From the IMG/VR virus record IMGVR_UViG_3300027747_002221, positions 124,001-188,000 of that record: DNA of 64,000 bases, one strand, 5' to 3'. Within the stretch, counting starts at the first letter, position 1; every line of letters starts with the position of its first letter. Position numbers and translations under genes: made by a program. The notes below the pieces were generated by a model. It saw nothing but the letters and a program-made list of their open reading frames with translations, did not search any database and was not told the origin of the DNA. Of this stretch, positions 1 to 64,000 are shown one piece after another.

Positions 1-434
1 GGTTGAGAATTTTTGTCAGTTTTTACCACATAGGTATTATCCTGATTAACTAAAGCTTCCCCGCCGGAACTTTTAACAACATTATTTATGGATTTATCCT
101 GTGCTTGTCTAACCAATGATGCTACAGACGGAGAGGGTTTGCCCGCAAGTGTTCCTATAATTAACGGGCGTTGCATCTCCGATCCATCCATAAACCAACC
201 CACAACCCAAGTTCCTGGTACTATACCTACAGGTGCAGAACCTACTCCTGACGTTGCTGCAGATGTTATAGACTGCATAGGTAGGGCCCATGGTAAATCT
301 GAGGTAGGCAATGCTGTAGTATCCGCAGTATGATGACCGAATACTCTTACCCGGCATCTTCCTAGTTTTTCTGGATCGTCTCTATCCTCAACAACTCCAG
401 TCCACCAGACAAGCTCATTATTACCAAATATCAT
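1..434 (-). CDS. gp5: Baseplate hub/tail lysozyme gp5, N-terminal OB-fold part (runs off the window start)
   Basis: Manual translation from ATG at 434: MIFGNNELVWWTGVVEDRDDPEKLGRCRVRVFGHH...LPWA...GTWVVGWFMDG; classic gp5 N-terminus; ATGA overlap with the upstream gene. Not in the ORF track. Confidence 0.93.
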   Translation of the reverse strand, partial: MIFGNNELVWWTGVVEDRDDPEKLGRCRVRVFGHHTADTTALPTSDLPWALPMQSITSAATSGVGSAPVGIVPGTWVVGWFMDGSEMQRPLIIGTLAGKPSPSVASLVRQAQDKSINNVVKSSGGEALVNQDNTYVVKTDKNSQ

Positions 435-1774
435 TTTCTAGCCTTGTTATATTCTGTCTTTGAAAAAGAATCCTTAACCACATTCATAGTAATATAATGT
501 GTTTTTGGATTTATTTTATGAGATAAATTTGTTATTAGGTAATACCCGGTATATGCCTCATCTCGTTTTGAGGATGTTTTATCCTCGGATGTAGGTGCAC
601 CCGGTTCTCCTTTTGGAAAAATTATTTTTATAATGTTTCCTACTTCTACATCCGTTCTTCCGGGAATTACAATTTCCATTTTAAAATTATTTAATTCCAG
701 CAAATTTGATCTTCTATTACCAAACGTAACCTTTGGTATTTGATCAAAATTGTTTTCCACCTTAGTGAATAATTTAGGAGTACTATAATTAGTTTTTTGG
801 TATGAGTATGGATTTCTTAATATATTCTTATCAAACATTGGGTAGGAATCTTTACTATTTAGATGTGCGTATTTGTCAAATTCCTCGGGATGTTCATATT
901 CTTTTATCTCATATGTTTTGTTGTACACATCGATATCTACTAAAGAACTTGCAAGATATCCTAGTCTACTGTTGTCCAATTGATTTACTGCGGTTTCCAC
1001 AGATAAGGATTTTATCGCATACATAGCCTTGTGTTTTTCATCTACAGATAAAGTTTTTATATATGCCTCAGAATAAACATATTCACCTATTGAGAATGCC
1101 TCTAAATTGGATAATATACTATCCATACTACCAAAATAAAATCCTTTGGTAGTTTCCCAGAATAAAAAATTTGCAGCTTTTCCTGCAGATGGTAAGCATT
1201 TTCCTGCCAACCAATTAATACATTGGATTGGTGTCCACCCGGGACTAATAAATTTTAGTATATTTTTTGGATATTCTAAAAACGTTAAAGTAGTCTTTAT
1301 GCTAGGTCCTGTAATTATATTCCTATTAGCTTGTATGTAATCTATAAAAATATCGTTTATTACTTTTGATGGAGTTCCTTCAAAAGATTTGTATATGGGA
1401 TTTAACACATCATTAAATCCCTCAGTAGACATGATACCTAATTCATAAATTATTGTACTACTATCGTTCACATAATTTTTATTTTCTAATGAATATATTC
1501 TAAAAGTTTTATATATACTATCTTTGTCAGTTAAGCTGGGGGTTTTTACATTTATAAAAAGATATTCATCTCCTATTAATGGAAAAAGTGAGGTTAAATT
1601 TCTGCTATCAGATAAAATTATTGATCCTGTAACAATAGGATCGAATACGCTTTCATAAAGATTAATTTCTACAAGATAATCTAAAAGACTTATACTTATA
1701 CCTTTATTTAATGAAATTAACTTGATTTCATTTATTTCTATTTGCCCGGGGGCTTGTAATATTTCTTGAGACAT
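431..1774 (-). CDS. Baseplate hub/tail protein (gp27/GpD-like)
   Basis: 447 aa between gp53 and gp5; C-terminal IVIPGRTDVEVGNIIKIIFP...YTGYYLITNLSHKI resembles contractile-tail hub proteins. Confidence 0.6.
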   Translation of the reverse strand: MSQEILQAPGQIEINEIKLISLNKGISISLLDYLVEINLYESVFDPIVTGSIILSDSRNLTSLFPLIGDEYLFINVKTPSLTDKDSIYKTFRIYSLENKNYVNDSSTIIYELGIMSTEGFNDVLNPIYKSFEGTPSKVINDIFIDYIQANRNIITGPSIKTTLTFLEYPKNILKFISPGWTPIQCINWLAGKCLPSAGKAANFLFWETTKGFYFGSMDSILSNLEAFSIGEYVYSEAYIKTLSVDEKHKAMYAIKSLSVETAVNQLDNSRLGYLASSLVDIDVYNKTYEIKEYEHPEEFDKYAHLNSKDSYPMFDKNILRNPYSYQKTNYSTPKLFTKVENNFDQIPKVTFGNRRSNLLELNNFKMEIVIPGRTDVEVGNIIKIIFPKGEPGAPTSEDKTSSKRDEAYTGYYLITNLSHKINPKTHYITMNVVKDSFSKTEYNKARK

Positions 1775-2382
1775 TATTGATTTATTAATGCATTATAATC
1801 TGCAAGAACTCTCTCAACAATAGGTGCCTTTAAGATTTTAATTAATCTATAACTCTCATTAGTTAATTCCTCTACCTCATAATTACTTTGAAAATCTGTT
1901 CCTATTTCCGATTCTTTATATGCAATGGGTGTATTAATACCACCATCATCGGGAGTTTCTATGATTAATCTTTTTGGATTTTTGTGTGTAGAGTCTTCCA
2001 ATAAAACAAAGAATGTGTCGACCTGATATCCTTTTGCATTTACCGCTCTATTAGTAGTAAAAATATCTCTTTCGGTGCCATACTTACTTTGTGTTTGTTT
2101 TATTAAATTATCCTGACTAAGAGGCCATTCAAATCTAGGATCTATAATATTATTCGTTAGTAATATTAACCAATGCAAATTAGGTGTGCCATAAAATCTA
2201 AAAGATAATTGTTCGGGGGTTTCCCCACCCAACACCTCATAAGTTTCAAAATAGGAATTGTTATCCTGAAATTCTTTAGATAAAATTGCTCTCTTAAATA
2301 TATCCTGTATTACCTGTTCGGACTGATTATCATCTAAGGTATAAGCAATTCTCGGAAAGTTCTCAAAAAAATTAGTAGCCAT
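1774..2382 (-). CDS. gp53: Baseplate wedge subunit gp53
   Basis: FFENFPRIAY; GETPEQLSFRFYGTPNLHWLILLTNNIIDPRFEWPLS. Confidence 0.9.
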   Translation of the reverse strand: MATNFFENFPRIAYTLDDNQSEQVIQDIFKRAILSKEFQDNNSYFETYEVLGGETPEQLSFRFYGTPNLHWLILLTNNIIDPRFEWPLSQDNLIKQTQSKYGTERDIFTTNRAVNAKGYQVDTFFVLLEDSTHKNPKRLIIETPDDGGINTPIAYKESEIGTDFQSNYEVEELTNESYRLIKILKAPIVERVLADYNALINQ

Positions 2383-3496
2383 TTGCTTGTATTCCTTCAG
2401 ATGTCATCTGTTCTAATTCTTGAAACTTAAGAGACATTCCGATTTCAATAGGAGCACCATCAGGAAATGTTACAAATTGGTCCCCGCCATAATCAACAAC
2501 TAGATCTGTTAAGGCGCATCTGGCAAATTTATGTAAATAATTATTTTCTTTATCTTTATAGTAATACTTTATATCAAATTCAGAAGGATATATGTAAAAA
2601 AATTTAGTTGCGGAAAGTTCTGGATGCATATGTTTTTTAAATGTGGCTATAATATTTTTTACCTTGTCAGTTTCTTGAGGGGTTTTTGGTAAAAATCTAT
2701 AATTAAATTGAAATGTTCTATAATTAACAGATTCAAATAACACTTCTCTAAATGGATTCGTTTTTGTTCTAGAACTTAATTCTAATAAATCAGAAATAAC
2801 TCCTCCTCCTCCAGATTTTAATGTAGGAATTTTAGCTATTTCCGCAAGTGCTCTTGCCCGCGTTTCAGCATCCCCTAGACTTTCAAGTTTTGTTTTAGCA
2901 GAACTTTGAATTAATATGCCTGCTATGGCACCTATATCTTTATTAGTATAGTTTACTCCATATTGAACCACGGGTTTTTCTGATACATGTAATGTAATTA
3001 CATCAGTAAGTCTAGATGTACTACCTGATTTAAAAGCAGGTAAATCTATTGCTTGTACTATTTCAGATATAGCTGCCCCTGCAACCCCTGCGCCTATGGT
3101 TTTTAACACCAGACCTTTCCAATCTCTAACCTTAGACCCGCTTCCAATTGCAACAGCAGCAGCGGTTCCCGCTGCAATAGTTCCTGCATTATCTAATACG
3201 TTTTGGCCTCCAGAAAAAATTTGATCTTGTGCTAACCTAGAACCACGATTATTTAATGCGTTTATTTCTTTTTGTTTGGCGTCGCTTACGAAAAATGATC
3301 GTTGCTCGTTATTCTTTCCAGTTTTTGCTTTATCTCTAGTATTGATAAAAAATGCAACATAGTTTTGTAAATCTGGTTTTTCCCGCAGACCTTCTGGATA
3401 CTCTAACGCACCAACATTATAATCTGTTAGATATTGATTTTTAAAATTTTTTGTTATGTAATCTTCTATTTCAGATGCGCTACCTAAATTAGACAT
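2372..3496 (-). CDS. gp48: Baseplate tail-tube cap gp48
   Basis: NPFREVLFESVNYRTFQFNYRFLPK...YPSEFDIKY...CALTDLVVDY. Confidence 0.88.
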   Translation of the reverse strand: MSNLGSASEIEDYITKNFKNQYLTDYNVGALEYPEGLREKPDLQNYVAFFINTRDKAKTGKNNEQRSFFVSDAKQKEINALNNRGSRLAQDQIFSGGQNVLDNAGTIAAGTAAAVAIGSGSKVRDWKGLVLKTIGAGVAGAAISEIVQAIDLPAFKSGSTSRLTDVITLHVSEKPVVQYGVNYTNKDIGAIAGILIQSSAKTKLESLGDAETRARALAEIAKIPTLKSGGGGVISDLLELSSRTKTNPFREVLFESVNYRTFQFNYRFLPKTPQETDKVKNIIATFKKHMHPELSATKFFYIYPSEFDIKYYYKDKENNYLHKFARCALTDLVVDYGGDQFVTFPDGAPIEIGMSLKFQELEQMTSEGIQANGY

Positions 3497-3505
3497 ATAT
3501 TTCTT

Positions 3506-3513
3506 TATAAATA
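3506..3513 (+). promoter_or_regulatory. T4-type late promoter TATAAATA for gp4/gp2/gp54/gp26
   Basis: Exact TATAAATA 28 nt upstream of the gp4 start. Confidence 0.8.
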
Positions 3514-3528
3514 TTGTTGGGACACTAT

Positions 3529-3536
3529 TATTTATA
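3529..3536 (-). promoter_or_regulatory. T4-type late promoter TATAAATA for gp48/gp53/hub/gp5
   Basis: tatttata on the plus strand, just upstream of gp48; paired with the 3506 promoter in the same 45-nt intergenic gap. Confidence 0.8.
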
Positions 3537-3540
3537 TTAA

Positions 3541-3999
3541 ATGCTATATACCAAAACCTATAAGGGTAAGTTTAGAACCAAGAATCCTTCGAAATATAGA
3601 GGGGATGTGAACAATATTGTATATCGTTCCTTATGGGAATTGCGTTTTATGAAATGGTGTGATTCAAATTCTTCTGTTCAAGAATGGGGATCTGAAACGG
3701 TAATTGTGCCATATATTTCTCCATTGGATAAAAAAGTGCACAGATATTTTGTAGATTTCTACATCAAAGTATTGGATAAAACTGGAGGATTACAGAAATA
3801 CCTAATAGAAATAAAACCTGAAAGATTCACTAAACCCCCAACTATCCCTGCAAGGAAAACAAAAGCATTCATAGATGAAGTATTTCAATATGGTGTAAAT
3901 GAAGCTAAATGGAAAGCAGCATTCGAATTTTGTCAGGACAGAAATATGAAATTTATGGTATTAACCGAAAAGGATTTAGGACTAATTAATGGCAGATAA
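3541..3999 (+). CDS. gp4: Head completion protein gp4
   Basis: YRSLWELRFMKWCD...WGSETVIVPYISPLD...HRYFVDF...IEIKP. Confidence 0.93.
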   Translation: MLYTKTYKGKFRTKNPSKYRGDVNNIVYRSLWELRFMKWCDSNSSVQEWGSETVIVPYISPLDKKVHRYFVDFYIKVLDKTGGLQKYLIEIKPERFTKPPTIPARKTKAFIDEVFQYGVNEAKWKAAFEFCQDRNMKFMVLTEKDLGLINGR

Positions 4000-4570
4000 T
4001 ATATTCCAAACTGTTAGTATGAAAGCAGGTGACACTGAAAAGTCATACAATTGGTATAGAGAACAAGTTAAAAATCTTGGATCTAACTTATCCGGTACTC
4101 AAATACTAAGAAATGAAAAATTAACTTCAAGAATACGCCCAGGTGAAATGTACTTGTTTATGTACGATCCAAAACTTAAAAAGACTTTGCCCTATTATGA
4201 CGCGGTTCCCTTAGTATTACCTTTTCAAATTGTAAAAGATGGGTTTCTAGGTATTAACCTTCACTATCTACCGTATCTTGCAAGATTCAATCTATTGGGC
4301 GAATTAAACAAATTGACATTAGATAAAAGAATAACTGAAAATACAAGAATACAAATATCCTGGCAAATACTAAATAGTTCATCTAAGTATTTAGCAGCAA
4401 CTGCCTGTGTTAAACATTACTTAACCTCACATTTAAGATCAAGATTTTTAAAAATAAATTATACAGATTGGATCACTGCATCTATGTTACCTGTTGAAAG
4501 ATTTAAATCTGATTCAGGAAACGATCCGTCAAAGGCAAAAGTTTGGCGGGACACTTCGAAGAAAATATAG
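3989..4570 (+). CDS. gp2: DNA end protector gp2
   Basis: PGEMYLFMYDPKLKKTLPYYDAVPLV...GFLGINLHYLP. Confidence 0.92.
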   Translation: MADNIFQTVSMKAGDTEKSYNWYREQVKNLGSNLSGTQILRNEKLTSRIRPGEMYLFMYDPKLKKTLPYYDAVPLVLPFQIVKDGFLGINLHYLPYLARFNLLGELNKLTLDKRITENTRIQISWQILNSSSKYLAATACVKHYLTSHLRSRFLKINYTDWITASMLPVERFKSDSGNDPSKAKVWRDTSKKI

Positions 4571-4579
4571 GTAACAATA

Positions 4580-5230
4580 ATGCCATCAGCTTTAGAAAAT
4601 TTTATTTCTCAGATACGTACTTCCGGTGTTGCGCGCCCTAATAGATTTTCTGTTGAAATCTATGCACCACCCTGTATGACCAACTCAAAATTAGATGGAG
4701 TAAGTGCAATACCGCAATTAATTAATTTATATTGTCAGACTGCATCTTTTCCTGGCCAAAATATTGGCGTGAAAGATTTAAGAATAACTGGTCCAACATA
4801 TAAAAGACCAGTTAATATAGATTACGGTGGAGAGGGAATTACCCTTACTTTTTTAGTAGATGGTAAATTTAATGTAAAATCTTTTTTTGATGTATGGATG
4901 CACAAAATAATAGATCCATTTCAATTTCATGCAAATTACGATCATGAAGATACTTCATATACCACAAGTATAGTAATTAATCAAATTAATGAAGTGAAAT
5001 TCCCTGTTGCTAGAGGGACGAGAATCCTTGAGACGACTCTTGAGACACAACCTTATCGGATTGTACTCGAAAATGCTTTTCCTAGAAATATAGGAATGAT
5101 GGAATTGGATCAAAGTTCTCAAAGCACTGCTCATAAAATGAGTGTAACATTTGCTTATAGAAAATTAATTCAGGGAAGTCCAATAACTAAATCTGTAGAA
5201 TATAGTCCAATTGAACCGAATCTACAATAA
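4580..5230 (+). CDS. gp54: Baseplate tail-tube initiator gp54 (gp19-fold)
   Basis: GVARPNRFSVEI...LYCQTASFPG...ITLTFLVD...FFDVWM...AFPRNIG...VTFAYR. Confidence 0.75.
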   Translation: MPSALENFISQIRTSGVARPNRFSVEIYAPPCMTNSKLDGVSAIPQLINLYCQTASFPGQNIGVKDLRITGPTYKRPVNIDYGGEGITLTFLVDGKFNVKSFFDVWMHKIIDPFQFHANYDHEDTSYTTSIVINQINEVKFPVARGTRILETTLETQPYRIVLENAFPRNIGMMELDQSSQSTAHKMSVTFAYRKLIQGSPITKSVEYSPIEPNLQ

Positions 5231-5245
5231 CAAACAAGGAATATT

Positions 5246-5938
5246 ATGTCTTTACCAAAATTACAAACACCTACATATGAATTGATTTTACCTTCTACTG
5301 GGGATAAAATAAAATTTAGACCCTTTCTTGTAAAAGAATATAAAATACTATTAACAACTTTAGATTCGGAAAATGAAGAAATAAATCGAGTGGTTACGGA
5401 ATTGGTTGATGCCTGTACATTCAACAAATTAAAAATAGACGCACTTGCAAATTTTGATATCGAATATATCTTTTTAAATATAAGAGCAAAATCGATAGGA
5501 GAGATTACTAATCTCTTATTAAATTGTAATAATTGTGATAATCAAATATCGTTTGATTTAAATTTAACAAAAGCCGAAGTCGAAAAATCTCCAGAACACA
5601 GTTCAAAAATTAATTTAACTGATAAAATTATTATTGAAATGAGATATCCTAAATTTGATGAAATGATTGATATCTATCAAAATTTTAAATCTGACAGGAT
5701 AGTCGAATTATTAAGTAAATGTATAAAAGCCGTATACACCGAAGATACTGTATATGAAGAGTATACTAAAGAAGAGCTATTGGAATTTGTAAACTCTTTC
5801 TCAAAAAATCAGTTTGAGATGATAGAAAACTTCTTTTTAACTATGCCGAAATTGGTTCAGAATATAGAACAGGATTGTAACGAATGCGGCGCACATAATG
5901 AATTAAAACTTGAGGGTTTGCAGAATTTTTTCGTCTGA
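5246..5938 (+). CDS. gp26: Baseplate hub assembly protein gp26
   Basis: MSLPKLQTPTYELILPSTGDKIKFRPFLVKE...FDIEYIFLNIRAKSIGE; two CxxC motifs; ends EGLQNFFV. Confidence 0.92.
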   Translation: MSLPKLQTPTYELILPSTGDKIKFRPFLVKEYKILLTTLDSENEEINRVVTELVDACTFNKLKIDALANFDIEYIFLNIRAKSIGEITNLLLNCNNCDNQISFDLNLTKAEVEKSPEHSSKINLTDKIIIEMRYPKFDEMIDIYQNFKSDRIVELLSKCIKAVYTEDTVYEEYTKEELLEFVNSFSKNQFEMIENFFLTMPKLVQNIEQDCNECGAHNELKLEGLQNFFV

Positions 5939-6129
5939 CCCTTTCCCATGAGGGGTTGTTAAATTATTTTACGCTAAATTCTACTATGATAACCAAATAT
6001 AATTATTCTCTTACAGAAATAGAAGATATGATACCATGGGAAAGAGACACTTATATATCATTAATTATTACACAAATCAACGAAGAAAACGAAAAGATAA
6101 AACAAAGAAATTTCAGGGATAATCTATAA
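5932..6129 (+). CDS. gp51: gp51-like baseplate hub assembly module (ATG at 5986, or reached by -1 frameshift from gp26)
   Basis: Manual translation: RLTLSHEGLLNYFTLNSTMITKYNYSLTEIEDMIPWERDTYISLI...; YSLTEIE.MIPWERD motif; not in the ORF track. Confidence 0.85.
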   Translation, partial: RLTLSHEGLLNYFTLNSTMITKYNYSLTEIEDMIPWERDTYISLIITQINEENEKIKQRNFRDNL

Positions 6130-8036
6130 TGCTACCAACAAATCCACAATCTATGTCTACTGCCGACAAATCTATTTTAGAAAATTTGAGAGAGCAAGGC
6201 GCACAAATAGATAGACAAACTAGAGTAATGGAAAAACTTGTTGACAGAATTGCAAGGATGATGACTGCTGAAGAAAGAGTGGAAAAGAAAACTAAAAAGA
6301 AAGATAATAGAATTGAAGGTGATACTAAAATAAAAGATGTGCCCGGTTTACTTATAGATAATCTAGCAGATAAAATAGAGGATTCTATTACTAAACAATT
6401 TCTTAAAATTAAGGATAGTTTTAAAAAAGAAAAACAAGAACCTATAGATAGATCGCAGGAACCTGCGTTAACGGAAAAAGAAAAAGAAAAAAAACCAAAA
6501 GATGAAACTGATACTTTAAGAACCATACTAAATAGTATGGTTAGTAATTCTAAATATCAGGAACAGATGACGGAAAATTCTAAAGCATTACAATCTATTG
6601 CAGACAAAACTCTTACTAATGTAGACAATCTAAATGATAATTTAAAAAATATAGAACAACCTGAAGCAAATACTACTGAAAAAGAAAATAAAACTGAAGA
6701 AAAAAATAATAAAAAAGAAGGCAAATTAAATAACAATCAGAAATTAGCTATTGCCATAGGCGCTTCTATAGCTGCGGCATTAAAACCTCAATTTGATACG
6801 TTAGGTAAAACTTTGAAAGAAGCGTTGGAACAGGGTTTTGCAAATTTAGCGTCTTCTATAGATAATATGAGCGGCATGAGTGGCCCTGGAGTAGATATTC
6901 CCCTGGGAGGACCAGACGGCAAGGATGACAAGGGTGGCAAGGGTGGCAAGGGTGGCAAGGGTGGCAAGCTACCAAACCTTATGGATAAGCCAGGGCTCTC
7001 CAGACTCTTCCGGGACCCCCGCACTGCATTAGCTACTGCTGTGGTAGGATCAATAGTTGCAGCCGACCAGTCTAAACCTGAAACAGATGCGTACTTTGAA
7101 GAACAAAGGAAGAAAAAAGAAGCGGAAGAAGCAGCAGCTAAAGCAAGCAGATCTGCCGAGGGCAAAGTGACACAGCGCAAGGAAATTGGCGCGCCCACAA
7201 ATACACTTACACCCAAACAAATTAACGAGCTTAATGAAAAAATTAAAGATGGCACAAATACAAATATAGATAAAGATGGTAAAGTAGTTAGACAAGCGGC
7301 GCCTGCTCCAGTAATTAGCCTAGATAAGATAACCCCGGTCGCGTCCGAAAAAAAGCTAAAAGCTGAAGTTAAGAAAGACGACACGCCAGCTATTGTGGGA
7401 GATTTAAACAGGGTACTCGATATTGACGCCCCAACAAAGCGGCATCCGCTTGCTAACAAACTTGACCAAACAGCTGCAGAGCTTAATATTAACCAAAATG
7501 AAAGCACTTTTAACGATCAAATGAAAAATGATAGCAGGGCGCAAGCAAAGGCATTATCTGCTAAAAAACGAGAAGAAAATGAAAGACTAAAAGCTGCTGA
7601 GAAGATTGATCCGAAAGCTTTAGAATGGGCGAAAAAACGCTATAAAGATCCAAATTTGAGTGATCCTGGATACCTATCTCAAGAAAAAAATAAATCGATA
7701 TTAGAGTGGCTTCAGCAAGAGAAGAATCAAGATTATATCAAACAAAACCCAAATTATAATTTAGAACCAAAGGTGGCTCCGGAAAAGAAATCTGGGGTCA
7801 ACCAACAGAAAAATGATAAAATGGGAATGCTTAACGAAGTAACCGACACAAAAATGGCATTGGCAGACAGTAAAAAAGAACAGCCAATCATTATTACTAA
7901 TAATAATACTAATACCGGGGGTGGTTCAGATCCTGCTCCTATTGGTTTTGGATCCGCTTCGCCGAGAAATACATCTACAGCAATAAATGATTATTTTAGA
8001 AATAATGGTAGGCTACACGATGCTGCTTACGGATAA
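6129..8036 (+). CDS. gp29-like baseplate hub/tape-measure protein
   Basis: 635 aa, helical and low-complexity, directly after gp26/gp51; call rests mainly on synteny. Confidence 0.5.
   Translation: MLPTNPQSMSTADKSILENLREQGAQIDRQTRVMEKLVDRIARMMTAEERVEKKTKKKDNRIEGDTKIKDVPGLLIDNLADKIEDSITKQFLKIKDSFKKEKQEPIDRSQEPALTEKEKEKKPKDETDTLRTILNSMVSNSKYQEQMTENSKALQSIADKTLTNVDNLNDNLKNIEQPEANTTEKENKTEEKNNKKEGKLNNNQKLAIAIGASIAAALKPQFDTLGKTLKEALEQGFANLASSIDNMSGMSGPGVDIPLGGPDGKDDKGGKGGKGGKGGKLPNLMDKPGLSRLFRDPRTALATAVVGSIVAADQSKPETDAYFEEQRKKKEAEEAAAKASRSAEGKVTQRKEIGAPTNTLTPKQINELNEKIKDGTNTNIDKDGKVVRQAAPAPVISLDKITPVASEKKLKAEVKKDDTPAIVGDLNRVLDIDAPTKRHPLANKLDQTAAELNINQNESTFNDQMKNDSRAQAKALSAKKREENERLKAAEKIDPKALEWAKKRYKDPNLSDPGYLSQEKNKSILEWLQQEKNQDYIKQNPNYNLEPKVAPEKKSGVNQQKNDKMGMLNEVTDTKMALADSKKEQPIIITNNNTNTGGGSDPAPIGFGSASPRNTSTAINDYFRNNGRLHDAAYG
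6930..6968 (+). repeat. In-frame 9-bp tandem repeat (AAGGGTGGC)x4 encoding (KGG)4
   Basis: Four exact copies plus AAG read directly. Confidence 0.95.
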
Positions 8037-8042
8037 GTAAAA

Positions 8043-8060
8043 ACCCCGCCGAAGCGGGGT
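8043..8060 (-). terminator. Intrinsic terminator with cUUCGg loop between the convergent gp29-like gene and gp32
   Basis: Minus strand ACCCCGC-TTCG-GCGGGGT followed by TTTT. Confidence 0.88.
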
Positions 8061-8079
8061 CTAATTAAAAGAAGATATT

Positions 8080-9009
8080 TTAATCTTCTGCTAATTTTGC
8101 GAAGTAAGATAAAGACTCATCATCATCTTCAAAATCTACTTCTTTAGCAGGCGCCTTAACGGGCGCTTTTTCTGCCTTTGGAGATAGGCTTGGCTTTGGA
8201 GCTGATACTTGTTCGTCAAGATCAATCTCTTCAGCACGCTTACCCGGAACAGCTCCGGCACTTAATCCCATAACCATTTCGAATTTCTTCTTTAATTCGT
8301 CATAGGATTTAAAGTGTTTCTCATCCAAAAACTGTGTCAATGAATGTTGCTTAGACCAGATTTTCTCAATGTCAGCATCATCTTCAGCAATGTTGCTTGT
8401 TGCTTCAAATTCTGACTTATCATAATTACGATAACCTTCAACCTGACGAATCTTCAACTTGAAGTTTGCGCCTTCCCAAAAATCAAACACATTAATAGGT
8501 TTTTCATCTTGGAATTGTGGTTCAGCCATGTCCTTAATCTTATCAAAGATCTTCTTACCAAATTTATAAAGGAATACTTTACCTTCATTCTCTGGATGAG
8601 CAGGATCCTTAACAATAAGGATGTTGGTTGTGTAGCTTAGCTTACGCTTTTGTTTGCGAGCAATTTCTTTATTTGCTTCAGAACCAGAGTTCCATAGTTC
8701 TGTGTTATGTTCAGAAACAGGATCTGCTTTACCTATAGAAGTTAAGGAATTTTCGATGTACCATTTTCCTCCTGGACCTTGGAATCCATGATTCCAAACT
8801 CTAACCCAGGGCAAGTCTTCGCCTTTAGGTGCAGGTAAAAATCGTAAGACAGCATAACCGTTGCCTGCCTTGTCTACTTCTGGAGACCAGAAGCGATCAT
8901 CAGCGCCACGAGATTCTGCTTGGGGGTTTGCGATCTTTTCTACCTCTTTCATGAGGGAGTCAAATCCGCCGCGGGATTTTCTTAGATCAGATAGTGATGT
9001 GAATGCCAT
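8080..9009 (-). CDS. gp32: Single-stranded DNA-binding protein gp32
   Basis: DDRFWSPEVDKAGNGYAVLRFLP...WYIENSLTSIG...FLYKFGKKIFDKI...GANFKLKI; acidic C-tail. Confidence 0.96.
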   Translation of the reverse strand: MAFTSLSDLRKSRGGFDSLMKEVEKIANPQAESRGADDRFWSPEVDKAGNGYAVLRFLPAPKGEDLPWVRVWNHGFQGPGGKWYIENSLTSIGKADPVSEHNTELWNSGSEANKEIARKQKRKLSYTTNILIVKDPAHPENEGKVFLYKFGKKIFDKIKDMAEPQFQDEKPINVFDFWEGANFKLKIRQVEGYRNYDKSEFEATSNIAEDDADIEKIWSKQHSLTQFLDEKHFKSYDELKKKFEMVMGLSAGAVPGKRAEEIDLDEQVSAPKPSLSPKAEKAPVKAPAKEVDFEDDDESLSYFAKLAED

Positions 9010-9053
9010 AATTTGCCTTTCGTATTAGCGGTGTATAAATTGTATGTTTAGTA

Positions 9054-9242
9054 TTAACGTCGTTTGATTTTGAGTACTGTCGCGTAATCATAATCTAACT
9101 CTCCATTGTCATCATCTAATTTCTTAGCTGATGCAATATTATATATAAGATTCTTATGCTTGTCTATAGCATTTTTCTTCTTAATTGCCCGAAACTTTGT
9201 TTCTTTTTCCCGTTCGGTTTCATTATATCTTTTCTTACTCAT
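9054..9242 (-). CDS. Hypothetical small protein
   Basis: 62-aa ORF co-oriented in the operon. Confidence 0.6.
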   Translation of the reverse strand: MSKKRYNETEREKETKFRAIKKKNAIDKHKNLIYNIASAKKLDDDNGELDYDYATVLKIKRR

Positions 9243-9265
9243 TTGAATTTTTTAATAAACTCCTA

Positions 9266-9490
9266 TTAATTATCTTTCTCTGACGAGACTGCAATGAATG
9301 GCCAATGAGAGACCTTGCGTGTAACGTCTGCCTGATTGTATGCCAATTTTACCAGATACCTTTGAGTCTCTTTTAATGACTCAATAGTCTGTCCTAATAT
9401 TTCTCTTGTCACTTCAATCTCTTTCTCAAGACGCAGAATCTTCTGCGATGTTATGTCCAACTCTTCGTCTAAGTATTCCATTAAACTTTT
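9266..9490 (-). CDS. Hypothetical coiled-coil protein
   Basis: ORF-track 9266..9499; MEYLDEELD start is more likely; co-oriented. Confidence 0.55.
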   Translation of the reverse strand, partial: KSLMEYLDEELDITSQKILRLEKEIEVTREILGQTIESLKETQRYLVKLAYNQADVTRKVSHWPFIAVSSEKDN

Positions 9491-10055
9491 CCTTATCAAA
9501 CTGTAAAAATGGTTTGTATTTTCTTATCAGTCTTGATATATCTGGCCACATAATGTCATTACTGAGGTCTGTGTCAAAGTGTACCAGAAAAGGATTAATC
9601 TTTTCTAATATAACTAAAGTTTCCAGTGTTATCGTTTTTCTAAGAAATGCTTTAATTATATATGGATGCTGTGTTTTTGTGATTTTAAAAGCATCTTCAA
9701 ATTGTTTATTATCTGATTCAAGATCTTCTATTAGGTTATCCAAATCGTTAGTAAAAATATAGGATAAACTTTCAATTCTTTTTTTCCATTCTGCGTAGCG
9801 TTCACTTGCTTCAGAATCAAATAGGCCTCCCCAACGATCTCCTGATGTAAAGTTGGCAACTAAAAAATTTGCTACTTCCTCATCCGAATATGTTTTAGAT
9901 ACCTTTTTAATAGAATATAAATCTTTACGTTTTGCGAAAGCTTGTCGGCTAGCTCTTACTTTACCTCGTTGAGCTATAACATCATAATTTTCGGTAGTAA
10001 AATGTAATTTCAAAGCAATATACATCTTATACACTGAGTATTCATCCATAATCAC
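9426..10055 (-). CDS. gp59: Helicase loader gp59
   Basis: VYKMYIALKLHFTTENYD...RKDLYSIKKVSK...NFLVANF...ITLETLVIL. Confidence 0.9.
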   Translation of the reverse strand: MIMDEYSVYKMYIALKLHFTTENYDVIAQRGKVRASRQAFAKRKDLYSIKKVSKTYSDEEVANFLVANFTSGDRWGGLFDSEASERYAEWKKRIESLSYIFTNDLDNLIEDLESDNKQFEDAFKITKTQHPYIIKAFLRKTITLETLVILEKINPFLVHFDTDLSNDIMWPDISRLIRKYKPFLQFDKEKFNGILRRRVGHNIAEDSAS

Positions 10056-10318
10056 AGGGGTAACTTCCCTCTCTTTTTAAAATAGTTGCCGTCTTCTGCT
10101 TCTATTTGAACCTTATCTTTTAAGGATTGATTTATTAGTTTAGAAATAGATTCAATGTCTATATCTACTTCTTCGCAATATTGAATTATTGCTTCCATAT
10201 AACTAATATCCTGTGCTGCAACTCTACCCTCAATATAAAGTGAAAATTCATTAGGCGATCTAAATTTCTTGGTTATAATTAAGCTATCTGTTAATATGTA
10301 TTGTAATTCTTCACTCAT
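10052..10318 (-). CDS. gp33: Late-transcription coactivator gp33
   Basis: FSLYIE...ISYMEAIIQYCEE..ID.E.ISKLIN.SLKDKVQIEA. Confidence 0.9.
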   Translation of the reverse strand: MSEELQYILTDSLIITKKFRSPNEFSLYIEGRVAAQDISYMEAIIQYCEEVDIDIESISKLINQSLKDKVQIEAEDGNYFKKRGKLPL

Positions 10319-10989
10319 ACTTTTTCCTGGAATAATACGTCATCCATAAAACTCATAAACGTATCTTTATCCACACCAAAATTAACCATCATTGCCGGTG
10401 TGTGAGGATTCTTTTTCTGAAACCTACAATAATGATTATGCTTTTCGTAATAGTCTCTATCCGCATAGGGCACTCCTACATTATAAAGGTAAAAGTTTAA
10501 ATTGTCAATAACTGTTTGTTTAAGTTGATCTAATTCTTCCTGCGTTTGTATATTGCCCGCAGCCAGCATATTTGGACTAAAAATTTCAAGTGCCCATTCA
10601 GGTAACTGTCTTGGTTTAGACCAAGTTAATTTAGACATCTTAGTCTGATACCATTCATATAAAAATGAATCTCCAACTTTAGAAAAATCATGAAATGCCC
10701 CAGTAATTTTATTTTGTCCGCAAACTATATCAAAACCAAATATAGGATCAGGGCAATTATAGTGAGGAAAAATACACATATGCATAACCCACATCTTTTT
10801 AGTTGCAGATGCATCTACAATTTCTATATGTGCTCTTCTAAAATTTTTACTAGTCCAGACATAATTTTTCCAAGAAAAATCCACATCAGTATGCGAATAT
10901 TTAGGATTAATTTCTTCTATACTATATAATTTAAATTTATCTATAAGTGTTGTTGATAATGCTTGCGCCTGCGAAAACATTTCAATCAT
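10315..10989 (-). CDS. Ferredoxin-dependent bilin reductase (PcyA/PcyX family)
   Basis: FRRAHIEIVD, VMHMCIFP, PIFGFDIV, GAFHDFS, LPEWALEIFS, QKKNPHT; adjacent to heme oxygenase. Confidence 0.85.
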   Translation of the reverse strand: MIEMFSQAQALSTTLIDKFKLYSIEEINPKYSHTDVDFSWKNYVWTSKNFRRAHIEIVDASATKKMWVMHMCIFPHYNCPDPIFGFDIVCGQNKITGAFHDFSKVGDSFLYEWYQTKMSKLTWSKPRQLPEWALEIFSPNMLAAGNIQTQEELDQLKQTVIDNLNFYLYNVGVPYADRDYYEKHNHYCRFQKKNPHTPAMMVNFGVDKDTFMSFMDDVLFQEKV

Positions 10990-11518
10990 TATATTCTTTT
11001 ACCATTTCAATGTTATGTTTAAATGCTATAATAGCTTCATCTGCTAAAGACACATCCAATTTAGATCTTACTGTTTTAATAAGTGTAGGAATATCCTCAA
11101 ACTTATACATATGCCCACTGCCAGGAGTTAACTTAGCTAGTTGTTGCCCTCCAAACATATCTCCCATATGTCTAACATATACATGAGCTAATAACTTCTT
11201 AGGATCATCTTGTATACTGTCTAAGTATTGTAGATATGTTAGGGTAGACGGTCTAATCTTAAAAACGGTAGTTGCAAGATCTTCACAAAGTTCAGCCCAA
11301 TCCTGTTGTGCTAATTTTGCTCTTTTAAGATCTTCTATACCGTCAAATATAGCATGTTTGGAAGCTAATATTTCCATTAGTCCATATACATGAAATAATT
11401 GATAAACATAATCTGCATATTTTTCTTTATTTACATTGCCTGCAAATATAGATTTTATAAATGGCTGAGATTCTGCTTCCGCATGAACATCGGCTGTCAA
11501 TTCTTTTAGTGTGCTCAA
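10982..11518 (-). CDS. Heme oxygenase (HemO/Ho1-like)
   Basis: LKELTADVHAEAE (proximal His), LLAHVYVRHMGDMFGGQ distal-helix motif. Confidence 0.92.
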   Translation of the reverse strand: MSTLKELTADVHAEAESQPFIKSIFAGNVNKEKYADYVYQLFHVYGLMEILASKHAIFDGIEDLKRAKLAQQDWAELCEDLATTVFKIRPSTLTYLQYLDSIQDDPKKLLAHVYVRHMGDMFGGQQLAKLTPGSGHMYKFEDIPTLIKTVRSKLDVSLADEAIIAFKHNIEMVKEYND

Positions 11519-12141
11519 TTTGTTTTCCTTGAATTTGCTGCAGTACCGATATATGGTCTATGATCCCATTTATAGTCACGGTAATTGCCATTCTTATTTA
11601 CATAGTGTAAAAATGCTTGTGTTTGTCTTTGACCTTGATACGCATCACGCCAATGATTTAACGTATCGCCTTTATAAACAATAAGATCACCTGGCCATAA
11701 GTTAATGGCTTTCTTTTCACCTGTTAAAGTTTCAAACCAAATTTCCCATGGCTCTTCATCAATGGAAATATTAACGGTTGCTGAATACTCGCAACTTGGT
11801 CTATCCTTGTGTATAGCCATTGTTGCCCCATTATAATATATCCTAGCATACGTGTACGTAGGATATAAATTTTTACCTGTTATTTCTTCTATAAGAGGTT
11901 GAAGTTGTAAGGATAATGCTTCGAACGGGAGTGCAGAATAATATGCGAAACTATTGGATATCTGCTCATCATTAAATGCAAATTTATTATCTTCACTTTG
12001 TCCGTTTGCCATGTATTGTAATTTTCTTAGCAACTCAAACTCTAAATCCATATGGTCTAGTTGTTCTAGAGGAAGTACTCCCCGTACAATCTCATATAAA
12101 TCTGTCGCAAACGTTGGTTCATCTAATGTAGTTGTAGTCAT
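11515..12141 (-). CDS. 2OG-Fe(II) oxygenase superfamily protein
   Basis: HKDRPSCEYSATV (HxD), PGDLIVYKG..LNHWR, QAFLHYV. Confidence 0.88.
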   Translation of the reverse strand: MTTTTLDEPTFATDLYEIVRGVLPLEQLDHMDLEFELLRKLQYMANGQSEDNKFAFNDEQISNSFAYYSALPFEALSLQLQPLIEEITGKNLYPTYTYARIYYNGATMAIHKDRPSCEYSATVNISIDEEPWEIWFETLTGEKKAINLWPGDLIVYKGDTLNHWRDAYQGQRQTQAFLHYVNKNGNYRDYKWDHRPYIGTAANSRKTN

Positions 12142-12163
12142 ATCATTATCCTAAAAAATTTGT

Positions 12164-12187
12164 GTTAGCTTTTAAGGATAAGCTAAC
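12164..12187 (-). terminator. Probable intrinsic terminator after rubrerythrin
   Basis: GTTAGCTT-N8-AAGCTAAC stem; T-run downstream on the minus strand. Confidence 0.55.
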
Positions 12188-12215
12188 AAACCCGTATTAT
12201 ATTAGAAACTACTTG

Positions 12216-12653
12216 TTACTGTGTTTCTTTATGCGCAGCTAATGCCTTGGTAAAACGATTAGCATGGCTACGTTCAGCTTTTGCTAATGTTTCAAACCAA
12301 TCTGCTACTTCTTTAAACCCTTCGTCACGAGCAGTCTTAGCCATACCTGGATACATGTCAGTGTATTCATGTGTTTCGCCGTGAATAGCTGATTCCAAAG
12401 CTTCAGTAGTAGTTTTAGCACTCATACCTGTACCTGGATCACCCGCACCACCCTCGATCAAATATTCCATGTGGCCATGGGCGTGACCAGTCTCACCTTC
12501 AGCAGTACTACGAAACAAGGCGGCAATATCATTATCACCTGCTACATCTGCCATGTTTGCAAAATATAAGTATCTACGATTAGCTTGCGATTCCCCTGAG
12601 AATGCAGCCTTCAAGTTTTCCTCTGTGCGAGTACCTTTAATTTTTTCACTCAT
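12216..12653 (-). CDS. rbr: Rubrerythrin (short form lacking the rubredoxin domain)
   Basis: [23 protein letters not shown]...[10 protein letters not shown]...[14 protein letters not shown]...AERSHA diiron motifs. Confidence 0.93.
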
Positions 12654-12668
12654 ATAATTTTCCTAAAA

Positions 12669-13217
12669 TCAAAAGCTGCGTGTATACTGTAGACGTACTG
12701 CGTCTTTTTCTTCGTCACCGAATGACCGGCTCCAACGAACTGCAACTGCGTCTTGTTTGGTAAGTGCATAACCCACTGCAACGTGTGCGCGTGTTGTCTC
12801 AAACAATTTCTTTGATTCAAAAGAATTACGATAGCGTCCACCTACATCTGCAGTCAAGCCTGCAACTAATGGAAACTTAACACCTGCATCAATAGCGTAA
12901 TGGCTGAAGTGATCTGAGCTGGTAATTTTTTCACCAAGGCGTCCACCTAAATACAATGCACCAAAGCTTTTCTTTGCACGAACTTCAATACCTTGAGAAA
13001 TAGCACCGCTACCAATTTCTGTTTGGCTGTTTTCCATTTTAATACTGTAATCAATACCATCTACTTTGTTACCAACAACAAGTGCTTCCTTGATGTTTTC
13101 TGCGCCGGTTTTGCGATTGCTTTCATCATAGTATTCCAATGATGCATAACCTTGAGCCAATGCGGCACCTGCACTAAATAAAAATGATACTGCTACTAAC
13201 TTAATAATTTTTTTCAA
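12669..13217 (-). CDS. Outer-membrane beta-barrel protein (porin-like)
   Basis: TTG start with AGGAG SD; Sec signal ending AALA; alternating amphipathic strands; C-terminal ...VRLQYTRSF. Confidence 0.8.
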   Translation of the reverse strand: MKKIIKLVAVSFLFSAGAALAQGYASLEYYDESNRKTGAENIKEALVVGNKVDGIDYSIKMENSQTEIGSGAISQGIEVRAKKSFGALYLGGRLGEKITSSDHFSHYAIDAGVKFPLVAGLTADVGGRYRNSFESKKLFETTRAHVAVGYALTKQDAVAVRWSRSFGDEEKDAVRLQYTRSF

Positions 13218-13239
13218 AATAAACTCCTTTTTGTTTTTG

Positions 13240-13289
13240 AATAATAGGTTATTCTGTTGTGAGGAAACCTACCAAAACCCTAGGCAGCG
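13240..13289 (-). repeat. Direct repeat copy B (44/50 identical to 14901-14950, the tmRNA 3' end)
   Basis: Manual alignment, 6 mismatches in 50 nt. Confidence 0.92.
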
Positions 13290-13298
13290 ATTATACTG

Positions 13299-14015
13299 CT
13301 ATTTAGCACTCCAGTATTTAGAGTAATCCAAATTTTTCCAATAATGTTCGTTATTACGATACCAAAAGTTTTTAATAAGATACCATGCCATACCAAAGTA
13401 TCCCATCTGTTGAAATCTTCTATTGTCCTGCCCAAAATAATGTTTTACTAGTTTAAATTTTTTAACGTCATACTTTTTAGAAAGAAAGAAATCTTCACTT
13501 GTACCAAACTTCTCAGGGAACCCACCCAATTTGTCAAACTGTTCTTTTCGTGTTAGCATAAATGCACCAATAGCAAAAGGTACTTTATATTTCATAATAT
13601 TATTTACAGCATTAAACAACATAAAACCAAGCTGCGCTCTTATATCATTATCGTAACATTTTACATACAATCCGACTAAATCAAGATTGCTAGATTCTAA
13701 TTCGTCTACTGCATCACGAATAGTATTAACATTAAAGAAACGAACATCGGCATCGATGAATAGAATATAAGGTGTAGTAACCAATTCAGCCCCTCGGTTC
13801 TTAGCAAAGCTCACAGGACCGCCGTCGATAATTTCAATATTCAATCTACCCTTGTTTGCTTCAATAACATCTCGAGTACTGTCTGTAGAACAGTCTGAAA
13901 TAATAATTCTTGTACTACCTATCATTTGGTAGCGAAGATGCGTCAAGAGATTACATATATAATTTTCCTCATTCTTACATGGGACAACTATTGTTATTTT
14001 ATCACTTAATTGCAT
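13299..14015 (-). CDS. Glycosyltransferase family 2
   Basis: ITIVVPCKNEE, DCSTDST, AKNRGA, LFIDADV (DxD). Confidence 0.9.
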   Translation of the reverse strand: MQLSDKITIVVPCKNEENYICNLLTHLRYQMIGSTRIIISDCSTDSTRDVIEANKGRLNIEIIDGGPVSFAKNRGAELVTTPYILFIDADVRFFNVNTIRDAVDELESSNLDLVGLYVKCYDNDIRAQLGFMLFNAVNNIMKYKVPFAIGAFMLTRKEQFDKLGGFPEKFGTSEDFFLSKKYDVKKFKLVKHYFGQDNRRFQQMGYFGMAWYLIKNFWYRNNEHYWKNLDYSKYWSAK

Positions 14016-14133
14016 ACGTGTGTTTATGATCTATGGACTTTCGTAATGCTTTTAACCACAATTTCTTTTCTTTAACTTTATCATGATTGATACACGCTTG
14101 ATACAACTTCTTTACTATTTTTTGAACTTTCAT
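14002..14133 (-). CDS. Possible small basic protein (43 aa)
   Basis: Manual: MKVQKIVKKLYQACINHDKVKEKKLWLKALRKSIDHKHTYAIK; overlaps the tail of the PlcP-like gene. Confidence 0.4.
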   Translation of the reverse strand: MKVQKIVKKLYQACINHDKVKEKKLWLKALRKSIDHKHTYAIK

Positions 14134-14884
14134 TATCGTTTTCCTTAGTCCAGGTTACAATTTCCCATCGTCCATTATAATGTTCAACAAGAGCAGTACA
14201 AGATTCAACCCAGTCTCCGTCGTTCATATATATGATTCCATCAATCTCTTTAATCTCAGCATGATGTATATGTCCACAAATAACTCCATCATACCCTCGC
14301 TTTTTACAATATCCTGCGAGGTTGTTTTCAAACTGAAACATAAAGTCTGATGCTTTTTTTACTCTATGTTTTAAATACTTAGATAACGACCAATATCCAA
14401 ATCCAAATTTATGACGAACCCAATTAAAACGAGAATTCCAATCTAGAACTAAATCGTATAACTTATCGCCTAGAAATGCTAACCAAGGTGCAAGTCTAGT
14501 AATACCATCAAATAAATCACCGTGCGTTATCAGGTAGTGTTTACCATCAACACCTATATGTTCCGTTTGATTTTTTATTTCAATTAAACCAAAACTGAAA
14601 CCATATGGTATCATTGGCCTTAAGAATTCATCATGATTACCAGCAATGTAGATTACTCTTGTACCTCGTTTAGCGTGTCCAAGAATTCTTCGTACAACAT
14701 TGGTATGAGATTGCTTCCACCGCCATTTATTCTGTTGTATTTTCCATACATCAATAATATCACCTACAAGATATAAAGTCTCGCAAGTATTATGTTTTAA
14801 AAAATTATTTAACTTATCAGCTTGACAATCTCGAGTACCTAAATGAACATCACTTATGAATATTGTTTTATAGGTTCTTTGCAT
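14081..14884 (-). CDS. PlcP-like phospholipase C (LpxH/LpxH2-family metallophosphoesterase)
   Basis: TIFISDVHLGTRDCQA, LYLVGDIID, GNHDEFLR, HGDLFD, WLAFLGD, YWSLS, DGVICGHIHHA, NDGDWVESCTA. Confidence 0.85.
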   Translation of the reverse strand: MQRTYKTIFISDVHLGTRDCQADKLNNFLKHNTCETLYLVGDIIDVWKIQQNKWRWKQSHTNVVRRILGHAKRGTRVIYIAGNHDEFLRPMIPYGFSFGLIEIKNQTEHIGVDGKHYLITHGDLFDGITRLAPWLAFLGDKLYDLVLDWNSRFNWVRHKFGFGYWSLSKYLKHRVKKASDFMFQFENNLAGYCKKRGYDGVICGHIHHAEIKEIDGIIYMNDGDWVESCTALVEHYNGRWEIVTWTKENDNESSKNSKEVVSSVYQS

Positions 14885-14897
14885 AAGTTACCTTTAA

Positions 14898-15213
14898 ATT
14901 AATGATAGGTTATTCTGTTACGAGGAAACCTACCGAAACCCTAAGCAGTGTTTAGGCTGCTAATGCGAACTGTTCGTCGTTTGCGTTTACGTTTTTTGCT
15001 TGATTAACGGTCATCGCCTACCGTGCTGTCCACGCTGTTACTATTTGCCCTGTCGAAACCAATGTCAGGCCCATTAGAAAGAACTCTTTAGTATAGTCTA
15101 TAGCACTTGTCTGTCTCTATACAGGATGAAAAATTCTTTCTGGTGGACCTGGCGGGAGTCGAACCCGCGTCCAGAACATATTTCTCTTTGCTTCATACAG
15201 CAATAACTTACTC
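14898..15213 (-). ncRNA. ssrA: tmRNA, circularly permuted two-piece form
   Basis: Minus strand: T-arm GCGGG-TTCGACT-CCCGC and ...CAGGTCCACCA (ends 15141) come before GGGCCTGACATTGGTTTCGACAGG (starts 15072); 7-bp acceptor stem with G3:U; tag frame ANDEQFALAA-TAA (14984-14952). Outer ends are approximate. Confidence 0.95.
14901..14950 (-). repeat. Direct repeat copy A (3' part of the tmRNA coding piece)
   Basis: See 13240-13289. Confidence 0.92.
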
Positions 15214-15315
15214 TTTTACATTATAAAAAAGACTTTTTGCTATCCAGAACATATAGTTGACTACAACTAAGATGCCCCACATATAAACCCAATGCCAATT
15301 TTCAAACATAAGAAC

Positions 15316-15450
15316 TCACTTACCTTGACCTCTATACTTTTTAAAACTAGTACGTCTGGTTTTATTCATAGCACTTGTTTTAGGTTTGCTACCACCTTGG
15401 CAGGTGCGCTTACTAATAACGTGACCTTTTGTATTTCTACCTGCTGCCAT
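15316..15450 (-). CDS. Small basic conserved-type phage protein (44 aa)
   Basis: Manual: MAAGRNTKGHVISKRTCQGGSKPKTSAMNKTRRTSFKKYRGQGK; GGAG SD. Confidence 0.7.
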   Translation of the reverse strand: MAAGRNTKGHVISKRTCQGGSKPKTSAMNKTRRTSFKKYRGQGK

Positions 15451-15514
15451 AATCTACTCCTTATTATATATGAACTACTAACAAAAATCAAGACAATAGT
15501 TGTTCAAACCATGT

Positions 15515-16168
15515 CTAAATTAATTTTATACGCTTATATTCTAATCTTAAATCCCTAAAACCATTTATCCATGTATTACGTTTTTCCACAAAGATTAATG
15601 GGTCTTCCTCATCCACCGCAATTAAAATTACTATTTGAGGTACAGGGATCTTTGTCATTTCTTCAAAAGCAACGGCATATGCGGAACATTGCATAAAATA
15701 GTCGTGAATATTATCCTTTTCTTTAATCCTTTTAGATGTTTTAAAGTCTATAACAGACATTTTACCATTATATTCTGCAATACAGTCTACTGTACCAGCA
15801 ACTTCTAAATGATCAGAAAATAACGATTGTTCTAACGCATATATGTTGTTTATATTATGTAGTATAGGTTTAAACTTATTCCACATCTCTATATCAAACA
15901 TATCTGGATTCACAGTTTCGTTCAATAGATATTTTTCAGCTAAAGAATGAATTCGAGTACCACGTCTTGCAGCAGTACTCGAAATTCTGTTCGCTTCTTC
16001 TTCACCCACTCGCTTTCGCCATGCCATAATAGATTGTTTTTTAAGCAATCCGGTAACAGTAGTAACTGATGGATATTTGTTACCTGTTGGTGTTTGATAT
16101 ACCCTAGTACCGTCTTCATTTGTAACACGGTTGAGCTTTGGTAGCTCACATTCTATATGATTAAACAT
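15515..16168 (-). CDS. PD-(D/E)xK exonuclease (Cas4/ExoA-like)
   Basis: YPSVTTV, RGTRIH, EVAGTVDCIAEYNGKMSVIDFKTS, YFMQCSAYA. Confidence 0.88.
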   Translation of the reverse strand: MFNHIECELPKLNRVTNEDGTRVYQTPTGNKYPSVTTVTGLLKKQSIMAWRKRVGEEEANRISSTAARRGTRIHSLAEKYLLNETVNPDMFDIEMWNKFKPILHNINNIYALEQSLFSDHLEVAGTVDCIAEYNGKMSVIDFKTSKRIKEKDNIHDYFMQCSAYAVAFEEMTKIPVPQIVILIAVDEEDPLIFVEKRNTWINGFRDLRLEYKRIKLI

Positions 16169-16518
16169 TAAATAAATTTAGTTAAGTCTGGGGGTGTCCA
16201 ACCTTCTGGTTTTAAAATTTTACCATCTTCACGTCGAATAACCTTACCTGTTTTCGCATCAATCTTCCAAAGATTAGATGTTGTAACTTCATTCCATGCA
16301 CCTCGTACATCATATCCTTTCATATGGCAATAACCTAGCGTAACCCAGATTAGATCCATACAAGCATCAAGCTGTTCGACCTCATCTTTATTTTGATATG
16401 CCTCTAAAAACTCATTAAACTCTTCATTTATAAGTTTGTGATATAAGGTGGCATTTTCCTCACTAGGTGTTTGATCACATGCTGTTTGAAATACTTGTAC
16501 ATCTAAAGCCATATTCAT
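16168..16518 (-). CDS. MazG-like/all-alpha NTP pyrophosphohydrolase
   Basis: LINEEFNEF...EQLDACMDLIWV...SNLWK...REDGKILKPEGW. Confidence 0.82.
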   Translation of the reverse strand: MNMALDVQVFQTACDQTPSEENATLYHKLINEEFNEFLEAYQNKDEVEQLDACMDLIWVTLGYCHMKGYDVRGAWNEVTTSNLWKIDAKTGKVIRREDGKILKPEGWTPPDLTKFI

Positions 16519-16531
16519 AATTATATTTTCC

Positions 16532-17155
16532 TTAAGCTAGAACTTGCATATTATGCTCGTAATGTTTTTTACGATCTTCAAGTCCTATTGTACCACCATT
16601 TATCTTTTTTGTCATTGCGAGAACATCCTTTTTATCGGCAATAGCATTAAGTTTGTTCTTTTGCCAAAACCAACAAGCAGATTCTATAGCACCATCCATT
16701 GTTGAGCAATAGGTAATGGCATCTTCCAGGGTTAATCCTATCGAATTAGCAAATGCCTGATAGTTTAGTTTACCTGTAAGTTGAATGGCCCCGCGGCCAC
16801 GGTGTGCCCAGCCATCGCCAGACTCCTCGGGGCCATTCCCCATACGATTTGCATAAATTTTATTTGCAATTTTTTCAGGCTTACGTTCATACTGTTTTGC
16901 CAAAGCTTCATTAGGGAAATACTTTTTAAATAGCCCTAATAATCCCTTTGCACCATAATTTAAATTTTCTTGAAGGACAGTAAAGTCCAAAGACTCATGC
17001 CCACATTGTGCTAAAAATGCAGCAACTCTTTCTACAGTGGTAATCTCATATTTAGGTAATACCTTTTCTAAAGATTCAAATAGATCGCGCGGATTTTTGT
17101 TTCTTGATAAACACTTCTTTAATTTTTCTTCTGTGAAATCGAATTCAAAACTCAT
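16532..17155 (-). CDS. Endolysin, glycoside hydrolase family 19
   Basis: AAFLAQCGHES, ENLNY, YANRMGNG, RGRGAIQLTGK, TKKINGG. Confidence 0.93.
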   Translation of the reverse strand: MSFEFDFTEEKLKKCLSRNKNPRDLFESLEKVLPKYEITTVERVAAFLAQCGHESLDFTVLQENLNYGAKGLLGLFKKYFPNEALAKQYERKPEKIANKIYANRMGNGPEESGDGWAHRGRGAIQLTGKLNYQAFANSIGLTLEDAITYCSTMDGAIESACWFWQKNKLNAIADKKDVLAMTKKINGGTIGLEDRKKHYEHNMQVLA

Positions 17156-17173
17156 AGTTTCTCCTTATAGTTA

Positions 17174-17926
17174 TTATACCAGTTCATACTGGGTTTCGTA
17201 TTTTAACCTTGCTAATATATATTCCTTTACTATAGCAGATCTAACTATATCATCAACTCCGAATTCGAATGTTTTAAAACTTGGCATCATGTCAGCAATG
17301 ACCATAAATTTTTTCAATCCCGACATATCGCTTTTCTTGTATAAATCTGTTTGTCTAAAATCACCGCAAAATATAATTTTGGATCTAACCCCCACTCTAG
17401 TCATTATGGAATTCAATTCCATATCAGTCATGTTTTGACATTCGTCAACTAAAATTATAGAATTGCTTAAAGTTATCCCTCTGACAAAAGATGTAATCAT
17501 AAATTGAACTGCTTTTTGTTCACTCAATCTTTGGAATGCATCTGTTCTATCAAATAGATCCTTGCAAATTTCTACATATGGTTCAGTATATACTTCTGTT
17601 TTTTCTTTTTCGTCCCCAGGTAAATGTCCTATATCCCTGCTAGGTACTGCTGACCTAACTATTACTACTCTCTGATACTGATTCTGTTTATTTAATACTT
17701 CCTCTAATGCGTGATATAATGCTATGTAAGTTTTGCCTGTTCCTGCAACACCGTGTAATAACATAACTTTTGCTTTATCGTATGAATCAAAGAATCCTTT
17801 CTGATTATCTGTTAATGGCTTAATTGTTTTCATGTCATCTAGACACAGTTTCAGTTTATTATTGGCTAATGTTAACTGAGGGGTTTGACTAGATTGCGGT
17901 TGAACACTTGTTCTTGTTTTTGCCAT
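17174..17926 (-). CDS. phoH: PhoH-like ATPase
   Basis: GVAGTGKT, GHLPGDEKEK, SFVRGITL, ILVDECQN, GDFRQTD. Confidence 0.93.
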   Translation of the reverse strand: MAKTRTSVQPQSSQTPQLTLANNKLKLCLDDMKTIKPLTDNQKGFFDSYDKAKVMLLHGVAGTGKTYIALYHALEEVLNKQNQYQRVVIVRSAVPSRDIGHLPGDEKEKTEVYTEPYVEICKDLFDRTDAFQRLSEQKAVQFMITSFVRGITLSNSIILVDECQNMTDMELNSIMTRVGVRSKIIFCGDFRQTDLYKKSDMSGLKKFMVIADMMPSFKTFEFGVDDIVRSAIVKEYILARLKYETQYELV

Positions 17927-18008
17927 GAATTGTCCTCTTAGAATAGTAAGTAAGGAGGCAACGTTATGTATTGACCTCCCAAGTTAAAGAAAGATAACTT
18001 ATCATATA

Positions 18009-18269
18009 TTAGCTTCTGCTCAATTTGTTTTTAAGGTCAGCCTGACGTCCGTTGTTAGACCCAACCCTAGACAACACCTCTCGAAACCCATCATCCACAG
18101 TTCTGATGCCAAGACGAACAGGGTCGCCAAACGCAGGCATAGCAGTATGATGGGATTCGTATTTGGGGGATTTGCAAGAAGGACACTCTTGCGATTCTCG
18201 TTTAGAGATAGAACACATAACTGAAAATATTTCATCGCAGTTAGAACATTTGAAATCATAAAATGGCAT
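18009..18269 (-). CDS. FmdB-family zinc-ribbon protein
   Basis: MPFYDFKCSNC...ECPSC. Confidence 0.8.
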   Translation of the reverse strand: MPFYDFKCSNCDEIFSVMCSISKRESQECPSCKSPKYESHHTAMPAFGDPVRLGIRTVDDGFREVLSRVGSNNGRQADLKNKLSRS

Positions 18270-18307
18270 TAATTAACTCCTGATACATTATATATTATAA
18301 CCTGATG

Positions 18308-18847
18308 CTAGTAATACCAAATAGGTACTTCCCGTTTTTTCCAATTTGCTAGATGCTGTTTAGCGCCTATATAGTAGTTTTTGTAAGAACTTATTGAAGA
18401 TGACACAATAAATTGAGTGGGCATGGCAGGAGTAGGTTCAGACCAGCCTTGTTTGCCAATATTCTTCGGAATGTTTTTTAGAAGGACATAGCAAAGGCCA
18501 TCACGTTCCACTTTGTGAGTTTTACCATAACGATAAGTGTATTCTTCACACAATGTAACCAGCATATTAGATAGCCAAAGATAATTCTCGGTTGATTGTC
18601 TTACCCATATAGCAGAGGGATGATTGGCATGAGTGGATTTATATAGTTTAGAATCCAAATCAGATTCTAATTTCCACCTACGAATTTTTCTGCTAGCTGC
18701 TGTTAGTTCTGTAACCTCGTATCCATCAAGAACTCTGTGTGCGGTAGAAAGTAGTTGCGCATATTCAAGAATCATTTTAACAACATGCTTATCGTTATGT
18801 TGTTTTGCGCATTCTACTGGGTCATTATGTAAATAAAATATGTTCAT
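18308..18847 (-). CDS. Pyrimidine-dimer DNA glycosylase/DenV-like family protein
   Basis: MNIFYL...DKHVVKMILEYAQLLSTAH, HANHPSAIW, EYTYRYGKTH. Confidence 0.72.
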   Translation of the reverse strand: MNIFYLHNDPVECAKQHNDKHVVKMILEYAQLLSTAHRVLDGYEVTELTAASRKIRRWKLESDLDSKLYKSTHANHPSAIWVRQSTENYLWLSNMLVTLCEEYTYRYGKTHKVERDGLCYVLLKNIPKNIGKQGWSEPTPAMPTQFIVSSSISSYKNYYIGAKQHLANWKKREVPIWYY

Positions 18848-19113
18848 AGTGTTTCTATAGATTTCAATATTTCTTGTATAGTATTTTTAGTTTTAATAGA
18901 AAAAACGCCAGACGATTTTGCTTCGACTAGCGCTTTTATAACTGTTAAAGGTTCGTAATCTTCTAAGGTTTTTTCAGTTACCTTTTCTGTAAGATTACCA
19001 AAGACATTTAAAGATATGATTGTCAAAAATATCTGCTCCTCTGTATAAAGAGGAATTTTGTAACCTCGATAATATGTTCTTCTCTCAGGAAACTTGTAAA
19101 TTTTTGCGGGCAT
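18844..19113 (-). CDS. Hypothetical protein
   Basis: 89-aa ORF with ATGA overlap. Confidence 0.6.
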   Translation of the reverse strand: MPAKIYKFPERRTYYRGYKIPLYTEEQIFLTIISLNVFGNLTEKVTEKTLEDYEPLTVIKALVEAKSSGVFSIKTKNTIQEILKSIETL

Positions 19114-19134
19114 ATGATTAACCTCATTCCCGTT

Positions 19135-19142
19135 TATTTATA
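19135..19142 (-). promoter_or_regulatory. Late promoter TATAAATA
   Basis: tatttata in the gap after ligase. Confidence 0.6.
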
Positions 19143-19143
19143 A

Positions 19144-20472
19144 TTATTTGATAGATTTACTAGATTCTGCTTTATCTTTATCTTCACGTAATTCTATAAA
19201 TACGGGAAGGAATAAACTCTCGACCCCTGATCTATCCTTAATACGAGCATTATACTTAACAGTTATAATTTTACCAATAACTTTTTTGGTATATTCATCT
19301 CGTTGTTCATCAGAATACCCAGATCCAACATTTACTCGTATTACGCCGTCACTTGATTCGCAAACCAATGCTCCTAAGCGGCCTACATTCTTACCCGTGC
19401 CTTCTTCCCAATCTACAACTTTTAATTCGCATTCAAGCTCGCCCTTAAACTTGATCTGAGTCTTAGAACGCTTGTCTTCCCAAATACCATCTTTGGATTT
19501 TAAGATTGTGCCTTCTTGACCCTCGGATAAAAACTTTTCAAATATTTTCTGAGCAGTAGCAATATCGTTTACCTGTTTATTCCATACAAATTCAATATAG
19601 TGACCTATCTGTCCTTTTTGCCCTCTCATGTATGACATAGCCTTACTTAGCTTGTCCATCCTTGCACTATAAACTTCCTTATCGATACCTTGTGAGAACT
19701 TTTCAAATGTAATAGCATCCCACAGAGTAGCTCTTACATTGGTTGCTTCTTCCTCACTCATTGTACCTTTGATCGATTTGGATAAAATGCCATTACCTGT
19801 TTGTCTATTGACAGGGTCACCCGTTACGCCTACAACTAGCAATTCACCATCAAAGACCATATCTTCACCATAGAATTTCGCCATGGTAATAAATGGTATA
19901 TCAAATACTTTATTAGGAATAGTTAATTCTTTGCCGTTGCGAGATCTATATTCTACTACTTCGCCCCTGACGATTGCGTTGAATCGCATTCCGTCGAGTT
20001 TAAGTTGGACATAGGCGGGGAATTGGATTTTGTCGACAAGTTTTTGGTCGTATCCAGAAGCCAACATAACTGGGTATGACGGGATAGTTCCTGGCCAAAT
20101 TTTATTAATGGTTGCTTCGGAGACTCCGCAACGCATGTCTTTTGCAATAATACGCTCAATGATTTTTGCATCTTCTTTACTCAGCGATCCTAAAATAAAT
20201 TGTAAGTGATTAATTGCTGCGTGACCTGTCATAACCCTATCAGACAAAACACTAAGATTATCTAGTGCTTCTTGTAAGGACTTATGATTAACATCTTTAG
20301 CAGTATCATAACTTGGGATTTTTCTGATATAAAATTGAACAAATGGATTCAAAGCTAATTTAAACACTCGCTTTAATAATTCATTGGTAGCATTCTTCTT
20401 TAGAATAGCTTCCTTAGCAAGACGAGAATTGTCTAATGCTAATTGTTCAATAACGGTATAAATTGCGCTCAT
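19144..20472 (-). CDS. gp30: ATP-dependent DNA ligase gp30
   Basis: VQLKLDGMR (KxDG), FDGEL, EGTILK, WEDKRS, LFLPVF. Confidence 0.95.
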   Translation of the reverse strand: MSAIYTVIEQLALDNSRLAKEAILKKNATNELLKRVFKLALNPFVQFYIRKIPSYDTAKDVNHKSLQEALDNLSVLSDRVMTGHAAINHLQFILGSLSKEDAKIIERIIAKDMRCGVSEATINKIWPGTIPSYPVMLASGYDQKLVDKIQFPAYVQLKLDGMRFNAIVRGEVVEYRSRNGKELTIPNKVFDIPFITMAKFYGEDMVFDGELLVVGVTGDPVNRQTGNGILSKSIKGTMSEEEATNVRATLWDAITFEKFSQGIDKEVYSARMDKLSKAMSYMRGQKGQIGHYIEFVWNKQVNDIATAQKIFEKFLSEGQEGTILKSKDGIWEDKRSKTQIKFKGELECELKVVDWEEGTGKNVGRLGALVCESSDGVIRVNVGSGYSDEQRDEYTKKVIGKIITVKYNARIKDRSGVESLFLPVFIELREDKDKAESSKSIK

Positions 20473-20491
20473 TTCTGCTCCTTAATGCCTT

Positions 20492-20520
20492 ATTATAACA
20501 TCTTTTAGGAAAGAAGTCAA
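20492..20520 (-). promoter_or_regulatory. sigma70-type early promoter for ligase
   Basis: TTGACT-17-TATAAT. Confidence 0.88.
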
Positions 20521-20714
20521 GCAACTGCATTGAAAAACGGGTTAAAGTGCGGGGTAATAGAAAATTGTAAAGAATACTTGGTTTCTTCCGCAAGTAAATT
20601 CTTTTTAGCTTCCTCTACCTTATCTAAATTAGCATATACCCCGACAATGAGTTTACGTTTAACTCGTTTAATGGCATCCAGATATTTGGCTTCGAGAATA
20701 TATTGATTATACAT
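20517..20714 (-). CDS. Hypothetical protein
   Basis: 65-aa ORF in the operon. Confidence 0.55.
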   Translation of the reverse strand: MYNQYILEAKYLDAIKRVKRKLIVGVYANLDKVEEAKKNLLAEETKYSLQFSITPHFNPFFNAVA

Positions 20715-20910
20715 GAAAATAAAGTCCTTTCGCAGGAACTTCTTGATTTACATATTCATCATCAACAAAATCTAAAGTACCATCAAAATGATATCCCGCC
20801 CCTCGTAAAAACATCTCAATATTTTCTAGAACTTCGGGTAAAAAGTCTTTTTCAAATTCGACAGTTGTTTTCTCATTTCCGTGATCACAAATAAGTGTAA
20901 ATTTAGACAT
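20707..20910 (-). CDS. Hypothetical protein
   Basis: 67-aa ORF in the operon. Confidence 0.6.
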   Translation of the reverse strand: MSKFTLICDHGNEKTTVEFEKDFLPEVLENIEMFLRGAGYHFDGTLDFVDDEYVNQEVPAKGLYFHV

Positions 20911-21181
20911 GGTCTTTACTCATGGTTGTAGTTGTTGTAATTGTTTGATACATAGTCTCAAACTCTTCGTGTTCTTCAAGTTCCAAACTGAAGTTTTGCT
21001 TGTGATATACTTTTGCCATTCGACGAAATGTCTTTTTGGAAAGTTGATACTTATCACAAATTTCTTTAATAGCTTCACGCATAAACTCTCGCTCGCCTTC
21101 GGTGCGAGTCATAGATGCACTAATTTCTTTCATGCAGTCTAAGATAGCTTTACGATCTACTGGGCTTGATGGTATTGTCAT
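20903..21181 (-). CDS. dsbA: DsbA-like double-stranded DNA-binding protein
   Basis: Start corrected to MTIPSS (ATGA overlap); MKEISASMTRTEGEREFMREAI...SKKTFRRMAKVYHKQNF. Confidence 0.8.
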   Translation of the reverse strand: MTIPSSPVDRKAILDCMKEISASMTRTEGEREFMREAIKEICDKYQLSKKTFRRMAKVYHKQNFSLELEEHEEFETMYQTITTTTTMSKDHV

Positions 21182-21951
21182 AATAAAGGTTTCCTTTCTA
21201 TATCTTCTTCGACACAATTATCACCATATTGTATTTCTACAATTTTTAATGGCTTATCAGTTTCATTACAAAGCTGATGCCATTTTGTTTTACTAATATG
21301 AAGACTATCAAATTTTTGATAAACTCCCAAAAGGTAAACATCGGTACCTACATCTATAGTATAGACTGTGGCTGTTCCTTCAGATACAAACCAATGTTCT
21401 GCTCGATCTTGATGCCTTTGCATACTCAAGCATTTTCCTGGTTCTACTGTTAATTCTTTTACCTTGACTTCTTTACCCTGTTCGTGTAAAACCCTATAGT
21501 AGCCCCATGGTCTTTCTGTTTTAGGAGCCTTCCACTCTTGAAGAATCCACGAACTGGAATTCATTTTATTTTCGCCACCAACACCAAATGCGAATGATAA
21601 ATTACAATCTACAACATCCATTTCTGGAATATTATCTTTAGTCCTGTCGCCGCCGTTGGCAAATATAAGTTCGGCATCGGGATAATGTGCTCTTGTCTGT
21701 TGAATAAAATGTTTTGCCGATCCGTCGTCGTCATCAAAGGTAAAAACTTCGTCGACCATTGATAAATTATTAATAACACAAAGTCTTTCGTTCCATGGCA
21801 TAAAGGCTGCACCTTTTTTACGAACAAGCCAATCGTCAGAATTTAATCCAACAATTAATATGTCACCTAAAGTTTTTGCAGCTTTAAAATAAGCAATATG
21901 CCCAGAATGTAGGGGATCAAATCCGCCAGTGATTAAAACAATTTTAGACAT
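21178..21951 (-). CDS. Cytidylyltransferase-like domain fused to mannose-6-P isomerase-type cupin
   Basis: TGGFDPLHSGH (HxGH), FANGGDR; C-terminal ERPWGYY...LSMQRHQDRAEHWFV...IVEIQYG. Confidence 0.88.
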   Translation of the reverse strand: MSKIVLITGGFDPLHSGHIAYFKAAKTLGDILIVGLNSDDWLVRKKGAAFMPWNERLCVINNLSMVDEVFTFDDDDGSAKHFIQQTRAHYPDAELIFANGGDRTKDNIPEMDVVDCNLSFAFGVGGENKMNSSSWILQEWKAPKTERPWGYYRVLHEQGKEVKVKELTVEPGKCLSMQRHQDRAEHWFVSEGTATVYTIDVGTDVYLLGVYQKFDSLHISKTKWHQLCNETDKPLKIVEIQYGDNCVEEDIERKPLL

Positions 21952-22343
21952 TAGCGTCTCATACTTGAAATAGATTTTGCCTCATCATCACTAAAGATGG
22001 GCACGGCATTGGACTTGTGCATTGTTCCAATGCCAATCATTTTTGTTCCTGTATATTGTGGAATTTGTTTTTTGGCAGCAATACCGTCGCCCGTATTTAA
22101 ACTGGGGATGTGCTTAGTTGATTGTCTACCTGCAGGCGCAGATAATTTATAAGACAACGGTTCCGCTGTCATTGCTCTTTTGCGAGATTTTTCTTCTTGC
22201 TCGATGCCTTGATTTTTAAGCAGTTGTTTCCAAGCTGCATCTAACTCTCTTGCCTTACGAGCCTCATCTGCATTACGAAATTTAACTTTGCCTTTTTTCT
22301 TACCCGAAGTAGAAAGCCAAGGACCCACAATATGCATTGTCAT
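21951..22343 (-). CDS. Conserved T4-like hypothetical protein
   Basis: YTGTKMIGIGTMHKSNAVPIFS C-terminal motif. Confidence 0.7.
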   Translation of the reverse strand: MTMHIVGPWLSTSGKKKGKVKFRNADEARKARELDAAWKQLLKNQGIEQEEKSRKRAMTAEPLSYKLSAPAGRQSTKHIPSLNTGDGIAAKKQIPQYTGTKMIGIGTMHKSNAVPIFSDDEAKSISSMRR

Positions 22344-22366
22344 ACGAACTCCAATAATATAATTAT

Positions 22367-22395
22367 ATTATAACACCTTTTTTAATGCTTGTCAA
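22367..22395 (-). promoter_or_regulatory. sigma70-type early promoter
   Basis: TTGACA-17-TATAAT with extended -10 TG. Confidence 0.92.
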
Positions 22396-22512
22396 ATGCT
22401 CTGTATTTATATTCTACTCGATATCTTGAATCATACAAAGGTTCGGGTAAAGGGGCTCCTTGATCTGACCATTTTTCTTTTTCTTCTTCTACTGGTTTAT
22501 CTTTGAACCAGG

Positions 22513-23010
22513 TCAGGATACGCTCAAAGATTTTACTTTTTTTGCTTTTGTTGCCGCCTCTACTTTTGCCTCTACTTTTTGCTTTTCTGGTAATAGATTC
22601 GGAAATGCTTCTCGAACAATATCTTCTTTTAAAGATTTATATTTGGTTTGTAACTTTTTGTCCTTTGCCAAACACAATGCCTCTGCTTCAGACCAATGTA
22701 TACCTTCTAACATCTGAATAAACAGTTGTTCTTTTTTATGTCTAGTAAGATTAATATTGGGATCAAGCCAAACATACATACGTCTAAATTCTGCGTATAG
22801 ATTAGTTTCAGAATAACCTACTGGGATAGTAGTATCCTTTTTGAAGGGAGGTTCCCCTTCGGGTAGATCTAATTTTACAGTTGGATCAAAATTAATCTGC
22901 AGCATGCCCTTTAAGATTGGATGATCATAGGCACGTAACACTTTGACCTTAGATTCTTTGCTGCTCGCTTTTTCAACGTCTTCAAATATTTGTGGTATTG
23001 TAGTTTTCAT
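22513..23010 (-). CDS. Conserved T4-like hypothetical protein next to RNase H
   Basis: NFDPTVKLDLPEGEPPF...KKEQLFIQMLEGIH..EAE.L...KDKKL. Confidence 0.75.
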   Translation of the reverse strand: MKTTIPQIFEDVEKASSKESKVKVLRAYDHPILKGMLQINFDPTVKLDLPEGEPPFKKDTTIPVGYSETNLYAEFRRMYVWLDPNINLTRHKKEQLFIQMLEGIHWSEAEALCLAKDKKLQTKYKSLKEDIVREAFPNLLPEKQKVEAKVEAATKAKKVKSLSVS

Positions 23011-23892
23011 TTAAAATTCCTCTATAACTTCTAGCATATTTTTCATTTTATGTTCAACAAAAAAATCTAGTAACTTGCTTTTATCTTTCGATGGGGTATC
23101 CTCATACCTATTTATGATAGAATTTTTAATATGATCAGGAATGCAACTAAAACTAACTAATTTTTTATTGCGTTCGTAATTTTTCTTAAATTCTGCATCT
23201 TGCGGCATAGCATCAAAATCCTTGTACCAAAGATCTAATTTTTCCTGACGTATTGGTTTTTGTCGTACACCATTCACAATACTATCGTCTGCTGATAGCA
23301 CATTAGGAATACCGTCACCCTTGTCACCTTTAATGATATGTTCAAAAATATATTTCTCAGGGCTAATATCAGGTTTAACATACTTCCTTTGTATAGGGGA
23401 GAACTGTTTTACATTCTCATACTTTTGTAATTGAATAAAGTCATGATCCCCGGATAATACTAGGAACGGCTTAGGTTCATCAAATAAAACACTCTTGGTA
23501 TCATTAGTCTGAGACCATTCTGCGAGTACAGCAATGATATCATCTGCTTCTGCGCCTGCAACATTAATAACCTTGTATGGAAAGAACACTTCAATTTCAC
23601 TACGAATAAGATTAATTGCCTCAAAGATTGTTTTCCAATCAAAGCCAGAATCTTCTCTTGCCTTTTTTCTTCCCGCTTTGTAATAAGGAAAATAATCTCT
23701 GCGCCAATAGTTTTGATTATCGCATGCGATAACTATCTCGCCAAATTCTTTACCGAATTTTTGTTTATATCCTCGTATAGAATTTAAGATCATATGTCTC
23801 AATAGAGGCACTTGAATTTCAATATCATTACGACCACCCACCTCAGCCATTAGATTAGAAATGGCTGTTTGATTAAAGTCAACTACTATCAT
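23011..23892 (-). CDS. rnh: RNase H (T4 rnh-type 5'-3' exonuclease)
   Basis: IVVDFNQ, NYWRRDYFPYYKAGRK, AEADDIIA, SGDHDFIQLQ, GDKGDGIPN. Confidence 0.95.
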   Translation of the reverse strand: MIVVDFNQTAISNLMAEVGGRNDIEIQVPLLRHMILNSIRGYKQKFGKEFGEIVIACDNQNYWRRDYFPYYKAGRKKAREDSGFDWKTIFEAINLIRSEIEVFFPYKVINVAGAEADDIIAVLAEWSQTNDTKSVLFDEPKPFLVLSGDHDFIQLQKYENVKQFSPIQRKYVKPDISPEKYIFEHIIKGDKGDGIPNVLSADDSIVNGVRQKPIRQEKLDLWYKDFDAMPQDAEFKKNYERNKKLVSFSCIPDHIKNSIINRYEDTPSKDKSKLLDFFVEHKMKNMLEVIEEF

Positions 23893-25160
23893 TATAAGTT
23901 TAGCTTTCCTGTGTTTAGTGGACCACGATCTTCCAGTGTAAATATCGTCCCTGTTTTTTGATTGTCTACTTCTATTTTGTAACCACTTGATTTTGCTCCC
24001 GCAGCTATTAATTCTTTCTCAACTATTCTAGCTGCAGCAGATGCGTCTCTTGCTTGCACGACTTGCGTAGAAGCAACTGAGCTGCCCGGGCGAGTAACTC
24101 TTACTTCATATGCAATAGTAACTGCCTCGACTGCATCAGGATTTTGTGTTGATGCGGAATCTGTTGTCGTCGATGCAACTGCTACTTCCGAGGTTGGTTT
24201 AGCTATAAGAGTACCGTCCTCGCTGTCTCTAATAGCTGTACCGTCAAGTGCAGCTTGTTTTGCTGCAACGTATGTGGAAACCGCGGTGGCAACATCCGAC
24301 TTCATAATTTTTTCATAAACACTGCCAGAACACCCAGATAATAAATTATAAACTATATGATTAATTTGCGCTTCAATTGCTGCCTTTAGTGCCGCCTTAT
24401 TAATGGAAGTATTGAATAATGAGTTGAATCTTGTAAGTACAGTATTAAAATCATTTAATGCTGTAGTTAATTCATTAATACCCAACCCACTTAACAGTTT
24501 TTGTTCAATTGCTCTAATTAAATCTCCTTGTTCAAGAGACGTTATTAATTCTTTTAGATCTATATCTGGAACAGAGTTATTAGGTGTACAACCATTCCCC
24601 AATAAATCTTGTAATGAACAACCGCCTGCCGCTTCCGCTCCAGATAAGGTCGCCACTCCCGATAATCTATCAGTAAAATTTTTAAAGGTGTCTAATTTTC
24701 CAGAAACAGTATATAATATACTTACCTGCGATGCCAAAGTTGTTTTTTCCTCTGCCGCGGAAGTATAGGGAGAACTTACTGTGAATGACGGGACTGAATT
24801 TGCATTTGCAGTCCATTGATCTATAACTGCTATACGAGAATTTAAGGGGGTTAACCTTGATGTAATTGCTGTGTTGGTTGCATACGCAGGAAACGCAATG
24901 GGATTTTGAAATAATTGCTGTTGTATTGCTTCTACAAGTTTTTGCGCATTTGTAACATCTGTACCTGCAGCATTAATGGCATTTGTAACTCTATCTATTA
25001 GTGCTCTAATTTCTGTAAGTCCACCAGGAATTCCTAGACCAACTGCTACTTGTCTAGAACCCTGTATTGTTGATGTGTATAATTGTTCTAATGGATTACC
25101 GCCGATTTGCGATAAAACAATTTTTATAAGTTGACAATAACTTAAACTAATACCTGCCAT
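23892..25160 (-). CDS. Hypothetical protein (422 aa)
   Basis: Long ORF; no recognised motif. Confidence 0.7.
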   Translation of the reverse strand: MAGISLSYCQLIKIVLSQIGGNPLEQLYTSTIQGSRQVAVGLGIPGGLTEIRALIDRVTNAINAAGTDVTNAQKLVEAIQQQLFQNPIAFPAYATNTAITSRLTPLNSRIAVIDQWTANANSVPSFTVSSPYTSAAEEKTTLASQVSILYTVSGKLDTFKNFTDRLSGVATLSGAEAAGGCSLQDLLGNGCTPNNSVPDIDLKELITSLEQGDLIRAIEQKLLSGLGINELTTALNDFNTVLTRFNSLFNTSINKAALKAAIEAQINHIVYNLLSGCSGSVYEKIMKSDVATAVSTYVAAKQAALDGTAIRDSEDGTLIAKPTSEVAVASTTTDSASTQNPDAVEAVTIAYEVRVTRPGSSVASTQVVQARDASAAARIVEKELIAAGAKSSGYKIEVDNQKTGTIFTLEDRGPLNTGKLNL

Positions 25161-25163
25161 ATG

Positions 25164-26288
25164 TTACCTCGTAATTTTTAGGATGATTGTATCTATATTT
25201 ATCCTACCATTGACAGCCTGTTCTTTAGATTTAATATTATCTAGGAAAGTTCTTAATTTAACCTTACCCAAAGCGAGCAAATCTTTAATTTGTTCTTCGG
25301 GTTTTCTCAAAGTCTTTTGTTTGGATTTTTCTGGAGACCAATTTTGTAAAGTCGTACCCTTTACAGTCATACCTTTTGTTGATTCGGATGTGTATACCGA
25401 TAATTTTCTTGTTTTCGTATTAAATAACCATACTTGCTCTGCACCTACAAGATCAAATGCCTTCGCAGATGTTAAACCTAATTCATCATCCTTAAGTTTA
25501 TACTTTAAGCTCTTAATTTGTGCAACTGCAGGTTTTTCTCTTGTTGCTCTGACTTTTCGGTTGGCTTTCTTGAACTGACCATACTTGTTACAGTCCTCAA
25601 CGAAAGATTCGAACAATTTTACAATCTTGGTAATCTTACGTTTAGGAAAATTCGAATAACCCTCAACAATTTGAGAGTCTTTAGAATCAGCTACCTCATT
25701 CCATTGATCTAATTTCTTTACTGCCCAAGTTTTTACGAATGTAGTATATGGGGCAGGGATTTGGTTACCCTTTAAATGGGTATATAGATTAAAGTCTTTA
25801 TCCGCAGTACAAAACTCATCTACAAACCCCTCAAGCTCACCAATATACTCAGATGCCTTGTCTTTAATTGCATCTTGAATAGATGGACGCTTAACCACTG
25901 CCACAGGGGTTGTTACTGTGATGACATTTTTCTTAGCATCAAGACGTTTCTTGCCGATCTCGAATAACCGGTTCAATTCTTTATTAAATCCGTCCAAGTG
26001 ATCTTTGCGAATATTGGCGCCTTGCAATAACATACGAGCCATCCAGCCATATGTCATGTGTACATCTTTTTCGTCAACCTCAGCAAATAATTTAGATGAG
26101 CTGGGCATATTATGCTTTACATATTGTGCAAAATACTTGTGAGCATCGCCTCTAGTTTTATCAGTACTATACCAATTATTGATTCTAATCAATGTAATGA
26201 CATAGTCGTTAGCAGTTGGATCTAACTTAGAAACCAACGGTTCAGATAATAGAACTTTGCCTGCGTCGTGCTCACGTTTAGTAGCCAT
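25164..26288 (-). CDS. Conserved hypothetical protein (374 aa)
   Basis: Long ORF; C-terminal LVGAEQVWLFNTKTRKL...KTLRKPEE...GRINIDTIILK. Confidence 0.75.
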   Translation of the reverse strand: MATKREHDAGKVLLSEPLVSKLDPTANDYVITLIRINNWYSTDKTRGDAHKYFAQYVKHNMPSSSKLFAEVDEKDVHMTYGWMARMLLQGANIRKDHLDGFNKELNRLFEIGKKRLDAKKNVITVTTPVAVVKRPSIQDAIKDKASEYIGELEGFVDEFCTADKDFNLYTHLKGNQIPAPYTTFVKTWAVKKLDQWNEVADSKDSQIVEGYSNFPKRKITKIVKLFESFVEDCNKYGQFKKANRKVRATREKPAVAQIKSLKYKLKDDELGLTSAKAFDLVGAEQVWLFNTKTRKLSVYTSESTKGMTVKGTTLQNWSPEKSKQKTLRKPEEQIKDLLALGKVKLRTFLDNIKSKEQAVNGRINIDTIILKITR

Positions 26289-26615
26289 TTATTCTCCAAG
26301 GGTAAATTTGATCTGTTTAATTGAATCGTACCTGCAAGAACGCCATTCATTCTTTTCAATATCGAATACTGAAATGACATTGTCGTTTTCTTTGCGAACA
26401 CGATCTGTCTTTTTCTCAATTTCAGGCAATTTTTCTTCAGCTAAGGTACATTTCATTTCCCTTATTGTATCATCTTTCTTCTTGAAAGTCAAGCCCACGG
26501 TATTTGTCTTCAAAACACTCACTAACCATTCGCGAAATTGTGCTTGTTCCTTGACAGAGGCAGTTTTATACCAATCTGTCATTTCAGACAAATCTGCAGA
26601 CTCGAATTTTTTCAT
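26289..26615 (-). CDS. WYL-like SH3-fold protein (DUF2693-type)
   Basis: LTFKKKDDTIREMKCTL...VFDIEKNEWRSCR. Confidence 0.75.
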   Translation of the reverse strand: MKKFESADLSEMTDWYKTASVKEQAQFREWLVSVLKTNTVGLTFKKKDDTIREMKCTLAEEKLPEIEKKTDRVRKENDNVISVFDIEKNEWRSCRYDSIKQIKFTLGE

Positions 26616-26645
26616 ATTTTCACCTTAAAATAATGTAATTTAAAA

Positions 26646-26810
26646 TTATCGGCCTCGGCCGACTTTTTTCATGATAGTTTTGTTGACTTGGGGAATGTTT
26701 TTTGGTTTTGTATTCTTTGCCAATGCTTGTAAATGAACAAGTGGCTTCGAATTTAATGCTGGCTTGCTGTTTTTAGGCAATTTTTGGTCAATTTCTTTAT
26801 GATCACTCAT
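26646..26810 (-). CDS. Small basic hypothetical protein
   Basis: Start corrected to MSDHKE (AGGAG SD, promoter upstream). Confidence 0.6.
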   Translation of the reverse strand: MSDHKEIDQKLPKNSKPALNSKPLVHLQALAKNTKPKNIPQVNKTIMKKVGRGR

Positions 26811-26831
26811 ATCAACTCCTAATATAGAATA

Positions 26832-26860
26832 ATTATAACACCTTTTGTGGAAGATGTCAA
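26832..26860 (-). promoter_or_regulatory. sigma70-type early promoter
   Basis: TTGACA-17-TATAAT, extended -10. Confidence 0.92.
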
Positions 26861-26865
26861 GCAAT

Positions 26866-26885
26866 AAGTGGGCCGAAGCCCACTT
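26866..26885 (-). terminator. Intrinsic terminator with cUUCGg loop
   Basis: AAGTGGGC-TTCG-GCCCACTT on the minus strand. Confidence 0.82.
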
Positions 26886-26886
26886 T

Positions 26887-27303
26887 TTAAGCAACTCCGG
26901 CTACTTTTTCTTTTGTTCTGCCATAAGCAGCAATTCCAAGAACAGCACCCATTGCAATATGGTATAACCCTGCACCCTGAAGGGTTAATGGCATCCATTG
27001 GCTTGTAACTTGTCCTGCAGACATTGCTTGTAGCATCGACCACAAGATCGGAAACAATACAAAGTCACATGTACAAGTTAACATATAAATCCAACCCATC
27101 ATGGGTCGCATTTTCTTATTGATCCAATCAGTAGAATCCTTATCCAATGCTACTGTGGACTCACCACCTTGACTTAATGCACCACCGCCGCTTTTGAGCA
27201 TCTCAGGATTACCAGATTGGAATCCATTTGGTGGTACTGCATTTGTATTAAATGGTGTAGGGTTTTTTACTTCAGCTGCTGCGTGAGAATCCCAATCTGC
27301 CAT
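26887..27303 (-). CDS. Holin-like membrane protein (3TM/GTA-holin type)
   Basis: MRPMMGWIYM...WMPLTLQGAGLYHIAMGAVLGIAAYGRTKEK. Confidence 0.65.
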   Translation of the reverse strand: MADWDSHAAAEVKNPTPFNTNAVPPNGFQSGNPEMLKSGGGALSQGGESTVALDKDSTDWINKKMRPMMGWIYMLTCTCDFVLFPILWSMLQAMSAGQVTSQWMPLTLQGAGLYHIAMGAVLGIAAYGRTKEKVAGVA

Positions 27304-27377
27304 AACTAACTCCTTTTATTGTTATTATTGATATCATATAAAATGGTGTAGTTGTTATGTCAAATCAACATTCTAGA

Positions 27378-27593
27378 TTACTCGGGCGTTGTGCCCGCTT
27401 TTTTACGAGGACGCTTGACAACTGCCTTTACATCTTCGGTATTTACCTTGCCGTCTTTGTTGACGTCCAAAGTTTCTTTAATTTCTTGTTCTGTTTTGAC
27501 CAAGGCTTCATTTAAAGTCATAGGAGTATTTAGAAACTTATAGCCCCAAACCAATACTCCACCTACGAACACACCCAATAAAAATAATCCCAT
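27378..27593 (-). CDS. Small membrane-anchored protein with EF-hand-like loop
   Basis: N-terminal hydrophobic helix; DVNKDGKVNTED. Confidence 0.6.
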   Translation of the reverse strand: MGLFLLGVFVGGVLVWGYKFLNTPMTLNEALVKTEQEIKETLDVNKDGKVNTEDVKAVVKRPRKKAGTTPE

Positions 27594-27666
27594 AAGATCT
27601 CCCTTTTTCAGTTTTTACATTAGTCCGGCCCGAAACGGCCCAGATTGCTACATATTATATATACCT

Positions 27667-28128
27667 TTACTTCCAATCCTGTAAGGCCTCGTCGAAGTCC
27701 GAGAATCTCTTGACCACGAATCGTTTTGGTAAGGTATCGAAATATCCAAAGTCTTCGGAAGTTTTATCCAGTCGAACTTTAGACTTTATTTGTTCGTTGT
27801 TTAGATCCCCGACAAACACCAAACTAAACGAGGAATACTCAGTTTGGGCTTCGAAAGCAGACTCAGTATAATTATCCTCATAAAAGCCAATAGGTATCAA
27901 GTCTCCGGTATATTTGATTCCAATCTCTTCGAAAATCTTTCGGCGAGCTGCGGCATCTACGGATTCTCCCTTATGGACACGTCCACCAATAGGCCAGTAA
28001 ATGCCTTTACATGGCTCATCTGCTCTTTTAATGAGTAATACTTTATCCTTGTATCTCAATATAATATCAACGCATAAAATGGGTATCTTTTGTATAATTT
28101 TTTTGTATTCATTCGCTTGTATAAACAT
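27667..28128 (-). CDS. NUDIX hydrolase (GDP-mannose hydrolase-like)
   Basis: IPILCVDII, WPIGGRVHKGES...AARRKIFEEIGI. Confidence 0.82.
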   Translation of the reverse strand: MFIQANEYKKIIQKIPILCVDIILRYKDKVLLIKRADEPCKGIYWPIGGRVHKGESVDAAARRKIFEEIGIKYTGDLIPIGFYEDNYTESAFEAQTEYSSFSLVFVGDLNNEQIKSKVRLDKTSEDFGYFDTLPKRFVVKRFSDFDEALQDWK

Positions 28129-28157
28129 AATCTCTTTCTTAATGTATACAGTATTTA

Positions 28158-28550
28158 TTAGTTATCAGCATGGGGTAAATTAGCTATCTGTTTAATAAAC
28201 GCTATTGCTTGTTTAATTTGATCGATATCTTTACGCATAAACGCTGTGCCAATATAGTATCCTTTTATGTTGGATAATCCCATTAGTGTATAACGATCTC
28301 TTACGTATATGTATTCTTTACCGTAGTTATCCGCGAGTTTCTTATGGACGTAGTTATCGAATTCTGCACGGTTGCCCGCCACAATGTATGTTTCCTGTTT
28401 GTCGAGCTTAATATCCTCATCCTCATCCTCGATCATATCATTGAGATCTTCCATTGTGTAGACACCCTTTTTAATCAACATATTACCGAGGCTCTCCTCT
28501 GCTCGTTGTATTTCTTCTTCGGTAAAGACACCCTTTGTATTGAAGGTCAT
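28158..28550 (-). CDS. Hypothetical protein
   Basis: 130-aa ORF. Confidence 0.6.
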   Translation of the reverse strand: MTFNTKGVFTEEEIQRAEESLGNMLIKKGVYTMEDLNDMIEDEDEDIKLDKQETYIVAGNRAEFDNYVHKKLADNYGKEYIYVRDRYTLMGLSNIKGYYIGTAFMRKDIDQIKQAIAFIKQIANLPHADN

Positions 28551-28712
28551 ATTATAGTAACTTTTTTCTGGAGAAATTTTTCTGGGAAATTTTTTTATAG
28601 GGAGATTTTTAAAATCAAGGTTAATATTAGCAGGCCGCTATATGCTATATAAGCATACTAGCACTTTCTGTGTGCTAATTAGGGGGGTCTGTGCTAGAGA
28701 GCTAAAATCCTG

Positions 28713-28886
28713 TTAGGACACTATACGGTATGGGTCTCCTGCCATATCCTCGTGGTAACGCTGTTCGTCTAGATATGCGATACCTTGCTCTACGAGCTCT
28801 ACGTCTACACCTAGCATAACCGCTATGCTATATGCGTTATACCCCTGGTCCATTAGAGGTTCTATATCTATGATCAGATCTTTCAT
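28713..28886 (-). CDS. Small HTH-like protein (57 aa)
   Basis: Manual: MKDLIIDIEPLMDQGYNAYSIAVMLGVDVELVEQGIAYL... Confidence 0.65.
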   Translation of the reverse strand: MKDLIIDIEPLMDQGYNAYSIAVMLGVDVELVEQGIAYLDEQRYHEDMAGDPYRIVS

Positions 28887-28895
28887 GCTATACCC

Positions 28896-29153
28896 TTATG
28901 CGTATTCGTAGAACTTAACTGTGGGGTCTAATGCTGTCAATTGCTTCGCAACTTTGGTCAACTGCTTGTGACGGGCAATAACTGTTGCTCGGGGCAACTC
29001 GCCATCGCAGGTCAAGTTCTCAGGGGATAAATCTGAGTCGATCATATCGGCAATGCGCTGACGGTCTTCTCGAGATGCTAGGCTCAGACCTTTCTTGTTG
29101 AATATCGCATTCCACGAGTTCTTTTGATTCACGTACTCTTTGAGTTCTTTCAT
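28896..29153 (-). CDS. Hypothetical early protein
   Basis: Start corrected to MKELKE (AGGAG SD, promoter upstream). Confidence 0.7.
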   Translation of the reverse strand: MKELKEYVNQKNSWNAIFNKKGLSLASREDRQRIADMIDSDLSPENLTCDGELPRATVIARHKQLTKVAKQLTALDPTVKFYEYA

Positions 29154-29178
29154 GCTTGCTCCTTTGTTACTATGTCTT

Positions 29179-29207
29179 ATTATAACACCGTTTGGTACGA
29201 AAGTCAA
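29179..29207 (-). promoter_or_regulatory. sigma70-type early promoter
   Basis: TTGACT-17-TATAAT, extended -10. Confidence 0.9.
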
Positions 29208-29233
29208 CAATAACCCTTTGGGATACTGGGGTA

Positions 29234-29262
29234 TTGACTCCTGCCCCTTTTGGTGTTATAAT
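29234..29262 (+). promoter_or_regulatory. Plus-strand sigma70-type promoter, antisense to the ATPase gene
   Basis: TTGACT-17-TATAAT with GGTGT immediately before the -10. Confidence 0.75.
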
Positions 29263-30164
29263 TACGCACCTTGAGTAATAACATACTTAGCCAAGTTCTT
29301 CCAATTGCCACCCTCTGCGCGAATCTTTGTCGTTGCTATCAGAGTACGCAAACTCAAATTCTTGATGCTGTTCATGTTGTCGCGCAAAAAGTTGATTGCG
29401 TCTGCTTTGTACGCTGTACTGTATTCCTCGAGAAACTCAGGATCTGCTACAAGCACTTCCATGCGCTCGATCTTTTGACCTTGCGTCATGCTTAGGTCAA
29501 CGCACATTGCTCGCGAACGAACTGCTTGGTCTAAACGCTCGAGGTCTTTGTTTGAGATGAAAATAATTGTACCTGTGAACTTGAATGACCTGGGCAGATC
29601 CTCGTCTTTCATATCTGCGTTCCAGCTGATCCAACGCTCGCCGTATGAGTCAAGAGCGCCTTTAAGCAAATTCAATGCTACGGGGTCTGTCAACACACTG
29701 TCACAGTCGTCAAACACTAGCACTTGGCCGTTGCCTTCGAACAGCGTACGATACAAGCCCTTTGCTGTAGAGAAGCCTTTAATCACCTTATAAGACTTAG
29801 GTGTATTAATGCGAGCACCTACCTCAAACTTAGTGAGGTCTGTGGTGTCTGCCATGCCGTTGGTCTTAAGAGCTTTCAACACCGTGTGCGTCTTACCCAG
29901 GCCGCCTTGACCTGTGATAATTGCTGATGCGATTGTCTTTTTAGCGACCATGCCGACCATCTGCTCTACGAATTCAAAGCGCTCGTTGATACCAAATTCG
30001 GATGCCTTCTCAGTCACATCGTTCTGCACCTGACCTACCACAAAGCCCAGCTTTGCTAACTGGTCTTTTACATAAGATTCGTGTCGTGAGCGTGATACCA
30101 TTTTGCCATCTACGAAACCCTCGAAACGATTCTTGGTGCTGTTGAACTTGACTGCTATTTCCAT
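29262..30164 (-). CDS. AAA+/P-loop ATPase
   Basis: Walker A GQGGLGKT, Walker B VLVFDDCD, IIFISN, AVRSRA; start corrected to MEIAVK. Confidence 0.85.
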   Translation of the reverse strand: MEIAVKFNSTKNRFEGFVDGKMVSRSRHESYVKDQLAKLGFVVGQVQNDVTEKASEFGINERFEFVEQMVGMVAKKTIASAIITGQGGLGKTHTVLKALKTNGMADTTDLTKFEVGARINTPKSYKVIKGFSTAKGLYRTLFEGNGQVLVFDDCDSVLTDPVALNLLKGALDSYGERWISWNADMKDEDLPRSFKFTGTIIFISNKDLERLDQAVRSRAMCVDLSMTQGQKIERMEVLVADPEFLEEYSTAYKADAINFLRDNMNSIKNLSLRTLIATTKIRAEGGNWKNLAKYVITQGA

Positions 30165-30194
30165 TTTGTTTCCTTTTTGCTGTAACATGTCTTA

Positions 30195-30223
30195 ATTATA
30201 TGTGCTTTTGATTAAGCTGTCAA
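30195..30223 (-). promoter_or_regulatory. sigma70-type early promoter
   Basis: TTGACA-17-TATAAT. Confidence 0.9.
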
Positions 30224-30405
30224 CCAAAAACCCTTTGAGCATCAGGGTCATTCTCATAATACTCATTCTCGGCATCTTCGAATATAGCGTTGGTCTCAGA
30301 CCAGAGCTCTAGCTCGCTGACATCTATAGTGGGTCTGGTCTCATATAAGCATCCTAAGACCATACTGATTTGAGTATCAGTTAATTGTATTGTTACTTTT
30401 CTCAT
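30220..30405 (-). CDS. Hypothetical early protein
   Basis: 61 aa, ATGA overlap. Confidence 0.6.
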   Translation of the reverse strand: MRKVTIQLTDTQISMVLGCLYETRPTIDVSELELWSETNAIFEDAENEYYENDPDAQRVFG

Positions 30406-30557
30406 AGTGATTCCTCATATACAATTTCGTCTATAGCACATGCTAAAGCATTAAACGCATTTTGCACAGCATCATTTTCGTCTAAACCGAGTTCGTCTAA
30501 AGCATTTTGCACGCTAATTAATAAGCTGTCTAATTGTTGTTTTTGTAAATTTTGCAT
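30402..30557 (-). CDS. Small acidic early protein
   Basis: Start corrected to MQNLQK (AGGA SD). Confidence 0.62.
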   Translation of the reverse strand: MQNLQKQQLDSLLISVQNALDELGLDENDAVQNAFNALACAIDEIVYEESL

Positions 30558-30584
30558 TTTGTTTCCTTTTCTTAATATGCCTCT

Positions 30585-30613
30585 ATTATAGCACAATTTG
30601 GTGAACCTGTCAA
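30585..30613 (-). promoter_or_regulatory. sigma70-type early promoter
   Basis: TTGACA-17-TATAAT. Confidence 0.9.
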
Positions 30614-30645
30614 CCAATAACCCTATACCCTTACGGGTTATAATG

Positions 30646-30822
30646 TTACTTGCTATAATCATCTACAAAATGCATCAGCTCCTCGTAAACGCACTCATAT
30701 GCATCTGTCATTACGCTATCCAAATCATCATAGTTATCACTACAATATTTGACTGCTTCTGTAATTGAGAGACCGTTGTCTCTAGCAAAATTTGCAAATA
30801 CTACTAGGGGATGCTTACTCAT
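30646..30822 (-). CDS. Small acidic early protein (58 aa)
   Basis: Manual: MSKHPLVVFANFARDNGLSITEAVKYC...; SD and promoter upstream. Confidence 0.65.
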   Translation of the reverse strand: MSKHPLVVFANFARDNGLSITEAVKYCSDNYDDLDSVMTDAYECVYEELMHFVDDYSK

Positions 30823-30856
30823 TTTTAATTTCCTTTTCTTTTCTTAATATGCCGCT

Positions 30857-30885
30857 ATTATAGCACATTCTGACCAAACCGTCAA
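30857..30885 (-). promoter_or_regulatory. sigma70-type early promoter
   Basis: TTGACG-17-TATAAT. Confidence 0.88.
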
Positions 30886-30971
30886 GCAAAGACCCTATAG
30901 CCGAGTAGGACATAGGGTTTTTAAAAATGCAAAAGAATGCAAATTGCAAAACTATTGTATGGGGGATTCTG

Positions 30972-31095
30972 ATAGGCGATTGCTATAATAGAGAATGCCT
31001 ATCGGTTCCTGGATTCTGATAGTCTCCGTCTATAATAGAAGCCGCCTATGGGAAATGCTCTGCAATAGACACAGACTATAATAGTCGCAGGCTAT
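30972..31095. repeat. Three spaced repeats ATAG-N7-CTAT-A-ATAG-N7-CTAT (period 47/46 bp); candidate iterons
   Basis: Units at 30972-31002, 31019-31049 and 31065-31095, in a non-coding gap of about 400 bp next to an AT-rich tract. Confidence 0.85.
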
Positions 31096-31291
31096 GAGGT
31101 TTTGATTTCAAATTTAAAAAATTAATAATAAACTCCGGGATTCTTCACCATATACACACTTTTACGCCATATAAATACCGTCTAATATAGGCTCGATTAT
31201 ACGAGCTCTTGCGAGTTCTAGATAATGCAAATCACGATTCTAGCAGCATCTTATATTGCGTTTAACTATTATAGCAACATAATACTTAACT

Positions 31292-31441
31292 CTACATTCC
31301 ATGTCTTGAGGCAACTTTTCGATCCATCTCTGAGCGCAACTCTGTAGGCAACTCTATACGTGATCCTATAGCCATGCCTATACCGTATCCTAATAGAAAC
31401 CCTATAAAAAGGCCTAATACTATGCACATAACGTATTCCAT
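31292..31441 (-). CDS. Small membrane protein (49 aa)
   Basis: Manual: MEYVMCIVLGLFIGFLLGYGIGMAIGSR... Confidence 0.5.
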   Translation of the reverse strand: MEYVMCIVLGLFIGFLLGYGIGMAIGSRIELPTELRSEMDRKVASRHGM

Positions 31442-31613
31442 ATTATAAAGTACTTTCTAGTTCTTTGATTCGATTGTTCATATTATCCCCAAATACTTTG
31501 ATATATTGCGTAGAAAAAGACAAACATGGTCATAAAGAAAAGCAAAGGTTGCAATATGATAAACCATAAGAACATTATGATAAAATCCGGGTTTAAATAT
31601 TTTAAATATTTTT

Positions 31614-31796
31614 TCATTTTTCAATCCTTACACATCGCATATTCACATATCCTTTTTTACCCTTTGCATCCGCTTCAAATGCACGAATAGCCTGTTCACA
31701 TTTTTCAAAGGTATTAAATTCCATTGTGGGAATCACTGTATTGGTAAAATGCCCATTACTGTTTAACACAATCAAAACAAATACAATAGTGTTCAT
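31614..31796 (-). CDS. Hypothetical protein
   Basis: 60 aa, GGAG SD. Confidence 0.6.
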   Translation of the reverse strand: MNTIVFVLIVLNSNGHFTNTVIPTMEFNTFEKCEQAIRAFEADAKGKKGYVNMRCVRIEK

Positions 31797-31933
31797 TCTT
31801 CAAACTCCAAAAAGATATAGTATGGTACTATTAGTATACCTGTTATCGTCATCAATGCGATGCCGGCCATTAGGTATACTAGATAAAATGGTGTTAGTAC
31901 CCATTCAATTAAATCAACATCAAGACTCATCAT

Positions 31934-32359
31934 TTACTCCCAAGTTCTATGAACTTCTGCAATATGCTCAAGTCCATCATATTCTTCAACAGTATATTCA
32001 ACACCGTCAGGAATATCCACAACTCTCAGGTTGGCGCAATGACCATTGGCAACATCACCTAGTTCTTCAACTACTTGGGCCAATACTGGGTCGTGACGTT
32101 CAATATCTCGTTCATAAAACGATTGTTCAGAACACAATTTATTATATGCTTGGCGATCATTCATAGGCATTGCATAAAATGCTTCACCTTCTTTTCTCTC
32201 AACACGATCTTCTGATTTTACCAACCAATAGGTCCAGAATCCCCAATAACTTTTATCCTGTTCTGGGTAAACAACAATATCTTTAATTTCAAGATATCGC
32301 ATAACAGCTTCGTGACTCAAGTTAAAGCCACCATAACATTTATTGATTACTACTTTCAT
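31934..32359 (-). CDS. Conserved phage hypothetical protein
   Basis: MKVVINKCYGGFNLSHEA...RHDPVLAQVVEELG...VEEYDGLEHIAE. Confidence 0.75.
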   Translation of the reverse strand: MKVVINKCYGGFNLSHEAVMRYLEIKDIVVYPEQDKSYWGFWTYWLVKSEDRVERKEGEAFYAMPMNDRQAYNKLCSEQSFYERDIERHDPVLAQVVEELGDVANGHCANLRVVDIPDGVEYTVEEYDGLEHIAEVHRTWE

Positions 32360-32361
32360 TA

Positions 32362-32760
32362 TCAATCTCCAAAAACTGTTCCACGTTGTTGCTCATAATC
32401 ATAGAATGCTACTAGCTTAGCTGGCTCGTTATTTTCTGGCTTAGCATAATAAACAGTTAAGCCACCTAGATCACGCGATGCATAAAACTGCGTCTCGTTA
32501 AAAATAGTAAGTTCAGCTAACACTTCTAGCTCATCAGAATACTCACGATCGCTGTAGTCTATAGTATAGACTTTAGTGTTATTAATTTTCTCAGATTCTT
32601 TGTCAGTTATTTGATGCACAATGTTGCCCTCGTTTACGTTGGTCTGAAGTTTGTTGAATGCATAATACAAATGCTTCACGTCTGCATCGTCAGAGTACTT
32701 GCCATATACTTTGTCGATAGCTGAAAACATATACTGAAAGTGTTGTTGCTGTGTCTGCAT
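32362..32760 (-). CDS. Hypothetical early protein
   Basis: 132 aa, GGAG SD, promoter upstream. Confidence 0.7.
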   Translation of the reverse strand: MQTQQQHFQYMFSAIDKVYGKYSDDADVKHLYYAFNKLQTNVNEGNIVHQITDKESEKINNTKVYTIDYSDREYSDELEVLAELTIFNETQFYASRDLGGLTVYYAKPENNEPAKLVAFYDYEQQRGTVFGD

Positions 32761-32786
32761 AGTATTCTCCGAGTTGCTAGATCTTA

Positions 32787-32815
32787 ATTATAACACCTTT
32801 GGCATTCTATGTCAA
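32787..32815 (-). promoter_or_regulatory. sigma70-type early promoter
   Basis: TTGACA-17-TATAAT, extended -10. Confidence 0.92.
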
Positions 32816-32829
32816 GCGCTTTCTAGCAT

Positions 32830-33024
32830 TCAATCTCTATCCACTCCAACGCAGATATAGGACTTTCGGTTATCCTGATTTTTCTTGGACAACCGTTTTT
32901 CCTCTCTAAAGCATTCTGTCCAATTATCATAATACTTTAGTGGTTCATACCTAAGATCAACCTTTTGAGTTGTTGGATCCTGTGTAAGAATGGCTACTAC
33001 TAATACTATATCTGGAAAAATCAT
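32830..33024 (-). CDS. Hypothetical protein
   Basis: Likely start MIFPDIVLV. Confidence 0.55.
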   Translation of the reverse strand: MIFPDIVLVVAILTQDPTTQKVDLRYEPLKYYDNWTECFREEKRLSKKNQDNRKSYICVGVDRD

Positions 33025-33028
33025 ATTG

Positions 33029-33256
33029 TTAAATGTAAAAACATTCTCCGCGTTTGTCTGCACCGATAGAATCATACACATACTCACGGACAACAGTATC
33101 CAATGCCTCGCCGTATAGATCATGGTTGCTATCTGCTAATTGCACAAGTTCTTCGTATGTTTGTGCCCAAGTATAATTATTTTGTATTGCTCGCAACACA
33201 ATGCCGTGAATTTCGTTGTTGCCTTCAGGTGAATACATTCCGTAATTGTTTACCAT
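33029..33256 (-). CDS. Hypothetical protein
   Basis: 75-aa ORF. Confidence 0.6.
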   Translation of the reverse strand: MVNNYGMYSPEGNNEIHGIVLRAIQNNYTWAQTYEELVQLADSNHDLYGEALDTVVREYVYDSIGADKRGECFYI

Positions 33257-33564
33257 GCCAATTCCTTTGCTTTAAATCTGATCTGACCTTCATACTCAAA
33301 CTGAGACTTCTCAAAGTCTGTCATATAGTCGTTATCAACCAATTCCCATCCCATCACCTCACGGCGAAAGTATTCGCTGTTCTCTTCAATCTGACTGCGA
33401 AGAGCCATGACCGCTTCGGTGGCTTCTTTCTCACCGCCTTTAAACTTGGGCACAAAGAAGTCTTCGCCACCTTTGAACTTCCAATACTGGGGGCACTCAC
33501 CTTTGCCGTCCCAATCATGTGCGCCATAGTTCTCTTGATCCTGTGTCCAAATGTGCAATTTCAT
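33250..33564 (-). CDS. Conserved phage hypothetical protein
   Basis: MKLHIWTQDQENYGAHDWDGKGECPQYWKFKGG; AGGA SD. Confidence 0.72.
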   Translation of the reverse strand: MKLHIWTQDQENYGAHDWDGKGECPQYWKFKGGEDFFVPKFKGGEKEATEAVMALRSQIEENSEYFRREVMGWELVDNDYMTDFEKSQFEYEGQIRFKAKELAW

Positions 33565-33594
33565 TGTCTGTTCCTTTTTGCTGTTCATGTCATT

Positions 33595-33623
33595 ATTATA
33601 ACACCTTTTGGTCAACCAGTCAA
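33595..33623 (-). promoter_or_regulatory. sigma70-type early promoter
   Basis: TTGACT-17-TATAAT, extended -10. Confidence 0.92.
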
Positions 33624-33654
33624 GAAAAACCCTGCACAGAGCAGGGTTACTATA

Positions 33655-33680
33655 GGTAATAAAAAGGTTTTACCTTTTAG
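33655..33680. repeat. 26-bp exact repeat (also at 36066-36091) containing an AAAAGGT-TTT-ACCTTTT hairpin
   Basis: ggtaataaaaaggttttaccttttag at both positions. Confidence 0.9.
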
Positions 33681-33877
33681 AGATACGTATCTATTTGAGA
33701 TCCCTTAGCTCTAATAGCTTGTATAAAGGCTCTTTGTGTATAAATGATGTCTGCAACTGTCGCGACGAATTGCGTATTTTGCACTTCCACTCTTTCAGGT
33801 AAAGAATGTGCATCTGTACGTCTAAGTTCAGTCACAAGGTTAATAGTAGGGACAACTTCTGCAGAATGAATTCTCAT
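33677..33877 (-). CDS. Hypothetical protein
   Basis: 66 aa, ATGA overlap. Confidence 0.55.
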   Translation of the reverse strand: MRIHSAEVVPTINLVTELRRTDAHSLPERVEVQNTQFVATVADIIYTQRAFIQAIRAKGSQIDTYL

Positions 33878-34011
33878 GTTATAATTTCTTTTATAATATC
33901 TAATGCTATACGAACTGTGTCTAAATCTACGTTTAGACTGGCAGCAATTTCTAGTACATCAAATTTACGTTCAAATAGCTCTCTAATTTGATTTAATAGG
34001 TCTCTTTTCAT
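33874..34011 (-). CDS. Small HTH-like protein (45 aa)
   Basis: Manual: MKRDLLNQIRELFERKFDVLEIAASLNVDLDTVRIALDII...; AGGA SD. Confidence 0.65.
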   Translation of the reverse strand: MKRDLLNQIRELFERKFDVLEIAASLNVDLDTVRIALDIIKEIIT

Positions 34012-34140
34012 TGTAAATTCCTTTTAGTTATTTATACCAACCCCTTAGAGAGATATAGGTGCCGTCAGTATACTCTGCTTCTATTGAGAATGCGCAAAGG
34101 CATACAAGATAAACAAAAATCCATAATAGTGATCTAAACA

Positions 34141-34323
34141 TTACATTTCACCTGCTTGCTGTTGTCGAATATACTCTCCATATAAAAGATTGTATGCTTT
34201 TTGTATTTCATCAGATAGAATAGTTGCATCTTTTTCAATTTGATTAGCAATGGCATTTGCCAATGCTCTGGATAAAAAAATCTCTCGTGTATGCCCAGTA
34301 GGTTCGATTTCAACATTACTCAT
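34141..34323 (-). CDS. Hypothetical protein
   Basis: Likely start MSNVEI. Confidence 0.55.
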   Translation of the reverse strand: MSNVEIEPTGHTREIFLSRALANAIANQIEKDATILSDEIQKAYNLLYGEYIRQQQAGEM

Positions 34324-34732
34324 ACTCTTCTTCCTCATAACTAGGAGTAGTTTCAATTACTACATGACCAAACTGAATTCTTCCGTCCCAATCAGATTCG
34401 CCTCGACCACCCACGGTCACAAAATCCTCATCAAATTCAAGAATAGCGCCTACATCTAAAAATTGGTCAAAATTATCAACATACTTGATATCGTCTAAAA
34501 GAATACAACCAATTGATCCTGAATCTACACTATATGAAAAGCCATAATGATCATGGTATGTTCCATCACCATATGCTGTGCTGTACATTGCAAATCTACG
34601 ACCATCTTTTAATTGAAATTCGCCTTCAAGGACTCGTGTACCCTGTATGGTGATATCACAAATATCTAGCCATTCATCATCGGCCATTACATAGCACAAG
34701 TCGCCAATATAATATTTTCCTGCTGGCATCAT
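34316..34732 (-). CDS. Conserved phage hypothetical protein
   Basis: PAGKYYIGDLCYV...TAYGDGTY...VDSGSIGCI. Confidence 0.72.
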   Translation of the reverse strand: MMPAGKYYIGDLCYVMADDEWLDICDITIQGTRVLEGEFQLKDGRRFAMYSTAYGDGTYHDHYGFSYSVDSGSIGCILLDDIKYVDNFDQFLDVGAILEFDEDFVTVGGRGESDWDGRIQFGHVVIETTPSYEEEEYE

Positions 34733-34734
34733 AA

Positions 34735-35004
34735 TTACAACACTCCTAGTTGTTTCTGAATAACGTAAACAATTTCTTCACGCATACCTGAAGTCATTTC
34801 AAGATATGCCCATGCTGGAAGATATTCATCTAAACGATGTATATCTAAGGGTTTTGGTTGAGCCTGTTTAGTATATTCTTCTAGTTGATCCAGTGTAAAT
34901 GCCCAGTTTGGTCCTTCGACCTCGGCACCCACACTCGATGCTAGTTTTACAATATCTAATCTATTCAAGAAGTTTCTCCGACTGATTCTACAATACGTTG
35001 CCAC
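34735..35004 (-). CDS. Hypothetical protein
   Basis: 89-aa ORF. Confidence 0.55.
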   Translation of the reverse strand: MATYCRISRRNFLNRLDIVKLASSVGAEVEGPNWAFTLDQLEEYTKQAQPKPLDIHRLDEYLPAWAYLEMTSGMREEIVYVIQKQLGVL

Positions 35005-35132
35005 CGATATGCAACAACATTCTCAACCATAGTTACGGGGATATCCAAAACTGCAGCAATTTCATCAATCATAAGATTTGTGCTGCTAAGCAGATCATTA
35101 ATCTCTGCATCCAATTCTGACATTTTACTCAT
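34965..35132 (-). CDS. Small HTH-like protein (55 aa)
   Basis: MSKMSELDAEINDLLSSTNLMIDEIAAVLDIPVTMVENVVAY; AGGAG SD. Confidence 0.68.
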   Translation of the reverse strand: MSKMSELDAEINDLLSSTNLMIDEIAAVLDIPVTMVENVVAYRWQRIVESVGETS

Positions 35133-35142
35133 AGTTTGCTCC

Positions 35143-35412
35143 TTAAAATAAATCAACTTGAACTTGCTTACCTATTTGAGTCGTATTGTAACTGGTCATA
35201 CCACAACCTGTTGGTAACGCCTCACCTTTTCTCTTTGCCTCATAACGCAAATGCGACAAACGCAAAACACCATCGCACGCAGCCTGCCGAAGACTATGAG
35301 TGGCAAACACGCTGGCAACACCACCTACAGTTGTGTAGATTCCAAACCCATCAATTATCACACGGATTTTCTGTGAGTTCTTAAAACCATCGATGAAAGT
35401 CTTTGTACGCAT
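35143..35412 (-). CDS. Hypothetical protein
   Basis: Likely start MRTKTF. Confidence 0.6.
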   Translation of the reverse strand: MRTKTFIDGFKNSQKIRVIIDGFGIYTTVGGVASVFATHSLRQAACDGVLRLSHLRYEAKRKGEALPTGCGMTSYNTTQIGKQVQVDLF

Positions 35413-35413
35413 T

Positions 35414-35623
35414 TTAATCCTTCTTAGGGAAACGAGCAGTCGGGTCAACTAACTTCTTCATACCTGAATTTGATTTGCCTCGAGCTGAGACTGGCTTAGG
35501 ATTTTTGCGACCTTTCAGAACTTCTACAGTTCCGCCGTTAGCTAAAAACTTTGCTAGTGCATCTTCTTGCATTTCTCGTGCTACATCCTTGGGGACTACT
35601 GGGAGATCTTTTACTTCTTGCAT
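35414..35623 (-). CDS. Small basic early protein
   Basis: 69 aa, AGGA SD, promoter upstream. Confidence 0.65.
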   Translation of the reverse strand: MQEVKDLPVVPKDVAREMQEDALAKFLANGGTVEVLKGRKNPKPVSARGKSNSGMKKLVDPTARFPKKD

Positions 35624-35649
35624 CTTGTTTCCTTTTTTGCTATGTGCTT

Positions 35650-35678
35650 ATTATAACATCTAATGGAAAATTACTCAA
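35650..35678 (-). promoter_or_regulatory. sigma70-type early promoter
   Basis: TTGAGT-17-TATAAT. Confidence 0.82.
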
Positions 35679-35702
35679 GCAATAACCATTAGAGTTAACG
35701 GG

Positions 35703-36008
35703 TTACTGTGTATTTAATGTTGGTAAGCACTCACCAATAAGCTGACGCTCAATAGCATGTGCTGCAACTTTACCTCTCACTACAGCTAATTGCTGTGCCA
35801 CGAATGATTCTGGACCAAAAGAGCGAATTGCTTCGCACAATGTCCAGGATTTGCCCTCAGTCAATGCCCGTCGTACATGCTTTTGCACACGTATTTTCAG
35901 ATCACGCTGACGAAATCCCTGCGTAATGCCTATATAGAAATCGCCTGTGACACAATTGGTCAGGCAATATACTATATGTCTACGATCAATTCTCTTTTTT
36001 CTTTTCAT
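35703..36008 (-). CDS. Stand-alone GIY-YIG nuclease domain protein
   Basis: HIVYCLTNCVTGDFYIGIT...R.QKH...AIRSFG.ESF. Confidence 0.8.
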   Translation of the reverse strand: MKRKKRIDRRHIVYCLTNCVTGDFYIGITQGFRQRDLKIRVQKHVRRALTEGKSWTLCEAIRSFGPESFVAQQLAVVRGKVAAHAIERQLIGECLPTLNTQ

Positions 36009-36014
36009 GCTATA

Positions 36015-36043
36015 ATTATAACACCTTTTGGCAAACTTGTCAA
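36015..36043 (-). promoter_or_regulatory. sigma70-type early promoter
   Basis: TTGACA-17-TATAAT, extended -10. Confidence 0.92.
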
Positions 36044-36065
36044 GTATAACCCGTCAGAGAGTAAG

Positions 36066-36091
36066 GGTAATAAAAAGGTTTTACCTTTTAG
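36066..36091. repeat. Second copy of the 26-bp repeat
   Basis: Identical to 33655-33680. Confidence 0.9.
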
Positions 36092-36306
36092 GTTTGTGTT
36101 CCAAACTTATCAGTTTCGTAAGCCCAGTGTACTGTGATCCAATCATCAATACACATTCTTTCAGTTATTTTAGGATCTGCAGGTATATTTTTGCCCGCCT
36201 TTGCCATTAACTCATACCATTTTGGAAAGTATGAAGTTAGTATTGTGTTTTCTGATAGTGTAACCGATACATCCATATCAGGTTCAGAATAAGACCAATA
36301 TTTCAT
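36088..36306 (-). CDS. Hypothetical protein
   Basis: 72-aa ORF. Confidence 0.62.
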   Translation of the reverse strand: MKYWSYSEPDMDVSVTLSENTILTSYFPKWYELMAKAGKNIPADPKITERMCIDDWITVHWAYETDKFGTQT

Positions 36307-36563
36307 TAATCATTACTCTTTTCGTGCAGTTTAGGTTGATAGAATCTTTTTTCCTGAATAGTTAATTCTTTAAAGATTTTCCTAGGGCTTGCACACATAA
36401 TACATTTAGGATTGCCACAGTCCAAAGCATGCTGTTTGACAAACTTGTGTGGTTCCTTTACATCTATACCGTGTGACTTGGCAATCTTTGTTTGCTTTTT
36501 GATATGGACTTCATCCTGATGAAGTCTTGAACTATGTTTTAGTTTGTCCTGTTCCGCGCTCAT
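36306..36563 (-). CDS. Conserved hypothetical protein with C-x4-C-x2-C motif
   Basis: HALDCGNPKCIMCASPRK; start MSAEQD. Confidence 0.68.
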   Translation of the reverse strand: MSAEQDKLKHSSRLHQDEVHIKKQTKIAKSHGIDVKEPHKFVKQHALDCGNPKCIMCASPRKIFKELTIQEKRFYQPKLHEKSND

Positions 36564-36765
36564 TATTAGCACCTTTCTCATTTTCAATTTTAGTATTAAC
36601 TTGTTCTGGATAAAAAATGGGTGCTGCCCATACACCAAATTGAATTGGCTTCCAAAACTTGTGGAAGAGATTATTTAGTAATATTAATATTACCCCAATC
36701 ACAACAAACCCTAACCCAGATAAAATGCAGCCAATTAAAAAATTTGCTGCTTGATCTATTGTCAT
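36532..36765 (-). CDS. Small membrane protein
   Basis: Hydrophobic N-terminal half. Confidence 0.6.
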   Translation of the reverse strand: MTIDQAANFLIGCILSGLGFVVIGVILILLNNLFHKFWKPIQFGVWAAPIFYPEQVNTKIENEKGANNERGTGQTKT

Positions 36766-37001
36766 AATCCTTTCTTTCTATATGCTTGCTTTTCTTCTAA
36801 TCCCACTGTCATTTTTTCATAATCTTTTTTGGTAATTTCCTTAAAAGAATGTTCCTCCACCATCTCTAATGACTTTTCAAATTCTAATAAAGAATGTAGA
36901 TTGTAACCTCTTGCAGGCACTTTAAATTTAAAGCCATCTACCAATACTACACTTATTTGGTAATAGCCATCTCTACTTATCTTTTTAGTGGTTACAGTCA
37001 T
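36762..37001 (-). CDS. Hypothetical protein
   Basis: 79 aa, ATGA overlap. Confidence 0.58.
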   Translation of the reverse strand: MTVTTKKISRDGYYQISVVLVDGFKFKVPARGYNLHSLLEFEKSLEMVEEHSFKEITKKDYEKMTVGLEEKQAYRKKGL

Positions 37002-37026
37002 AACTTCTTAGGTATTTGAAATAGTA

Positions 37027-37269
37027 TCATAGCATGAATTGTTTAAGTAATGTCTTTGCTTGCGGAAACTTGTTTGTGTTTTCCCATTCTGAGTCTGCAA
37101 CCTCAAGTATAATCAAGCGTTGTAATATATCGCAAGTGTTTTGTTCTTCTTTGGATAATGTCTCATACCAATCGAAGAATTCATTCATGTCATCAAGAGA
37201 CCACATCATATCGAGCATTTCAACTTGCTCATAGGTTAACCCGCTTATTTTGACATCTCGGGGATTCAT
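37027..37269 (-). CDS. Hypothetical early protein
   Basis: 80 aa, promoter upstream. Confidence 0.68.
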   Translation of the reverse strand: MNPRDVKISGLTYEQVEMLDMMWSLDDMNEFFDWYETLSKEEQNTCDILQRLIILEVADSEWENTNKFPQAKTLLKQFML

Positions 37270-37297
37270 AGGATTTCCTTTTGGTTGATATGTCTAT

Positions 37298-37326
37298 ATT
37301 ATATAGTCTTTTGTATTAGTTGTCAA
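37298..37326 (-). promoter_or_regulatory. sigma70-type early promoter
   Basis: TTGACA-17-TATAAT. Confidence 0.9.
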
Positions 37327-37492
37327 GTCTTTTTATACTGAGGGATTACAAGGGGGACAAAGGGGAGTTTTTGCTTTATGAGCATCTTATCCTCTTCAAA
37401 ACCTTTACTTGTAGTCCAATATTTATTTTGATTGCTAGTTTTCTTTCTTGCAATCTCATACAGTTCTCGCAAGTAATCCCGGTTAATCTCAG

Positions 37493-37636
37493 TCATAGAA
37501 GATTATTTACCTGTAAGAATTTATATAGTTTTATATAATAGGAAAAGGATGCAGGATACACTTCGGGATCGGGTAATTTCTCACCCCAGCGTTCCTGCAT
37601 TTTGGTATAAAAATCAATTATTTCTTGATCTGTCAT
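37493..37636 (-). CDS. Small conserved-type phage protein (47 aa)
   Basis: Manual: MTDQEIIDFYTKMQERWGEKLPDPEVYPASFSYYIKLYKF...; ATGA overlaps at both ends. Confidence 0.65.
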   Translation of the reverse strand: MTDQEIIDFYTKMQERWGEKLPDPEVYPASFSYYIKLYKFLQVNNLL

Positions 37637-38490
37637 ACATCAACATACTTTAAAGTAAATCTTTCAGCACGTTCTTCATAATTGTCATATCCTCTTGGAT
37701 TGCATACAATACGAGTAGAACCAATCATATAATCAAAATCCTCGTGTGTATGTCCGTGAGTCCACAACTTAATCTGAGGATGATCTAATATGAATGCAGA
37801 TAGATCTGAACTATAGCCACCGTTCATTATTTCTTCATCTTTGTATCGAGGATGAGTCGATAGTTTAGATGGTGCATGATGCCCGACAACTACAAACTTT
37901 TGATTAAATTTACCCTCAGTCATAATGCGAATGTATTCCAACATTTCTCTGTGGTCAACAACTGCATCTTCTGGTGCAAAACGACTTTTACGTTTATGAA
38001 ATTTACCATCCTCATCTTTAAAGATTGTTACCCGATTACTATTTTGAACACAACGGAAGTCATTCATCATGCTTTTCATGTGAAGTAAGGTGATTGGATC
38101 TTCATTATTCATATCAGTCCACAAGGTGCCACCGATGAATGTAGTGTCATCAATAACTTTAGTCTCCTTGTCTAGCAAATACACATTGCTTAACATATTA
38201 GAATCAAGCATTGATTGTAGTTTGTTTTTAGACTCACCAAAATCTCCGTTGTAATGCTCATGGTTACCCATGATAAAGATTACGTGTGGAAATTCGAATG
38301 AACAACGCTTAAAGAAATCTGTAATGCGATTACTGCGAGAACCCTCAAGGAAATTGTGTGGATCAGGTTGACCGATATCGGCAGCAACACAGATATCACC
38401 GCCAAGAATTAATACATCGGCGTTGTCTGTGTTTTGTAAATTGATATCACCAAACTCGAGGTGAATATCTGAGCAAATTGCTACTCTCAT
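37633..38490 (-). CDS. Calcineurin-like metallophosphoesterase
   Basis: SDIHLEF, GGDI, MGNHEHY, GGTLWTD, HHAPS, WTHGHTH, CNPRGY. Confidence 0.9.
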   Translation of the reverse strand: MRVAICSDIHLEFGDINLQNTDNADVLILGGDICVAADIGQPDPHNFLEGSRSNRITDFFKRCSFEFPHVIFIMGNHEHYNGDFGESKNKLQSMLDSNMLSNVYLLDKETKVIDDTTFIGGTLWTDMNNEDPITLLHMKSMMNDFRCVQNSNRVTIFKDEDGKFHKRKSRFAPEDAVVDHREMLEYIRIMTEGKFNQKFVVVGHHAPSKLSTHPRYKDEEIMNGGYSSDLSAFILDHPQIKLWTHGHTHEDFDYMIGSTRIVCNPRGYDNYEERAERFTLKYVDV

Positions 38491-38493
38491 AAA

Positions 38494-38799
38494 TTATTTG
38501 AATAAAATCAAAGCCATTAAAACTGCCTGTGCTATAAAACCTACACCTATAGTAATTATATTGAGTGCATCTTTAAGTACAACTGCTCTTGTGAATAATA
38601 AAACCAATCCTGCCCACATCATTAACACCACATCAAGGCTGGGTGGTTTATCACTTAGTCCTGTAAGTAATGCTAGTAATGAAGGAAGTGTTGCGCAATG
38701 TATTACTATTACTGCCAGCCAACCCATAGTGTCGGCAGAAATTTTATATAGATGCTCATTTAAAAAATTTCTAACAGCATTGATGTTAAAGAAGTTCAT
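38494..38799 (-). CDS. Membrane protein (about 3 TM)
   Basis: Hydrophobic 101-aa ORF. Confidence 0.65.
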   Translation of the reverse strand: MNFFNINAVRNFLNEHLYKISADTMGWLAVIVIHCATLPSLLALLTGLSDKPPSLDVVLMMWAGLVLLFTRAVVLKDALNIITIGVGFIAQAVLMALILFK

Positions 38800-39374
38800 G
38801 TTCTTTCTCCGTAAAAGATGTGTCTACCGATCTGTTCTATCTTTGGTTTTTTCCAATTTGGATTTACATAATCCGCGTGATAATATAATGCGTTATTTAG
38901 AGAAGGTAATCTAAAATTCTCTAATAGAACTTTCTTTGCTACCAATTCACTTTCTTCCCATAGGGGTTTGTATATTGGTCTGATTTTGTGTGTATTCTCA
39001 CAATACCAACTAAATTGACAAACTACCTTTGCATAAAAGATGTTTTTCTGATAAACAACTTCGCATACTGAATTCGCAAACTTTCCAGAATTTACTCTGT
39101 TCATAGTTACTTGTGCCACGCCTACCTTGCCTTCAAACGGTTCGGATGCCGCTTCCCAATATATGTTTCTAGTTAGGCAATCCAATTCTTTCATTCTTGT
39201 GGATGCACTAATATAGTCGGGTGGCCATGATGATTGAGTTTCTTTGAGGTTGCCTAATTTGACTTTACATGTAATTGCCACGGCGGACACTACAAGTGCA
39301 AATCCTATTATTTTAAAGAATTTCGCGGCAAAATCAACAATGGTTGCACTGTTGGTTTTTAAACTAATATCCAT
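38796..39374 (-). CDS. Cell wall hydrolase SleB/Hydrolase_2 family
   Basis: CLTRNIYWEAASEPFEGKVGVAQVTMNRV, CQFSW, ALYYHADYV.P.W, IGRHIFY. Confidence 0.92.
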   Translation of the reverse strand: MDISLKTNSATIVDFAAKFFKIIGFALVVSAVAITCKVKLGNLKETQSSWPPDYISASTRMKELDCLTRNIYWEAASEPFEGKVGVAQVTMNRVNSGKFANSVCEVVYQKNIFYAKVVCQFSWYCENTHKIRPIYKPLWEESELVAKKVLLENFRLPSLNNALYYHADYVNPNWKKPKIEQIGRHIFYGERT

Positions 39375-39464
39375 TTTTTCTCCTATTTGGATCCCCTCTC
39401 AAAAACTGAGACAAAGAGTGCATAGGGCACTATTTTTCTAAGGGATTTATTTGGTCACAGGATA

Positions 39465-39493
39465 ATTATATAGGACTTGACTAGGTTTGTCAA
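39465..39493 (-). promoter_or_regulatory. sigma70-type early promoter
   Basis: TTGACA-17-TATAAT. Confidence 0.9.
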
Positions 39494-39495
39494 GC

Positions 39496-39518
39496 GACCC
39501 GGACAACTAATCCGGGTC
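39496..39518. terminator. Perfect inverted repeat GACCCGGA-N7-TCCGGGTC (terminator or binding site)
   Basis: Read directly; separates the late block from the early block. Confidence 0.6.
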
Positions 39519-39535
39519 TCTGCTAATCCGTAAGA

Positions 39536-39931
39536 TTAAGCTTGTGTTTCTAATTTTGGCACAGTAACTGCTGTCCAATTTAATATGGATTCATCCCATG
39601 TATAGAATGTTCCTTCTGTTTCTGTTGTTGGCATAACTGCCTCAGGTTGTGCAACAGGCGGCTGCCAATAGCATGTGTTCTCATCCAAAATCCAGCTTGC
39701 AAAAGGTTGAGGTGCATAAAATGCATCTCTGCCTGCATCATATACATAACCAATGCCTGCGTAGTTTTTACGCAAAGGAGTGCCACCGTTGCGGTGTGTA
39801 CCACCTTGGGTATTGTAACTTGTTTGAACCCAAGTGCCGGGGTCTCCTACAGCACCTGTGTCAATAAAATCTTGATCAGCAACAATAACTTGTGTTACTG
39901 TTCCGTTTTCTACTTTAGCAAAATGTCCCAT
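39536..39931 (-). CDS. Tail-fibre-associated conserved protein
   Basis: MGHFAKVENGTVTQVIV...WVQTSYN...LRKNYAGIGYVYD..RDAFYAPQPF.SW.LDE.TC.W.PP. Confidence 0.7.
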   Translation of the reverse strand: MGHFAKVENGTVTQVIVADQDFIDTGAVGDPGTWVQTSYNTQGGTHRNGGTPLRKNYAGIGYVYDAGRDAFYAPQPFASWILDENTCYWQPPVAQPEAVMPTTETEGTFYTWDESILNWTAVTVPKLETQA

Positions 39932-39980
39932 TTTTTCTCCTAAAAATTTACCATTGTTGGTAATTGCTACATTGTTTATT

Positions 39981-39988
39981 TATTTATA
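39981..39988 (-). promoter_or_regulatory. Late promoter TATAAATA
   Basis: tatttata upstream of the gene starting at 39931. Confidence 0.72.
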
Positions 39989-40041
39989 TGCCTATTATAT
40001 CTAAAGTGTGTTTTTGATGTTTGAAGTTATTCGGTCTTAGT

Positions 40042-42168
40042 TTACTGTGCAAATGCAATGTAGTAATATGTGCGCCCAGAGGTGTTCAAGGTTGTGCTTG
40101 ATGCCAGTTGAAACCCGCCATTCACTTGAAGACAAACATCCCCAAGAACAGCATTTGCAACTGTTCCACTTAAATTCATACTGTAATTGTTGCCTGTGGT
40201 CATTCCTATAGCCTGGGTAAACATGAACATCCCCTCAGTAGCTTCAAAAATTATTATTGCGCCAACGGTGAAGTTGGTAAAAATTGTTTGAGCCGCGCCT
40301 GCGCCAGCATATTTGCCCGTCACTTGCACGCCAGCGCTATCAGCCCACACCATCCATGCCGACGCTTGGCCTGAAGTAAACCCATTTCCGTACGCAATCC
40401 AAGCCTCACCATCGGTATTCGGCGGGTTGTTCCAAGGGCTTGTTCCAGTCCTTGTAAAGGTACCTGAGCCAAGCGTGTAACGAGCACTTGGATCGTGCGC
40501 ATGCCACAAATACCAAGTTGCGCCAGTTGTTTCCATGTTTTTGAGCATGAAAAAAGTTGGGCGTTGCTGTAGATTCCACGCTACTTGCCCACCATCAAGT
40601 ACACTGCCAACCGTCGATCCATGATCAAACATATTGGGGTAATGATAATTTACCAATACCGCATAATTTGTGGTTGAAACAAGGTTGTTTATCTGCAAAT
40701 TTTCCCCGTCCCATCCACCTGTGTCTGTAGCAGTATTTGTGGCACCGTTTAGAGTCCATGCAAGCTGAGTGTTAGACCCTGATTGATTGTAGTATGAAAA
40801 ATGACGGCTATAAATTTTGTTAGCAACCGCACCTGTTCCGTTTCCTGAGATAACCCAAATAGTTGCCATGTTCATTGGGTATCTGTTGGGGTTTATTGAT
40901 ATGGTGGCAGATGTTGCACCCGCAGTAATTTTTTGCTGTGATTTAAACCCAGCTTGAAATGGTCTGTACTTAGCCGCATTTACATAATAGTCAGAAACTG
41001 GCTGTAGAAAACTGTAGTAATAATAAGCAATTCCGCTCACATTCCAGCCCCCAGTTCCAGCGCTGTAAGAGTAAATGCTTGTAGGGTTAACGTACTGCAC
41101 AACACTACCTGTGCCTGTGGTTAAAGCAAATGGATTGGGCGTAAGGGCACCTGCGGCACTGACTGCGGCGCTTGTTCCAAACCCATCCATAGTCCATCCC
41201 GTTGGGTGATTGGCAGCAGTGCGCGTGAACATCCCCATTGAAAGGCCGTGAGTCCATAGTTGCGATGGCGTTATTGCAGTGGTTTTTGCGGTTCCATCAC
41301 CAACGTAAAATGAACGATTGAATGCCTTTTGCGCCGCCTTGGCTCCATAACTTGCTGCCGAGTCAAACATCCAGACAACATAGGTGCTTGATGATTCGTT
41401 TGTAAACGTACCAGAGGCGTTGTAGCCAACGGTAATTGTATCAGCGCCGGCGCCAACACCTGTCCCCCATATACTGGTTCGGGACGTGTCCATCTGCGCG
41501 ACGGTTTGAACGCTTCCCGAATAACCTGTAAGCAACGTATGTGCGCTTCTAGACTGAGAGGAATTCCACCAAGACATGACGCCATCCGACTTCATAACCA
41601 TTGCCATATTTGGTTGCCAAGCCACTGCAGGTCCAGCGCCAGCGATTGCTCTGTTTGTGGCGTTGTTACCACTATAATAGTTTCTTGTAAACCCAAATGA
41701 AGTATCGCCCGCGTGAAAAGCAAAATACTTCCAAACTACCTTAGTTGTTGCATTTCCCGAGGTAATGGCCGCAGTACCAAAATTAAAAATTAAATCGGTA
41801 CCTGTGGTGCCGCCTCCATCAACTGAAGTAAGGGACTGTGCGTCAAACGATTGGCCTACTGCTCCATTTTGAATATAAGACCCGGCGCCGGGGCCAGAGT
41901 CAAAAATCAACATTGTTCCACTCTCATAACTGCGTGTCCCACTCACCACTTTACCAACCTTTATCAACATCAGGCCCCAGCCATTCGATGTGGTGACTTT
42001 GCCCGGCATCCCTGCGCAGGTAATGCTCCAAGCTGTTCCCAACCCTGTCATTACAGTGCCTGTTTGGAAAAAGTTTTCAATTGGCACACCCGAAAGAACA
42101 GCGGGTAACTTGAGATTTTGCCCAAGACCTTGCGCTGAACCTGATCCTGCTGTTGAGACAAATGGCAT
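40042..42168 (-). CDS. Putative tail fibre/receptor-binding protein
   Basis: 708 aa, G/T/S/A/aromatic-rich, recurring Y.G.G units; GC higher than flanks. Confidence 0.6.
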   Translation of the reverse strand: MPFVSTAGSGSAQGLGQNLKLPAVLSGVPIENFFQTGTVMTGLGTAWSITCAGMPGKVTTSNGWGLMLIKVGKVVSGTRSYESGTMLIFDSGPGAGSYIQNGAVGQSFDAQSLTSVDGGGTTGTDLIFNFGTAAITSGNATTKVVWKYFAFHAGDTSFGFTRNYYSGNNATNRAIAGAGPAVAWQPNMAMVMKSDGVMSWWNSSQSRSAHTLLTGYSGSVQTVAQMDTSRTSIWGTGVGAGADTITVGYNASGTFTNESSSTYVVWMFDSAASYGAKAAQKAFNRSFYVGDGTAKTTAITPSQLWTHGLSMGMFTRTAANHPTGWTMDGFGTSAAVSAAGALTPNPFALTTGTGSVVQYVNPTSIYSYSAGTGGWNVSGIAYYYYSFLQPVSDYYVNAAKYRPFQAGFKSQQKITAGATSATISINPNRYPMNMATIWVISGNGTGAVANKIYSRHFSYYNQSGSNTQLAWTLNGATNTATDTGGWDGENLQINNLVSTTNYAVLVNYHYPNMFDHGSTVGSVLDGGQVAWNLQQRPTFFMLKNMETTGATWYLWHAHDPSARYTLGSGTFTRTGTSPWNNPPNTDGEAWIAYGNGFTSGQASAWMVWADSAGVQVTGKYAGAGAAQTIFTNFTVGAIIIFEATEGMFMFTQAIGMTTGNNYSMNLSGTVANAVLGDVCLQVNGGFQLASSTTLNTSGRTYYYIAFAQ

Positions 42169-42172
42169 AATA

Positions 42173-42928
42173 CTAGGTGTAGTTGGTTCTAGATGCTAAA
42201 ACGGTGTAGGTTGCTGAGGCTGTTTTCATAATTGTGTACACGTACATATCAATACCAGTGCCAGCGCTGTTTGTTGGGGCTGTTCCAGTTGCCCATTTTG
42301 GGGTAACTGAAGTACCGTCAATCGAGAATGCTGATTGATAAAAAGTTATTGAATTTGCTGCTTGGGCGTGAGCAATTGTTATTGCGCTTCCAACAGACAA
42401 TACTGAGTTCAATGTGGTTGTTGAATTAGCCCTGACGTTCAACGTCCAGTTGTTTACGGCGTTAGCTGTATTGTACAAAACTGATTGCGTACTTACGTCG
42501 TAGTTGAATGTTGCTGTCGGCGCGGGTGATGAAATTGTTGCGGTTTCAATTAACGCAGTCACAACCGAATTATTTGCAATACTTCCACTTGCACTGTTAC
42601 TTGTAACAGTAACTGCACTACCTACGACTGTAGCAGTTACTCCAGTACCTACAAAATTAATACTTGTTGTGGCTGTGGATAAAATGTTACCCTCATCAGA
42701 CACGGTTAACGCACTACCACCGCCCCCACTTACGTTGGCAGTTATTGTATTATTTGCAGAAATAAGAATATTATTACCTGCATTTAATACAACAGGAGAG
42801 TAATCATCCCACTGAACAGATGTTCCCCTCAATGCAATTAACTTATATAACTTATTAGTTGTGGGATTATACCATTCATCCCCGAGAGCCCCATTTGGGG
42901 GCTGGGTTGTAGATACTATATGAGCCAT
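42173..42928 (-). CDS. Virion structural/tail-fibre protein
   Basis: 251 aa; C-terminal TPKWATGTAP...GIDMYVYTIMKT domain. Confidence 0.6.
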   Translation of the reverse strand: MAHIVSTTQPPNGALGDEWYNPTTNKLYKLIALRGTSVQWDDYSPVVLNAGNNILISANNTITANVSGGGGSALTVSDEGNILSTATTSINFVGTGVTATVVGSAVTVTSNSASGSIANNSVVTALIETATISSPAPTATFNYDVSTQSVLYNTANAVNNWTLNVRANSTTTLNSVLSVGSAITIAHAQAANSITFYQSAFSIDGTSVTPKWATGTAPTNSAGTGIDMYVYTIMKTASATYTVLASRTNYT

Positions 42929-42930
42929 TT

Positions 42931-45900
42931 TTATGCCTGTGCTTCTGTCCAGCTGATACGAGCGTTAATGTTTGCTGGTACGCCTGCAGGAGACAAGTTT
43001 GTTGCACACAATGTAATCATATCAGGACCATCTGGATACTTACCTAGTAAAGTATTAGCCAGTAAAGATGTACCACCACCTAAAATACTTGTACCAATAT
43101 CTCTGGCCAATGACATATCCTGTTGAGTCGTACCTGAAGCATTCGTGAAGAATGAGAACATATTCTCACCGCCAACGATTGGAGTGGCATTAGCATGTAA
43201 AATATATTGTGCCAAGCTTGAACCACCGACGTTTTGCCAACGACCTTCTGCAGGAGTTCCGTTCAGAATAACCTCAATACGATAAGGTGATGTTGTCAAC
43301 GCATCCATTTGGCGTAGAACCAACTGCATACGATTATTAATTTCTCTTGCACCCATTAATCCTGTTAAACCGCTATCGACGCTAGGTGCAACTCGCAAGC
43401 TAATCATAGCATATCTGTTGTTTGTAGGTAAATTGGCAAGAGCAACGTTTTGACCAATGTTAAACACCAACGATTTATCGTCATCATATTTACCATCCAT
43501 AATTACAGATGAACCCCAGTGACTCATTGTAGAAGCAACTTGAGGCGAATACAATGATACTTGTGTTGGTGTATTTGAAGAATATGTAAATTGACTTGGA
43601 GTAATTGTGCCGCCAGCTGTTGCTCTGTTACCTATTGTTAATGCATTGCCTGTCTTTGCAGTATATGTGATATACTCAATATTAGCATTTCTATTTCCTG
43701 CCTGTTGTACAATTACTGTACCTACATTCGGGAAGTTATTTGCATCTAATACTGTTATAGTAGCACCTGTTGTAGCAGAGCTTGCTAATGTTGCGCCTAA
43801 TATTGTATATGGTGCATATGTAGATGTTTCATATCTTGAAGCCATATTACCAGAACGCATATAAGCTTCAGTATTAAAGTTATTATTAACAATACGATGG
43901 CAATATATTACCTCGCCTCTGTTATTTTTAACACCGAATCTAATAGCACCTGCACCATACCATGAGAAGTCCATGTACCACATCTGCATTCTTGATAAAT
44001 CAAGAGTGTATAAACTATGTCCTGTACCGTCTAATTTATCTATGTTCCATATGCTTTGCGGATACTTGGTATCTATTGTTTTACTTACTAAAGAGTTAAT
44101 TACGTTAACTCCTCTGTATTCTGGGAATATATTTAGAACAGTATCAGATTCAATAGATTGAATTTTATAACTTGTTCCTCTGATTACAATCATATCGCCA
44201 GGTTGTAGTTGAGTACCAAATTTAGTAGCATTACCTGTAACGATTATGTTACCTGTGTTGGCAGAAACCGTTCCAGTAATTTGTTGTGTACTAGATCTCT
44301 TAACACAATATATTTGTTGTCCATCATACTCAAAGAAGAAACCATTTTGTTCGTCAAACATACCTAATCTATTTCTTGAACCATACCATGAGTATGGAGA
44401 AACAACGATTGGGAATCCTGTTGTCGTTGTAGCACTTGGTGTAGTATTGCTTGTGTATGTTAGAGTCAATGGAGAAGGTGCACCTGTTACTGCCCATAAA
44501 CCATTATATCCTGATTCATTTACACCACTTACTGTAATGTTTGCACCAACACCTAAACCGTGAGGTACTTTAGTTAAAACTGTTACTGTTGTACCTGATG
44601 ATGTAATATTATCAGGTGTGATGGATGGTCTAAAAATAGAACCAGTACTAAATTGTACACCTTTACCTGATTGATAGCGGAAATATCTACGAGTTTGTCT
44701 TACAAACTGAGAGTTATGTGCTGGTAATTGATTTGTAAATTGAACACCACCGTCAAACGCTCTGTGCTGTACATAACCTGCTGGTCTCATATACAACGTA
44801 TTTGCTGCGGTATTTAGAGTTGCTGCACCTGCAGTCCAAGTAGTTCCAATGTAGCCGTTAGCAATTAAAGTGTTACTTGTTGGTGTGTTTGCCACATTCC
44901 AAATACCATTTAAACCTGTACTTGCTAGAACACCGACGCCTGTAACGCTTGATGTATTGGTAAGCATAATCTGATTGCCAGGTGTTAAACCGTGGGCATT
45001 GGTAGTGTTAACATAAATTACACCACCTGTAACTGATACGTTATTTACTGCAATCGCTGAATTAGAATAGAATGCACCTGCAAATACATATGTCTTAGTT
45101 GGGTCATATAAAATGTTAGATCCAACAACTGAACTTGGTAGACTCGTTACGGGAATAGTTGTTGTTCTATAAGAGAAACTTACGTTACCTGTAATCTGTT
45201 CAATAACGAACCAACCATCTGCATTTGCTGTGTCAAGTGTACCTTGAACATAAATTGGTTGACCAACATAAATGTTAGGAGAAATTGTATCTGCAATGCT
45301 AACAGTAATTTGTGTATTACCGCCACCTGAATGGAATACGTTAGAGATATTCAATTGACCAGGTTGCGCACCCCAAGTTGTAGTTGGGAAGTTAGGTAAG
45401 CCACCGTTAGCAGGTGGAATTCCAGGAGCAGGGGCATTTAAAAAGAATGCTGTTGGTCTGTTATTCATTAGGGAAATACTTTCCCACTTTGTTGGCTGTG
45501 TGCCATATTCAAAGTCTGTATCAATTAATGACTGAGGTTCCGAAACTCTCATCTTACCTACAGGATCAAGTTGTGATTCCGCAGGAGTTGTTTCTTGATA
45601 TGTCTCTTCAACTAAAATCGACAACTTATCTGTACTGCTCATTGCAGTAGTATTATACGCCAAAAGAATAGTTGTTGATTCTACGTTTGTACCTATACCA
45701 GGACCGCCTTGTGTAGCGGTCATGGCATTAACAAATGATGTAGCGGCCAAATTAGGATCGCTAAAGTTGTAGATTACAGTATTACGTGTTACGTTAGTAA
45801 TTAATAATAATTGTTCTCTGCGGATATTCTTACCATTTACAACAACTGTTCTTGTTGCCGGTGTAAATGTGTAACCTTCTAATATTACGTGCTTTGCCAT
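42931..45900 (-). CDS. Large virion structural/tail-fibre protein
   Basis: 989 aa; KMRVSEPQSLIDTDFEYGTQPTKWE, RQTRRYFRYQSGKG; repeated 'T..AHGL..G..I' beta modules. Confidence 0.65.
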   Translation of the reverse strand: MAKHVILEGYTFTPATRTVVVNGKNIRREQLLLITNVTRNTVIYNFSDPNLAATSFVNAMTATQGGPGIGTNVESTTILLAYNTTAMSSTDKLSILVEETYQETTPAESQLDPVGKMRVSEPQSLIDTDFEYGTQPTKWESISLMNNRPTAFFLNAPAPGIPPANGGLPNFPTTTWGAQPGQLNISNVFHSGGGNTQITVSIADTISPNIYVGQPIYVQGTLDTANADGWFVIEQITGNVSFSYRTTTIPVTSLPSSVVGSNILYDPTKTYVFAGAFYSNSAIAVNNVSVTGGVIYVNTTNAHGLTPGNQIMLTNTSSVTGVGVLASTGLNGIWNVANTPTSNTLIANGYIGTTWTAGAATLNTAANTLYMRPAGYVQHRAFDGGVQFTNQLPAHNSQFVRQTRRYFRYQSGKGVQFSTGSIFRPSITPDNITSSGTTVTVLTKVPHGLGVGANITVSGVNESGYNGLWAVTGAPSPLTLTYTSNTTPSATTTTGFPIVVSPYSWYGSRNRLGMFDEQNGFFFEYDGQQIYCVKRSSTQQITGTVSANTGNIIVTGNATKFGTQLQPGDMIVIRGTSYKIQSIESDTVLNIFPEYRGVNVINSLVSKTIDTKYPQSIWNIDKLDGTGHSLYTLDLSRMQMWYMDFSWYGAGAIRFGVKNNRGEVIYCHRIVNNNFNTEAYMRSGNMASRYETSTYAPYTILGATLASSATTGATITVLDANNFPNVGTVIVQQAGNRNANIEYITYTAKTGNALTIGNRATAGGTITPSQFTYSSNTPTQVSLYSPQVASTMSHWGSSVIMDGKYDDDKSLVFNIGQNVALANLPTNNRYAMISLRVAPSVDSGLTGLMGAREINNRMQLVLRQMDALTTSPYRIEVILNGTPAEGRWQNVGGSSLAQYILHANATPIVGGENMFSFFTNASGTTQQDMSLARDIGTSILGGGTSLLANTLLGKYPDGPDMITLCATNLSPAGVPANINARISWTEAQA

Positions 45901-45904
45901 TTCT

Positions 45905-46372
45905 TTAGTCTCCTAATACGACTCCACCCGCCGTAAACGGGTAACGTCTTGTTTGAATTGATCTACTGATGTTTCTGATAATTATTGAGCAATCGCTTCC
46001 CGGTGAAGGCGCTATGTAAAATACAATATTGTCATTTTCTACTCTATAACCTTGTCTAAATGAATCATATGGTGTTATCCAGGGCCAAGTTGTTTGCCCT
46101 ATATAAGGTTTAACGAGCTGACCTCCCATTGAAACATCTAAATCTTTTGAATCTAATATTGAAGTATTTATAACATTAGAAACAGTCGTTGTATCGACTG
46201 CTAATGTAAAAACTGTTTTATCTCCATCAAATTGAGGAGAGATATCATCCATTACTAAGGGTAATGCAAATCCATTTGCAGCAAGTGTACCGTCTGCTTG
46301 GACAGTTACAACTGCACCAACACTTGCCGTGTTGGGTACTTTAATTTGCGATAGTATTATTTGTGTTGACAT
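45905..46372 (-). CDS. Virion structural protein
   Basis: DDISPQFDGDKTVFTL. Confidence 0.6.
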   Translation of the reverse strand: MSTQIILSQIKVPNTASVGAVVTVQADGTLAANGFALPLVMDDISPQFDGDKTVFTLAVDTTTVSNVINTSILDSKDLDVSMGGQLVKPYIGQTTWPWITPYDSFRQGYRVENDNIVFYIAPSPGSDCSIIIRNISRSIQTRRYPFTAGGVVLGD

Positions 46373-46399
46373 AATAGTCTTCCGTTATTCTAATACTTA

Positions 46400-47296
46400 T
46401 TAGAATGTGATTGTACCTGAGCTATAGAATTTATATACAACATATCCGCCTGAAGATGTTACGACTACATTAGATCCTGTGGTACTTGCAGCAGAAAATT
46501 CTGTAGGATGACGTAAAACAACTATACCAGAACCACCTTGTCCAAATTGCCCAGCACCCGATTGTCCGCCACCTCCACCTCCACCTCCGCCGGTGTTAGT
46601 TAAACCATTATTAACTGCGCCGCCGCTTGAAGGTTGTCCTCGGCCACCGCCCCCCGCACCGCCATTTCCTCCGGGTGTGCCGTCGCCACTTCCCCCGCCG
46701 CCGCCGGCATAGGCAACATTTGCACCTGTAATTAAACTATATCTTCCGTCCCCACCGTTACCCACCGTTACACCGTTGCTACCTACAGCACCTGCGCCCC
46801 CTCCCCCGGCGCCAAAGCCGGCGGCGGTTCCACCTGCAAATCCTTCTACCGGAGTATAGCTACCTGCATTGCCCGGACCTGCCTGCCCAATAGTTTGATC
46901 GCCTGCTGATACATAACCGCCACCGCCGCCGCCGGATCCGCCTGATCTACCATGTCTGTTTGCAGGTGTGACAGAATATGTTCCTCCACCTCCACCTCCA
47001 GATGCGGTTATTGTGGAAAATACAGAATTTGTTCCGTTAGCTCCAAAAGTGGCTGCAGTAGTTCCCCCGGCACCTACGGTGACCGTTATTGGGGTTCCCG
47101 GGGTGAAATCACTATAACCTGTATTAGTTCTGTAGCCGCCGCCCCCACCTCCGCCACCTGCTGAATTACCGCCTGAGCCGCCCCCAGCAACAACTAAATA
47201 TTCTAATGTGAGGACAGAACGGAGAGGAACATTTGCCGAATTTAATCGGTTGTTAACATTATTAAAATTTCTTGCCGTATGGCGTTTTGTTGACAT
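46400..47296 (-). CDS. Glycine-rich (polyglycine II) adhesin-like protein 1
   Basis: EYLVVAGGGSGG...GGGGGGG...YAGGGGG...GGSGIVVLR...VYKFYSSGTITF. Confidence 0.75.
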   Translation of the reverse strand: MSTKRHTARNFNNVNNRLNSANVPLRSVLTLEYLVVAGGGSGGNSAGGGGGGGGYRTNTGYSDFTPGTPITVTVGAGGTTAATFGANGTNSVFSTITASGGGGGGTYSVTPANRHGRSGGSGGGGGGYVSAGDQTIGQAGPGNAGSYTPVEGFAGGTAAGFGAGGGGAGAVGSNGVTVGNGGDGRYSLITGANVAYAGGGGGSGDGTPGGNGGAGGGGRGQPSSGGAVNNGLTNTGGGGGGGGGQSGAGQFGQGGSGIVVLRHPTEFSAASTTGSNVVVTSSGGYVVYKFYSSGTITF

Positions 47297-47628
47297 TAGT
47301 ATATCTCTGAACCAAACAGATTAAAGGTTACGTTACCTTGTAACGAGTAAACTTGCACAGTATCTGTTGCATCCAAAGTCATACCAAGTGTTAATGCAAT
47401 TGCATCCTGTGCAGGTAATGCGGTATCATATGCAATATAGGCATTAGATGGTGTTGGGCTGGTACCTCTGGGAATTACTGCAATCCTAAATGTTACATTG
47501 GATTGAGATAAACTACATATATTTAATGTGGAAATAACTGCACTATTTCCTGCAGGTACGGTATATAATGTTGCATTTGCATTTGCTGCAGGAAAAGCCT
47601 GTCCTAGAATTTTATATTTAATTGTCAT
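47296..47628 (-). CDS. Virion structural protein
   Basis: YKILGQAFP...TLYTVPAG..AVISTLNIC. Confidence 0.62.
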   Translation of the reverse strand: MTIKYKILGQAFPAANANATLYTVPAGNSAVISTLNICSLSQSNVTFRIAVIPRGTSPTPSNAYIAYDTALPAQDAIALTLGMTLDATDTVQVYSLQGNVTFNLFGSEIY

Positions 47629-47638
47629 TTTTTTTTCC

Positions 47639-47794
47639 TTACATTCCCGCCAATAGGAATGGACTTAGTGTTTCTATTACAAGAACGGTTTGTCCTGAAG
47701 AATTAATGGTTACAGAGCCTCCACTAATTGTTGCATGAACCGCAGTAATTGCGTTTGCCGATAGTCCATCTTGTTGAATTTGTGTTAGAGCCAT
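47639..47794 (-). CDS. Small structural protein (51 aa)
   Basis: Manual: MALTQIQQDGLSANAIT...LSPFLLAGM; late promoter upstream. Confidence 0.6.
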   Translation of the reverse strand: MALTQIQQDGLSANAITAVHATISGGSVTINSSGQTVLVIETLSPFLLAGM

Positions 47795-47817
47795 TGTTTT
47801 CTCTTATGTTATACTTA

Positions 47818-47825
47818 TATTTATA
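47818..47825 (-). promoter_or_regulatory. Late promoter TATAAATA
   Basis: tatttata upstream of the 47794 operon. Confidence 0.72.
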
Positions 47826-48662
47826 TTAATTCAAATCTTTGTTCTTGATGGAAAAGACCGAACCTTTGTCTATTTCTATTGAATTCCTCAAATTTCTAAT
47901 TTTTGGTCTCCTTTTTTCGCTCTGTAGCATAGAGTTTGCCCCTATTACTAATAGAATAGCTAACGGATCAAACACTATGATTATGAGTAAAATCATCCAT
48001 GATACTGCTTTTTCCAATATACTTGTGTCCGTTGCCCCATACATAAATGCTGCAATATACTTTATAGGACCTACTTCGGCCTCGACCTTTCGTACTTCAG
48101 CTGCGATTGGCGCACGCTCCTCGCTAATGGCAGCAACAATTTTCTGTTCGGCTTGGATCTCAGACTGAAGCCTTGCACGTTCTTTCTGCTGGGCACGTCT
48201 AATAGTAACTGCCTTCTCCGCACCCGTTTCTGAACTGCTTCTTGCCATGACTTGGTCCACTGCCTCATCCATTTGTTTAAGAGCTTTACGGTTCGCATCA
48301 ATATTATCCTTTGCTGCTTTAATCTTTTCGTCATATATGGATATTTTTGCCAGCACGTCACCTGACACTAAATTTTGATCGCTATGGGCTTTGGATAAGA
48401 ATCCGAATATACCCATGGATGTTAGTAGGGATAAAACTACAACACTGGTAATAAAATACGTTTTCATCAATGTGTTTATTTTGTTCCATTGTCTATATAC
48501 GTAGGATGCTGTTACAAGTTTGCCCACTTCAAGAGCTGCGCCCATTATTAGAATAGGAGTTGGGCTAGCTGAAAAGATATAGGTCAATCCCATGATTGAA
48601 AAATATCCTGCTATACCTGAAATAGCTAAAGCTGTTCCCAATAATATAGCTGCAAAAATCAT
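47826..48662 (-). CDS. Membrane protein with central coiled coil
   Basis: Three N-terminal TM segments, coiled coil, EVGPIKYIA, IIIVFDPLAI TM. Confidence 0.72.
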   Translation of the reverse strand: MIFAAILLGTALAISGIAGYFSIMGLTYIFSASPTPILIMGAALEVGKLVTASYVYRQWNKINTLMKTYFITSVVVLSLLTSMGIFGFLSKAHSDQNLVSGDVLAKISIYDEKIKAAKDNIDANRKALKQMDEAVDQVMARSSSETGAEKAVTIRRAQQKERARLQSEIQAEQKIVAAISEERAPIAAEVRKVEAEVGPIKYIAAFMYGATDTSILEKAVSWMILLIIIVFDPLAILLVIGANSMLQSEKRRPKIRNLRNSIEIDKGSVFSIKNKDLN

Positions 48663-49300
48663 TGAGCCATTAACCTATCTACAAAATTTAACAGTAAGGC
48701 GTGATGCTCACCGTTATGGTATTTTCCTTTTAGCCAACTGTAACTATCATACCAAAATTGTTCGCTTTCAGGATGGCAACCTATAAGTCCTATGTTCTTT
48801 TGAATAATCGCCATCGCATCACCGTTTGCATAAGTAGCGATTGTTTTGTAGTTTCCATTACCAACCAGAGCACAACCATCGTAAAAAAACATCTTTGTGT
48901 CAATTCCATCCCAGTTGATTTCAATATTCTTAGCATGAGGTCTCCTTGTGTCAGTTTTTGGTTGCGTGATATATTGTACTGCATCCACTTTATTTAATAT
49001 GTTAAGATAATGACTACCTGCCCAATAGGCACCCATACAGATGCCTAGATATTTGCCGCCACGATTGACAAAATCAATAACACTAGTTTCGTTATGTTTG
49101 AATAAATTTTTGTAACTATTGCTATCCCCAATGCCGCCAGGAACAGCTATCATATCTACATCGTCAAAGAAATTATTTTCTAGTTTATTTTTGGAAAATA
49201 GTTTAAAACTATACTTATTCCCTAACGATTTCATAATACCATTGCCACTCTGCACTGAGCATTTTGGGTCATGGATAAATAATGCTATAGTTTTTTGCAT
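48659..49300 (-). CDS. BPL_N/class I glutamine amidotransferase-like protein
   Basis: VPGGIGD, YLGICMGAY (nucleophile Cys), GLIGCHPE. Confidence 0.8.
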   Translation of the reverse strand: MQKTIALFIHDPKCSVQSGNGIMKSLGNKYSFKLFSKNKLENNFFDDVDMIAVPGGIGDSNSYKNLFKHNETSVIDFVNRGGKYLGICMGAYWAGSHYLNILNKVDAVQYITQPKTDTRRPHAKNIEINWDGIDTKMFFYDGCALVGNGNYKTIATYANGDAMAIIQKNIGLIGCHPESEQFWYDSYSWLKGKYHNGEHHALLLNFVDRLMAQ

Positions 49301-49301
49301 T

Positions 49302-50057
49302 TTAAAATGGTTTCGTTGCGCTCTGTGTCACTGTGCCGTTGTTGGTGACAGTTTGTGTACTTGATGAATCTGTAGTAACAGCTGCACCCAACATTAAATA
49401 TTCAGTATATGCATCAATCGTTAGTTCTATACTGGGAGCTGATACTGTACTATTATTCGTATCATATCTTGCTTCACCTATAGTAACTCTAAAATTAGTT
49501 ATGTAACCGGGAAAATATCCACCATAGTATCTACCCACTTGATCAGATGAACCATACCAATCATACGAATCTATACAAGTTCCTGCAGGAAAACTAGTAG
49601 GATCAAAATTACCTGCTGCAAATGATGCACGATAGCATGTAACAGGTGCACCTGGACTACCCAATGTGCCTACATACATTGTTTCTAAACCATTGGGGTT
49701 GCGGTTTAAAATAATATATTGCCATGTGTTTGTTTGTAATGTTCCAGGAGACCAAGTATAAGTTATTGTGCCATGTCCGCCAGATACATCTAACATGATA
49801 TTATAATCATCAGTTGTAAATAGATGCATACCATATTCATTGGTAGTACCTAACCATCCCCTGGAAGTAAAATCGCTATTATTATAAAACCAGCCTTCTA
49901 TTGTAAAAGCTCCAGCGCTCATAGTTAAACCTGGATTTAAACTCAAATATTGATTGGTGCCGTTAAAACTTAAACTACCTCGTAGTGTGGGACCAGGGAG
50001 AGGCGGGGGAGGAGAAACTGTTATTCCTCCGTTAATTCTTGTCCCATTTATTAGCAT
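49302..50057 (-). CDS. LamG/concanavalin A-like domain virion protein
   Basis: SLSFNGTNQYL, FTIEGWF, WQYI, GYITNFRV. Confidence 0.82.
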   Translation of the reverse strand: MLINGTRINGGITVSPPPPLPGPTLRGSLSFNGTNQYLSLNPGLTMSAGAFTIEGWFYNNSDFTSRGWLGTTNEYGMHLFTTDDYNIMLDVSGGHGTITYTWSPGTLQTNTWQYIILNRNPNGLETMYVGTLGSPGAPVTCYRASFAAGNFDPTSFPAGTCIDSYDWYGSSDQVGRYYGGYFPGYITNFRVTIGEARYDTNNSTVSAPSIELTIDAYTEYLMLGAAVTTDSSSTQTVTNNGTVTQSATKPF

Positions 50058-50065
50058 ATATTTCC

Positions 50066-50746
50066 TTAGAACGGATTCAATGAAGAACTTGTTACAGCAC
50101 CATTATTAGTAATTGTTATATTATTTGTTGACGAATCTTTTAGGAAATTAGCATCATTCGAGGTGTTTAATAATAATTGGGTACCCCCGATTGCACTCAA
50201 TGGTGAGGTAGGGACAGTAATTGTTGATCCGATGTAAAGTGCTGTGCCGCTAACAATTCTAAAATTGCTTATACGACCATTAAAATAACCATTACCTTGC
50301 ACCGCACTATATGCAATATCAATTGATCTATTTGCTGTACTATTATATCCTATGCCACTTTGGGACATTACAGAAACTCCGTTTACATAAAGTGTAAGAG
50401 TTCCACTTGCTCTTACTAATGCAATATGATGCCAGGTCCCTACAGTTATTACTGTATTAGTAGCACTATTGCGTATACCGCCTTCACCAAAGTAGTAAAT
50501 ACCCCCATTACCATTAAGATCTACATTATCACGATCAGAACTAAAATACCACAAACGCCCAGAAAGATTATTGGGGTAAATCCAGGTTTCCATAGTAAAA
50601 TCGTTTGTTCCAAAAGCAAACGCAGAACTTGACGGGGTATTTAAATATTGACTTGTGCCATTAAAGGATAAACTACCCTGCAATACGGGGGCTGCCGGAG
50701 GAGAAATTGTCATTCCACCTTGTTGTCTCATTCCTGTTATTATCAT
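50066..50746 (-). CDS. LamG/concanavalin A-like domain virion protein
   Basis: SLSFNGTSQYL, DFTMETWIY, WHHIALVR...LYVNG, FNGRISNFRIV. Confidence 0.88.
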   Translation of the reverse strand: MIITGMRQQGGMTISPPAAPVLQGSLSFNGTSQYLNTPSSSAFAFGTNDFTMETWIYPNNLSGRLWYFSSDRDNVDLNGNGGIYYFGEGGIRNSATNTVITVGTWHHIALVRASGTLTLYVNGVSVMSQSGIGYNSTANRSIDIAYSAVQGNGYFNGRISNFRIVSGTALYIGSTITVPTSPLSAIGGTQLLLNTSNDANFLKDSSTNNITITNNGAVTSSSLNPF

Positions 50747-50750
50747 ACGG

Positions 50751-51695
50751 TTATCCGGTAAATGTTATCGTTCCTGGTCCAGTAAATGTATAATATACAT
50801 TGCCATTTGAAGTAGTAACAGTGTTACTACCTGTAATATTAGATGTTGCAGTAAAATATGCAGGATGTGCAAAAATAGCCACGCCTGATCCGCCAGCTCC
50901 GCTTGCCGATGTGGCGGTGTGTGCACCAGCACCACCTCCACCGCCGGTATTTACGTTACCGGCAACAGCCTGGAATGCTGTACCTGGCGGATTCTCTCCG
51001 CCGCTCCGTCCGCCTCCGCCGAGGCCACCGGGACTAGGAGCAACGGGAGAAAAACTATAATCTGCAGCTCCACCGCCGCCGCCGGCATAATAATTACCAT
51101 TTACCCATGCATTACCATCGCCGCCATATCCTTGTAATGTTCCAGTTTTTCCTGTAGTACCAGCGCCACCGCCCCCACCGCCATACTGTCCGCCACCTGT
51201 TCTTGAATTTCCTGGGGCGCCAGGATTTCCCTGTCCTGCTGTACCTGTACCGCCCGTATTGTTTGGGCCTCCACTACCTGCTGAATTTCCTGCACCTCCG
51301 CCCGATCCCCCGGGACGACCATTGTACTGTGGTGAGAAGTATCCTGTGCCGCCACCGCCACCGCCTGCAGCAGTTAATGTGCCTGTTAACGGAGAAGCTA
51401 AGATTGAGGGTGTACCGGGTTCGCCCCAGTTACCGCCATATGGCGCGCCAGCATTTCCTGCACCACCGCCACCTATTTGTGTAACGGCAAAGCTAGCAAA
51501 CACTCCTGTTGATAATACAAAACTGTTTGCAATATATCCACCTGCACCACCGCCGCCACCATAATAATTGGCACCTCCACCGCCGCCTCCGCCAACCAAT
51601 AGATATGATAATGTAAAGGGCGGGGGTGGGGGTGGCGGTGGTTCGATGTATTGTGCGCCGCCAGATAATACTGCGCCGCCTGTTAAAATTAACAT
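50751..51695 (-). CDS. Glycine-rich adhesin-like protein 2
   Basis: Leader + poly-Pro + polyglycine motifs; ends TFTGPGTITFTG. Confidence 0.75.
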   Translation of the reverse strand: MLILTGGAVLSGGAQYIEPPPPPPPPFTLSYLLVGGGGGGGANYYGGGGGAGGYIANSFVLSTGVFASFAVTQIGGGGAGNAGAPYGGNWGEPGTPSILASPLTGTLTAAGGGGGGTGYFSPQYNGRPGGSGGGAGNSAGSGGPNNTGGTGTAGQGNPGAPGNSRTGGGQYGGGGGGAGTTGKTGTLQGYGGDGNAWVNGNYYAGGGGGAADYSFSPVAPSPGGLGGGGRSGGENPPGTAFQAVAGNVNTGGGGGAGAHTATSASGAGGSGVAIFAHPAYFTATSNITGSNTVTTSNGNVYYTFTGPGTITFTG

Positions 51696-51704
51696 ATTAT
51701 TTCC

Positions 51705-52847
51705 TTAAAATAAGATTGTACCTGAGCTGGTAAATTGATAAACTCTATATCCACCACTTACTGTTATTGTAGGTGAGCCGGTAGTTGTAGTAGCTGCTGT
51801 GTAAGTATCAGGATAACGTATAATTACTATACCTTTACCGCCTGCACCGCTTGGACCACCGCCACCTCCGCCTCCACCGGTATTTTCTGCTCCGTCTAAT
51901 ATGCAGTTTGCAATGGCATTAGTTTGCCCTGGTTTTGCACCACCGCCGCCTGCGCCGCCATACCCTACTCTACGTCCTGCGCCGCCACCTGCATAATACC
52001 TACCTGTACTAGTAATTGCTACTCCTGTATTTGTAGCTGTACCGTTTACATTCATGTAATAAATACCTGTACTACCTGTACCCGTACCTCTTGCAATTAT
52101 ATACGAATTAGCTGGAATTCCGGTACCAGTAACTTGTGTACCTACATCAATTATTCCATCACTAACTGCGGTTACAGTTAATGTATTATTTGAGGAAAAT
52201 ACTGATGCTGTTCCAGTGAAAGGAATTGTTGCATTGCTTTTTACCCCAATGCCACCAAAGCCCTCTGTAGCGGCTGTGCCACCTTGACCACCTGCACCAC
52301 CACCACCCGAACCGTTATCGTTACTATTATTTGTACCGCAATCATATCCCTGGCCGGTAGTTCCTAAACCTTGTACACCCATAATTTGGGCGGCACCTCC
52401 ACCACTACCACCATTACCAACACCTTCTGTGTCATAACGGCGAGGCGAAGTGCCAGAGCTGTTTGGTCCGCCAGCGCCGCCACCAAGTGATGTAATTGTT
52501 GTTATACCACTACCAGATATGGACGAGTTACTACCTTTAAATCCGGAAGTTTCTTCACCATTTACGCTTGCACCACCTGCACCAACTGTAATAGTGTATG
52601 TTACATTTGAACTAATACCAGTTAAGACAGATTCTGCATTTGCACCTCTACCTGAAGATTCGCCGGCGATTGAAGAACGATATCCACCAGCACCACCGCC
52701 ACCTGAGCCAATTGCATCATATCCTCCACCGGAGCCGCCGCCTGCAACAACTATAAATTCTAACGTAGTAGGGGGAGGAGGTGGGGGAGGAGGTATATAT
52801 GTTGCGCCTCCAAATATTGTTGCTCCGCCTGTGATTGTAATTGGCAT
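51705..52847 (-). CDS. Glycine-rich adhesin-like protein 3 (with inserted domain)
   Basis: Same scaffold; extra segment of about 70 aa before YYAGGG. Confidence 0.75.
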   Translation of the reverse strand: MPITITGGATIFGGATYIPPPPPPPPTTLEFIVVAGGGSGGGYDAIGSGGGGAGGYRSSIAGESSGRGANAESVLTGISSNVTYTITVGAGGASVNGEETSGFKGSNSSISGSGITTITSLGGGAGGPNSSGTSPRRYDTEGVGNGGSGGGAAQIMGVQGLGTTGQGYDCGTNNSNDNGSGGGGAGGQGGTAATEGFGGIGVKSNATIPFTGTASVFSSNNTLTVTAVSDGIIDVGTQVTGTGIPANSYIIARGTGTGSTGIYYMNVNGTATNTGVAITSTGRYYAGGGAGRRVGYGGAGGGGAKPGQTNAIANCILDGAENTGGGGGGGGPSGAGGKGIVIIRYPDTYTAATTTTGSPTITVSGGYRVYQFTSSGTILF

Positions 52848-52859
52848 CTTATTTCCTAA

Positions 52860-53816
52860 TTAAAATGTGATTGTTCCTGAGCTGGTCCAAATATATATTC
52901 TATATCCACCTTCTATAATAACATTTGGACTGCCCGTAGTATTCGATGCGGCTGTGTATGTATCTGCATATCTAATAATAGCTACACCTTTTCCGCCGTT
53001 CCCTCCACTTGCTGATCCTGCTGGGTATGAAACTCCTCCACCACCACCGCCTGTGCCTGAAGTTCCATTTGTTCCTGGTATACTCGCGCCGGTGGCGCCT
53101 GCTCCGCCACCACCAGCTCCACCAGCTCCACCTGCGGCACTTGCTCCACCCCCACCGCCGCCGCCGGCGAAATATACATTACTGCCAACAACATTTCCTA
53201 TATTATAAGTTGTGGCTTGTGTTGTAGTAATGATTGTCGAAACTTTACCGATACCACCCGCTTTGCCTGTAGTGCCAACGCTCGCCCCGTCCTCACCTGC
53301 AGCACCTGCTCCACCTCCGCCTCCGCCTGAATAAGCTCCGCCAGTACCACCACGATTACCAAATCCTCCACTAGCACTAGTAGGTTGTAGTCCTGCCCCA
53401 TATGTGGTATGATCGGCTCCGTTCCACGATGCTCCGCCACCTGAACCACCTGCTGTGGCATTTGTATATGGACCATAAAAACCACCCGTGCCTCCACCAA
53501 TAGCTATAACATTACTCGAAGCCAAGATAGATGAGTTCGAACCATTATTGCCGCCGCCGCCGGTGCCGCTTACGCCTGTTCCACCTGCTCCAACAATTAC
53601 TGTTATGAGAGACCCTATGGTAATAGGTAATGCAGTATTTGCTACATATCCTCCTGCACCACCACCACCGCACCCTAAATTAGGAGCACTTGCGCCCGAA
53701 CCACCGCCAGCTACTACCAGATATTCTACTGAACTAAGTACCGGTGGAGGAGAAGGTGGAGGAGGTGTTAAATTAAATCCTGAAAGTGATACGCCGCCTG
53801 AGATTGTAATTGGCAT
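52860..53816 (-). CDS. Glycine-rich adhesin-like protein 4
   Basis: Same scaffold; ends WTSSGTITF. Confidence 0.75.
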   Translation of the reverse strand: MPITISGGVSLSGFNLTPPPPSPPPVLSSVEYLVVAGGGSGASAPNLGCGGGGAGGYVANTALPITIGSLITVIVGAGGTGVSGTGGGGNNGSNSSILASSNVIAIGGGTGGFYGPYTNATAGGSGGGASWNGADHTTYGAGLQPTSASGGFGNRGGTGGAYSGGGGGGAGAAGEDGASVGTTGKAGGIGKVSTIITTTQATTYNIGNVVGSNVYFAGGGGGGGASAAGGAGGAGGGGAGATGASIPGTNGTSGTGGGGGGVSYPAGSASGGNGGKGVAIIRYADTYTAASNTTGSPNVIIEGGYRIYIWTSSGTITF

Positions 53817-53824
53817 CTTATTTC

Positions 53825-53884
53825 CTACCTAAATGTAATTGTTCCAGATTGCCAGAATCTGAAAATGATGTTTTGCGTTTGCAT
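53825..53884 (-). pseudogene. Orphan C-terminal remnant of a glycine-rich paralog (19 codons)
   Basis: MQTQNIIFRFWQSGTITFR, versus NIIYRFWQSGTIIFN at the end of 54824..55774. Confidence 0.8.
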
Positions 53885-53888
53885 AAAT

Positions 53889-54815
53889 TTATCCAACGAA
53901 TCTTATTGTGCCAGGACCAGTAAATGTATAATATACATTGCCATCTAAAGTAGTAACAGTATTACTACCTGTAATATTAGATGTTGCGGTAAAGTACGAA
54001 GGATGTGCAAAAATAACTACCCCTGATCCTCCAGATCCTCCGGCAGTGGCTCCACCTGCCGGATGGGAACCTGCGCCGCCACCGCCCCCAGTATTTACGT
54101 TGCCTGCAAGAGCAAGGAATGTTGTTCCCGGAGGATTTGCGCCGGATCCTCGACCGCCGCCGCCTAAACCACCAGGAGAAGGTGATAGGTTAGCAAAATT
54201 ATAATCTTGCCCACCTCCTCCTCCGCCTGCATAGTAATTACCATTTATCCATGCATTACCGTCACCACCTTGACCTTGCAAGGGACCTGTTCTTCCTGCA
54301 GTACCAGCACCACCGCCCCCACCTCCAGTTTGTCCAAGGGGTGGTCTTGAATTTGCAATTCCGCCAGGATTTCCTTGTCCAGCTGTACCTGCACCTCCAG
54401 TATTAGCTGGTCCTGAGTTGCCAGATGGATTTGCTGCTCCGCCACCCGATCCGCCAGATAGTCCATTAAAGTTAACGCCATCATTTGTACCGCCACCACC
54501 ACCACCTACGGCAATAAGATTTGCACTAAATGCTGCAGAAGATAGGGTTGACGGGGTGCCACTTGCACCTGCTGCACCGCCCCCAGCACCCCCGCCCCCC
54601 AGTGTAAAATTAAAACTATACGAAGATAAGGTGGGCACCACAATACTATTGGCAATATAGCCTCCAGCACCGCCGCCTCCAGCATAAAATGCCCCGCCGC
54701 CGCCACCCCCGCCTGCTACTAATAGATAACTTAATGTAAAGGGTGGTGGTGGCGGAGGTGGAGGGGTAAGGGTAAGCCCTGAAAATATTACACCGCCGCT
54801 AATTGTTAATGCCAT
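53889..54815 (-). CDS. Glycine-rich adhesin-like protein 5
   Basis: Close paralog of 50751..51695. Confidence 0.75.
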   Translation of the reverse strand: MALTISGGVIFSGLTLTPPPPPPPPFTLSYLLVAGGGGGGGAFYAGGGGAGGYIANSIVVPTLSSYSFNFTLGGGGAGGGAAGASGTPSTLSSAAFSANLIAVGGGGGGTNDGVNFNGLSGGSGGGAANPSGNSGPANTGGAGTAGQGNPGGIANSRPPLGQTGGGGGGAGTAGRTGPLQGQGGDGNAWINGNYYAGGGGGGQDYNFANLSPSPGGLGGGGRGSGANPPGTTFLALAGNVNTGGGGGAGSHPAGGATAGGSGGSGVVIFAHPSYFTATSNITGSNTVTTLDGNVYYTFTGPGTIRFVG

Positions 54816-54823
54816 ATTGTTTC

Positions 54824-55774
54824 CTAATTAAAAATAATTGTTCCGGATTGCCAGAATCTGTAGATGATGTTGGCATTGGCATAGGTTACGTTTGGTGAAC
54901 CTGTGGTTGTTGCAGTTGCAAATGTATTTGGATAACGAATAAACGCAATACCAGAACCACCAGCAACACCATTAATAAATGGTGATCCGCTTGGGGAGGT
55001 TCCTCCACCGCCTGCACCACCTCCAGTATTTACGGTACCTACAGTACCCAAACCTGAGCCCACCGCCCCTGCGCCACCGCCACCTAAACCGCCTGTGCCT
55101 GCAGTTCCTCTACCGTTCCATGTGCCGCCACCACCACCGCCAGCATAATACACATTAGCACCTGTTATTGTAGAGGGTGATCCGTCTCCGCCTGAACCAG
55201 CACCACCAGCTCCGCCAGATCCACCAACTGCTCCTGCACCACCTCCACCCCCACCTCCATAATTATTACCAGGTGAACCCGACCCACCAGGATTGCCTTG
55301 TCCAGGCGTCCCTGTTCCGGCAGCACCTGCCGTTGGAGCAGGACCATAGCCTCCACCTCCACCTGATCCTCCAGGTTTTCCTGCATAACCAGTAGCAGAA
55401 GTTATACCGCCACCGCCACCGCCGCCAATGGCAATTACATTTGATGCATAGGATGCTGCAGTTATCGAAGTATTTGCGCCATTTGCACCTGCAAGAGTAG
55501 CTTCTACGTTAGCAGAACCTATACCTCCAGCACCACCTGCGCCAACTGTTATTGTATATAACGTACCGGGAGTGACTGCCAATGCACTATTGGTTATTAA
55601 TCCTCCTGCGCCAGCTCCAGCAACACCACCATCATTACCAACAGTGGCCCCTGAACCACCGCCCCCCGCAACAACTAAATATTGTACTGAACTAAGTGGG
55701 ACAGGTGGAGGTGGTTCAGATGCATATAACGCGCCGCCTACTAATGCCATTCCGCCTGTGATTGTAATTGACAT
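54824..55774 (-). CDS. Glycine-rich adhesin-like protein 6
   Basis: Same scaffold; ends RFWQSGTIIFN. Confidence 0.75.
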   Translation of the reverse strand: MSITITGGMALVGGALYASEPPPPVPLSSVQYLVVAGGGGSGATVGNDGGVAGAGAGGLITNSALAVTPGTLYTITVGAGGAGGIGSANVEATLAGANGANTSITAASYASNVIAIGGGGGGGITSATGYAGKPGGSGGGGGYGPAPTAGAAGTGTPGQGNPGGSGSPGNNYGGGGGGGAGAVGGSGGAGGAGSGGDGSPSTITGANVYYAGGGGGGTWNGRGTAGTGGLGGGGAGAVGSGLGTVGTVNTGGGAGGGGTSPSGSPFINGVAGGSGIAFIRYPNTFATATTTGSPNVTYANANIIYRFWQSGTIIFN

Positions 55775-55783
55775 ATTATGTTC

Positions 55784-56701
55784 CTAACTAAATGTGATTG
55801 TTCCTGAGCTATAGAAGTTGTATACAACATTTCCACCTGAAGATGTTACAACTACATTAGCTCCTGTGGTATTTGCAGCAGAATATGCAGAAGGATGACG
55901 CAAAACAACTAATCCAGACCCGCCGGTTGCTCCCACCCCTCCATACGAACTAGCCCAACCGCCACCGCCACCGCCACCACCAGTATTAGTATTACCATCT
56001 ATGCCGGCATTATTACTGAAATTACCAGCGCCACCGCCGCCTGTGCCACCTGTACCTTGTGTACCTGGTCCATTTCTAGTTCCGCCTCCACCGCCGCCTG
56101 CGTAATTTAATCCAGTTATACTAGATGATGTGCCAGCTCCACCATTACCAGCAACACCCGGTGTTATCCCATTTGCATTTACACCTGCAGAAGCAGAGCC
56201 ACCGCCACCGCCACCCAAATACGCGGGTGAAGTAGTGCCTGTGCCGCCTGCGTATCCTTCTACCGGACTATAACTGCCTTCATTTCCTGTGCCTCCTAAT
56301 GGGTGTCCTCCAGAACCACCTCCGCCGGATCCGCCATTTTGTCCCGGAAGCGTACCTGGCCCTTGATCTGCGCCGACCCCGCCACCTCCGCCAGTAGTGG
56401 AAATACTAACCACACCGCCTATTAATGATGAATTGGCGCCTTTGCCGCCCTGTTGAAGAGCACCGGCATTGGCCTGCCCTGCAGAACCTCCGCTGCCAAC
56501 AGTAATAGTATATGGGGTGCCTGGGGCAATAGTTACGGTAGATTGTCTTAATCCTCCAGCACCACCGCCTCCCCCGCTATTACCGGCACCTCCGCCCCCA
56601 CCTGCAACTATTAGATAATCTATTAAACTAAGTGGGGGAAGCGGCACAAATACGGATAGCCCGTTTGATATTGCCACTCCGCCTGTGAATATAACTGGCA
56701 T
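55784..56701 (-). CDS. Glycine-rich adhesin-like protein 7
   Basis: C-terminus closely matches 46400..47296. Confidence 0.75.
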   Translation of the reverse strand: MPVIFTGGVAISNGLSVFVPLPPLSLIDYLIVAGGGGGAGNSGGGGGAGGLRQSTVTIAPGTPYTITVGSGGSAGQANAGALQQGGKGANSSLIGGVVSISTTGGGGGVGADQGPGTLPGQNGGSGGGGSGGHPLGGTGNEGSYSPVEGYAGGTGTTSPAYLGGGGGGSASAGVNANGITPGVAGNGGAGTSSSITGLNYAGGGGGGTRNGPGTQGTGGTGGGGAGNFSNNAGIDGNTNTGGGGGGGGWASSYGGVGATGGSGLVVLRHPSAYSAANTTGANVVVTSSGGNVVYNFYSSGTITFS

Positions 56702-56702
56702 A

Positions 56703-57107
56703 TTATTTTCCTATTTTTATATGCGTTCTATGTACTCTGCATTGTATTTGGCCATTATAATAATCTTCAGTTTCCAATACTCTGCGATCCATTTGTTCTC
56801 TTGCCTCAAGATAATTACAAGATCCCTTATTGGGACAAATATGTAATATCTCTCTTATAAATTTATCTGTTCCAACTGTCTCTACATCCTTTTTAACTTC
56901 TTCGGATGAGGACCAATAATCTCGCCAATCTGATTCGACCTTTATACGCTTCTTTTTGCCCTTAACCTGTTTAGTTTTACGAAACCAAAAAAGTTTTTTA
57001 CCTATGTATTTCCGTCCAGTAACAGTATTTGTAATCAAATATACATAACCATACGCAGTTTCTGGTATTTCCTCAAAGGGAATATTATTATAAAGCCACA
57101 TAAACAC
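56703..57107 (-). CDS. GIY-YIG nuclease (Seg-like, short)
   Basis: YGYVYLITNTVTGRKYIGKK...WRDYWSS...REILH. Confidence 0.82.
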   Translation of the reverse strand: MFMWLYNNIPFEEIPETAYGYVYLITNTVTGRKYIGKKLFWFRKTKQVKGKKKRIKVESDWRDYWSSSEEVKKDVETVGTDKFIREILHICPNKGSCNYLEAREQMDRRVLETEDYYNGQIQCRVHRTHIKIGK

Positions 57108-57123
57108 CTATCTAAATAAGTAT

Positions 57124-57492
57124 TTATTGTTCTATAATTTCCCATATATCTCCATCTTCGGAGTATCTGTCGGTATCCACACGGGGTGGGACTATGAAAT
57201 AGTCCTCAGGATCCGTCATTACATCCTCGAGTCGCTCGGTTGCCAAACCTTTGCCCATTGTGCCAGTCTTAATGAACATGGATGTCTGTACAGATTTCTT
57301 ATATCTGTGATATTCTGACTCATCCCGAGCCATATAATCTTTTTGCTTTTCAGAGAATACTTGTTTCTGTTCCTCCGACCATTGCCTTGAATTGGCACAA
57401 GCCCGGGTGCAAAATTTACCGGGCTTGTTGTGTTGTATCCCACACTTAGGACAGGTCTTCGTCGTCGTTGTCGAGATCTTCGTATTGCTCAT
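57124..57492 (-). CDS. Hypothetical zinc-finger protein
   Basis: CPKC...FCTRACAN. Confidence 0.6.
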   Translation of the reverse strand: MSNTKISTTTTKTCPKCGIQHNKPGKFCTRACANSRQWSEEQKQVFSEKQKDYMARDESEYHRYKKSVQTSMFIKTGTMGKGLATERLEDVMTDPEDYFIVPPRVDTDRYSEDGDIWEIIEQ

Positions 57493-57625
57493 CTATTTGA
57501 TCTTCATCTATAGTGGCACCGCAGAATGGACAAAACCCTACATTATAATGACGTTCGTCAAGATCATGTTTTATCTTGAAGACGGCATCACATTCGATGC
57601 ACTCGTGGTGTTTATTTTTTGCCAT
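57446..57625 (-). CDS. Small zinc-ribbon protein with acidic tail (59 aa)
   Basis: Manual: MAKNKHHECIECDAVF...FCPFCGATIDEDQ... Confidence 0.65.
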   Translation of the reverse strand: MAKNKHHECIECDAVFKIKHDLDERHYNVGFCPFCGATIDEDQIDEQYEDLDNDDEDLS

Positions 57626-58065
57626 GTGTCGATTCCTCTCTTCTTTGCTTCAGTTTCAAATACTCTTGTTCTTAGATCTGATGAACTAAAGTAATGATCT
57701 CGCTTGTTAAAATAAATGTCAATTTTTCTTTTCTCACAGATAACTTTGCCTGTGTACTCAGTATCTCTATACTCTTCACCCAAGATACGAACATCAATAG
57801 GTAAAGACATAAAGATATCTTCAAGTTCTTTTTCTGTAGAATATACAATAATCTCATCGACGTGTTTACAAGCTGCAACTTGTATTTGTCGTTCGATTAT
57901 GGATTGTACGGGTTTGTTTTTACTTAACCTGTCGATTGTTGGGTCGACTTGGATTGCTGCGATTAAATGATCGCATTGTCTTTTTGCCTCTTCAAGCATG
58001 ATAACATGACCAGCATGAAAGAGATCAAAAGTACTGCAAGTAATTCCTATAATTTTATTACTCAT
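57571..58065 (-). CDS. Glycerol-3-phosphate cytidylyltransferase-like (TagD family)
   Basis: STFDLFHAGH, QVDPTIDR..KNKPVQSIIER, RDHYFSSSDLR. Confidence 0.88.
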   Translation of the reverse strand: MSNKIIGITCSTFDLFHAGHVIMLEEAKRQCDHLIAAIQVDPTIDRLSKNKPVQSIIERQIQVAACKHVDEIIVYSTEKELEDIFMSLPIDVRILGEEYRDTEYTGKVICEKRKIDIYFNKRDHYFSSSDLRTRVFETEAKKRGIDTWQKINTTSASNVMPSSR

Positions 58066-58529
58066 ATTTGCTCCACTTCAATTTTACATTGATTTAAAAA
58101 TTCTATACCATTAGTATTTCTATAAGGGGTACGATAGAATACTTTATTTATACCTGCCACATGAATCATTTTACTACATTCAAAACAAGGTGCATGGGTA
58201 ATATACATTGTAGCGCCCTCGCCTGATTCTGTCGAACGAGCTAATTTACCTATAGCATTTGACTCAGCATGAATTACCTCAGCTTTAGTCTTTAATGTAT
58301 AGTTTGCACCTTCGTATTCTTCGATGGATTGACCGACACCATAAGTAAAAGTTTCTCGTATTACATCTTCACAGTTGTTATCCCATCCCGCAGGAGTACC
58401 ATTATAACCTATAGATATAACCCTATCATCTTTAGTTATAATAGCACCAACCTTTAATCTTCTCGCATAAGATAGATCTGCATATGCCTCCGCAGCCGTC
58501 ATATGTGCATAATCAATTTTCTTCGGCAT
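58062..58529 (-). CDS. cd: dCMP deaminase
   Basis: ISIGYNGTP, HAESNAI, THAPCFECSK. Confidence 0.93.
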   Translation of the reverse strand: MPKKIDYAHMTAAEAYADLSYARRLKVGAIITKDDRVISIGYNGTPAGWDNNCEDVIRETFTYGVGQSIEEYEGANYTLKTKAEVIHAESNAIGKLARSTESGEGATMYITHAPCFECSKMIHVAGINKVFYRTPYRNTNGIEFLNQCKIEVEQI

Positions 58530-58695
58530 TCCATTTACCTTCAGGGCATTTTTCCCATTTAATTAATGTCTTGCCCCATATGGCGCAACCGCACGAATCA
58601 CAAAATTTTGCACCAATAATAATTTTTTTATGTTCACACGTATCACAAATTTGTCTGCGAACTATTACGTAGTTTGTTTTTTTATCGGAATCCAT
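58513..58695 (-). CDS. Small Cys-rich protein
   Basis: ICDTC...CDSCGC...KCPEGKW. Confidence 0.65.
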   Translation of the reverse strand: MDSDKKTNYVIVRRQICDTCEHKKIIIGAKFCDSCGCAIWGKTLIKWEKCPEGKWNAEEN

Positions 58696-58883
58696 TTTTT
58701 ACACCAATAATTAGGTTTCACCTTAGCATCCCAGGTTTTACAATATTTTGTTCCTGGTACATATGCCCCACAATTTGCGCAATTTTCTTTACTATTACCT
58801 AAAGCATATGCAGGAGGTAATTTTTTATTAATTAAAGTACCATCAGGATACTTTCTTTCTCTTATCTCATCAAAATTTTTCAT
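58665..58883 (-). CDS. HiPIP-like small Fe-S protein
   Basis: Y...ENCANC...YC..W...V..NYWCKKW four-Cys pattern; start MKNFDE. Confidence 0.5.
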   Translation of the reverse strand: MKNFDEIRERKYPDGTLINKKLPPAYALGNSKENCANCGAYVPGTKYCKTWDAKVKPNYWCKKWIPIKKQTT

Positions 58884-59863
58884 GCAGCCTTTCCCCACAC
58901 ATCATGCCAGTTTCCTGACAAGGCACCTTTTGCGTAGTCTGTTGCTCTGTTTTCAAAGAAATTAGTATGCGTTGGAGCATTGATCATTTCTTCAACCCAT
59001 GGTAAAGGATTCTTTTTACGCTTAAAGATGCCTTTTAGTCCAAGACTAATTAGACGTCTGTCAGCAATGTAACGAATATATTCCTTTACGTCGTTCTCTG
59101 TTAACCCTTCGATAGCGCCAGATTTGAAAGACAGTTCAATAAACTTATCTTCAAGACTAACCATCTTCTCCGCAATCGAGTAGATCTTTTCTTTGAGAGT
59201 ATCATTCCATATCTCCTTATTTTCTTCGATGTAGTTACGGAATAATTTAATCATGCCCTCGGCGTGTTGTGTCTCATCAACAATAGACCAAGTAACAATT
59301 TGTCCCATACCGCGCATCTTACCCATACGAGGGAAGTTAAGTAACATAATAAAGGAACTGAATAGTTGCATACCTTCAGTAAATGCGCTGAACACCGCAA
59401 TATGTTCTGCGGTTGAAGCAATCGTACCATTCTTAGATGAAATATCAAGAACAAAGTCATGCTTATCTTTCATTTCTTGATATTCTAGAAATTGATTGTA
59501 AGTTGTTTCTGGTAATCCTAGTGTCTCAATTAAATGAGAATATGCCGCAATATGTAATGCCTCACGGGCTGCAAAACCCATAAGCATCATTCTTATTTCA
59601 GGTTGCGGAAAGTAAGGTAGATAATTTTTGACATATCCACCAGCGACATCAATATCTCCCTGAGTAAAGAATCGGAAGATGTGCGTAAGGAATTGTTTTT
59701 CTTCATTTGATAATTTCTTTTTCCAATCTTTAACATCCTCATGCATGGGTACTTCGGTATGTAACCAATGGCTTTGTTCATGTTTTAACCATGCATCATA
59801 TGCCCAGGGGTAATTAAAGGGTTTAAACGAATTTCTATCATCCGTCATTTTTGTCTTTTTCAT
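58880..59863 (-). CDS. nrdB: Ribonucleotide reductase class Ia beta subunit
   Basis: FFTQGDIDV, EALHIAAYS (E-x-x-H, radical Tyr), EGMQLFSSF, DETQH, NFFE. Confidence 0.96.
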   Translation of the reverse strand: MKKTKMTDDRNSFKPFNYPWAYDAWLKHEQSHWLHTEVPMHEDVKDWKKKLSNEEKQFLTHIFRFFTQGDIDVAGGYVKNYLPYFPQPEIRMMLMGFAAREALHIAAYSHLIETLGLPETTYNQFLEYQEMKDKHDFVLDISSKNGTIASTAEHIAVFSAFTEGMQLFSSFIMLLNFPRMGKMRGMGQIVTWSIVDETQHAEGMIKLFRNYIEENKEIWNDTLKEKIYSIAEKMVSLEDKFIELSFKSGAIEGLTENDVKEYIRYIADRRLISLGLKGIFKRKKNPLPWVEEMINAPTHTNFFENRATDYAKGALSGNWHDVWGKAA

Positions 59864-59878
59864 TTTTGCCTATTCTTT

Positions 59879-60202
59879 TTATACAGAAAAACTACTACCA
59901 CAACCACAGGTTGTTTCCGCATTTGGATTTTTTATAACAAACTGTGAGCCTTGTATATCTTCTTTGTAATCTATGCTTGCACCTTGTAGATACTGCATGC
60001 TCATAGCATCTATTAATATTTTAGTTTTTTCGAGAGGTATTTCAAAATCATCCTCATTCATTACCTCATCAAATGTAAACCCATAGCTCATTCCACTACA
60101 ACCACCACCTTGTACAAATGTCCTTAAACATAAATCGGGATTACCCTCTTCTATAAAAAGATCTAAAATTTTTGTCTTTGCTGATTCTGTTATGGTTATC
60201 AT
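59879..60202 (-). CDS. erpA: A-type Fe-S carrier, ErpA-like
   Basis: [21 protein letters not shown]...[18 protein letters not shown]. Confidence 0.85.
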
Positions 60203-60834
60203 TTTTGTCCCTCGTACATTACTGTGTTAGTTTCGCCGAGTGCCCATTTTGAATCCGTTTCAACTGACCATTTCTTTGTTGCAACTTTAAAGTCTGGGTA
60301 TTTTAGTTCTTTTGGATTACTACTTGGTTCTAATATGATTAAACGATTATTTGGCTGAGCAGCAAACTGACCATTATCACACTGGATGAAATTATAAGAC
60401 TTGTGATCCTCGACATCCTCGCTAAAACCTGTATCAAGTGTGTTAAAATCAGGATGAGCACTATCAACTGTAAAAAGATAAACACCATACATCCAATCTC
60501 CATTTTTTAATTTAAACTTACACTTCATTGATTGTAACTGTGCTTTCTTTATAACAGCTATATCATATGAAAGGCAATCCCACAACTGAAGATAATCTAA
60601 AGGTAGAGGTTCTCCCTCAATTGGTTTCCAACAATATGCATGCAGAGGTAATTTATCATACAATGCGCCATAATTATTTAGATATGATTCAATACGAAAT
60701 GCTTGGCCTCTTAGAGACTTAACACTAACCCACCAGCAAGGTTCAAGTTCTCCGTGACCTTTTTCAAAATCATAAAGAAATTCTTTGCGAACAAAACATT
60801 TTACTGTAGGAAGATTTGCTACGATATGTGCCAT
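60199..60834 (-). CDS. Conserved phage hypothetical protein
   Basis: 211 aa; [23 protein letters not shown]. Confidence 0.75.
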
Positions 60835-61161
60835 TTATACCCTAAAACTTTCTCCGCAACCACAGCGGTCTCGTTCGTTTGGATTTTTAAAATCGAATCC
60901 CTCGTTTAGACCATTTCTAACCCAATCCATGGTCAATCCTTTCAGATATATATCACTTTTTATATCAACTAAAACTATAAAATCTTTATGTGCGTAATTA
61001 ATTACACCTACGGTTTCTTCATACTTATCCACATATTCAAGTGTATATGCCAATCCACTACAACCTGTAGTTTTTACGCCTAGTTTAATACCAACACCCT
61101 TACCCCGTTTCTGAAGTTGAGTTTTAATTTTATCATATGCTTTTTCAGTTAACGAGATCAT
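60835..61161 (-). CDS. iscA: A-type Fe-S carrier IscA
   Basis: RGKGVGIKLGVKTTGCSGLAY...GLNEGFDFKNPNERDRCGCGESF. Confidence 0.92.
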   Translation of the reverse strand: MISLTEKAYDKIKTQLQKRGKGVGIKLGVKTTGCSGLAYTLEYVDKYEETVGVINYAHKDFIVLVDIKSDIYLKGLTMDWVRNGLNEGFDFKNPNERDRCGCGESFRV

Positions 61162-61528
61162 GTTTCTTCTTATAGTCTAATACTGCAGCCTTTATAGCAT
61201 CTTCTGCTAAAATAGAACAATGTATTTTTACTGGCGGGAGAGCAAGTTCTTCAGCAATGGCACTATTTTTGATAGTGAATGCTTCATCCAATGTTTTCCC
61301 TTTGACCCATTCTGTAACGAGTGAACTAGAAGCGATTGCGGAACCACATCCATATGTCTTGAAGCGAGCATCTCTAATAATACCATCTTCTACCTTTATT
61401 TGTAGTTTCATGACGTCGCCACAAGCAGGTGCCCCCACCATACCTGTGCCGATTGTGTCGTCTGTCTCAAACTTGCCTACATTCCGAGGGTTTTCGTAAT
61501 GATCGATTACCTTATCTGAGTAGGCCAT
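61145..61528 (-). CDS. iscU: Fe-S scaffold IscU
   Basis: MAYSDKVIDHYENPRNVG, GAPACGDVM, FKTYGCGSAIASSS, LPPVKIHCS. Confidence 0.96.
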   Translation of the reverse strand: MAYSDKVIDHYENPRNVGKFETDDTIGTGMVGAPACGDVMKLQIKVEDGIIRDARFKTYGCGSAIASSSLVTEWVKGKTLDEAFTIKNSAIAEELALPPVKIHCSILAEDAIKAAVLDYKKKHDLVN

Positions 61529-61531
61529 ATA

Positions 61532-61780
61532 TTACCAAGTTACTTCGCCGCTAGAAATCTTTCTTAGGCCCATATTAATAGCACCCATTAAAAGCATTTG
61601 ATATTCCGCAGGAACTACAAAGCCATAATTTGTTTGTACTATTACTAATACACCTGCTACAATATTAGCCCAGAAAGTTTTACTATAGTACCACTTTTTG
61701 CCTGTTGCTTCGCTTACCATTGCTTCGTTAACTGCTTCAATAATTTTTTCGTTAACTACTGTTTCTTTTTTCGTTGCCAT
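61532..61780 (-). CDS. Small membrane protein (holin-like)
   Basis: KKWYYSKTFWAN followed by two hydrophobic segments. Confidence 0.5.
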   Translation of the reverse strand: MATKKETVVNEKIIEAVNEAMVSEATGKKWYYSKTFWANIVAGVLVIVQTNYGFVVPAEYQMLLMGAINMGLRKISSGEVTW

Positions 61781-61838
61781 TTTATTTCCTTATTTTTAGA
61801 TGTTTACCGCCGCATAATGGGCATTCTTCTTACATAAT

Positions 61839-62006
61839 TTAATTATTTCCCTTGACAATATTATCGTCTTTATCTCGGCATTCCGCGCATTCGCACTTAT
61901 TACAAGAACAAGGGTTAGAAGGGCAGGAGCCCTGACAATGAGCGTCGTGTCCACACCTTTGGCATGTGTATCTGACGTATTGTTCATGTAAAAATGGTGT
62001 TTGCAT
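61839..62006 (-). CDS. Small Cys/His-rich protein (55 aa)
   Basis: CQRCGHDAHCQGSCPSNPCSCNKCECAEC. Confidence 0.6.
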   Translation of the reverse strand: MQTPFLHEQYVRYTCQRCGHDAHCQGSCPSNPCSCNKCECAECRDKDDNIVKGNN

Positions 62007-62008
62007 AT

Positions 62009-63820
62009 TTAACCTTCGCAAGCCAAACAAGTATCACCCTCAATTATTGCTTTCATATCTAATTCTTTAATAACTTCTCTTTCAATTCTTTTAGAGACTT
62101 TATCTGCTTTGCCAATCTTTTCAGAGCGGCAATAGTAAAGGGTTTTCAATCCTTGCTTCCATGCCATAAAATGTACAGCATGCAAATACATAATATTTGC
62201 ATCTGGTCTAAAGAACAGATTAACAGATTGTGCTTGATCTATATATTGCTGTCTATCGGCGGCGTGTTGGATAACCCAGCGTTGGTCTATTTCCATAGAT
62301 GTTTTAAATACATCTTTTGTCCAATCATTCATCCAAGTTAAGTGTTGTACTGACCCGTCATTCGCAATAATTGAAGACCAAATGTCATTATAATCATTTT
62401 GAGATATTGTTCCACTATCGCTAGATAAATGATCTTGAATAACTCTATCAAGCCATTTATTTTTATTAAGCATAGAACCACTTAGTGTATCTTGTCTATA
62501 GGCGTTAGCACGTAATGGCTCAACGGAAGGAGAAGTATTTCCCATAATAATAGAAGAAGAAGCGTTAGGAGCAATAGCAAGCATATGAGAAAAACGTCTA
62601 CCTGTACCTGCAGCATCGGGCGCCTCGCCCCTCTCATGTCCTAATTTAAGATTTGCTTCATCTAATCCTTTTCGAATATGCTTAAAAATTTGTAGGTTTC
62701 TTCCCACTGCCATGGACGATTCCCAAGGAATATTATTTTTTTGTAAAAAGGCGTGCCAGCCTAGGGCTCCAATACCAATGCTACGCTCATTCCGAGCAGA
62801 GTAAATAGCCCTGGAAATGGCACTAGGTGCATTATCAATAAAATACTGTAGAACATTATCAAGCATTTCAGCAACATCAGCAAGGAAGAGAGGGTCAGAT
62901 TTCCATTCATCGTAGTACTCCAAATTTAAAGATGACAAACAACATACCGCGGTGCGTTCTTTATCTGTAGGTAAAATAATCTCAGAACATAAATTAGATT
63001 GTTTGATACTTAAACCAAGCTTCTTCTGAAAATCTGGCATCGCTCTGTTACTGGTATCAATAAAATGTAGATATGGTTCACCTGTTTGCATTCTCATTTC
63101 AATAATACGTTGCCATAATTCTCTAGCTGAAATAGTATCACGTACTTCTCCGGAATGAGGATCTTTTAATTCCCATGTATCATCTGCATCTTTATCCAAC
63201 ATACATTTTTCAACTAATTGCATAAAGTTATCAGTAATATTAATACCGTGATGTAAATTAAGTGTCCTCATATTAGGATCACCTGTTGGTTTACGCATTT
63301 CTAAAAATATGAGAATATCCGGATGAGAAATATCAAGATAAGCGGCATAACTACCCCTACGAGTCCTACCTTGTCTATAAGCGAGAGATGATGCGTCATA
63401 TGTGCGAAGGTGGGGCATAACTCCAACCGACTTATCATCCGCTGAACGAATTCCAATACCAATTCCAACTCCTCCGCCCAGCATACTGAGCCAATTTACT
63501 TCCGCCAAACAATCAACCAAGCCTTCAGCACTATCATGTAGATAAGGGAGAAAGCAAGAAATAGGAAGACCACGCTTACTGCGACCAAAGCTAAGAATGG
63601 GAGTAGAATAAGAAAGCCAATGCTTGGATGAGTACTCATAAAGTCTCTGTGAATGCTTCTCATTAGTGCCAAACGCTTTGGATACATATGCGAACCTTTC
63701 CTGAGGAGAAACCTCATCTTCTGTCATATAACTTTCTTTTAATCTTTTAATTCCCAATTCATCAAATAAACTATCTCTAGTATAATTGACATTAATCCCA
63801 TGGACTACATCTTTAGTCAT
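62009..63820 (-). CDS. nrdA: Ribonucleotide reductase class Ia alpha subunit (short; no ATP cone evident)
   Basis: PISCF, QGRTRRGSYAAYL, QSNLCSEI, AIAPNASSS, KTLYY, C-terminal CLACEG. Confidence 0.96.
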   Translation of the reverse strand: MTKDVVHGINVNYTRDSLFDELGIKRLKESYMTEDEVSPQERFAYVSKAFGTNEKHSQRLYEYSSKHWLSYSTPILSFGRSKRGLPISCFLPYLHDSAEGLVDCLAEVNWLSMLGGGVGIGIGIRSADDKSVGVMPHLRTYDASSLAYRQGRTRRGSYAAYLDISHPDILIFLEMRKPTGDPNMRTLNLHHGINITDNFMQLVEKCMLDKDADDTWELKDPHSGEVRDTISARELWQRIIEMRMQTGEPYLHFIDTSNRAMPDFQKKLGLSIKQSNLCSEIILPTDKERTAVCCLSSLNLEYYDEWKSDPLFLADVAEMLDNVLQYFIDNAPSAISRAIYSARNERSIGIGALGWHAFLQKNNIPWESSMAVGRNLQIFKHIRKGLDEANLKLGHERGEAPDAAGTGRRFSHMLAIAPNASSSIIMGNTSPSVEPLRANAYRQDTLSGSMLNKNKWLDRVIQDHLSSDSGTISQNDYNDIWSSIIANDGSVQHLTWMNDWTKDVFKTSMEIDQRWVIQHAADRQQYIDQAQSVNLFFRPDANIMYLHAVHFMAWKQGLKTLYYCRSEKIGKADKVSKRIEREVIKELDMKAIIEGDTCLACEG

Positions 63821-63837
63821 TCTTACTCCAATTTTTA

Positions 63838-64000
63838 TTATTTTACTGATTCAAAAATTTGTTTTTGAATTCGATACCATTCAACCCATGCATCATTTTT
63901 GACTGCACATTCATAATATGTCGTATAATTTATTGCTACTGTTTTAGATATATCACTTAGCTTAGCATCTTCTTTTAATTTTTCAAGTTGAGGACACTTA
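63838..64000 (-). CDS. Probable outer-membrane spanin (Rz1-like), 3' part only
   Basis: Manual: KCPQLEKL...NYTTYYECAVKNDAWVEWY..QKQIFESVK; starts beyond the window. Confidence 0.55.
   Translation of the reverse strand, partial: KCPQLEKLKEDAKLSDISKTVAINYTTYYECAVKNDAWVEWYRIQKQIFESVK

What the first reader, a model, noticed from the sequence alone, without database searches (positions are those of the whole stretch)
59879..61528. IscU + IscA + ErpA Fe-S assembly cassette inserted between nrdA and nrdB
Seen: an intact scaffold (three Cys and the LPPVK chaperone motif) and two distinct A-type carriers lie within the RNR operon; no IscS, HscAB or Fdx is present in the window. Single A-type carriers are known in phages, but a scaffold plus two carriers is more than I would expect. 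Inference: the phage boosts or redirects host ISC flux (borrowing host IscS), or uses A-type proteins as iron donors for NrdB.
Basis: partly seen in the sequence, partly recalled or inferred. Interest (0 to 1): 0.65.

Follow-up and report, generated by a model that had tools for sequence, protein, structure and literature searches.

The report
Phage-borne iron-sulfur cluster assembly relay
A 222-kb T4-like freshwater phage really does carry a working-looking iron-sulfur scaffold (IscU) and two different carrier proteins (IscA-type, ErpA-type) inside its ribonucleotide reductase gene array. This gene set recurs in many large uncultivated phages, most likely to feed the phage's own radical-SAM enzymes, so it is a good example of a known kind of viral helper gene rather than something new.

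Summary
On the minus strand between nrdA and nrdB lie IscU, an IscA-type carrier and an ErpA-type carrier, with every cluster ligand and the LPPVK motif intact.

It is neither contamination nor misassembly:
- The same 8 kb is colinear at 99.8-100% identity in four other metagenome contigs.
- GC content matches the phage.
- None of 160 viral loci has iscS, hscBA or fdx, whereas all 80 bacterial loci have iscS.
- Seventy viral IscU-IscA pairs form one clade apart from the betaproteobacterial pairs.

The complete genome has no IscS, HscA, HscB, Fdx, CyaY or Grx, so host partners are needed. It does encode five canonical radical-SAM enzymes, a QueE-like enzyme and a HiPIP-like 4-Cys protein fused by overlap to the end of nrdB.

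IscU plus one IscA-type and one ErpA-type carrier recurs in 7 of 23 other viral records examined. In the few near-complete records it goes with 6-12 radical-SAM genes.

Viral IscU and A-type carrier genes are already published (Nishimura 2017; Du 2022). My verdict is a new member of a known kind, of moderate interest. The link to RNR is unproven.

The parts
62009..63820 (-). nrdA, class I ribonucleotide reductase large subunit. It is 603 aa, has no ATP-cone and ends in C-L-A-C.
   Evidence: Pfam Ribonuc_red_lgC 343 bits and Ribonuc_red_lgN. C-terminus read.
61842..62006 (-). Small Cys-rich ORF (55 aa, 9 Cys), starting 2 nt after the nrdA stop codon. Function unknown.
   Evidence: Sequence read, Cys count, no Pfam hit. 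A 60%-identical copy is in L103.
61532..61780 (-). 82-aa ORF with hydrophobic segments, preceded by a Shine-Dalgarno-like AAGGAAA. Function unknown.
   Evidence: No significant family hit. Seen only in close relatives.
61145..61528 (-). IscU, the Fe-S cluster assembly scaffold.
   Evidence: TIGR01999 212 bits, above the 192.4 cut-off. Aligns to E. coli IscU at E 2e-64. Ligands and LPPVK are invariant in 104 viral copies.
60835..61161 (-). IscA-type (ATC-II) A-type carrier. It overlaps the end of iscU by 17 nt.
   Evidence: TIGR02011 is the best family at 127.9 bits, below its cut-off of 150.6. TIGR00049 scores 96.6 against 58.8. Best solved relative is E. coli IscA 1s98, E 8e-30. The three Cys are invariant in 78 viral copies.
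60199..60834 (-). u211, a conserved phage protein of unknown function. It abuts iscA and overlaps erpA by 4 nt. It belongs to the family labelled 'PurM' or 'ferredoxin' in cyanophage records.
   Evidence: phrog_3704, E 2e-81. 40-52% identical to the cyanomyophage genes so labelled. No Pfam or NCBIfam hit. 795 representative clusters. The AF2 model has pLDDT 93.3 and shows two small SH3/Tudor-like barrels, Z at most 5.8. No invariant Cys.
59879..60202 (-). ErpA-type (ATC-I) A-type carrier.
   Evidence: NF010147 161 bits, above the 117 cut-off. Best solved relative is HI1723 (2apn), E 3e-35. The three Cys are invariant in 47 viral copies.
58880..59863 (-). nrdB, class I RNR small subunit. It has an Asp/Glu/His metal-ligand pattern and a Tyr at the radical position.
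   Evidence: Pfam Ribonuc_red_sm 254.5 bits. Best PDB match 9dws_A, E 3e-101. D70, E101, H104, Y108, E163, E197 and H200 by inspection.
58665..58883 (-). HiPIP-like 72-aa protein with four invariant Cys. Its ATG overlaps the nrdB stop codon (ATGA).
   Evidence: The family profile hits HiPIP 3h31_A at E 9e-5. Pfam HIPIP matches 8 of 18 members, but the window copy scores 16.9, below the cut-off of 22. C35, C38, C48 and C61 are conserved. Seven of 8 weak Foldseek hits are HiPIPs. It sits directly after nrdB in all eight contexts seen.
58513..58695 (-). 60-aa Cys-rich ORF (CxxC...CxxCxC...C). Function unknown.
   Evidence: phrog_13558, E 2e-8. Conserved beside the HiPIP-like gene in L103, L146, L183 and L280.
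58062..58529 (-). dCMP deaminase, the next gene of the nucleotide-metabolism array.
   Evidence: Pfam dCMP_cyt_deam_1, E 4e-21.
57571..58065 (-). Cytidylyltransferase-like protein, at the end of the tightly packed array.
   Evidence: Pfam CTP_transf_like, E 1e-15.

Best explanation
**What it is.** The genes are resident phage genes in the nucleotide-metabolism module of a 222-kb T4-like myovirus. Its host is probably a freshwater betaproteobacterium.

**What they make.** Together they form the central relay of the ISC pathway:
- a scaffold on which clusters are built (IscU);
- a carrier that takes clusters from the scaffold (IscA-type, ATC-II);
- a carrier that inserts them into target proteins (ErpA-type, ATC-I).

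**What is borrowed.** The phage has no sulfur donor (IscS), electron donor (Fdx) or release chaperones (HscA/HscB), so it must use the host's. The near-host sequence of IscU and its intact LPPVK motif would allow this.

**Most likely role.** The relay raises [4Fe-4S] supply during infection, outside host control, for the phage's own Fe-S enzymes. These are five canonical radical-SAM enzymes (at least two with SPASM auxiliary-cluster domains, one B12-dependent), a QueE-like enzyme and a HiPIP-like protein.

**Shown and inferred.** Shown: gene identity, intact ligands, residency in the phage, the missing partners, the presence of clients and recurrence of the trio. Inferred: direction of cluster flow, use of host IscS and HscAB, and which proteins are the clients.
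For: - **Identity and intact motifs.**
- **Purifying selection.** All ligands and LPPVK are invariant in 104 viral IscU, 78 IscA-type and 47 ErpA-type copies, down to 46-52% identity.
- **Resident in the phage.**
  - Window 56001-64000 is colinear at 99.8-100% identity in four contigs from four other metagenomes.
  - GC of the Fe-S genes is 33-42% against 35.6% for the genome, and against a median of 58.6% for bacterial iscU.
  - The genes overlap or abut.
  - T4-like hallmark genes lie in the same record.
- **Trimmed set.** None of 160 viral loci has iscR, iscS, hscB, hscA or fdx. All 80 bacterial loci have iscS next to iscU, and 52 have the full operon.
- **Separate viral lineage.** 70 viral IscU+IscA pairs form one clade with SH-aLRT 99.
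- **Missing partners in the complete genome.**
- **Clients in the same genome.**
- **Recurrence and link to radical SAM.**
  - 7 of 23 other viral records have IscU plus exactly one IscA-type and one ErpA-type carrier.
  - Records at least 80% complete with the trio have 6, 12, 12 and 12 radical-SAM matches. The two with a single carrier have 1 and 0.
- **Published precedent.** Marine T4-like viral genomes with A-type carrier and/or IscU genes plus up to 12 radical-SAM genes have been described (PMC5332604).
- **Established knowledge.** The scaffold, ATC-II, ATC-I, target order follows the E. coli model of Vinella et al. 2009.
Against: - There are no expression or biochemical data.
- The Fe-S genes sit in the RNR array, more than 100 kb from the radical-SAM cluster, which lies at 0-13 kb of the record.
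- One relative that is 82% complete keeps an ErpA-type gene but has no IscU and no radical-SAM match (G001). A complete one has IscU and ErpA with a single radical-SAM gene (G005). Radical-SAM enzymes therefore cannot be the only clients.
- The correlation rests on six near-complete records that are not phylogenetically independent. Most other records are fragments.
- The tree used the quick method and only the bacterial IscU sequences closest to the query.
Confidence: 0.6

Rival explanations
1. The Fe-S genes serve the reductase itself. They mature the HiPIP-like 4-Cys protein that is translationally coupled to nrdB. That protein acts like E. coli YfaE, a small Fe-S electron donor that builds or restores the diferric-tyrosyl cofactor of NrdB. 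Alternatively, the A-type carriers hand iron directly to NrdB.
For: - The Fe-S genes lie between nrdA and nrdB here. In relatives they stay next to nrdA, nrdB and u211 in many different gene orders.
- 23 of 80 IscU-seeded viral loci have a class I RNR large subunit within 6 kb. These include an unrelated RNR type with an ATP-cone, only 21-24% identical.
- The HiPIP-like gene follows nrdB in all eight contexts seen, with an ATGA overlap here.
- The genome has no Fer2-type ferredoxin.
- NrdB has the Asp/Tyr pattern of a diferric-tyrosyl enzyme.
- Relatives with few or no radical-SAM genes still keep an ErpA-type gene beside the RNR genes.
- From established knowledge, yfaE occupies the same position after nrdB in E. 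coli.
Against: - The HiPIP-like gene does not co-vary with the Fe-S genes. It is absent from all 23 other IscU- or carrier-bearing records searched.
- It is present in relatives whose RNR array has no Fe-S gene within the 8-kb flanks examined (L180, L181, L183).
- The HiPIP assignment is sub-threshold for the window protein (16.9 bits against 22), and the fold match is weak.
- High-potential clusters are poor reductants.
- Position in a phage early-gene module is weak evidence of function.
- The sampling was seeded on u211, which itself sits by the RNR genes.
Confidence: 0.2
2. It is a generic host-support function. The phage copies keep the host's own Fe-S proteome working during infection (respiration, isoprenoid synthesis, DNA repair), when the host isc operon is shut off or clusters are damaged. 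Energy and precursors therefore keep flowing.
For: - IscU and erpA are widely reported as viral auxiliary genes, including in small podoviruses with no reported Fe-S enzymes of their own (PMC9038755; PMC13760526).
- Relatives with 0-1 radical-SAM genes still carry an ErpA-type gene.
- The phage IscU is near-identical to host-type IscU, so it could serve host targets.
Against: - It does not explain why the full trio goes with many phage radical-SAM genes in the near-complete records.
- Nothing in the sequence singles out host targets.
- It is not exclusive of the main explanation.
Confidence: 0.15
3. It is an artefact: host DNA contamination, a chimeric assembly, or decaying gene relics.
For: IscU is 82-88% identical to betaproteobacterial IscU. 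Some GenBank 'phage' records with IscU are in fact bacterial isc operons (L002).
Against: - The identical arrangement occurs in four independent contigs.
- Composition is phage-like.
- There are overlapping reading frames with phage genes on both sides.
- No cellular isc neighbours occur in 160 viral loci.
- The viral copies form their own clade.
- Catalytic residues are invariant.
Confidence: 0.01

Closest known systems
Viral Fe-S assembly auxiliary genes in marine environmental viral genomes (Nishimura et al. 2017, mSphere, PMC5332604)
   Same: - T4-like phage genomes carry IscU and/or an A-type carrier without IscS.
- The same genomes carry radical-SAM and other Fe-S genes.
- The viral IscU is of the proteobacterial type.
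   Different: - Here the scaffold and both carrier classes sit in one tightly packed array inside the RNR genes.
- The habitat and likely host are freshwater and betaproteobacterial, not marine.
- In the passages read (abstract, Fe-S section, conclusion and methods), the paper speaks of 'ATC and/or IscU' and does not split carriers into IscA- and ErpA-types.
E. coli and betaproteobacterial isc operon (iscR-iscS-iscU-iscA-hscB-hscA-fdx) plus unlinked erpA
   Same: - IscU is 82-88% identical to betaproteobacterial IscU, with all ligands and LPPVK.
- iscA lies directly after iscU.
- ErpA passes its equivalog cut-off.
   Different: - There is no regulator, desulfurase, chaperones or ferredoxin.
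- erpA is brought into the same array.
- The viral copies form a clade of their own and have phage-like base composition.
HMO-2011-type marine podoviruses with iscU and erpA (Du et al. 2022, ISME J, PMC9038755)
   Same: They are phage genomes carrying iscU and erpA as auxiliary genes.
   Different: - They are small podoviruses.
- No IscA-type carrier and no radical-SAM link are reported in the passage read.
E. coli nrdA-nrdB-yfaE operon (from established knowledge)
   Same: A small Cys-ligated Fe-S-type protein gene lies directly after nrdB.
   Different: YfaE is a [2Fe-2S] plant-type ferredoxin. The phage protein resembles a [4Fe-4S] HiPIP, and its function is untested.
Phage C48C1 (Kyanoviridae, OQ984149)
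   Same: It is a T4-like phage record with an IscU gene 77% identical to this one. It is the only GenBank phage hit above 60% identity found in a phage gene context. The other three are two bacterial contigs labelled as phage and one 1.9-kb unannotated fragment.
   Different: IscU sits alone among replication genes. No A-type carrier was found by tblastn in that record.

Membership tests
IscU scaffold (TIGR01999 / PF01592) | Scores above the curated equivalog cut-off | tested here: met
   212 bits against 192.4. Pfam NifU_N 178.6 bits.
IscU scaffold (TIGR01999 / PF01592) | Three Cys plus Asp and His cluster ligands, and the LPPVK HscA-binding motif | tested here: met
   C36, D38, C61, H103, C104 and LPPVK 97-101 align with E. 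coli IscU. They are invariant in 104 viral copies.
IscU scaffold (TIGR01999 / PF01592) | Lies in an isc operon beside iscS, hscB, hscA and fdx | tested here: not met
   None of these is in the window or the whole genome. None is in 160 viral loci, against iscS in all 80 bacterial loci. This is a context feature, not a property of the protein.
IscU scaffold (TIGR01999 / PF01592) | Assembles Fe-S clusters with IscS | not testable with these tools
   Needs biochemistry or complementation.
IscA (ATC-II A-type carrier, TIGR02011) | Scores above the curated equivalog cut-off | tested here: not met
   127.9 bits against 150.6. IscA is still the best-scoring family, and the A-type subfamily TIGR00049 is passed at 96.6 against 58.8. 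I therefore call it 'IscA-type'.
IscA (ATC-II A-type carrier, TIGR02011) | Cys-X(n)-Cys-Gly-Cys ligands, and a position directly after iscU | tested here: met
   C34, C100 and C102, invariant in 78 viral copies. It overlaps the iscU 3' end. Best solved relative is E. coli IscA.
ErpA (ATC-I A-type carrier, NF010147) | Scores above the curated equivalog cut-off and keeps the three Cys ligands | tested here: met
   161 bits against 117. C35, C99 and C101, invariant in 47 viral copies. Best solved relative is H. influenzae HI1723.
HiPIP (PF01355), for the 72-aa protein after nrdB | Scores above Pfam's gathering cut-off | tested here: not met
   16.9 bits against 22 for the window copy. 8 of 18 family members match at E up to 0.1, best 5e-5.
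HiPIP (PF01355), for the 72-aa protein after nrdB | Four Cys in HiPIP order and spacing, and profile similarity to solved HiPIPs | tested here: met
   C35-x2-C38-x9-C48-x12-C61 is conserved. The family profile hits 3h31_A at E 9e-5, aligning all four Cys.
HiPIP (PF01355), for the 72-aa protein after nrdB | HiPIP fold | tested here: inconclusive
   AF2 pLDDT 74.9. Seven of 8 Foldseek hits are HiPIPs, but the best E is 0.088 and TM about 0.36-0.40.
HiPIP (PF01355), for the 72-aa protein after nrdB | Exported to the periplasm with a Tat signal, as in classical HiPIPs | tested here: not met
   By inspection of the sequence, no signal peptide or twin-arginine motif precedes the domain.
PurM (AIR synthetase) or ferredoxin, the labels given to u211 relatives in GenBank and PHROGs | AIRS / AIRS_C domains, or a conserved Cys cluster-binding motif | tested here: not met
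   No Pfam or NCBIfam hit. No significant solved-structure relative by profile; the best E is 0.34. No invariant Cys among 70 diverse members. The model is two small beta-barrels, not a PurM or ferredoxin fold.
Viral Fe-S assembly auxiliary gene set (as in PMC5332604) | IscU and/or an A-type carrier in a bona fide phage genome, without IscS, alongside phage-encoded Fe-S enzymes | tested here: met
   T4-like hallmark genes. No IscS. Six radical-SAM-type genes.

The most novel reading that the evidence does not exclude
The RNR array of this phage lineage contains its own Fe-S redox partner. The HiPIP-like 4-Cys protein, translationally coupled to nrdB, would be a non-homologous counterpart of E. 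coli YfaE that builds or maintains the NrdB radical cofactor. The IscU, IscA and ErpA relay would be kept beside the RNR genes because it matures this partner, or supplies iron to NrdB. That would link Fe-S biogenesis directly to phage dNTP synthesis.
Probability: 0.15. Interest if true: 0.65.

Novelty: new member of a known kind. Interest (0 to 1): 0.4.

Why it matters
- **Scope of the phenomenon.** Large aquatic phages carry the whole middle section of the ISC pathway, not just a single Fe-S helper gene. They leave only sulfur mobilisation, electron supply and chaperone release to the host.
- **A testable pattern.** Among the few near-complete records, genomes with the full trio also have the most radical-SAM genes. 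Phages that bring many [4Fe-4S] enzymes may need to bring cluster-delivery capacity as well. This can be tested with standard E. coli complementation and co-expression assays.
- **Origin.** The viral IscU-IscA pairs form one clade. This points to a single capture from the betaproteobacterial-type operon followed by spread among phages.
- **Two by-products for annotators.** The widespread cyanophage gene labelled 'PurM' or 'ferredoxin' is neither. A HiPIP-like gene always follows nrdB in this lineage.

Tried and rejected
- **Complex prediction, NrdB with the HiPIP-like protein.** No verdict (score 0.00, controls not run). This is evidence neither for nor against binding.
- **The genome search on the records behind L180, L181 and L183.** The records are not held. 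I could not test whether HiPIP-bearing relatives carry Fe-S genes elsewhere.
- **Fold searches for u211.** Foldseek gave nothing at E <= 0.001. VIA-align wide gave only generic SH3/Tudor-like barrels, Z at most 5.8. Function remains unknown.
- **HiPIP-like family searched in 23 other IscU- or carrier-bearing viral records.** None was found. This argues against the HiPIP-like protein being the reason for the cassette.
- **Paper search for PDB entry 9DWS, the closest NrdB structure, and for HiPIP + phage + RNR.** Nothing relevant was found.
- **GenBank 'Acinetobacter phage MD-2021a' IscU and ErpA hits.** Rejected as phage examples. The IscU contig read carries a full isc operon beside ppiD, hupB and cyaA, and the ErpA hits are in the same assemblies.
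- **Contamination or misassembly.** Rejected.
- **Glutaredoxin and Fer2 ferredoxin in the genome.** None found.
Full report
**1. What is there**

ORF listing of window 54000-64000 shows one co-directional, tightly packed array on the minus strand:

| Gene | Coordinates | Note |
|---|---|---|
| nrdA | 62009-63820 | |
| 55-aa Cys-rich ORF | 61842-62006 | starts 2 nt after the nrdA stop; |
| 82-aa hydrophobic ORF | 61532-61780 | |
| iscU | 61145-61528 | |
| IscA-type gene | 60835-61161 | overlaps iscU by 17 nt |
| u211 (211-aa ORF) | 60199-60834 | abuts iscA |
| ErpA-type gene | 59879-60202 | 4-nt overlap with u211 |
| nrdB | 58880-59863 | |
| 72-aa 4-Cys ORF | 58665-58883 | ATG overlaps the nrdB stop as ATGA |
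| 60-aa Cys-rich ORF | 58513-58695 | |
| dCMP deaminase | 58062-58529 | |
| cytidylyltransferase-like gene | 57571-58065 | |

- IscU passes the NCBIfam equivalog cut-off (212 against 192.4 bits).
- ErpA passes its own (161 against 117).
- The third gene scores best as IscA (127.9) but falls below that equivalog cut-off (150.6). It does pass the general A-type carrier model.
- Against solved structures the three align best with E. coli IscU, H. influenzae ErpA (HI1723) and E. coli IscA respectively. All cluster ligands and the LPPVK motif are in place.

**2. The genome**

The window is bases 124001-188000 of a 222,055-bp IMG/VR virus record that CheckV rates complete.
- It has a T4-type portal, terminase, family-B DNA polymerase and gp46-like nuclease.
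- The portal is 53-55% identical to those of Pelagibacter phage Mosig, Methylophilales phage Melnitz and cyanomyoviruses.
- A phage-borne tmRNA at window 14879-15244 matches the betaproteobacterial tmRNA family.
- The closest cellular IscU sequences are nearly all from Burkholderiales and other Betaproteobacteria, many from lake metagenome bins.

A freshwater betaproteobacterial host is therefore likely. This is an inference.

**3. Not an artefact**

- Window 56001-64000 is colinear at 99.8-100% nucleotide identity in four contigs from four other metagenomes.
- The Fe-S genes have 33-42% GC. The genome has 35.6%, while bacterial iscU has a median of 58.6%.
- Among 160 IMG/VR loci fetched with IscU or u211 as query, none has iscR, iscS, hscB, hscA or fdx.
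- All 80 bacterial loci fetched with the same IscU query have iscS next to iscU. Fifty-two show the full iscR-iscS-iscU-iscA-hscB-hscA-fdx order.
- In a tree of concatenated IscU+IscA, the 70 viral pairs form one clade (SH-aLRT 99), separate from 77 betaproteobacterial pairs. This used the quick method with sampling limited to near relatives.
- The cluster ligands and LPPVK are invariant in 104 viral IscU, 78 viral IscA-type and 47 viral ErpA-type sequences, although identity falls to 46-52%.

These are functional genes that have long been evolving inside phages.

**4. What is missing and what could use the clusters**

The complete genome has no match to cysteine desulfurase, HSP70/HscA, HscB, plant-type ferredoxin, frataxin/CyaY or glutaredoxin. 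It has only these two A-type carriers.

It does have Fe-S clients.
- Five ORFs carry the canonical CxxxCxxC motif. Four lie at 3.6-12.7 kb of the record and one is cut by the record's start.
- At least two have SPASM auxiliary-cluster domains, and one has a B12-binding domain.
- A QueE-like ORF lies at 85.6-86.5 kb.

The 72-aa protein after nrdB belongs to a small family with four conserved Cys.
- Its profile matches solved HiPIPs (3h31_A, E 9e-5), and Pfam HIPIP matches 8 of 18 members.
- The window copy is below Pfam's cut-off and the predicted fold match is weak.

**5. How common the set is**

GenBank phage records rarely have these genes.
- Only Phage C48C1 carries a close IscU (77% identity) in a phage gene context. 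It sits alone there.
- ErpA-like hits are limited to two huge uncultured phages and to mislabelled or fragmentary records.

In IMG/VR the picture is different.
- At least 598 contigs carry IscU relatives.
- In 23 other viral records searched whole, 20 have IscU and 20 have at least one A-type carrier.
- Seven have exactly two carriers. In all seven one is IscA-type and one is ErpA-type.
- Counts of radical-SAM matches reach 12-15 per record.
- Among records at least 80% complete, those with the full trio have 6 (this genome), 12, 12 and 12. Those with a single ErpA-type carrier have 1 and 0.

The sample is small and not phylogenetically independent, but it agrees with Nishimura et al. 2017. 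They reported marine T4-like viral genomes with A-type carrier and/or IscU genes together with up to 12 radical-SAM genes. IscU and erpA have also been reported in HMO-2011-type podoviruses and in lake viromes.

**6. Mechanism**

In the established E. coli model, clusters are built on IscU with sulfur from IscS and electrons from Fdx. They are released by HscA/HscB acting at LPPVK, and pass through an ATC-II carrier (IscA) to the ATC-I carrier ErpA and then to [4Fe-4S] targets.

The phage encodes exactly the scaffold and the two carrier steps. I infer three things:
- it plugs into host IscS, Fdx and HscAB;
- it escapes host IscR control;
- it raises delivery capacity for the phage's own cluster-hungry enzymes.

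Confidence is about 0.6.

**7. The RNR question**

In favour of a link to the reductase:
- In relatives the Fe-S genes sit in many different orders, but nearly always beside nrdA, nrdB and u211.
- 23 of 80 IscU-seeded loci have a class I large subunit within 6 kb, including a different RNR type with an ATP-cone.
- The HiPIP-like gene follows nrdB in all eight contexts seen. This recalls yfaE after nrdB in E. coli.
- NrdB has the Asp/Tyr pattern of a diferric-tyrosyl enzyme.

Against it:
- The HiPIP-like gene is absent from all 23 other Fe-S-bearing records.
- It is present in relatives whose RNR arrays lack Fe-S genes within the flanks examined.
- A complex prediction gave no verdict.

I keep this as a rival at about 0.2.

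**8. u211**

This 211-aa protein is more conserved across relatives (about 90%) than NrdA (about 76%). It belongs to a large family of 795 representative clusters. It is the gene labelled 'PurM' or 'ferredoxin' in cyanomyophage records.
- It has no Pfam or NCBIfam match and no invariant Cys.
- A confident model (pLDDT 93.3) shows two small SH3/Tudor-like barrels.
- Neither label is supported, and its function is unknown.
- Nothing ties it to Fe-S chemistry except position.

**9. Verdict**

The finding is a clear, well-preserved example of an already described class of viral auxiliary genes. Three modest additions come out of this work:
- the full scaffold plus ATC-II plus ATC-I set recurs in large phages;
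- the viral IscU-IscA pairs form one clade;
- a HiPIP-like gene is coupled to nrdB in this lineage.

Noticed in passing
window 14879-15244 (-): A phage-encoded tmRNA with tag peptide ANDEQFALAA. It matches the betaproteobacterial tmRNA family (RF01850, 134 bits) and also the permuted-tmRNA model (RF04321, 138 bits). It is a hint to the host and an unusual cargo for a phage.
   Followed up: partly
window 60199-60834 (-): u211 belongs to the family that GenBank and PHROGs label 'PurM' or 'ferredoxin' in cyanomyophages and pelagiphages. No sequence or fold evidence supports either label. The confident model is two SH3/Tudor-like barrels with an invariant AQPNNR-type motif.
   Followed up: yes
window 58665-58883 (-), and L180, L181, L183, L280, L281: A 4-Cys HiPIP-like gene overlaps or directly follows nrdB in every relative examined, whether or not Fe-S assembly genes are nearby. 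It has no signal peptide, unlike classical periplasmic HiPIPs.
   Followed up: partly
window 61842-62006 (-) and 58513-58695 (-): Two further small Cys-rich ORFs lie in the same array: one of 55 aa with 9 Cys, and one of 60 aa with CxxC...CxxCxC...C. Both are conserved in close relatives and have unknown function.
   Followed up: no
genome 1-13000 (L171), outside the window: A cluster of radical-SAM genes (SPASM-type, B12-dependent and others) lies among ORFs without family matches. The record's first base cuts a radical-SAM ORF, so the record is either circularly permuted or slightly incomplete despite the 100% CheckV estimate. The pathway made by the cluster is unknown.
   Followed up: partly
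window 53889-56701 (-): Three tandem paralogous glycine-rich proteins (305-316 aa) have a poly-proline stretch near the N-terminus. One tested copy matches Pfam Gly_rich_2. Local GC rises to about 52%, against 35.6% for the genome.
   Followed up: no
window 56703-57107 (-): A SegE-like GIY-YIG homing endonuclease gene lies just downstream of the nucleotide-metabolism array. The same gene sits at the equivalent place in relatives L180, L181, L280 and L281.
   Followed up: no
L002 (CAKLQF020000009.1) and sister records: GenBank records named 'Acinetobacter phage MD-2021a' include bacterial chromosome contigs. The one read has a complete iscR-iscS-iscU-iscA-hscB-hscA-fdx operon. They would give false positives in any survey of phage Fe-S genes.
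   Followed up: yes
L005 6001-11933: In a different phage group, iscU-iscA is followed by a PD-(D/E)XK nuclease-like gene (sub-threshold match) and then by a class I RNR large subunit with an ATP-cone. That subunit is only about 21% identical to the window's NrdA.
   Followed up: partly
window 58880-59863 and 62009-63820 (-): NrdA is short (603 aa) and lacks an ATP-cone. NrdB's closest solved relative is PDB 9dws (E 3e-101), followed by Chlamydia-type small subunits. I could not find a paper for 9dws.
   Followed up: partly
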